Part shown: piece after piece, positions 1-24,000 of the stretch | How the letters are laid out: each line of letters begins with the position of its first letter | Numbering within the stretch: position 1 is the stretch's first letter | Assembly (NCBI RefSeq): GCF_002831565.1 | Contig: NZ_CP025096.1 | Span: forward strand, 5,381,391 to 5,405,390 | Length of the DNA: 24,000 nucleotides | Direction: 5' to 3' | Source of the DNA: Spirosoma pollinicola | Lineage (GTDB): Bacteria; Bacteroidota; Bacteroidia; Cytophagales; Spirosomataceae | The notes under the pieces: generated by a model | What the model saw: the letters and a program-made list of their open reading frames with translations, nothing else | The model's database searches: none | What the model was told of the DNA's origin: nothing | Position numbers and translations under genes: made by a program

Positions 1-50
1 AGATGCTGGTAGGTATGAATTATACTATTCTATTTTATACTAGTTTGATT

Positions 51-80
51 TTCCATGAAAAAATTCATTTTTTTATGGAA
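51..80. repeat. A/T-rich hairpin: 13-bp stem (ttccatgaaaaaa / tttttttatggaa, one G-T wobble) with a 4-nt loop
   Basis: Paired by hand, 51-63 against 68-80. The core cat-A-run-ttc-R-T7-aYg recurs inside both arms of the 131-222 palindrome. Confidence 0.6.
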
Positions 81-130
81 AACTAAGTACTTATAGCTAA
101 GTATTATTACGTTTAATTTTATTGCTAACT

Positions 131-222
131 CCTATTTATCAACAAATTAGCCCGTCATAAAAATTCGTTTTTTTACGTAAAAAAACGAATTTTTATGACG
201 GGCTAATTTGTTGATAAATAGG
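131..222. repeat. 92-bp perfect palindrome (46-nt arms, centre between 176 and 177) in the AT-rich leader
   Basis: The reverse complement of the left arm, cctatttatcaacaaattagcccgtcataaaaattcgtttttttac, equals 177-222 exactly (checked base by base). Confidence 0.9.
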
Positions 223-463
223 ACAAAACTATTAATGTTTATAAAAATTTAATTTGTAAAAAATAAAGTAATTTAATTAACATAATTTGATAGTTAACTT
301 ACTGATAATCAGTTGATGGGTTATATATAAATTTAATTATTTTTATAATTGAATTATTTGGTGAAAAAATGAGCCTTAGTACTATTTCTATATCTTTTTG
401 AAATATAATTTCCTTGCTATAATATTGGAGCGTTTACTTATAATATAAACCAACCTATAATTT

Positions 464-3400
464 ATGAAATCAACGTTCTACAGGTTTCTGCAAACCGCTT
501 TTTTGGGTGCAGTCCTCCTGCTGGGAAGTTTAAAGGCTTCCGCCCAAGACCATCAGGTAACGGGCAAAGTTGTTGGTGCCGATGGCCCCGTTCCAGGTGC
601 AAACATTGTACTTAAGGGTACACAAACCGGAACCTCCACAGATGCCAATGGTAGCTTTAAGATTAGCGTACGGGGCAGCAGCCCTACACTTGTGATTTCG
701 GCCATCGGTTTCAAAACCCAGGAAGTGGCCGTCGGTAATCAAACCAACATTGACATACGAATAGAGGACGACGCAACCGCCTTGAGCGAGGTCGTTGTAA
801 CGGGTTACACGACAGAGAATCGACGGGATGTGACCGGGGCTGTTTCGACAGTGAAGCCTGCCCAATTGAAAGTTGTTCCGTCAACCAACGTTGAGCAGCA
901 ATTACAGGGACGTGTGGCCGGAGTTACGGTTATCACGAACGGACAGCCTGGAACTTCCAGCCAGATTCGTGTTCGGGGCTTTGGCTCATTTGGAGGTAAC
1001 CAGCCACTATATGTAGTGGATGGTGTGCCTACCCAGAACATCCAGTACATTTCGCCTGATGATATTGAAAGTACAACGGTACTGAAAGATGCAGCATCGG
1101 CCTCTATCTATGGAGCGCGGGCAGCCTCGGGCGTTATTGTTATTACCACTAAAAAAGGCAAACGGCGGTCTCAAAAACTAAGCATCAGTTATGATGGATT
1201 GTATGGAGTAACTGACCCCGGAAATGGGCCAAAGAATCTTAATCCTCAAGAACAGGCCGACTGGACCTGGCAGGCTCGTAAAAATGATATCTATCAGGCT
1301 GGTGGTACGGTTGGCCCGGATAGCTTTACCGGTATTGCTAATGGACAGTATGGATCAGGTCCAACACCGGTATTGCCAGACTATTTGTTAGTAGGTACGA
1401 GAACCGGACTATCTGCATCGCAGGTTGATTTGACAGCAGAAGCTAAAAATTACAACGTAAATCCTCTCAACGGAGCTATTTATAATGTAATTCCATCCAA
1501 TAAAGCAGGAACCGACTGGTATGGGGCTATTACAAGGGTTGCTCCATTGACCCGCCACACGCTGGGCTTTCAGGGTGGTACGGAATCCAGTAGCTTCTAC
1601 ATCAGTTTAGGGGTGCAGAATCAAGCGGGTATTGTGAAGTATAACAACTTCTCCCGCTATTCTCTGCGTGCTAATACGGAGTTCGACATCACCAAGAAAT
1701 TACGTTTTGGCGAAAACTTTCAGATAGCCTACATATCCAACACAGGAGTGCTGGGAAGTGTAGGGAGTCAGCTAGGTAATAATACCAATAACAACTCCAG
1801 CTCGTCGTCGGATGAGAATGACGTTTTGCTTGCTTTCCGTCAATCGCCAATCATTCCGATTTATAACTCATTCGGTGGGTACGCTGGCACAGCAGCCAAG
1901 GGTTTTAACAACCCAAGTAACCCTGTCGCCAACCGGGATGCCGCACAGAACAACGGTAACTTCAACATATATGGGTTTGGCAATGCCTATCTCGAATATG
2001 ATGTGATTCCGGACTTGACCCTCAGAAGCAGCATTGGTGGAACCTATTTCAGTAATTACTACAATAGCTATGGACGGGTGCAGTACGAAAACTCGGAAAA
2101 TAACACGACCTATACGTACGGTGAAGGATCGGGTTACGGCTTATCATGGACGTTCACTAACACAGCCGCTTACAAACATAAGTTCGGCATTCATGACATC
2201 TCGGTGTTAGGCGGTATTGAAGCCCTAAACACCGGTTCTGGACGCAGCATTAGCGGGTCGGGTCAAAACCCATTTACCACCGATCCTAACTATGTGACAA
2301 TCAGTACGACTACGCCTGGCGCTACTCGCCAAGTAGATAGTTTTTATGGATTGGGCAACAACTTCTTCTCACTGTTTGCACAGGCTCGGTACACGTTCAA
2401 CGATAAGTATATCGTAACAGGTGTTGTTCGTCGGGACGGTTCATCGCAGTTTGCTCCCAGCAATCGCTACGGGGTATTCCCGGCTATATCGGGTGCATGG
2501 CGGATTTCTTCGGAGGAGTTCATGAAAAATCTGCCGTGGATATCGGATTTAAAGATTCGTGGTGGATATGGTATCATGGGTAACTCGAACTTCCTGAGCG
2601 CTACTAACCAGTATAACCTGTTTGCCTCTAATGCGGGTAATGGTTACGACATCGGTGCTTCAAATGGTACAGTTGCATCGGGATTCTACCGCAGCCAGAT
2701 TGGTAACGCGGCTGCTAAATGGGAAAGCAGTATCACCTCGAACATCGGTATTGATGGCGCTTTCTTCAACAACAAATTAGAAGTTGTAGTTGATTTCTGG
2801 CAGAAGAACACCAAAGACCTCCTGTTCCAGTTGAGCCTGCCTGGTGTTGTAGGTGACCGGGCCAGCGCACCTTTCTCCAACGTTGCGGCTATGAGCAACA
2901 AGGGAATTGACCTGTTGCTGACCAATCGCGGAACAGTTGCCGGTGGATTGACGTACGAAGTGACGGGTATTGCCAGTTACTTAAGTAATAAAATTACATC
3001 GCTGGCTCCGGGTGTTCCTTATACCCAGTCGGGTGGTACGCGTTTGAGTGGTAACGTAGTTCGTAACGCGCCAAATCAGGCCCTCTCATCTTTCTACGGG
3101 TACAAAGTAATCGGTCTTTTCAATAGCAAAGCAGAAGTGGACGCGGCCCCTACGCAGGATGGAGCAGCTCCAGGCCGTTTCCGGTATCAGGACCTTAACG
3201 GCGATGGCAAGATCGATGACAACGACCGGCAGTTCCTGGGTAGCCCAATTCCGAAAGTGACGGGTAGTATTACACTGACTCTTCGCTACAAAGGATTTGA
3301 TCTGGCAACCAACCTGTATGCTACGTTTGGCAACAAAATCTTTAATAACCAACGCTGGTTTACCGACTTCTATCCTTCTTTTACAGGAGCCGCTGTTTCC

Positions 3401-3754
3401 GCACGGGTGAAAGATTCCTGGTTGCCAACGCACACGGATACAAAGATTCCTATTTTCGAAAGTGCGTCGAATTTCAGTACCAACACACAGCCAAACTCAT
3501 ACTATGTTGAAAATGGCTCATATGGCCGGATGCAGTACCTGACTTTAGGTTACACACTGCCATCTAACCTGCTGACCAAGGTTAACTTAAACAGACTGCG
3601 GCTCTCGTTAACAGCAACCAACTTATTCACGATCACCAAATACCAAGGTCTCGATCCCGCCGTTGGTGGCTCGGCAGATACCAACTTTGGTATCGATGTG
3701 GGTAATTATCCTATCACCCGTGCCTACAACGTTGGCTTAAGTTTCGGTTTCTAA
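464..3754 (+). CDS. SusC/RagA-family TonB-dependent outer-membrane receptor
   Basis: 1096-aa ORF with a signal peptide (..LGSLKASAQ). It has a carboxypeptidase-regulatory-like N-domain (VTGKVVGADGPVPGANIVLKG..TDANGSF) and a plug region (LKDAASASIYGARAASGVIVITTKKG). The long beta-barrel ends in ..GLSFGF. A SusD-like gene follows 85 nt downstream. Confidence 0.93.
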   Translation: MKSTFYRFLQTAFLGAVLLLGSLKASAQDHQVTGKVVGADGPVPGANIVLKGTQTGTSTDANGSFKISVRGSSPTLVISAIGFKTQEVAVGNQTNIDIRIEDDATALSEVVVTGYTTENRRDVTGAVSTVKPAQLKVVPSTNVEQQLQGRVAGVTVITNGQPGTSSQIRVRGFGSFGGNQPLYVVDGVPTQNIQYISPDDIESTTVLKDAASASIYGARAASGVIVITTKKGKRRSQKLSISYDGLYGVTDPGNGPKNLNPQEQADWTWQARKNDIYQAGGTVGPDSFTGIANGQYGSGPTPVLPDYLLVGTRTGLSASQVDLTAEAKNYNVNPLNGAIYNVIPSNKAGTDWYGAITRVAPLTRHTLGFQGGTESSSFYISLGVQNQAGIVKYNNFSRYSLRANTEFDITKKLRFGENFQIAYISNTGVLGSVGSQLGNNTNNNSSSSSDENDVLLAFRQSPIIPIYNSFGGYAGTAAKGFNNPSNPVANRDAAQNNGNFNIYGFGNAYLEYDVIPDLTLRSSIGGTYFSNYYNSYGRVQYENSENNTTYTYGEGSGYGLSWTFTNTAAYKHKFGIHDISVLGGIEALNTGSGRSISGSGQNPFTTDPNYVTISTTTPGATRQVDSFYGLGNNFFSLFAQARYTFNDKYIVTGVVRRDGSSQFAPSNRYGVFPAISGAWRISSEEFMKNLPWISDLKIRGGYGIMGNSNFLSATNQYNLFASNAGNGYDIGASNGTVASGFYRSQIGNAAAKWESSITSNIGIDGAFFNNKLEVVVDFWQKNTKDLLFQLSLPGVVGDRASAPFSNVAAMSNKGIDLLLTNRGTVAGGLTYEVTGIASYLSNKITSLAPGVPYTQSGGTRLSGNVVRNAPNQALSSFYGYKVIGLFNSKAEVDAAPTQDGAAPGRFRYQDLNGDGKIDDNDRQFLGSPIPKVTGSITLTLRYKGFDLATNLYATFGNKIFNNQRWFTDFYPSFTGAAVSARVKDSWLPTHTDTKIPIFESASNFSTNTQPNSYYVENGSYGRMQYLTLGYTLPSNLLTKVNLNRLRLSLTATNLFTITKYQGLDPAVGGSADTNFGIDVGNYPITRAYNVGLSFGF

Positions 3755-3763
3755 ATTAATTGA

Positions 3764-3794
3764 CAGGCTATTCAGCCAATGGTTGAATAGCCTG
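3764..3794 (+). other. Intergenic hairpin between the susC-like and susD-like genes (14-bp stem, one G-U, 3-nt loop, no U-tract)
   Basis: caggctattcagcc (3764-3777) pairs with ggttgaatagcctg (3781-3794). Confidence 0.4.
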
Positions 3795-3839
3795 CTTCAA
3801 CGACTCTAAATCATCTATTTTCTGAGGAAAATTAGCACT

Positions 3840-5597
3840 ATGAAAACATCGATTATAAAGGGTACGCTCATGGCCAGTATGCTCGCGCTGGTTACGTTCG
3901 CCTGCAACGACAAATTTCTGCAAGTACCGGCTACGGGTCAGTTGGCGAGTGACCAATTAACATCACGAGCCGCGCTGGATGGGCTGTTGATTTCAGCTTA
4001 CTCTCAATTAAATGGCCGGGGCTACGACCAGTCGGCGGCTTCTTTGGATTGGGTACGGGGCGATATGTCGGGGGGGGATGCTAACAAAGGCTCTAACTCC
4101 GGTGACTTTAATGCCCTGACACCTTTTCAAACCTATGTGTCATTGAACGCGACGAATGCCGAGGTTAACTTTAAATGGCGGGCATTGTATGAAGGCATTA
4201 GCCGGGCCAATATGGTGCTTCGACTAATACCCAGTGCGGCATCGGATGTTACGGATGCCGACAAGAAGCGCATCTCGGGCGAAGCTCGTTTTCTGCGGGG
4301 GCATTATTATTTCATGCTAAAACGCCAGTTTAACATGGTTCCTTATGTTGACGAAACTGTCGACTACGGTACGGGCGTTGATAAAGTTCCTAACACAGAA
4401 GATATCTGGGCTAAAATTGAGGCTGATTTCCAATTTGCGCAAACGAATCTTCCTGCTACGCAATCGGCTTCCGGCCGGGCGAATAGCTGGGCGGCAGCAT
4501 CTTATTTAGCCAAGACATACTTGTATGAAAAAAAGTATGCACTGGCTAAAGCGTTGTTTGACCAGATTATTGCCAGCGGAACAACGGCGTCAGGGGTTAA
4601 ATATGCACTGGTTGCCAATTACACCGATATTTTTAATGCGGCCAAGGAAACCAATTCGGAATCTATTTTTGCCGATCAGGCTGCTGCCAACACGGGTAGC
4701 GCAGATAATGCTAACCCAAACCTGAACCTGAACTTCCCTTATAATACGGGTTCAGCAGGTCCGGCAGGTTGCTGCGGATTTTTCCCGCCTACCTTCGAAA
4801 TGGCCAACTCGTTTCGGGTAAATGCCAATGGGTTGCCTTTACTGGATGGCTCGTATAATTCGTCGGCTAATGAGTTAGTGACCGATATGGGCCTAGCCTC
4901 CAGTGCAGCTTTCACACCTGATGCAGGCCCGGTTGATCCACGATTGGATTGGTCAGTTGGTCGTCGGGGTCTTCCTTATTTGGATTGGTCGGTTCACCCA
5001 GGTCAGGACTGGATTCGTGACCAGACATTTGCGGGTCCTTATTCACCTAAAAAGTTCGTTTTTTACAAATCGCAGGATAAAACGCTGACCGATGGTAGTT
5101 CCTGGACGGATGGATACTCGGCTATTAACTACAACTTTATTCGTTATGCCGATGTACTGCTGATGGCTGCCGAATGTGAAGTTGAAGTAGGTAGCTTAGC
5201 CACATCGCTGAACTATGTTAACCTGGTGCGTAATCGCTCTGCAAATTCTGCTTTCTGGGTGAAAACAGCTGCCGGTGCTAATGCAGCTAACTACAAAATT
5301 GCCCCTTACACGGCTTTTGCTGATCAGGCAACTGCCCGGACAGCGATTCAGTTTGAGCGTAAACTGGAACTATCGGGCGAAGGCCACCGGTTCTTTGACC
5401 TTGTTCGTTGGGGTGTAGCCGCTCCGGTGCTGAATGCGTTTATCGCCTACGAAAGCAAAAAACTACCCGTAGCCTATGCCGGTGCTAAATTCACCGCAGG
5501 TCGGGATGAATACCTGCCGATTCCACAAACGCAGATTGATTACCAGGCTACAGACGCCAGCGGTAAGAAAATCCTGACTCAGAATCCAGGTTATTAA
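3840..5597 (+). CDS. SusD/RagB-family nutrient-binding outer-membrane lipoprotein
   Basis: 585-aa ORF with a lipoprotein signal (..LVTFAC, Cys22). SusD-like signatures are present: ARFLRGHYYFML, IRYADVLLMAAE and ERKLELSGEGHRFFDLVRWG. It sits directly after the SusC-like gene. Confidence 0.92.
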   Translation: MKTSIIKGTLMASMLALVTFACNDKFLQVPATGQLASDQLTSRAALDGLLISAYSQLNGRGYDQSAASLDWVRGDMSGGDANKGSNSGDFNALTPFQTYVSLNATNAEVNFKWRALYEGISRANMVLRLIPSAASDVTDADKKRISGEARFLRGHYYFMLKRQFNMVPYVDETVDYGTGVDKVPNTEDIWAKIEADFQFAQTNLPATQSASGRANSWAAASYLAKTYLYEKKYALAKALFDQIIASGTTASGVKYALVANYTDIFNAAKETNSESIFADQAAANTGSADNANPNLNLNFPYNTGSAGPAGCCGFFPPTFEMANSFRVNANGLPLLDGSYNSSANELVTDMGLASSAAFTPDAGPVDPRLDWSVGRRGLPYLDWSVHPGQDWIRDQTFAGPYSPKKFVFYKSQDKTLTDGSSWTDGYSAINYNFIRYADVLLMAAECEVEVGSLATSLNYVNLVRNRSANSAFWVKTAAGANAANYKIAPYTAFADQATARTAIQFERKLELSGEGHRFFDLVRWGVAAPVLNAFIAYESKKLPVAYAGAKFTAGRDEYLPIPQTQIDYQATDASGKKILTQNPGY

Positions 5598-5616
5598 TTT
5601 ACAGGTTACGTATCAT

Positions 5617-5655
5617 AAAAAGTCCCCGATCTCCTGAGCAGATCGGGGACTTTTT
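5617..5655. terminator. Bidirectional rho-independent terminator (aaaa-agtccccgatc-loop-gatcggggact-tttt)
   Basis: An 11-bp GC-rich stem (5621-5631 / 5641-5651) has a 9-nt loop, an A-run upstream and a T-run downstream. It lies between the convergent susD-like gene and the dnaE/TA transcription unit. Confidence 0.8.
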
Positions 5656-5664
5656 ATGTATGGG

Positions 5665-5720
5665 TCATTACGCTACGCCACCTTACAGGTCACACCGTCA
5701 ATCGCTTCCAGTGCCTTCAG
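5665..5720. repeat. Direct repeat, left copy: non-coding duplicate of the dnaE 3' end (last 15 codons, stop and 8 nt)
   Basis: 54 of 56 nt are identical to 6240-6295. The mismatches are at 5688 (g vs a) and 5709 (c vs t). On the minus strand it reads LKALEAIDGVTCKVA-stop, the same as the real dnaE C-terminus. Confidence 0.9.
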
Positions 5721-5737
5721 AAGCAAGAGAGAATTGA

Positions 5738-5965
5738 TTAGGCTGCCTGTAAACGAACAACTTCCAATTCTGCACCTTTTTCCACAGCATCCTGTGCCTG
5801 GGTAAGCAGGCGATTAGTAATTTCAGCGTCAAAATACTTTTCTCCACAATTAGAACAAATACGGGCTGGAACGTCCTTAAAAACGATAATCGCTCCATCC
5901 CGTTCTAAAGTAACGGTTGTCAAGCCAGCCTCAGGCGTGCCAACTTTGCAGGTTAAACAGGTCAT
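5738..5965 (-). CDS. MqsA/YgiT-type zinc-ribbon antitoxin (minimal form, no HTH domain)
   Basis: 75 aa with CxxC at residues 3/6 and 37/40 (MTCLTC...ICSNCGE). Its start overlaps the upstream DUF4258 gene's stop in ATGA. Confidence 0.8.
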   Translation of the reverse strand: MTCLTCKVGTPEAGLTTVTLERDGAIIVFKDVPARICSNCGEKYFDAEITNRLLTQAQDAVEKGAELEVVRLQAA

Positions 5966-6243
5966 CGCTTTTTGGTTTTAAAATCAGCTTCCCAAATAAA
6001 AACGCTTGGTTCGTAAGCAGTTACGATAAAGCACTCTCCTGTTTCATCTTGTGCTACAACAATGTGAATAGGACGGCTGTGTACGAAACCTAAACGTAGA
6101 ACGCTCGGATAAGGTTTATCATTGGGATACTCTGTAATAGTTTCACCTTTATTAATAACCGCATCTACTTCAGGTTGTGTAATGTTACGCTTAAACATCT
6201 GTTCAACTGCATGAAGTCTGTATGTTACTTTTTTGCAATTCAT
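5962..6243 (-). CDS. DUF4258-family toxin-like protein (partner of the YgiT-type antitoxin)
   Basis: 93 aa. I recognise the fold-family pattern (..RLHAVEQMFKRNIT..EV..VI..GE.I..YP.D.PYPS.L.LG....RPIHIVVA......C.IVTAYEP) as DUF4258. The toxin-first order matches mqsR/mqsA. Its ATG lies 4 nt after the dnaE stop. Confidence 0.75.
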   Translation of the reverse strand: MNCKKVTYRLHAVEQMFKRNITQPEVDAVINKGETITEYPNDKPYPSVLRLGFVHSRPIHIVVAQDETGECFIVTAYEPSVFIWEADFKTKKR

Positions 6244-6295
6244 TACGCTACGCCACCTTACAAGTCACACCGTCAATCGCTTCTAGTGCCTTCAG
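6240..6295. repeat. Direct repeat, right copy: the functional dnaE 3' end plus the start codon of the DUF4258 gene
   Basis: See 5665-5720. It covers the dnaE stop (6248-6250), the last 15 dnaE codons and the ATG of the toxin gene (6241-6243). Confidence 0.9.
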
Positions 6296-9200
6296 GAATG
6301 AGTTGGCGGGGGAGACTTTCAACGTTCTTGCCTGCAAACTAACTTCGATTCGCTCGCTGTGATCAATCACATTGAGCGATAGTGTACAACTGCCGGGGTG
6401 GGCATTCACTAACTCGTTAATTCTGGCTACAAGTTGAGCATTCAACGCATCTAAAGTCAGCGATACGCGCAGCTCTTTGCAGAATTTCTCCCGCATATCG
6501 TTCAGTAACCGGATGCTGGTGGGCTTGAACTCTAATTGCTCGGAACCCCATTTGTTCTGAGTTTTGCCCGTAATGTGCAGGAAACGACCCACCTCAATGT
6601 ATTGCACCAGCCTCACATAATCATCGCCGAAAAGGGCCATTTCGAGGGATGAATTATAGTCCTCGACTTTGAAAATACAGAACGGGTTACCGCTTTTAGT
6701 GACCCGCATTTGCACGGCCGATACGATGCAGCCAACCTTGATTTCGGGTTGTTTCGTCTCGAAAATGTTGGCCAGTGTACAGTTGCAGAATCCGTCCATT
6801 TCGAGTTTGAACTCATCGAGCGGGTGTCCCGTGATGTAAAAGCCAACGACGTCCTTCTCGAATTTCAATTTTTCGATCTGGTTCCATTCTGTTACCATAG
6901 GGGCCTTGGGCCGCGCAAGCATCGGCTCCCCATTCATCATGGCGCCAAACAGCGACTGTTGGGCGGCTGCTTTCTCGGCGTGGTAGTTACTGCCGTAGCG
7001 GATAATTTTGTCAAGAAATGGCGAGGTATCGGTGTCCGACATATCGAAATACTGCGCCCGGTGATACTCGTCGATACTATCGAACGCACCGGCGTAAGCC
7101 AGCGATTCCCAGGTTTTCTTGTTCACCGTGCGGAGGTTGACCCGAACTGCAAAATCAAATATATCTTTAAACGGTCCGCCCGCCTTGCGCTCCTCAATGA
7201 TGGCTTCTACGGCGGCATCACCTGCACCTTTAATACCCCCCAGGCCGAAGCGAATTTCGCCCTTTTTGTTAACACCAAAGAAGCGTTCCGACTCGTTTAC
7301 ATCGGGCCCCAGAACGGGAATGTTAATATTCTTACATTCTTCCATGAAGAACGTAATCTTGTCAATCGTACCCAGACAGCTCGTTAATACGGCCGCCATA
7401 TACTCAGGCCGGTAGTGAGCTTTTAGAAAAGCCGTTTGATAGGCAACGAATGCGTAACAGGTTGAGTGCGATTTGTTAAAGGCGTAGGAAGCGAAGGCTT
7501 CCCAATCGGTCCAGACTTTTTCGCATACTTTCAGGGGCAGGTTGTTAGATGCACAGCCATCCATAAACTTACCCTTCATTTTATCCAGCGTGGCTTTGTC
7601 TTTCTTTCCCATCGCCTTTCGCAGTACGTCGGCGTCGCCTTTGGTGAAATTGCCAAGCTTCTGCGAGAGCAGCATCAACTGCTCCTGATAAACCGTAATG
7701 CCATAGGTGTCAGCCAGATACTCTTCCATTTCTGGCATGTCGTACTTGACTTCTTCGCGGCCGTGTTTGCGGTTGATGTAGTTCGGAATGTAAGCAATTG
7801 GACCCGGACGGTAGAGGGCGTTCATGGCAATGAGGTCACCAAAGCGGTCAGGCTTCAGGTCTTTCATGTGCTTTTTCATACCGTCGGATTCAAACTGGAA
7901 AACGGCATTTGTTTCGCCCCGCTGGAAGAGCTTGTAGGTTTCCTCGTCGTCAAGGGGAATATCATCAATGTCGGTTTCGACACCGTTGATCAAAAAGCCG
8001 CCGTGATTTTGCCGGATCAGTCGCAGACATTCCTTAATGATGGTCAGGTTTCGCAGACCCAGAAAGTCCATCTTGATTACACCCGCATCCTCAATAACTT
8101 TCCCCTCATATTGGGTAATAATCAGGTTTGTATCTTTTGAGGTCGACACCGGAACAATGTCCGACAAATCGCTGGGGGCGATGATAATACCGGCTGCATG
8201 AAGGCCGGTATTGCGTACCGTGCCTTCGAGTTTTCGGGCTTGTTTGAGTACGGCAGATACCTTTTCGTAGTCAACGATCCGCATGGCCGCTGCCGCGCTC
8301 TTATCGCCCGATTCGAGTGCCCGCATCCGCTTCACGTTATCCAGTTCTTCGGGCTGGATAACGCTTGCCAAACCGCCCGGCCCATCGAGTGGGTCCTCGA
8401 AAATGCGCTTGAGCGTCATGTTGTATGTCGGCTTGTCGGGCACAAGTTTCACCACGGCGTTGGCATCCTGCAACGGCAAATCCATCACCCGAGCCACGTC
8501 TTTGATCGACGATTTCGACGCCATTGTGCCGTAGGTTACAATCTGCGCTACCTGCGACTTGCCATACTTCTGAACAACGTAATCAATCACTTTCTGCCGG
8601 CCTTCATCGTCGAAGTCCGTATCAATATCGGGCATCGACTTCCGGTCGGGGTTCAGGAACCGCTCGAACAGCAAGTCGTATTTAATGGGGTCAATATTTG
8701 TGATACCCGTGCAATATGCCACCGCGCTACCCGCTGCCGACCCACGGCCCGGCCCAATCATAACACCCAGATCGCGCCCGGCCTTAATGAAGTCGGCTAC
8801 AATAAGGAAGTACCCGGCGAATCCCATTGTCTTGATCGTGAACAGTTCAAAATCAAGGCGTTCCTGAATGTGGGGCAGGATGTCAACGTAGCGTTCTTTA
8901 GCACCCGTGTAGGTCAGGTGGCGCAGGTATTCCCACTGGTTCAGTACGTCGTCGGTATGCTGCTGGAACTCCTGCGGGATAGGGAAGTTGGGAAGCATAA
9001 TATCGCGCTTCAACTTCAGCGTTTCGACCTTGCCAACGATCTCGTTGGTATTGTCGATGGCTTCGGGCAGGTCTTTGAACAGCGTCGTCATCTCCTGCGT
9101 GTTCTTAAAATAGAACTGGTCGCTGAAGAAGGCAAAGCGGGTGTTCTTCGGCATCACATCATCGTCGCTGAAATCCTTCATCGACGGCGTGCTTTGCTTT

Positions 9201-9883
9201 TCGTTGGTGTTCACGCACAGCAGAATATCATGCGCTACCCAGTCGTCCTGATCGACATAGTGCGAATCGTTGGACGCGATGATCTTAACGTTGTATTTCC
9301 GGGCGAACTTGATCAGAATTTCATTGGCTTTAATCTGATCGGGAATTTCATGGCGTTGAAGTTCAACGTAATAATCTTCGCCGAAGCGGTCGAGCCACCA
9401 TTTGAATTCAATTTCGCCCGCAGCTTCGCCTTTTTTCAGAATGGTTTTTGGAACGGAGGCACCAATGCAGCAAGTAGAGGCAATCAGCCCTTCTTTATAC
9501 TTATCAATCAGCTCTTTGGTAACGCGGGGATATTTACCATAAAGCCCCTCCATGTAGCCCAATGAACACAGTTTTGCCAGATTTTTATAGCCCTGCGCGT
9601 TTTTGGCTAACAAAAGCTGGTGGTATCGAACGTCTTTTTTCTCTTTTGTGAACTGTTTGATCGTATGATCTTCCACCACATAGAACTCGCAGCCGACAAT
9701 GGGTTTGATGCCCTGCTTACTGGCTTCGGCCACAAATTCGAACACGCCGAACATATTACCGTGATCGGTAATGGCAACGGCGGGCATATTATCAGCTTTC
9801 GCCTTCTTGATCAGCTTCTTAATATCGGCCTGACCGTCGAGCAGCGAGTATTGGGTATGGCAGTGGAGGTGAGAGAATTGCAT
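6248..9883 (-). CDS. dnaE: DNA polymerase III alpha subunit
   Basis: 1211 aa. It has an N-terminal PHP domain (FSHLHCHTQYSLLDG), a polymerase core (GPGRGSAAGSAVAYCTGITNIDP; MPDIDTDF), the HhH region and a C-terminal OB fold. Confidence 0.97.
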   Translation of the reverse strand: MQFSHLHCHTQYSLLDGQADIKKLIKKAKADNMPAVAITDHGNMFGVFEFVAEASKQGIKPIVGCEFYVVEDHTIKQFTKEKKDVRYHQLLLAKNAQGYKNLAKLCSLGYMEGLYGKYPRVTKELIDKYKEGLIASTCCIGASVPKTILKKGEAAGEIEFKWWLDRFGEDYYVELQRHEIPDQIKANEILIKFARKYNVKIIASNDSHYVDQDDWVAHDILLCVNTNEKQSTPSMKDFSDDDVMPKNTRFAFFSDQFYFKNTQEMTTLFKDLPEAIDNTNEIVGKVETLKLKRDIMLPNFPIPQEFQQHTDDVLNQWEYLRHLTYTGAKERYVDILPHIQERLDFELFTIKTMGFAGYFLIVADFIKAGRDLGVMIGPGRGSAAGSAVAYCTGITNIDPIKYDLLFERFLNPDRKSMPDIDTDFDDEGRQKVIDYVVQKYGKSQVAQIVTYGTMASKSSIKDVARVMDLPLQDANAVVKLVPDKPTYNMTLKRIFEDPLDGPGGLASVIQPEELDNVKRMRALESGDKSAAAAMRIVDYEKVSAVLKQARKLEGTVRNTGLHAAGIIIAPSDLSDIVPVSTSKDTNLIITQYEGKVIEDAGVIKMDFLGLRNLTIIKECLRLIRQNHGGFLINGVETDIDDIPLDDEETYKLFQRGETNAVFQFESDGMKKHMKDLKPDRFGDLIAMNALYRPGPIAYIPNYINRKHGREEVKYDMPEMEEYLADTYGITVYQEQLMLLSQKLGNFTKGDADVLRKAMGKKDKATLDKMKGKFMDGCASNNLPLKVCEKVWTDWEAFASYAFNKSHSTCYAFVAYQTAFLKAHYRPEYMAAVLTSCLGTIDKITFFMEECKNINIPVLGPDVNESERFFGVNKKGEIRFGLGGIKGAGDAAVEAIIEERKAGGPFKDIFDFAVRVNLRTVNKKTWESLAYAGAFDSIDEYHRAQYFDMSDTDTSPFLDKIIRYGSNYHAEKAAAQQSLFGAMMNGEPMLARPKAPMVTEWNQIEKLKFEKDVVGFYITGHPLDEFKLEMDGFCNCTLANIFETKQPEIKVGCIVSAVQMRVTKSGNPFCIFKVEDYNSSLEMALFGDDYVRLVQYIEVGRFLHITGKTQNKWGSEQLEFKPTSIRLLNDMREKFCKELRVSLTLDALNAQLVARINELVNAHPGSCTLSLNVIDHSERIEVSLQARTLKVSPANSFLKALEAIDGVTCKVA

Positions 9884-10060
9884 ATGTCTGATCGGACCGC
9901 CGACGCGGCCGGGATTACAAAGATTTTCCTGATTTCTGATTTATCAGGATTTCGTTCGTCTGTAAATTTAAACTAAACAAGCCGGGAACGGATAACGATG
10001 TATCTGGATTTTTTAAAAGATTTTGATAAGCGTCTGAATGTGAAAAGCTTGGTAGAACAT

Positions 10061-10675
10061 CTAGACTAATTCTTTAACGGCCTGTAAAATGCGTTGTTTT
10101 ACCTCAGGCCACCCTATATCATTGAGCGTTATTGGGTCAAGTTGACTATCTGCGTCCTCAAAATAGGTTAAGGAACGAACCACGTAACCGGGGTCACTAT
10201 TGGCGTATTTAGTTGTAAAGAACTGGAGCATTTGCTGGAGCGAAAAATGGTTAAGTAACTCAGTAATGTCCCAAAAATCTTTCTTTGCCCCTCGTCCGCT
10301 AACCGCTCCAAGCTTCATCGCGATAACGTCTTCAATTGACCAGAATCGGATGCCGGCCTCTTCAATAAAAGGACTAATTAACGGGTAACGATGGGCTAAC
10401 AAATCGACTTTAACCCCTTCAATAAATAAACTGAGGGTATTTCTTGCTTCGTCTGTTTTGATTGTCGTTGGAAAATTAAGGAGCAGTTCGTCAAATAGCT
10501 CTTGCTCGGAAAATGATTGATTCGTGAATAAATCCAGATCGACCGATAAGCGATGCCCAAACTGTAAAGCAAGGCTTGTACCACCTGCCAGGGCGAATGA
10601 CTTAAGAATTGGCTGTTGCATAAGCCGTTTCAATAATTCCAGGGTAGCGGGTTCGACTGTTGACGGGTGTAGCAT
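10061..10675 (-). CDS. AbiEii/AbiGii-type (DUF1814) nucleotidyltransferase toxin-family protein, short form
   Basis: 204 aa with the NTase-fold motif G31-G32-T33..(12 aa)..D46-L-D48 (LAGGTSLALQFGHRLSVDLDLF). It overlaps the upstream gene by 46 nt. An alternative start at M19 would reduce the overlap to 10 nt. Confidence 0.8.
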   Translation of the reverse strand: MLHPSTVEPATLELLKRLMQQPILKSFALAGGTSLALQFGHRLSVDLDLFTNQSFSEQELFDELLLNFPTTIKTDEARNTLSLFIEGVKVDLLAHRYPLISPFIEEAGIRFWSIEDVIAMKLGAVSGRGAKKDFWDITELLNHFSLQQMLQFFTTKYANSDPGYVVRSLTYFEDADSQLDPITLNDIGWPEVKQRILQAVKELV

Positions 10676-10929
10676 CGAAACTGATTGGGAGTGAGATCAA
10701 AGATAGCGCAGCAGAATGAGAGCGTTTTCTTTTTGAGGTAAGCTGCCTGAACAACCTCCGCTTTCACACGTTCGCGGCCATAATACCGAACTACTTCCAG
10801 TATATCGGCCCACAAACCATAGTTCATTACTTTCTCAATCACGAAGCGGGCGTTGGTTTCGTAATCTATCGCTGCCATGTTTATGTCCCAGAAGGCTGTG
10901 GGGGAGAGGTGTGGTTTGGGCGCTGTCAT
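10630..10929 (-). CDS. Small conserved partner of the AbiEii-type NTase (putative antitoxin; DUF6922-like from memory, unverified)
   Basis: 99 aa with an ATG start that overlaps the upstream ORF's stop in ATGA. The pattern FWD...(I)DYE.N..FVIEKV.NYG...D...V..YYG...V is one I recall upstream of Bacteroidota AbiEii genes. Confidence 0.65.
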   Translation of the reverse strand: MTAPKPHLSPTAFWDINMAAIDYETNARFVIEKVMNYGLWADILEVVRYYGRERVKAEVVQAAYLKKKTLSFCCAIFDLTPNQFRCYTRQQSNPLPWNY

Positions 10930-11201
10930 TGTAGAAATGCTGTATCTAAAATGTGCTGCGCTTTTTTTAGGTTTTCTAGTGTTGCGTCAAAGTCAAGTTT
11001 TCCTTCCTTCACTTCTCGATAGTTACCTTTCCAGCGTGAGACTGTCATGTATCGTCCATTACCCATTCTAGCTGGCCGCTTTATTTCCAAGCCTAATTGT
11101 TCACTTGCTTTTGCTAGTTTATTGTAAGCATCAAGACGGTACTCTTGACGTTTGAGTTCATCTATTACTTCGATTTTGAAGCACAGTTCCTGATTTTCCA
11201 A
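10926..11201 (-). CDS. Hypothetical 91-aa protein (orphan; predicted helical N-terminal half)
   Basis: The ORF lies in the same operon, 21 nt after the nuclease gene's stop. The annotated start is TTG (caa at 11199-11201 on +). The first in-frame ATG would give only 46 aa. I recognise no family. Confidence 0.5.
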   Translation of the reverse strand: MENQELCFKIEVIDELKRQEYRLDAYNKLAKASEQLGLEIKRPARMGNGRYMTVSRWKGNYREVKEGKLDFDATLENLKKAQHILDTAFLQ

Positions 11202-11222
11202 CTGAAGATACGGTTTATATGC

Positions 11223-11966
11223 CTAATCAGGTAATTCTATGAAATACCACCAGAAGCCGAAAAATCCGCCTGCTGGGTTGGCAATGTAACTCCAATTTGC
11301 CCCGTCATCTTGGGTAATAGTATAGAGTTGATCTCGGTTATCATATATCCTTAAGAAGAAACCTCGCCAGTCGTTGTCGCTCCATAAAGACTTACCCGAT
11401 TCATCAAATAAGTTTGTTTTCTCATATTGGTTGACCACATATTCCATTCCTTCCAAGTGGTCTAGGAAATCTCGATAAATATTATTTGCTGTAGATTCTC
11501 CCCGCAAAAATTGCAGGAAATCTTTACGCAAATAGGTTTTGTATCGACCTACGTCAAACTTTGACTGATAGCCGGTTTTAAAATAGATTGGTACAATTTG
11601 GTCTTCTGTATACTCCTTCAATATATTACTGTAGTACCGATCAAGTTGGCCTGAGTGATGATCTGTGTGAGTTTTGTCTTCAATTAAAATAGCTAGTTGA
11701 TTAGCTTCTTTTGCATTGATCTCAATTAATACGTCAAGTTTTTCCACTTGTCGGCGCACTTTTACAGTTTGAACACTTTCCATGGCGTAATCAGGCTTAT
11801 GCTTATGAACGAGTGACAGTAGAAATTTACGAGATATTTGATGTAACTCAGCATCAGCTAGTGTTGGATCAGCCCAAGCGGCCAGCCAACAGATAAAGGC
11901 ATCTTGTGATAACTCGCTGGTTGCGTAATGAAATAAATTCGGTTGGTGTGGTTTTTCGGTTTCCAT
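11223..11966 (-). CDS. PD-(D/E)XK nuclease superfamily protein (PDDEXK_4-like)
   Basis: 247 aa. An N-terminal helix (ATSELSQDAFICWL, E18) is followed by the core D78 (LDVLIEI) and E96-D-K98 (LAILIEDKTH), then HSGQLDRYY. The Trp/Gly-rich C-terminus (GGFFGFWWY) is typical of this family as I recall it. Confidence 0.8.
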   Translation of the reverse strand: METEKPHQPNLFHYATSELSQDAFICWLAAWADPTLADAELHQISRKFLLSLVHKHKPDYAMESVQTVKVRRQVEKLDVLIEINAKEANQLAILIEDKTHTDHHSGQLDRYYSNILKEYTEDQIVPIYFKTGYQSKFDVGRYKTYLRKDFLQFLRGESTANNIYRDFLDHLEGMEYVVNQYEKTNLFDESGKSLWSDNDWRGFFLRIYDNRDQLYTITQDDGANWSYIANPAGGFFGFWWYFIELPD

Positions 11967-12115
11967 GTGGTCGTTCTGGTTATGCTGAATTTTTAAGCAG
12001 TCGTTATGAGCCTTCTACTCCAGACCATTCCCTCAACTTATCAAAAATTTATAAAAATCTACAAACTCTATACTTTAACATATGATTCTGATTTTACAAC
12101 AAAACCCAGAATCTC

Positions 12116-12631
12116 ATGCAAACGCAACAGCGCACATTGAATCCGGTTGAACTGGATAAGCTTAAAGACAAAATCAAGGACATACGTATTGCCATGCTGA
12201 CGACGCAGGAAGCCGATGGCGACTTTCACACGCGGCCAATGGCTACTCACGAAATAGAGCCCGACGGTACGATGTGGTTTTTTACCTACGACAACTCGAA
12301 CAAGGTGAACGAAATTCGCCAGAACGAACGCATCGCGCTGGGATTTTCAGACCCCGGTTCAGAAGTGTATGTCTCTACGTCGGGCCATGCCGAAGTGGTG
12401 AAAGACAAAGCAAAAATTGATGAGTTGTGGAGCGATGTTCTGAAAACATGGTTTCCCAATGGCAAAGATGATCCAAATCTTGCCCTGTTGAAAGTAACAA
12501 CCCACGCGGGCGAATACTGGGATCGGCCGGGCGGGAAAATGGTGAAGCTGTTCGAAATGGCGAAAGGGGCACTTACCGGCGAAACGGACAAAACGGGTCG
12601 CAACGAAAAATTTGGCGATGAGCCACAGTAA
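12116..12631 (+). CDS. Pyridoxamine 5'-phosphate oxidase-like / general stress protein 26 family protein
   Basis: 171 aa. The pattern ..IRIAMLTT...DG.FHTRPM......DG.MWFFT.......EI..N..I.L.FSDP....YVS.SG.AEVV.D...I.ELW is characteristic of the YdaG/GSP26 family. Confidence 0.85.
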   Translation: MQTQQRTLNPVELDKLKDKIKDIRIAMLTTQEADGDFHTRPMATHEIEPDGTMWFFTYDNSNKVNEIRQNERIALGFSDPGSEVYVSTSGHAEVVKDKAKIDELWSDVLKTWFPNGKDDPNLALLKVTTHAGEYWDRPGGKMVKLFEMAKGALTGETDKTGRNEKFGDEPQ

Positions 12632-12645
12632 TAAAATGACGAAAG

Positions 12646-12685
12646 CATAGTTCTGGCGCGGGTGTTCATCCGCGCCAGAACTATG
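12646..12685. terminator. Hairpin between convergent genes (16-bp perfect stem, 8-nt loop)
   Basis: catagttctggcgcgg (12646-12661) pairs perfectly with ccgcgccagaactatg (12670-12685). It has no clear U-tract. Confidence 0.55.
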
Positions 12686-12710
12686 AGTTCATTACTGAAT
12701 GACAGAATGT

Positions 12711-13154
12711 TTACAAAGTTTGCTCTGCCCATACGTAGCAGGTTGAATCGGGAACAGGCCGTTTCACAAACGAAAAATACCTGGACTGGTAATCCTTACC
12801 AGTCCCGCAATTAACGGATACCTGAACGACAAATTTTGGCGCATCTTTAAGGATAGACTCCCCAATAATTATCTGTTCACCTGAGGCATTTCGGTAGGAA
12901 CTAGTCGTGACGTCATTTGACAGGGTATCTTTCTGAAGAAAAATATTGTAATCAAACTGCAATACGGAGCCTACCCGATAATTAGATACTATTAATTGAA
13001 CCCCTGGATAACCACTGTCGCAGGGGGCTTTGGCAATGAGTGTCGTTGGTGGCTGACAGTCGGTTTGCTGTGGGTCACTCTGTGTTTGACAGCCGATGAA
13101 TACGAGGGAACCAATAAACTGACTTAAGAGTAAGGCCAGGTTTTTCATAGTCAT
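12711..13154 (-). CDS. Hypothetical lipoprotein
   Basis: 147 aa with a signal peptide and lipobox (LVFIGC). I recognise no family. Confidence 0.65.
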   Translation of the reverse strand: MTMKNLALLLSQFIGSLVFIGCQTQSDPQQTDCQPPTTLIAKAPCDSGYPGVQLIVSNYRVGSVLQFDYNIFLQKDTLSNDVTTSSYRNASGEQIIIGESILKDAPKFVVQVSVNCGTGKDYQSRYFSFVKRPVPDSTCYVWAEQTL

Positions 13155-13239
13155 GTTCAGAATGATTTATCCTTTATACAACTAATGAAGACGTATTTAT
13201 GTGTTCAGTATAGCGCGTTTTTTTTAGTAAAATTTATAC

Positions 13240-14532
13240 TTATCCAAGAAGTCGGGTTAGTGCAAACTGCTTGATCTTTCCCTGATCACCAGCAATGGTC
13301 CTGGCGGCAATCTCTCCAAATGAAGCTCCCTGTTTGTAGCCGTGCCCGGAATCACCACCCATTAACCACAGATTACTGGCTTCAGGGTGCGTGTCCAGTA
13401 TAAAATCTGAGTCGGGCGTGCTTGTATACTGGCAAACCCGTTGTTCAATTAACGGCTGACCAACCATTTTGGGGAATCGCTTTTTGATGACGCCCAGCAC
13501 CATGTCCAATTCTTCCTGTTTAGCCATGCGGTGATAAGTGTCGAATCGATCTGTTACATTGTTGTCAGGGGGTGTCAGGCCAACTTTGAATCCCCGAAAA
13601 TCGCTGCCCGGTATGCCGAACGAGCGAAACGGGCCATCTATGTCCCGGTCCATCCAGGTTGGCAATTTATTCTCCATAAGATCGGCTTGACCTGATGGCG
13701 ACGCAAAGAAGAAACATAGCGCCCGTGTCACTTTAAGCTTTTTCGTTAGCTCCGGAAACAAGCGCACTAGCCACGGACCACAGGCAAATACAAACTGATC
13801 GGCTTCCAGCAAACTCCCATCCGAAAGAGTTATCGATGTTACTCTGCCCCCTTTGATTGCTTCCTGTTTTACCTGGGTTTGCAGAAAGGTGCCGCCTTCT
13901 TTAACGAATAAATCACAAACAGCCTGACAGCCTTTTCGGGCATCCAGATACCCGGCGTTGGGATCGTATAAGACATGATCCAGACCTTCCGTCCCGATTT
14001 GGGGCCACCGTTTTACTGCATCAGTCAGACTAACGTTTTCGAGGGGTAAGCCCGCTTTTTTATAAATGGCAATGGCTGATTCGGATTCTGCCTTGCTGGA
14101 TGGGTAATTGAAAAGCAACAGGCCGTTCTGATGAAGTAGTTTCTGCCCCATACGGGGTTCGTTCTCTTTCCATAAGGTTACGGCCCGCATGGCCATGTCA
14201 ACGTAAATCGGGTCGCTGTAATAGGCACGAATTAGCCGGGTTTCGCCACCCGAACTGGCCTGACTATTACCAGCCCCGAACTGATCGATGAGTGTTACTT
14301 TGTAGCCTTGGCGCAGCAGATGCAAGGCTGTCCAGCCACCAAACGCACCAGCTCCAACAACAATGATCTTCCCTTTTTTGACGGGTGCTTTGATGAACGC
14401 AGCGGACGATTGCGCGGGTTTAAATAAGGTCGTACCAAAAGCAGTTAGGGCTGTAGCCTGAAGGCTGGATTTTAGTAGTTGGCGCCTGTTTATATGGGTT
14501 GTGTCTCGGTCGTTTTGAGATTCAGTTGGCAT
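13240..14532 (-). CDS. FAD-dependent oxidoreductase (DAO / sarcosine-oxidase-like) with a Tat signal
   Basis: 430 aa. It has a twin-arginine motif (INRRQLLKSS..ALTAFG) and a Rossmann dinucleotide motif (KIIVVGAGAFGGWTALHLLRQGYKVTLIDQ). Confidence 0.88.
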   Translation of the reverse strand: MPTESQNDRDTTHINRRQLLKSSLQATALTAFGTTLFKPAQSSAAFIKAPVKKGKIIVVGAGAFGGWTALHLLRQGYKVTLIDQFGAGNSQASSGGETRLIRAYYSDPIYVDMAMRAVTLWKENEPRMGQKLLHQNGLLLFNYPSSKAESESAIAIYKKAGLPLENVSLTDAVKRWPQIGTEGLDHVLYDPNAGYLDARKGCQAVCDLFVKEGGTFLQTQVKQEAIKGGRVTSITLSDGSLLEADQFVFACGPWLVRLFPELTKKLKVTRALCFFFASPSGQADLMENKLPTWMDRDIDGPFRSFGIPGSDFRGFKVGLTPPDNNVTDRFDTYHRMAKQEELDMVLGVIKKRFPKMVGQPLIEQRVCQYTSTPDSDFILDTHPEASNLWLMGGDSGHGYKQGASFGEIAARTIAGDQGKIKQFALTRLLG

Positions 14533-14580
14533 GGTCTTGATAAGTTGGTTGGAAGAATTAGAGTAGCCTCACGGCAGCGG

Positions 14581-14616
14581 CCCTCACCCCAACCCCTCTC
14601 CCAAAACGGGAGAGGG
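14581..14616. repeat. Left 36-bp inverted repeat of the DUF559 cassette, containing its own 9-bp hairpin
   Basis: The reverse complement of ccctcaccccaacccctctcccaaaacgggagaggg is identical to 15044-15079. The internal hairpin is ccctctccc-aaaac-gggagaggg, followed by acttttt. Confidence 0.9.
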
Positions 14617-14682
14617 ACTTTTTGTCGGTGACTTCGTAACCTGTGGCCTGTAGTTTCGTCTACTGTTGTAAAAAGTATATCT

Positions 14683-15039
14683 ATGAAACGGGCTTCGAGT
14701 ACACCCTCTATGAAAGAACTTCGTCGGGAACTTCGACAGAAACAGACAAAAGCGGAAGAAGTACTGTGGGCAGAACTACGCGGACGACGATTGATAAATG
14801 TAAAATTCCGTCGTCAACACAGTTTTGGGCATTTCATAGTTGATTTTTACTGCTTCGACTTTAAGCTTGTTATCGAAATTGATGGTGCCGTTCACAACAC
14901 TAGAGAAGCTCGTATCAGTGACGCAGAGCGCGAAGTGGTTCTTTGTGACCTAGGCTTAACGGTAATGCGTTTTACAAATAACGATGTACTGAACAGGCTG
15001 GATAACGTCCTTCAAAAGATTCAAGAGAATCTACAGTAA
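14683..15039 (+). CDS. DUF559 (Vsr-like) endonuclease-domain protein
   Basis: 118 aa. The pattern LR..QT.AE..LW..LR.RR....KFRRQ...G.FIVDFYC...KLVIEIDG..H........D..R...L...GL.V.RF.N..V is typical of DUF559. The start may instead be the second Met, at 14710. Confidence 0.85.
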   Translation: MKRASSTPSMKELRRELRQKQTKAEEVLWAELRGRRLINVKFRRQHSFGHFIVDFYCFDFKLVIEIDGAVHNTREARISDAEREVVLCDLGLTVMRFTNNDVLNRLDNVLQKIQENLQ

Positions 15040-15043
15040 AAGC

Positions 15044-15079
15044 CCCTCTCCCGTTTTGGGAGAGGGGTTGGGGTGAGGG
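15044..15079. repeat. Right 36-bp inverted repeat of the DUF559 cassette
   Basis: ccctctcccgttttgggagaggggttggggtgaggg is the perfect reverse complement of 14581-14616. It lies 4 nt after the DUF559 stop and 6 nt before the PmbA-like stop. Confidence 0.9.
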
Positions 15080-15085
15080 TACTAA

Positions 15086-16426
15086 TCACACCGCATCCGA
15101 CAAACTCGTAAACGTAAATTCCCGAATCTTCATGGCTGGAATCAGGTAGTTCGTGAAGGAGCCTTCTGTGCTCACAACCCGTTCTACTTTCCCGAGCGTT
15201 TCCAGATTGTTGAGCATGATAACCGGGCTTTCGTTGAACCGGAAATTCTTGACTGGGTGCTTTATTTTACCGTTCTCAATGTAAAATGTCCCATCGCGGG
15301 TTAGTCCCGTAACCAGTAGCGACTGTGGGTCGACCGAGCGGATGTACCAGAACTTGGTAACCAGAATGCCGCGCTGAGTGCTTTTGATGAGTTCGTCGAG
15401 CGAAGCTGTTCCGCCTACCATCATCACATTCGTTGGGGCAGGAACAGCTTTTACGCCTTTCTTTTGCGCCCAGTAGCGAGAATATGACAGGTTTTTGACA
15501 ACGCCTTTCTCAATCCAGTTTATTTTCTCCTGCGCTCGTCCGTCGGCAGCCCAGGGCGATGCGGGTAGTTCTGGATTGGTGGGGTCAGAGTAGATCGTTA
15601 CCCGCTCGTCCATGAGTTGCTCGCCGAGTTTCGTTTTGCCGCCGGGTTTGCTCAGGAAGGAGCGGCCTTCATCGGCGCTACGGGCATCCAGACTACGAAA
15701 GAGGTGTTCGAGCAAAACAGCAGCCGCCAATGGTTCGAGAATAACGGTGTACTTGCCCGGCTCTATGGCCCGTGCACCGACCGAACCAAGTGCTTTTTGG
15801 AGCGCAATCTGTGTAGCCGATGCGGTATTTAATTTGGGGAAATCACTCACGCCCTGAGCTGAAAAGCCCGAACCTGTTCCGTTTTCGGTACGGATCGTTG
15901 CGCTGAAATTGACCTTTGTGCTGGGATAATACGCGAATAAACCTTTGGTGTTCATCATGGCCGAATAGCTGACCCTGTCTTCCAAATAACCAGCCACGGT
16001 CTGTTTCTCCGAACGGGCAATTTGTATACTCTGGCCGACTGCTTTGGCACGAGCTTCTGCCGAAAGGGTTGCCGTAGCATCGAAGAAGCCACTTGCTGGT
16101 ACGTATTTTTGTGGTCCCAGTACGCCCATGTATTCCGGATTTTCGGGAGCCAGCCGGGCGATTTCTTCCGACCGACGAACGACTTTTTCCAGCGACGCAT
16201 CGTCCAGTTCGTCGATGGTCGCAACGCCTACTTTTTTGCCATAAGCTGATTGAACCGACAGTGTTTTATAGACTTTGGAACCGCATGTGGAGACTTTATT
16301 GAGGGCGTATCGAATATTACTCCATTCTTCGCCCTCTAAATGCACTTCGCATTCGTCGGCTTTCGAGTAGGTTAATGCCTTTTGTAAGAGCGCTTTGGCG
16401 TCGGCTTCGGGTAGAATAACAGACAT
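15086..16426 (-). CDS. TldD/PmbA-family (peptidase U62) protein, PmbA/TldE-like, no signal peptide
   Basis: 446 aa, beginning 5 nt downstream of the TldD-like gene's stop. Family-level resemblance runs throughout the protein. The N-terminus ([18 protein letters not shown]) has no hydrophobic signal. Confidence 0.85.
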
Positions 16427-16431
16427 GGCTA

Positions 16432-18072
16432 TTAAATTTTACGACCTGTATTGATCACATTTACCCCGTTGAAGCGGGCTGTTGCGCTGCCGTGCGATAC
16501 GGCATTGATCTGAATTGGCTGCCCTTTTCCGTCGAAAAACGACCCGCCTAGTCGGTAATCACGCTCGTCGCAGACTTTCACGCAGGAGTTCCAGAATTCC
16601 TGTGTATTCGACTGGTAGGCTACATCTTTCAGCATGCCGATGATTTGCCCGTCCTTGATTTCGTAGAACAGCTGCCCGCCAAACTGGAAGTTATAGCGTT
16701 GCTGGTCAATGGAGTAGGAGCCATCGCCAATAATATAAATACCCTTCTTGACGTCTTTAATCAGTTCATCGACCGATAACCTTTCTTTCCCGGCAGCCAG
16801 TGAAACATTGGCCATACGCTGAAACTGAACCGAACCCCAATTGTCGGCATAACAGCAGCCTTGCGATTCGTTCTCGCCTAAAATGTGAACCTGATCACGG
16901 ATGGTCTGATAGTTGACCAGAGTGCCATCTTTAACCAGATCCCAGCGTTTGGTTTGAACGCCTTCATCGTCGTAACCAACAGCCCCCAATGAGCCGACCT
17001 GTGTTTTATCGGCGAAGAGGTTGACCTGTTTACTTCCGTAATTAAAGCTTTTGGATTTCCATTTGTCGAGCGTGGCGAAACTTGTTCCGGCGAAGTTGGC
17101 TTCGTAGCCCAACACCCGGTCCAGTTCCAGCGGGTGCCCAACCGACTCGTGAATGGTAAGCCAGGTGTGCGATGGGTCGAGAACCAGATCGTATTTACCC
17201 GCTTCAACGGATTTGGCGGTAAGCTTTTGTTTGGCCTGTTTTGCGGCCGCTACGACATCTTCCAGCATATCGTAGCCTCGGTTATAGCGAGTCGTAATGC
17301 CCGGTATTTTGTCGGCTGGATTAACTTGCAGGTATTCGTAGCCCATGCCAACCGGTGCACTCAAGGCGTCTCTTGTTTCAAACTTGCCGCTCCTGGGGTC
17401 AATAACGGTTACTGTAAAACCCGGCCAGAGCCGGTGTATATACTGATCGATATACGAGCCATCTGTCGATGCGAAGTACTTCTGCTCGTTGACAAGAAAT
17501 AACTGCGAGTTTACAAAGTTGGCTCCGTTCTTCATGGCTGCTCCGTTGACGGCCATCAGCAAGTCAACTTTCTCTTTGATGGGTACATTGAAAGCGTTTT
17601 TCTGAATCGGCGTTTTCCAGCTTGTTTCCCCAAAGCCCTTTTGAGGTGCCAGTTGAACCGGTTCCTGCGATAGCATGGCATTCGCTTTAGCCATAGCTAC
17701 AGCTTTTTCGGCGGCTTTGGCCAGTTCGGCTTCGGTCTTTGCATCGCCTATTGCAGCAAAGCCCCAGCACCCATTCGCAATAACACGAACGCCTACGCCA
17801 TACGACTCGACGTTGGAAATGCCCTCGACTTTATCTTCACGGGTTATTACAAATTGATTGAGGTACCGGCCAATACGCACGTCGGCATAAGAGGCTCCTT
17901 TTGCTTTGGCGGCATTGAGAGCAGCGTCGGCCAGCCGTTTTTTTACAGACACATCCAGTCCTGGTTCCAGCAGGGCTTCGGCAGATACGGGCCTACCGAA
18001 AACCGGAATTTGGGCTAACGTAAGTGCGCTGACGCCCTTACCCGTTGCGTACATAAAATCTCTACGATCCAA
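16432..18072 (-). CDS. TldD-like metallopeptidase (TldD/PmbA family) with a Tat signal
   Basis: 546 aa with an HExxxH motif (IHESVGHPLELD). The N-terminus MDRRDFMYATGKGVSALTLAQ fits the twin-arginine consensus. The annotated start is TTG, and an in-frame stop lies 6 codons upstream. An ATG at codon 7 is the alternative start. Confidence 0.88.
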   Translation of the reverse strand: MDRRDFMYATGKGVSALTLAQIPVFGRPVSAEALLEPGLDVSVKKRLADAALNAAKAKGASYADVRIGRYLNQFVITREDKVEGISNVESYGVGVRVIANGCWGFAAIGDAKTEAELAKAAEKAVAMAKANAMLSQEPVQLAPQKGFGETSWKTPIQKNAFNVPIKEKVDLLMAVNGAAMKNGANFVNSQLFLVNEQKYFASTDGSYIDQYIHRLWPGFTVTVIDPRSGKFETRDALSAPVGMGYEYLQVNPADKIPGITTRYNRGYDMLEDVVAAAKQAKQKLTAKSVEAGKYDLVLDPSHTWLTIHESVGHPLELDRVLGYEANFAGTSFATLDKWKSKSFNYGSKQVNLFADKTQVGSLGAVGYDDEGVQTKRWDLVKDGTLVNYQTIRDQVHILGENESQGCCYADNWGSVQFQRMANVSLAAGKERLSVDELIKDVKKGIYIIGDGSYSIDQQRYNFQFGGQLFYEIKDGQIIGMLKDVAYQSNTQEFWNSCVKVCDERDYRLGGSFFDGKGQPIQINAVSHGSATARFNGVNVINTGRKI

Positions 18073-18292
18073 AAGTATTTCCTGCGTTTAGGTATGTAGT
18101 TATTGAATAAGCGTCTGTATGAGTTCCAGTTGTTCGCTTCGTTGAGCCGAGCTACCCGACTAAGAGCCTTTTTTTTACAGCTGGTCACGCTTCTATATAA
18201 ATGTACGCTTTTTATGGGTTTTCATACTTGACAAACCCGGCACGGCGTTTGATAGAAAACGTCTACGCATAATTCACTATATATCCCCAATC

Positions 18293-18808
18293 ATGGTTCC
18301 ACATAATGCCGTTCGGTCTTTACGTACTATAGTTCTTGTTTTATTTGTCATTGGTTCGCTCACTACTGCCTGTAAGAAATCGGGTGGAGCCGATGACGTT
18401 GACCCCCGCGATCAGTATGCAGGAACGTATGTCGGTACATCACGGCGGACGTTTTATGTGAGTGCCGATATTTTTCAGGGACCTATTCCCGGGGTATCAA
18501 CCACAACCGTTACCAAAGCCTCAAACCCCAAAGAAATATATATTGAAAATACGGTTGTGTTTAATGGTGGGTTTACGGGTGGATATACCGTGAAAGTGAC
18601 CGCCGAATTAGATGGCTCAACCTTCACCGTCATTGATAAGTCAACCGATCAAATCGACTTGCCCAGTGGTAAAGTGGATTCCGATTACACCGCCACTGGT
18701 GTATTTGATACAAGCACCAAACAAATAGTGTATTCATCGACAGCAAGAGCGCTGCGCAATGGCGCCCAGTATTCCCGGACGGATGAAACGACCAGTACGC
18801 TAAAATAG
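18293..18808 (+). CDS. Hypothetical lipoprotein
   Basis: 171 aa with a signal peptide and lipobox (SLTTAC). I recognise no family. The next gene starts about 30 nt downstream, so they are probably co-transcribed. Confidence 0.65.
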   Translation: MVPHNAVRSLRTIVLVLFVIGSLTTACKKSGGADDVDPRDQYAGTYVGTSRRTFYVSADIFQGPIPGVSTTTVTKASNPKEIYIENTVVFNGGFTGGYTVKVTAELDGSTFTVIDKSTDQIDLPSGKVDSDYTATGVFDTSTKQIVYSSTARALRNGAQYSRTDETTSTLK

Positions 18809-18844
18809 CTATCTTAGCACCAGTTCCTAAAACTTCCGGTGTTT

Positions 18845-20146
18845 ATGAAAATACGTGTATTAACCGGCCTGCTGGCCGGTTTTTTTGTTTTTGCCGGGGC
18901 ACAGATATCTGTTGCCCAAAAGCCTGTATCAGGTCCCGTCTTGAAAGAGGCTGCTGCCGAAACGGTTGGTATGAGTACCGCCCGACTTCAACGGATGGAT
19001 GCCGTGATCAACGATTATATCGCGAAGGGTCGTCAGGCGGGTGTTGGTGTTATGGTCGTGCGTAATGGCCAGATTGTTTATCATAAAGCGTATGGGATGG
19101 ATAATGTGGTAACTAAAACACCTCTCAAGCGCGACGCTATTTTTCGTATTGCTTCGCAAACAAAGGCAATCGCCAGTATTGGCCTGATGATGTTGTTTGA
19201 AGAAGGGAAATTCCTGCTCGATGATCCGATCTCGAAATACATTCCGGCTTTCAAAAATCCGAAAGTGCTGGAAAAATTTAACGAAAAGGATTCATCATTT
19301 ACGACTGTTCCGGCCAAGCGTGAGATCACTATCCGGCAGTTGCTGACGCACACATCGGGAATTAGTTATCCCGGAATTGGCGCGAAAGAGGCTGTGGCGA
19401 TGTATGCCAAATATAGAATTCCCAGTGGTATCGGCACGCCCAGTGGTACACTTTCGGATGCGATGACTCGGCTGGGTGCGTTACCGCTTCTGCATCAGCC
19501 CGGCGAAAAATGGACCTATGGCCTGAGCGTCGATGTGGTAGGTTACCTGATTGAAGTGCTGTCGGGGCAGTCGCTCGACCAATATTTGCGGACCAGGTTA
19601 TTCGACCCGCTGGGCATGAATGACACTTTTTTCTATCTCCCAGCCGGTAAGCAGAGCCGCCTGACAATGGTCTATACCGAAGATTCCACAAAGGCAGTTA
19701 AACCGTTACCGTCCTTAAATGGCCTCTCGCCAGATTATCCCAAACAGGCGGGTACTTATTTTTCGGGTGGGGCGGGTTTGTCGTCGACGATGTATGATTA
19801 CGCTATTTTTCTGCAAATGATGCTCAATGGTGGTGAGTACGGCGGCAAGCGTTTCCTGAGTCCAACAACCGTCCGGCTGATTACGACGAATCAGATCGGG
19901 GAGTTGAATCAGGGCCTGAACAAGTTTGGCCTGGGCTTCTCCATCACATCGGAGAAAAGTGCGGCCCGATTGCCCGTTTCAGAAGGTACATTCGATTGGG
20001 GCGGCTTCTTCGGAACAACCTATTGGGTCGACCCGAAAGAAGGCATAGTTGCCCAGATTTATACCCAGAAGGTGCCCAATAGCTATGGCGACCTGACCGA
20101 TAAATTCAAGGTGCTGGTGTATCAGGCTATTATGCAGATGAAATAA
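18845..20146 (+). CDS. Beta-lactamase-family serine hydrolase (class C / esterase-like), secreted
   Basis: The SxxK motif (ASQTK) and a signal peptide are present. The track start at 18839 is GTG, and I prefer the ATG at 18845 (MKIRVL..). Confidence 0.85.
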   Translation: MKIRVLTGLLAGFFVFAGAQISVAQKPVSGPVLKEAAAETVGMSTARLQRMDAVINDYIAKGRQAGVGVMVVRNGQIVYHKAYGMDNVVTKTPLKRDAIFRIASQTKAIASIGLMMLFEEGKFLLDDPISKYIPAFKNPKVLEKFNEKDSSFTTVPAKREITIRQLLTHTSGISYPGIGAKEAVAMYAKYRIPSGIGTPSGTLSDAMTRLGALPLLHQPGEKWTYGLSVDVVGYLIEVLSGQSLDQYLRTRLFDPLGMNDTFFYLPAGKQSRLTMVYTEDSTKAVKPLPSLNGLSPDYPKQAGTYFSGGAGLSSTMYDYAIFLQMMLNGGEYGGKRFLSPTTVRLITTNQIGELNQGLNKFGLGFSITSEKSAARLPVSEGTFDWGGFFGTTYWVDPKEGIVAQIYTQKVPNSYGDLTDKFKVLVYQAIMQMK

Positions 20147-20152
20147 CCTGAA

Positions 20153-20262
20153 CCGGGATTTTCACAAGATTTAAGGGATTAAACAAGATTGCCGCAAGAG
20201 CAGAATGTTGGCTTCTCTTGCGGCAATCTTGTTTAATCCTTTAAATCTCGATATAATCCCGG
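20153..20262. repeat. 110-nt imperfect inverted repeat / long hairpin filling a convergent intergenic gap
   Basis: The arms are 20153-20200 and 20215-20262, with a 14-nt loop. Reading outward from the loop: 25 perfect bp, one mismatch, 8 bp, a 6-nt bubble, then 8 bp. Confidence 0.8.
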
Positions 20263-20778
20263 TCAGACTTTCAAAAACTCCCTCAATTCCGTTGCCTCCT
20301 GGGCATTCATGCGTCCGGCAAGAACTAATCGAAGTTGCCGCCGACGGAGTGCGCTGGCGTAGCGTTCTTTTTCGTCGTCGGTTTCGGGGATTACGGCGGG
20401 TACTTCAATGGGCCGCCCGCTCTGGTCGACAGCTACAAATGTGTAATAGGCACTGTTGGTACTCACCCGATGGCCCGCCGGAATGTCTTCGGCCCAAACC
20501 TCAATAAAAATTTCCATTGACGAACTGAAAGCTCTGGTTACCTGCGCTTTCATAGTCACGATATTGCCCAGACGAATGGGTTCGGCAAATGAAACACTGT
20601 CTACTGAAGCCGTGACTACCAGACGGTTCGAGTGTTTTTGAGCGGCAATGGCAGCCGCGATATCCATAAAATGAAGCAGTCGCCCACCCATCAGATTACC
20701 AAGCGTATTGGTATCGTTGGGAAGTACCATTTCAGTCATAACCGTCATGGATTCGTGGGCATGTTTGGGTTGAGGCAT
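20263..20778 (-). CDS. Acyl-CoA thioesterase (hotdog fold, YciA-like)
   Basis: 171 aa. Recognisable motifs are VLPNDTNTLGNLMGGRLLHFMD and ASVDSVSFAEPIRLGNIV. Confidence 0.88.
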   Translation of the reverse strand: MPQPKHAHESMTVMTEMVLPNDTNTLGNLMGGRLLHFMDIAAAIAAQKHSNRLVVTASVDSVSFAEPIRLGNIVTMKAQVTRAFSSSMEIFIEVWAEDIPAGHRVSTNSAYYTFVAVDQSGRPIEVPAVIPETDDEKERYASALRRRQLRLVLAGRMNAQEATELREFLKV

Positions 20779-21002
20779 TTTGTTTATTGACCGTTAATAA
20801 AGGAGTCGCTTGTTAAAAGTCGCTTGTTGAACATCAATTTCAGCAAGCTCTTGTTGTATATGGCGCACAAACCAACGACCAAAAAGGGAAACGCACAAAC
20901 GAAGTGATAAGATTGGCAGCCTGTGAAGGCTTGAACAGATAAATGGGCGTTACTATTTCGTTGTAAATTTGTATAATTGAGTTAAAAAATAAGACAGAGT
21001 TT

Positions 21003-21869
21003 ATGGAGCGGTTAGTAGACTATTTCGAGCATATCCCGTCATCGCACCGGAGTCTGATTTTGGTCGGCGGCATTACGCTGTTCTGGCTTATCGAAAGTGC
21101 AATACCCCTGTTTCGGTTTTCGCAGGCCACCCCCGGCTACAGTAAGCTCCATCACGCAGGGATCAATATATTCTTTACACTAACGACCATCGTCGTCAAC
21201 TTCATACTGGCCTTTATTCTGTTCCGCACCAGCGACTGGGTCGTGCGTCAGCACGTTGGCCTGTTATCTTGGGTCGATATGCCGCTTTGGGCCGAAACAA
21301 TTGTTGGGTTGCTGGGGCTGGATTTGATTGGGGCCTGGCTGGCTCACTGGACTCAACACAAGGTTACATTCATGTGGCGGTTTCACCTGATCCACCATAC
21401 CGATGCGTATGTCGATACCACCACTGCTAATCGCCACCACCCCGGCGAAAGTGTCATCCGGTTTGTTTTTACAACGCTTGCTGTTCTGGTAATGGGAGCA
21501 CCCATGTGGTTGGTATTTCTGTATCAGGCACTCTCTGTGTTGCTTTCGCAGTTCAATCACGCCAATATCGAACTGCCCCGCTGGGCCGACCGACTGTTAG
21601 GTTTGGTCATCGTAACGCCTAACATGCACCATGTACACCACCATTATGTGCTGCCCGTTACGAACACCAACTATGGCAATATTTTTCCCTGTTGGGACCG
21701 GCTTTTCGGAACCTATCACGAAATGGCGGGCAAAAACATTCACTATGGAATTGATACGCACACCGAGCCGAACGAGCATTCGCAGATCGGCAGTTTGTTG
21801 AAAATGCCATTCCAGAAATACCGTCCGCCGGTAGGGGAGAAGACTCCGGAAACTAAGGAACTAGCGTAG
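21003..21869 (+). CDS. Fatty acid hydroxylase / sterol desaturase superfamily membrane protein
   Basis: 288 aa with several hydrophobic segments. It carries the histidine boxes HWTQH, HLIHH and HHVHHH. Confidence 0.85.
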   Translation: MERLVDYFEHIPSSHRSLILVGGITLFWLIESAIPLFRFSQATPGYSKLHHAGINIFFTLTTIVVNFILAFILFRTSDWVVRQHVGLLSWVDMPLWAETIVGLLGLDLIGAWLAHWTQHKVTFMWRFHLIHHTDAYVDTTTANRHHPGESVIRFVFTTLAVLVMGAPMWLVFLYQALSVLLSQFNHANIELPRWADRLLGLVIVTPNMHHVHHHYVLPVTNTNYGNIFPCWDRLFGTYHEMAGKNIHYGIDTHTEPNEHSQIGSLLKMPFQKYRPPVGEKTPETKELA

Positions 21870-22340
21870 TGGAGTTGTAGAACAATCGACTTTCGGTAAC
21901 ATGTAGCGGTATCCAGACTGAGGGTCTTTCAGAATCCATTTGCCGTCTTTTTCAATGCGTTCACCCTCAAGCCAAGAAATGCCGCTGTCGCCTTTCAGTG
22001 TGAAATCCAGCGCATAAGGTTGTGTGGTGCCTTCGCCCGAACGCTGCCAATCGGCATGAATTTGCCCCTTATTCAGAATTCCCTGAAACGGCCCCCGCGC
22101 CCGATCTTTTTCATACGGGTTGCTATCTAAATAACCTGAAACCTGATTGCCGTTGGTGATCAGTTGCAACGTTGTGGTATCGCGGCTCAGGATCTGGCGG
22201 AAACAGAGTGTGTCGGGTGCAGTCGAGGTATCTGTTTGCGACGGATTTGTGCTGGATGTTTCCGTTGTGGATTGTTCCGACGGCCGACTTTGGCAAGCGA
22301 ATGTGAGGGATAACAGACCGAAAATTAGGTAGTTGTGCAT
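21861..22340 (-). CDS. Hypothetical lipoprotein (start trimmed to the internal Met)
   Basis: The Met at 22340 gives MHNYLIFGLLSLTFAC, a signal peptide with lipobox. The 31 upstream codons of the track ORF (to 22433) do not look like a signal. Its 3' end overlaps the convergent hydroxylase gene by 9 nt. Confidence 0.6.
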   Translation of the reverse strand: MHNYLIFGLLSLTFACQSRPSEQSTTETSSTNPSQTDTSTAPDTLCFRQILSRDTTTLQLITNGNQVSGYLDSNPYEKDRARGPFQGILNKGQIHADWQRSGEGTTQPYALDFTLKGDSGISWLEGERIEKDGKWILKDPQSGYRYMLPKVDCSTTPLR

Positions 22341-22509
22341 TGTAATGGGGAGTTTTGAGAAAATAACTACCGGTCTGAAGAATAGTTTTGCCTGATAGAT
22401 CGCCTTTGAATAGAGTTGTTCCCTAACTAGCACCGAACAATATGGATAGATTGTTGTTTTTTTTCAGGACAGATAACCCAAACCATCCTTTACCAATTCC
22501 CATTCACTC

Positions 22510-23502
22510 ATGTTAACGACTCAAAACGCTTTTTCAGCGCGTAAGTGGAGCTTAGTTGTGGCTTTACTCATTTCACTAACGTTCGCATTTACTGCCTGTA
22601 AAAAAGCGGATAATACAACCCCAACACTCTCAACAATTGGCGATCTTGTCAACACAGGAAGCAAGTTTACGTTGCTTAAAGCAGCGCTCGTCCGGGCAGG
22701 ATTAGATGGTACGCTGGCCCAGCCCGGTACCTACACAGTGTTTGCTCCAACGGATGATGCCTTCAAGGCCTTTGGTTATGTCGATGAGGCCGCCATCAAG
22801 GCAGCTCCTGTCGATTTACTGAAAACAGTGCTCCAGTACCATGTACTCGGAACCCGAGTGGCGGCTGCGGATGTACCCACGGCTATAAATACAGCCCAGC
22901 AGACACTGGCGGGTATGCCCGTATATGTATCGAAAGTAGCGTCGGGAACCGGCACGTCAACGACTATTTCCGTCAATGGCGCGCATATTTTACAAGCCGA
23001 TGGACAGGCAAGTAATGGTGTTATTCATGCCATTGACCGGGTGTTGTTGCCCCCTGTTTTCGGTAATATTGTTCAAACCATTCAGGGTATTCCATTACTG
23101 TTACCAACGGCCTCGTTTAAGCTGCTTCAGGCGGCTGTGACGAAAGCAGGCGTTGGAGCTGCACTAACGGCACCCGGCCCGCTTACCGTATTTGCACCGA
23201 CGGATGCGGCTTTCAAAGCTGTAGGTATTGATTCGGCGGCAATCGCCAATACGCCTGTGGCTACCCTGACCAGCATTCTAACATATCATGTGCTTAATGG
23301 CCGAACATATACGCCAACTATTACAAACGGTTCAAGCTTATCAACGCTTCAGGGAGGAACAATTACAGCGGGGATCAGCACGACTGCGCTGACCGTTACA
23401 GGCACAGGAAATAAAGGAACGGCATCGAATATTACCGGACCTGATGTTTCGGCAACGAATGGCGTTGTACATATCATCGACCGCCTGTTATTGCCTCAGT
23501 AA
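22510..23502 (+). CDS. Fasciclin (FAS1) domain lipoprotein, two FAS1 repeats
   Basis: The lipobox is FAFTAC. The repeated FAS1 signatures are TVFAPTDDAF..NGVIHAIDRVLLP and TVFAPTDAAF..NGVVHIIDRLLLP. Confidence 0.9.
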   Translation: MLTTQNAFSARKWSLVVALLISLTFAFTACKKADNTTPTLSTIGDLVNTGSKFTLLKAALVRAGLDGTLAQPGTYTVFAPTDDAFKAFGYVDEAAIKAAPVDLLKTVLQYHVLGTRVAAADVPTAINTAQQTLAGMPVYVSKVASGTGTSTTISVNGAHILQADGQASNGVIHAIDRVLLPPVFGNIVQTIQGIPLLLPTASFKLLQAAVTKAGVGAALTAPGPLTVFAPTDAAFKAVGIDSAAIANTPVATLTSILTYHVLNGRTYTPTITNGSSLSTLQGGTITAGISTTALTVTGTGNKGTASNITGPDVSATNGVVHIIDRLLLPQ

Positions 23503-23522
23503 AAAATTAAGCAGAATTAAAG

Positions 23523-23611
23523 AGATTTATTAAACACAGAGGCACCGAGAACACAGAGTTTATCAATGACTTGATCTCTGTGTTCTCGGTGCCTCTGTGT
23601 TTAATAAATCT
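23523..23611. repeat. 89-nt hairpin: 36-bp perfect inverted repeat plus an inner 5-bp stem, at a convergent junction
   Basis: agatttattaaacacagaggcaccgagaacacagag (23523-23558) is the exact reverse complement of 23576-23611. Inside, atcaa and ttgat pair around the loop tgac. Confidence 0.85.
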
Positions 23612-23653
23612 GCATGGCTACCCAAGTTGTTAGATTGATTATTGGTACAATAA

Positions 23654-24000
23654 TTAATTTCGGTCGATGGTCAACATCGTTTGCAATAGGACATTGGCCC
23701 CGTTGCCGATGTCAACGCCTTTCGAGAACTCTTTAGGTGAATGACTGATGCCGCCCACACTCGGTATAAAAATCATACCAACTGGTGCTATTTGTGCTAT
23801 CTCCTGCGAATCATGCCCGGCTCCGCTCTGCATGTATCGGTACGAAAATCCCATCGATTTTGCGACACTGATAATTTTATCCTGAATTGGCTTGGCCGTA
23901 AGCGCGGGTGTAACACCTACACTCGACTGAGTAAACGTGATGGTCGTTTCTGAAGTCTTGGCAATTTCTTTGGCTTTGGCTTCTACCTCGTGAAACAGCT
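23654..24000 (-). CDS. M20-family amidohydrolase (hydantoinase/carbamoylase / allantoate-amidohydrolase-like), C-terminal part, truncated by the window edge
   Basis: The C-terminal motif is MQSGAGHDSQE..MIFIPSVGGISHSPKEF. My hand translation of 23855-23998 stays open (..LFHEVEAKAKEIAKTSETTITFTQSSVGVTPALTAKPIQDKIISVAKS-MGFSY..). The gene therefore continues beyond position 24000. Confidence 0.75.
   Translation of the reverse strand, partial: LFHEVEAKAKEIAKTSETTITFTQSSVGVTPALTAKPIQDKIISVAKSMGFSYRYMQSGAGHDSQEIAQIAPVGMIFIPSVGGISHSPKEFSKGVDIGNGANVLLQTMLTIDRN

Follow-up and report, generated by a model that had tools for sequence, protein, structure and literature searches.

Duplicated dnaE tails around a toxin-antitoxin cassette in Spirosoma and its relatives: a candidate site of exchange by homologous recombination

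Described systems closest to the dnaE cassette

The pdif sites of plasmids are XerC/D recombination sites. Short repeats of this kind enclose the pdif modules, many of which are toxin-antitoxin (TA) pairs and which lack a recombinase of their own. One report on Acinetobacter describes them as small accessory modules shuffled between plasmids (PMC13141974). The cassette presented here, a TA pair placed at the stop codon of dnaE and followed by a second copy of the end of that gene, differs from them in that its repeat is the end of a chromosomal coding gene, with no sign of an Xer-type site. TA-only islets, described in a Photorhabdus study as lone type II TA modules located between core genes, patchy in distribution and devoid of mobile-element genes, were proposed in 2026 to spread through homologous recombination in the core genes that flank them (PMC13617665). 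The dnaE cassette resembles these islets, as the TA pair stands alone between conserved genes, is patchily present among relatives, shows eroded toxins (in loci L008, L009, L020 and L032; L numbers denote the individual loci compared) and has a recombination mosaic in one flank (L100). However, unlike the islets, it is embedded in an essential gene's 3' end, of which it brings a second copy, it starts 0-9 nt from the host stop codon, apparently without its own promoter or helix-turn-helix (HTH) regulator, its repeat-flanked site takes unrelated cargoes and its downstream flank need not be conserved.

With the genomic islands, ICEs and integrase-less cis-mobilizable elements that insert at gene 3' ends and restore them, the cassette shares the flanking direct repeats, one of which is the functional gene end, as well as empty sites with a single copy and one tandem remnant, whereas it differs from them by the absence of a detected integrase, a variable repeat length and left boundary, a size of ~520 nt and codon-structured differences between the repeats. 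The orphan 3' ends of Rhs, CDI and T6SS effector-immunity arrays provide another parallel, since there too a new 3' end arrives with an incoming module while the old one, pushed downstream, persists, a conserved upstream gene acts as homology anchor, and recombination between copies can re-assort the modules (PMC5361080). Those arrays swap toxin domains, whereas the two dnaE tails specify DnaE C-termini that are identical or nearly so and the payload is a separate gene pair. As to gene content, the pair is similar to the MqsR/MqsA and DUF4258-MqsA modules in its toxin-first order, zinc-ribbon antitoxin, 4-nt gene overlap and toxin of the RelE/ParE (BECR) fold, DUF4258 being listed among the BECR-fold type II toxins of unknown activity (PMC11980606). 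In contrast to MqsA modules, its antitoxin has no C-terminal HTH, and there is no separate promoter region because the pair abuts dnaE.

Anatomy of the cassette

The following features were found around the dnaE end in the window, i.e. the whole 24-kb stretch of Spirosoma pollinicola DNA that was analysed.

6248..9883, minus strand: dnaE (DNA polymerase III alpha, 1211 aa), from the ORF list and translation; Pfam PHP, DNA_pol3_alpha, finger, HHH_6 and OB
6248-6250, minus strand: dnaE stop codon TAG, from the ORF list and translation
6240..6295, minus strand: P, the proximal tail repeat and functional dnaE end, from the repeat search and codon comparison
5962..6243, minus strand: gene of the DUF4258 toxin, 93 aa, RelE/ParE-fold family (Pfam PF14076)
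5738..5965, minus strand: gene of the YgiT/MqsA-type zinc-ribbon antitoxin, 75 aa, without HTH (TIGR03831)
5721..5737, minus strand: 17-nt spacer from the antitoxin stop to the displaced tail, from the locus comparison
5665..5720, minus strand: D, the displaced tail repeat, untranslated, with the last 15 dnaE codons, the stop and 8 nt, from the repeat search
5614..5658, no strand assigned: bidirectional intrinsic terminator hairpin, common to the dnaE-TA unit and the convergent susD, from the inverted repeat, terminator scan and fold
3840..5597, plus strand: susD-family gene, convergent with dnaE, the native downstream context (Pfam SusD_RagB and SusD-like_3)

An earlier note on this DNA had described two direct repeats, 5665-5720 and 6240-6295, identical at 54 of 56 positions. 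The repeat search of the 24-kb window recovered this pair as a single 56-nt direct repeat (96% identity, spacing 575 nt). When up to 3 mismatches were allowed, the 56-mer had just two copies in the 24 kb and none of 100 shuffles gave a match, so that it is not a generic repeat family within the window. P consists, as described, of 15 dnaE codons and the TAG (6248-6295), followed by a further 8 nt (6240-6247) within which the ATG of the toxin (6241-6243) is located, and D has an in-register TAG at 5673-5675. The two mismatches indeed fall on third codon positions and are synonymous (CTA/CTG, Leu; ACT/ACC, Thr), and the GC content of the cassette is lower, as had been noticed, with 39-43.5% vs 47-50% in the flanks. 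The insert is tightly packed, and its 17-nt spacer may be the decayed left part of the displaced tail copy. The terminator hairpin has 22-nt arms that are 95% complementary and a fold z-score of -5.2; as the extended arms end at 5658, its distance to the left repeat copy is 6 nt and not the 9 nt given earlier.

The toxin matched PF14076 over 69 of the 71 profile positions (3e-21, 75.8 bits against a cut-off of 25) and the antitoxin matched the YgiT_finger family TIGR03831 (9e-13, 48.2 bits against a cut-off of 20.2). The C-terminal HTH domain of MqsA was not found in the 75-aa antitoxin, which matches the N-terminal part of the profiles, at positions 1-60 of 131 in PF15731, below the cut-off, and at positions 1-62 of 127 in TIGR03830 (27.5 bits against a cut-off of 61.8). 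The two ORFs overlap by 4 nt (5962-5965), and the toxin ATG follows the dnaE stop at a distance of 4 nt. By family match and gene coupling, the pair is a predicted type II toxin-antitoxin module. A phage or plasmid carrier was rejected, as the toxin had no viral match and no close plasmid match, the plasmid homologues being only 33-43% identical.

In the TA loci examined, the toxin starts 0-9 nt after the dnaE stop codon, and in L004 and L009 stop and start overlap (TGATG). Neither a sigma-70-like site for the TA pair nor a Bacteroidetes -7 motif in the last ~900 nt of dnaE was found. This arrangement is consistent with transcription of the pair by read-through from dnaE, and so is the lack of a DNA-binding HTH in the antitoxin.

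In agreement with the earlier statement that there is no integrase here, none of the 21 window ORFs scanned contains a recombinase domain. Ordinary genes, without a recombinase among them, also make up the dnaE-adjacent downstream ORFs that were read or scanned elsewhere, and none of the 80 related loci, whose downstream ORFs were scanned in part, was seen to have an integrase-bearing element at the site. As for a transposon or insertion sequence, the cassette ends carry no inverted repeats, the terminator hairpin lying outside, no transposase was found, and the duplication is 30-84 nt long and variable. A diversity-generating retroelement was rejected as well: the scan of window ORFs detected no reverse transcriptase, and the repeats differ by synonymous changes at third positions that involve every base type and are not adenine-specific.

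Recurrence, empty sites and divergence of the displaced tail

Related dnaE loci were fetched (80 in total) and 6 of them contain the TA pair after dnaE. The pair was found directly after dnaE in 14 distinct Spirosoma-type genomes or contigs, and a metagenome scan gave only one further dnaE-linked locus, L096. The antitoxin is followed by a dnaE-tail repeat of 30-84 nt, 75-100% identical, in 12 of the 14 TA loci, L008 and L085 being without it. L032 keeps the antitoxin alone, and L020 the antitoxin with a toxin remnant. Other cargoes are found at the dnaE end: a Kinase-PolyVal gene with tail repeat in L024, pseudogenes of it in L007 and L042, and a 163-aa ORF with tail repeat in L046, as well as MntA/HepT pairs without tail repeat in Larkinella. 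The arrangement taken as ancestral is dnaE, 72-95 nt and then trx.

The empty site predicted in the earlier note does exist. L006 and S. telluris L013 show the same synteny of dnaE, terminator and convergent susD as the window, with equivalent terminator hairpins at the same place, a single tail copy and no TA pair. In relatives without the cassette, no second tail copy was present in the downstream DNA examined. The proposal that the cassette, together with one repeat copy, was inserted in the 3' end of dnaE and left DnaE intact was supported. A recent, private insertion by an integrase-type element was not: linkage of the TA pair to dnaE extends across the genus, its genes differ between species as much as dnaE itself does, the repeat length is variable and unrelated cargoes occupy the site.

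All comparisons were made between species, among which the TA genes are 67-82% identical, approximately the same divergence as that of dnaE. The correlation between TA and dnaE distances, weak (Spearman 0.30, p=0.049) and with both genes near saturation, was uninformative as a test of vertical descent and was not used further. No donor mosaic is resolvable in the dnaE of the window, because no relative is closer than ~85% nucleotide identity. One mosaic was found in L100, whose dnaE resembles that of L085 between -960 and about -150 (82-93% identical), whereas its last ~120 nt are L011-like (86-88% identical) and its TA pair is L011-like too (87.9% against 70.5%). The tail and TA pair of this contig are thus of another ancestry than the rest of its dnaE. 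L100 is a recombinant with a breakpoint ~150 nt before the dnaE stop, in which the tail has travelled with the cargo, and it is the one sign of recent TA transfer. In L003, 70 nt of a second toxin 5' end follow D, 84.7% identical to the first unit, a tandem remnant.

D always adjoins the native downstream DNA of its own genome. With its stop, it runs directly into the conserved dnaE-trx intergenic sequence known from empty sites, or elsewhere into a lineage-specific context common to TA-less relatives: D of the window lines up with the functional end of dnaE in L006 and L013, which lack the TA pair and where susD also follows dnaE, and D of L002 is followed by the same convergent 152-aa gene as in the TA-less L033. 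D has a constant right end at the stop codon (0 to +8 nt), whereas its left end ranges from -30 to -84, left decay and different junctions giving the same picture; the cargo stop codon precedes D by 2-25 nt. The synonymous-only pattern, statistically weak in the window alone, as the earlier note admitted, proved very strong over 14 genomes. Their 14 P/D pairs show 73 differences, distributed 12/6/55 over codon positions 1/2/3 (p=2.5e-13), and the differing codons are synonymous in 47 cases and non-synonymous in 18, against a random expectation of 26% synonymous (p=4e-15). An in-register stop is kept in all 14 D copies, and in 6 of them the stop codon differs from that of P. In ~8 of 11 genomes, no sampled tail is as close to P or D as these two are to each other.

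Two possible roles of D were considered and rejected. As to D as a translated C-terminal extension of the antitoxin, reached by frameshift or read-through, the reading frame of D stays open as far back as the antitoxin gene in seven loci. However, its phase relative to the antitoxin is 2, 1 or 0 depending on the locus, and the linker between antitoxin and D is not conserved between L004 and L009. Selection of D as part of a trx promoter does not explain the codon-position bias, and D is well kept without trx in the window, L002, L089 and L098. Orthologous D copies differ at 2/54, 3/48 and 5/48 positions against 0.28-0.33 at four-fold sites of dnaE, and at 5/51 against 0.48, but this strong contrast was not relied on, because the region downstream of D is much younger (trx four-fold divergence 0.04-0.14; L011 vs L100 97-100% identical) and its genealogy makes the neutral yardstick unsafe.

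Possible routes of gain and loss

The observations described above, namely the build of the locus, its recurrence, its empty sites, the native DNA next to D, the coding-like divergence and the one recombinant mosaic, lead us to infer with moderate confidence that homologous recombination operates an integrase-free cassette site at the dnaE stop codon of Spirosoma and its relatives. According to this model, the cargo would lie within the last 16 dnaE codons and bring its own replacement tail P, so that DnaE stays intact, while the former tail D, stop included, would be pushed downstream, still joined to the native terminator. Gain would occur when a linear dnaE...P-cargo-D fragment is knocked into a related genome by double crossover, in which dnaE would provide the left arm and D, by pairing with the tail of the recipient, the right one; it would be independent of the downstream sequence, and the right part of D would be renewed from a functional tail each time. 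A crossover between P and D would remove the cassette precisely, an unequal exchange between them would repeat the unit in tandem, and gene conversion would keep the two copies alike. Read-through from dnaE would express the pair, and toxin-antitoxin addiction would counter-select loss of the cassette, which may be why the TA pair is the commonest cargo.

Several points count against homologous recombination as the route. No excision, integration or conversion event, circular form or strain-level presence/absence pair came to light in the comparisons made. It does not account for the origin of the first P-cargo-D structure. The 8 nt past the stop in the window repeat, including the toxin ATG, are not predicted by a simple double crossover and would need an extra step of tandem duplication and deletion. 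The spread of the left boundary of D is compatible with different crossover points, different junctions or later deletions alike. Moreover, recombination on arms of 30-85 nt is inefficient in the model bacteria where it was measured.

The alternatives differ mainly in whether and how the cassette moved. It might have been inserted once for each cargo in the distant past (the TA pair and, separately, the kinase), duplicating a tail of ~50-100 nt, and then have descended vertically with many precise losses and no horizontal movement; D would be kept near P by intragenomic conversion, and selection against harmful D-to-P conversions would give D its coding look. Such a history, rather unlikely in our view, would explain the mutual closeness of P and D, which are nearest relatives in most genomes, equally well as exchange at the site. 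It also agrees with the divergence of the TA and kinase cargoes between lineages, which equals or exceeds that of dnaE, with the lineage-specific, 89-100% identical repeats around the pseudogenised kinase cassettes, and with the 'aattcyyt' motif common to several loci after the antitoxin stop. The comparison of L011 with L100 points in the same direction: where their orthologous D copies differ, the own P is matched at 6/6 and 4/6 sites, they have the same 14-nt spacer, and beyond D their sequences are 97-100% identical, with identity over >100 nt. However, frequent conversion should homogenise the copies, whereas P and D of L089, L098 and L099 are 75-84% identical, without indels and with mostly synonymous differences. 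The cross-lineage mosaic of L100, the presence of two different cargoes in the close trio L004, L009 and L007, and the lack of preference of the L004 and L009 D copies for their own P also argue against purely vertical descent.

If the two repeats were instead attL and attR of a site-specific element at the dnaE 3' end, the cassette would be a cis-mobilizable remnant or a satellite of an integrase located elsewhere. The classic gene-3'-end architecture, with direct repeats, one of them inside the gene, and single-copy empty sites, speaks for this, and the tandem remnant of L003 resembles accretion. Polyvalent proteins, in which the Pfam family Kinase-PolyVal occurs and from which it takes its name, are typical of phages and conjugative elements. 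We nevertheless consider an att-site origin improbable: no integrase was found among the scanned window ORFs or noticed at the site in the 80 related loci, whose downstream ORFs were scanned in part, the repeats of 30-84 nt have differing left ends rather than an evident single core, the 2-25 nt from cargo stop to D are too compact for a likely deletion remnant, and the toxin lacks a viral or close plasmid match. Homologous recombination fits this evidence better than site-specific integration does. Independent acquisitions by homology-facilitated illegitimate recombination, with the donor anchored in dnaE and its far end joined inside the recipient tail, would create a new junction each time, as the variable left boundaries of D suggest. 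This mechanism, which was proposed for the displaced 3' ends of T6SS and Rhs arrays (PMC5361080), is also in line with a D contiguous with native downstream DNA in several contexts and with P/D differences that look donor-versus-recipient, and the repeat-less L008, L085 and Larkinella MntA/HepT pairs could be its source states. It is likewise improbable, however, as every junction is confined to the final 30-84 nt of dnaE and is located 2-25 nt past the cargo stop, tighter than random illegitimate joins should be, and diverged genomes have junction spacers in common (L004/L009 and L011/L100). Homology-facilitated illegitimate events were, in addition, rare in the experimental systems studied (PMC5361080).

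If homologous recombination is indeed the route, a TA pair could become fixed to an essential gene and spread within a bacterial family without a dedicated recombinase, and a ~50-nt copy of the host gene end would suffice for this, akin to a laboratory knock-in construct. A bolder and more tentative form of the model is that the 30-85 nt D is not a passive scar but the portable homology arm of a new type of integrase-free, self-targeting cassette, able to bring any cargo set between the two tail copies in behind dnaE of any related genome, irrespective of the downstream sequence, with the cargo expressed from the replicase transcript and protected by addiction against loss through recombination of the repeats; D would then evolve like coding DNA because the arm is refreshed each time it passes through a functional tail. 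The locus offers a testable case of a selfish or defensive module expressed from such a transcript. Its signature, a duplicated gene tail with synonymous differences and a retained stop codon, can be searched for at other essential genes, and in annotation a short second 'dnaE end' is to be regarded as a displaced gene tail rather than as noise.

Finally, the C-terminus of the window antitoxin (EVVRLQAA) resembles a DnaE segment, EVSLQAR (-96 to -81), and in the window the z-score of the underlying nucleotide match is up to 3.6. The nucleotide similarity is not significant in most loci and an antitoxin homologue unlinked to dnaE already ends in VEFEVI; the likeness is probably due to chance or to junction microhomology.

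The dnaE end and its toxin-antitoxin pair

The dnaE gene of the window is followed by a DUF4258 toxin gene and a YgiT zinc-ribbon antitoxin gene (the TA pair), and this cargo lies between two copies of the dnaE tail: P, the proximal copy, and D, displaced beyond the antitoxin.

6248-9883, minus strand: dnaE (1211 aa, TAG stop, complete Pol III alpha domain set)
6240-6295: right repeat copy, P, the functional dnaE end
5962-6243, minus strand: DUF4258 toxin gene (93 aa; PF14076, 3e-21)
5738-5965, minus strand: YgiT-type antitoxin gene (75 aa; TIGR03831 zinc-finger model, 9e-13)
5665-5720: left repeat copy, D
5614-5658: bidirectional terminator hairpin, common to the dnaE-side unit and the convergent susD

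The 56-nt direct repeat described in the earlier note was confirmed (54 of 56 positions identical), as was the third-position, synonymous nature of both mismatches. No third copy was present across the 24-kb window, and shuffled sequences gave zero matches. D lies 17 nt past the antitoxin stop and 6 nt from the strong hairpin. The repeat extends beyond the dnaE stop by 8 nt (cgtaATGA; 5665-5672 and 6240-6247), and the toxin ATG is present in both copies. This extension is predicted by no simple integration model, and may be left over from a tandem cassette that was deleted, like the remnant in S. koreense.

The toxin gene starts 4 nt past the dnaE TAG and overlaps the antitoxin ORF by 4 nt, and the GC content of the cassette is 39-43.5%, compared to 47-50% in the flanks. 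DUF4258 has been placed among the RelE/ParE-fold (BECR) type II toxins, without an assigned activity (PMC11980606). The toxin protein matches the NCBI entry of Spirosoma pollinicola, the source of the window, at 100% identity. Neither viral relatives nor close plasmid relatives of the toxin were found. In a profile search, the match of the antitoxin to MqsA was confined to the N-terminal 60 positions, and the protein thus lacks a HTH domain. Neither a sigma-70-like promoter site nor, on the minus strand of 6248-7155, the Bacteroidetes -7 motif (TAnnTTTG) was found. Together with the tight, conserved start-stop spacing, these sequence features are consistent with expression of the TA pair via dnaE read-through. 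The antitoxin C-terminus (ELEVVRLQAA, 5738-5780) resembles a DnaE stretch just upstream of the duplicated tail (RIEVSLQAR, 6328-6345, codons about -96 to -81). The nucleotides match at 13 of 15 positions in the window (z=3.6) and non-significantly in most other loci, and the likeness could be due to chance or to old junction homology.

Recurrence of the site and its native context

The arrangement is not a one-off: 14 distinct genomes or contigs, including S. terrae, S. koreense, S. fluviale and S. utsteinense, have the DUF4258/YgiT pair directly 3' of dnaE. The toxin gene starts 0-9 nt past the dnaE stop, and a dnaE-tail copy follows the antitoxin after 2-20 nt in 12 of the 14. Between species, the TA genes share 67-82% identity, approximately as dnaE itself does, and homologues at only ~50% identity do not adjoin dnaE. 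The nearest relatives of S. pollinicola are without the pair. The toxin gene is frameshifted in L009 (3204-3481) and cut down in S. utsteinense (L008, 7358-7582), both with an intact antitoxin gene; L020 (3691-3836) holds a toxin stub and an intact antitoxin gene, and Fibrisoma limi (L032, 7360-7587) an orphan antitoxin gene, its toxin gene being gone. Loss of the toxin while the antitoxin stays is how TA erosion is expected to proceed.

Among 80 related dnaE loci fetched from Spirosomataceae genomes, there are empty sites of the kind foreseen in the earlier note: a metagenome-assembled genome (L006) and S. telluris (L013) have dnaE, the terminator and convergent susD, without the TA pair and with one tail copy each. 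In an alignment, D, the spacer, the hairpin and the susD end of S. pollinicola line up, in the same order, with the functional end of dnaE at these two loci, and the stop-to-terminator spacer is 14 nt both on the D side of the window and in L006. The ancestral arrangement of the family is dnaE, 72-95 nt, and trx. At all loci with trx downstream, D and its stop run into the conserved intergenic sequence 'tcggaactaa...gaaaacggtttatg...', as found after the functional stop at empty sites. In S. terrae, D adjoins a convergent gene of 152 aa, as does the functional stop of the TA-less locus L033 (product 50% identical), and in the window it adjoins the susD-side terminator. From its sequence context, D is the displaced native dnaE end. 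The stop codon and the nucleotides right after P go with the cargo: in L004 and L009, for example, the TA pair comes with TGATG, a stop/start overlap, and a kinase gene comes with 'TAAtttgca'.

The dnaE-trx spacer of ~72 nt (for example L005, 7354-7425) is unusually conserved across Spirosoma. Only 1-2 of 70 nt differ among L004, L007 and L009, whose dnaE four-fold sites differ by ~30%, which points to constraint on a trx promoter or leader, or to a recent exchange on the trx side.

The kinase gene is a second cargo. A Kinase-PolyVal gene (240 aa; PF18762, 6e-37) follows the dnaE stop intact in Spirosoma sp. KNUC1025 (L024, 7394-8116) and is pseudogenised by frameshifts in L007 (7394-8124) and L042 (7393-8114), one of which belongs to a different genus-level lineage. 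These cassettes are 66-70% identical to one another and are followed by a dnaE-tail repeat of 32-45 nt (91-100% identical); the gene had no match in PADLOC. In S. endophyticum (L046), an ORF of 163 aa on the opposite strand precedes a 53-nt tail copy that is 79% identical (76% when the 45 in-register sites are counted). Three Larkinella genomes (L058, 7370-8022; L061; L063) carry genes for a MntA-like nucleotidyltransferase and HepT (type VII TA) 13-16 nt past the dnaE stop, with no dnaE-tail repeat at these loci, and a Fibrisoma genome has a DUF6932 gene at the site. In L058 and L060, the opposite strand also holds a lipoprotein-like gene.

Divergence of the tail copies and traces of recombination

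P and D were compared in 14 pairs (684 sites), from which the D copies of L003 and L096 were excluded for a 1-nt indel each; these indels indicate that decay of D does occur. The 73 nucleotide differences fall 12/6/55 on codon positions 1/2/3 (binomial p=2.5e-13), and 47 of the differing codons are synonymous and 18 are not, compared to a random expectation of 26% synonymous (p=4e-15). The synonymous pattern, called suggestive in the earlier note, is thus strongly significant with the added genomes. None of the 14 pairs contains an indel, and all 14 D copies have an in-register stop, which differs from that of P in 6. Even in pairs that are only 75-84% identical (L089, L098, L099), the coding sequence of a DnaE-like C-terminus is intact.

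Contig L100 has a mosaic dnaE, which resembles L085 between -960 and roughly -150 relative to the stop (82-93% identical) and S. fluviale (L011) in its final ~120 nt (86-88%). Its TA pair is also L011-like (87.9% against 70.5%), and D, the intergenic region and trx match L011 at 97-100%, although the dnaE four-fold sites differ by 48%. This mosaic indicates that homologous recombination moves the dnaE tail along with the cargo. At the sites that distinguish the orthologous D copies of L011 and L100, they match their own P at 6/6 and 4/6 sites, and the spacer next to D and the post-D sequence are identical over >100 nt. These may be signs of P-to-D conversion; L004 and L009 showed no such pattern. 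The TA and kinase lineages are old by their divergence, yet the nearest relative of P is usually D, and vice versa. In S. koreense (L003, 6507-6632), the ~70 nt after D come from the 5' end of a second toxin gene (ATG changed to ATA) that has 84.7% identity to the first unit. Some 115 nt of unassigned sequence then lead up to the trx intergenic region. Unequal exchange between P and D would generate such a tandem remnant.

Possible mechanism and the 5' side of dnaE

We infer, with about an even chance of being right, that the dnaE stop serves as a cassette site operated by homologous recombination. As P, cargo and D follow dnaE, dnaE homology flanks the cargo, and a linear fragment could therefore replace the dnaE end of a related genome by double crossover, the left arm being dnaE and the right arm D, paired with the functional tail of the recipient. 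The site would be usable under any downstream context, and the right part of D would be the recipient's recently working tail, joined to native DNA. P/D differences resembling those between two working alleles, and a cargo-near part of D that is decayed and variable in length, would also be covered. The P/D repeats would also permit precise loss, tandem duplication and conversion, and TA addiction would counter the loss.

A single ancient insertion followed by vertical descent, with gene conversion only, is unlikely. Integrase-bearing islands classically insert at the 3' end of a gene and regenerate that end. A site-specific integrase acting in trans is an improbable explanation here; no recombinase gene was found among the scanned window ORFs, and the dnaE-adjoining ORFs read or scanned in other loci were ordinary genes. 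Recombination of the preferred, homologous kind would require no integrase. Repeated homology-facilitated illegitimate recombination, a route suggested for the T6SS, Rhs and CDI loci, where incoming modules displace old 3' ends (PMC5361080), seems the least probable. The first P-cargo-D structure is accounted for by none of these models. Spread through recombination at flanking core genes has been proposed for TA-only islets (PMC13617665). What is new here is the combination of a compact cargo lacking its own promoter with an essential replicase gene, in the absence of an integrase. Also new are a short duplicated gene tail with the behaviour of coding DNA, the use of one repeat-flanked site by at least three unrelated cargoes, and recurrence of the site across a bacterial family.

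Small TA or defence genes also cluster 5' of dnaE, in a second hot spot (window 10061-11966, minus strand), so that such modules bracket dnaE on both sides. Besides a 91-aa ORF, this hot spot contains:

10061-10675, minus strand: AbiEii
10630-10929, minus strand: DUF6922
11223-11966, minus strand: PD-(D/E)XK nuclease, resembling the PADLOC candidate PDC-S26

Elsewhere, it was located at L001 1277-2193, L003 2236-2361 and L004 764-2246, and other Spirosoma carry a PIN gene, a ParE fragment, DUF4160/DUF2442, or AbiEii with DUF6922 5' of dnaE.
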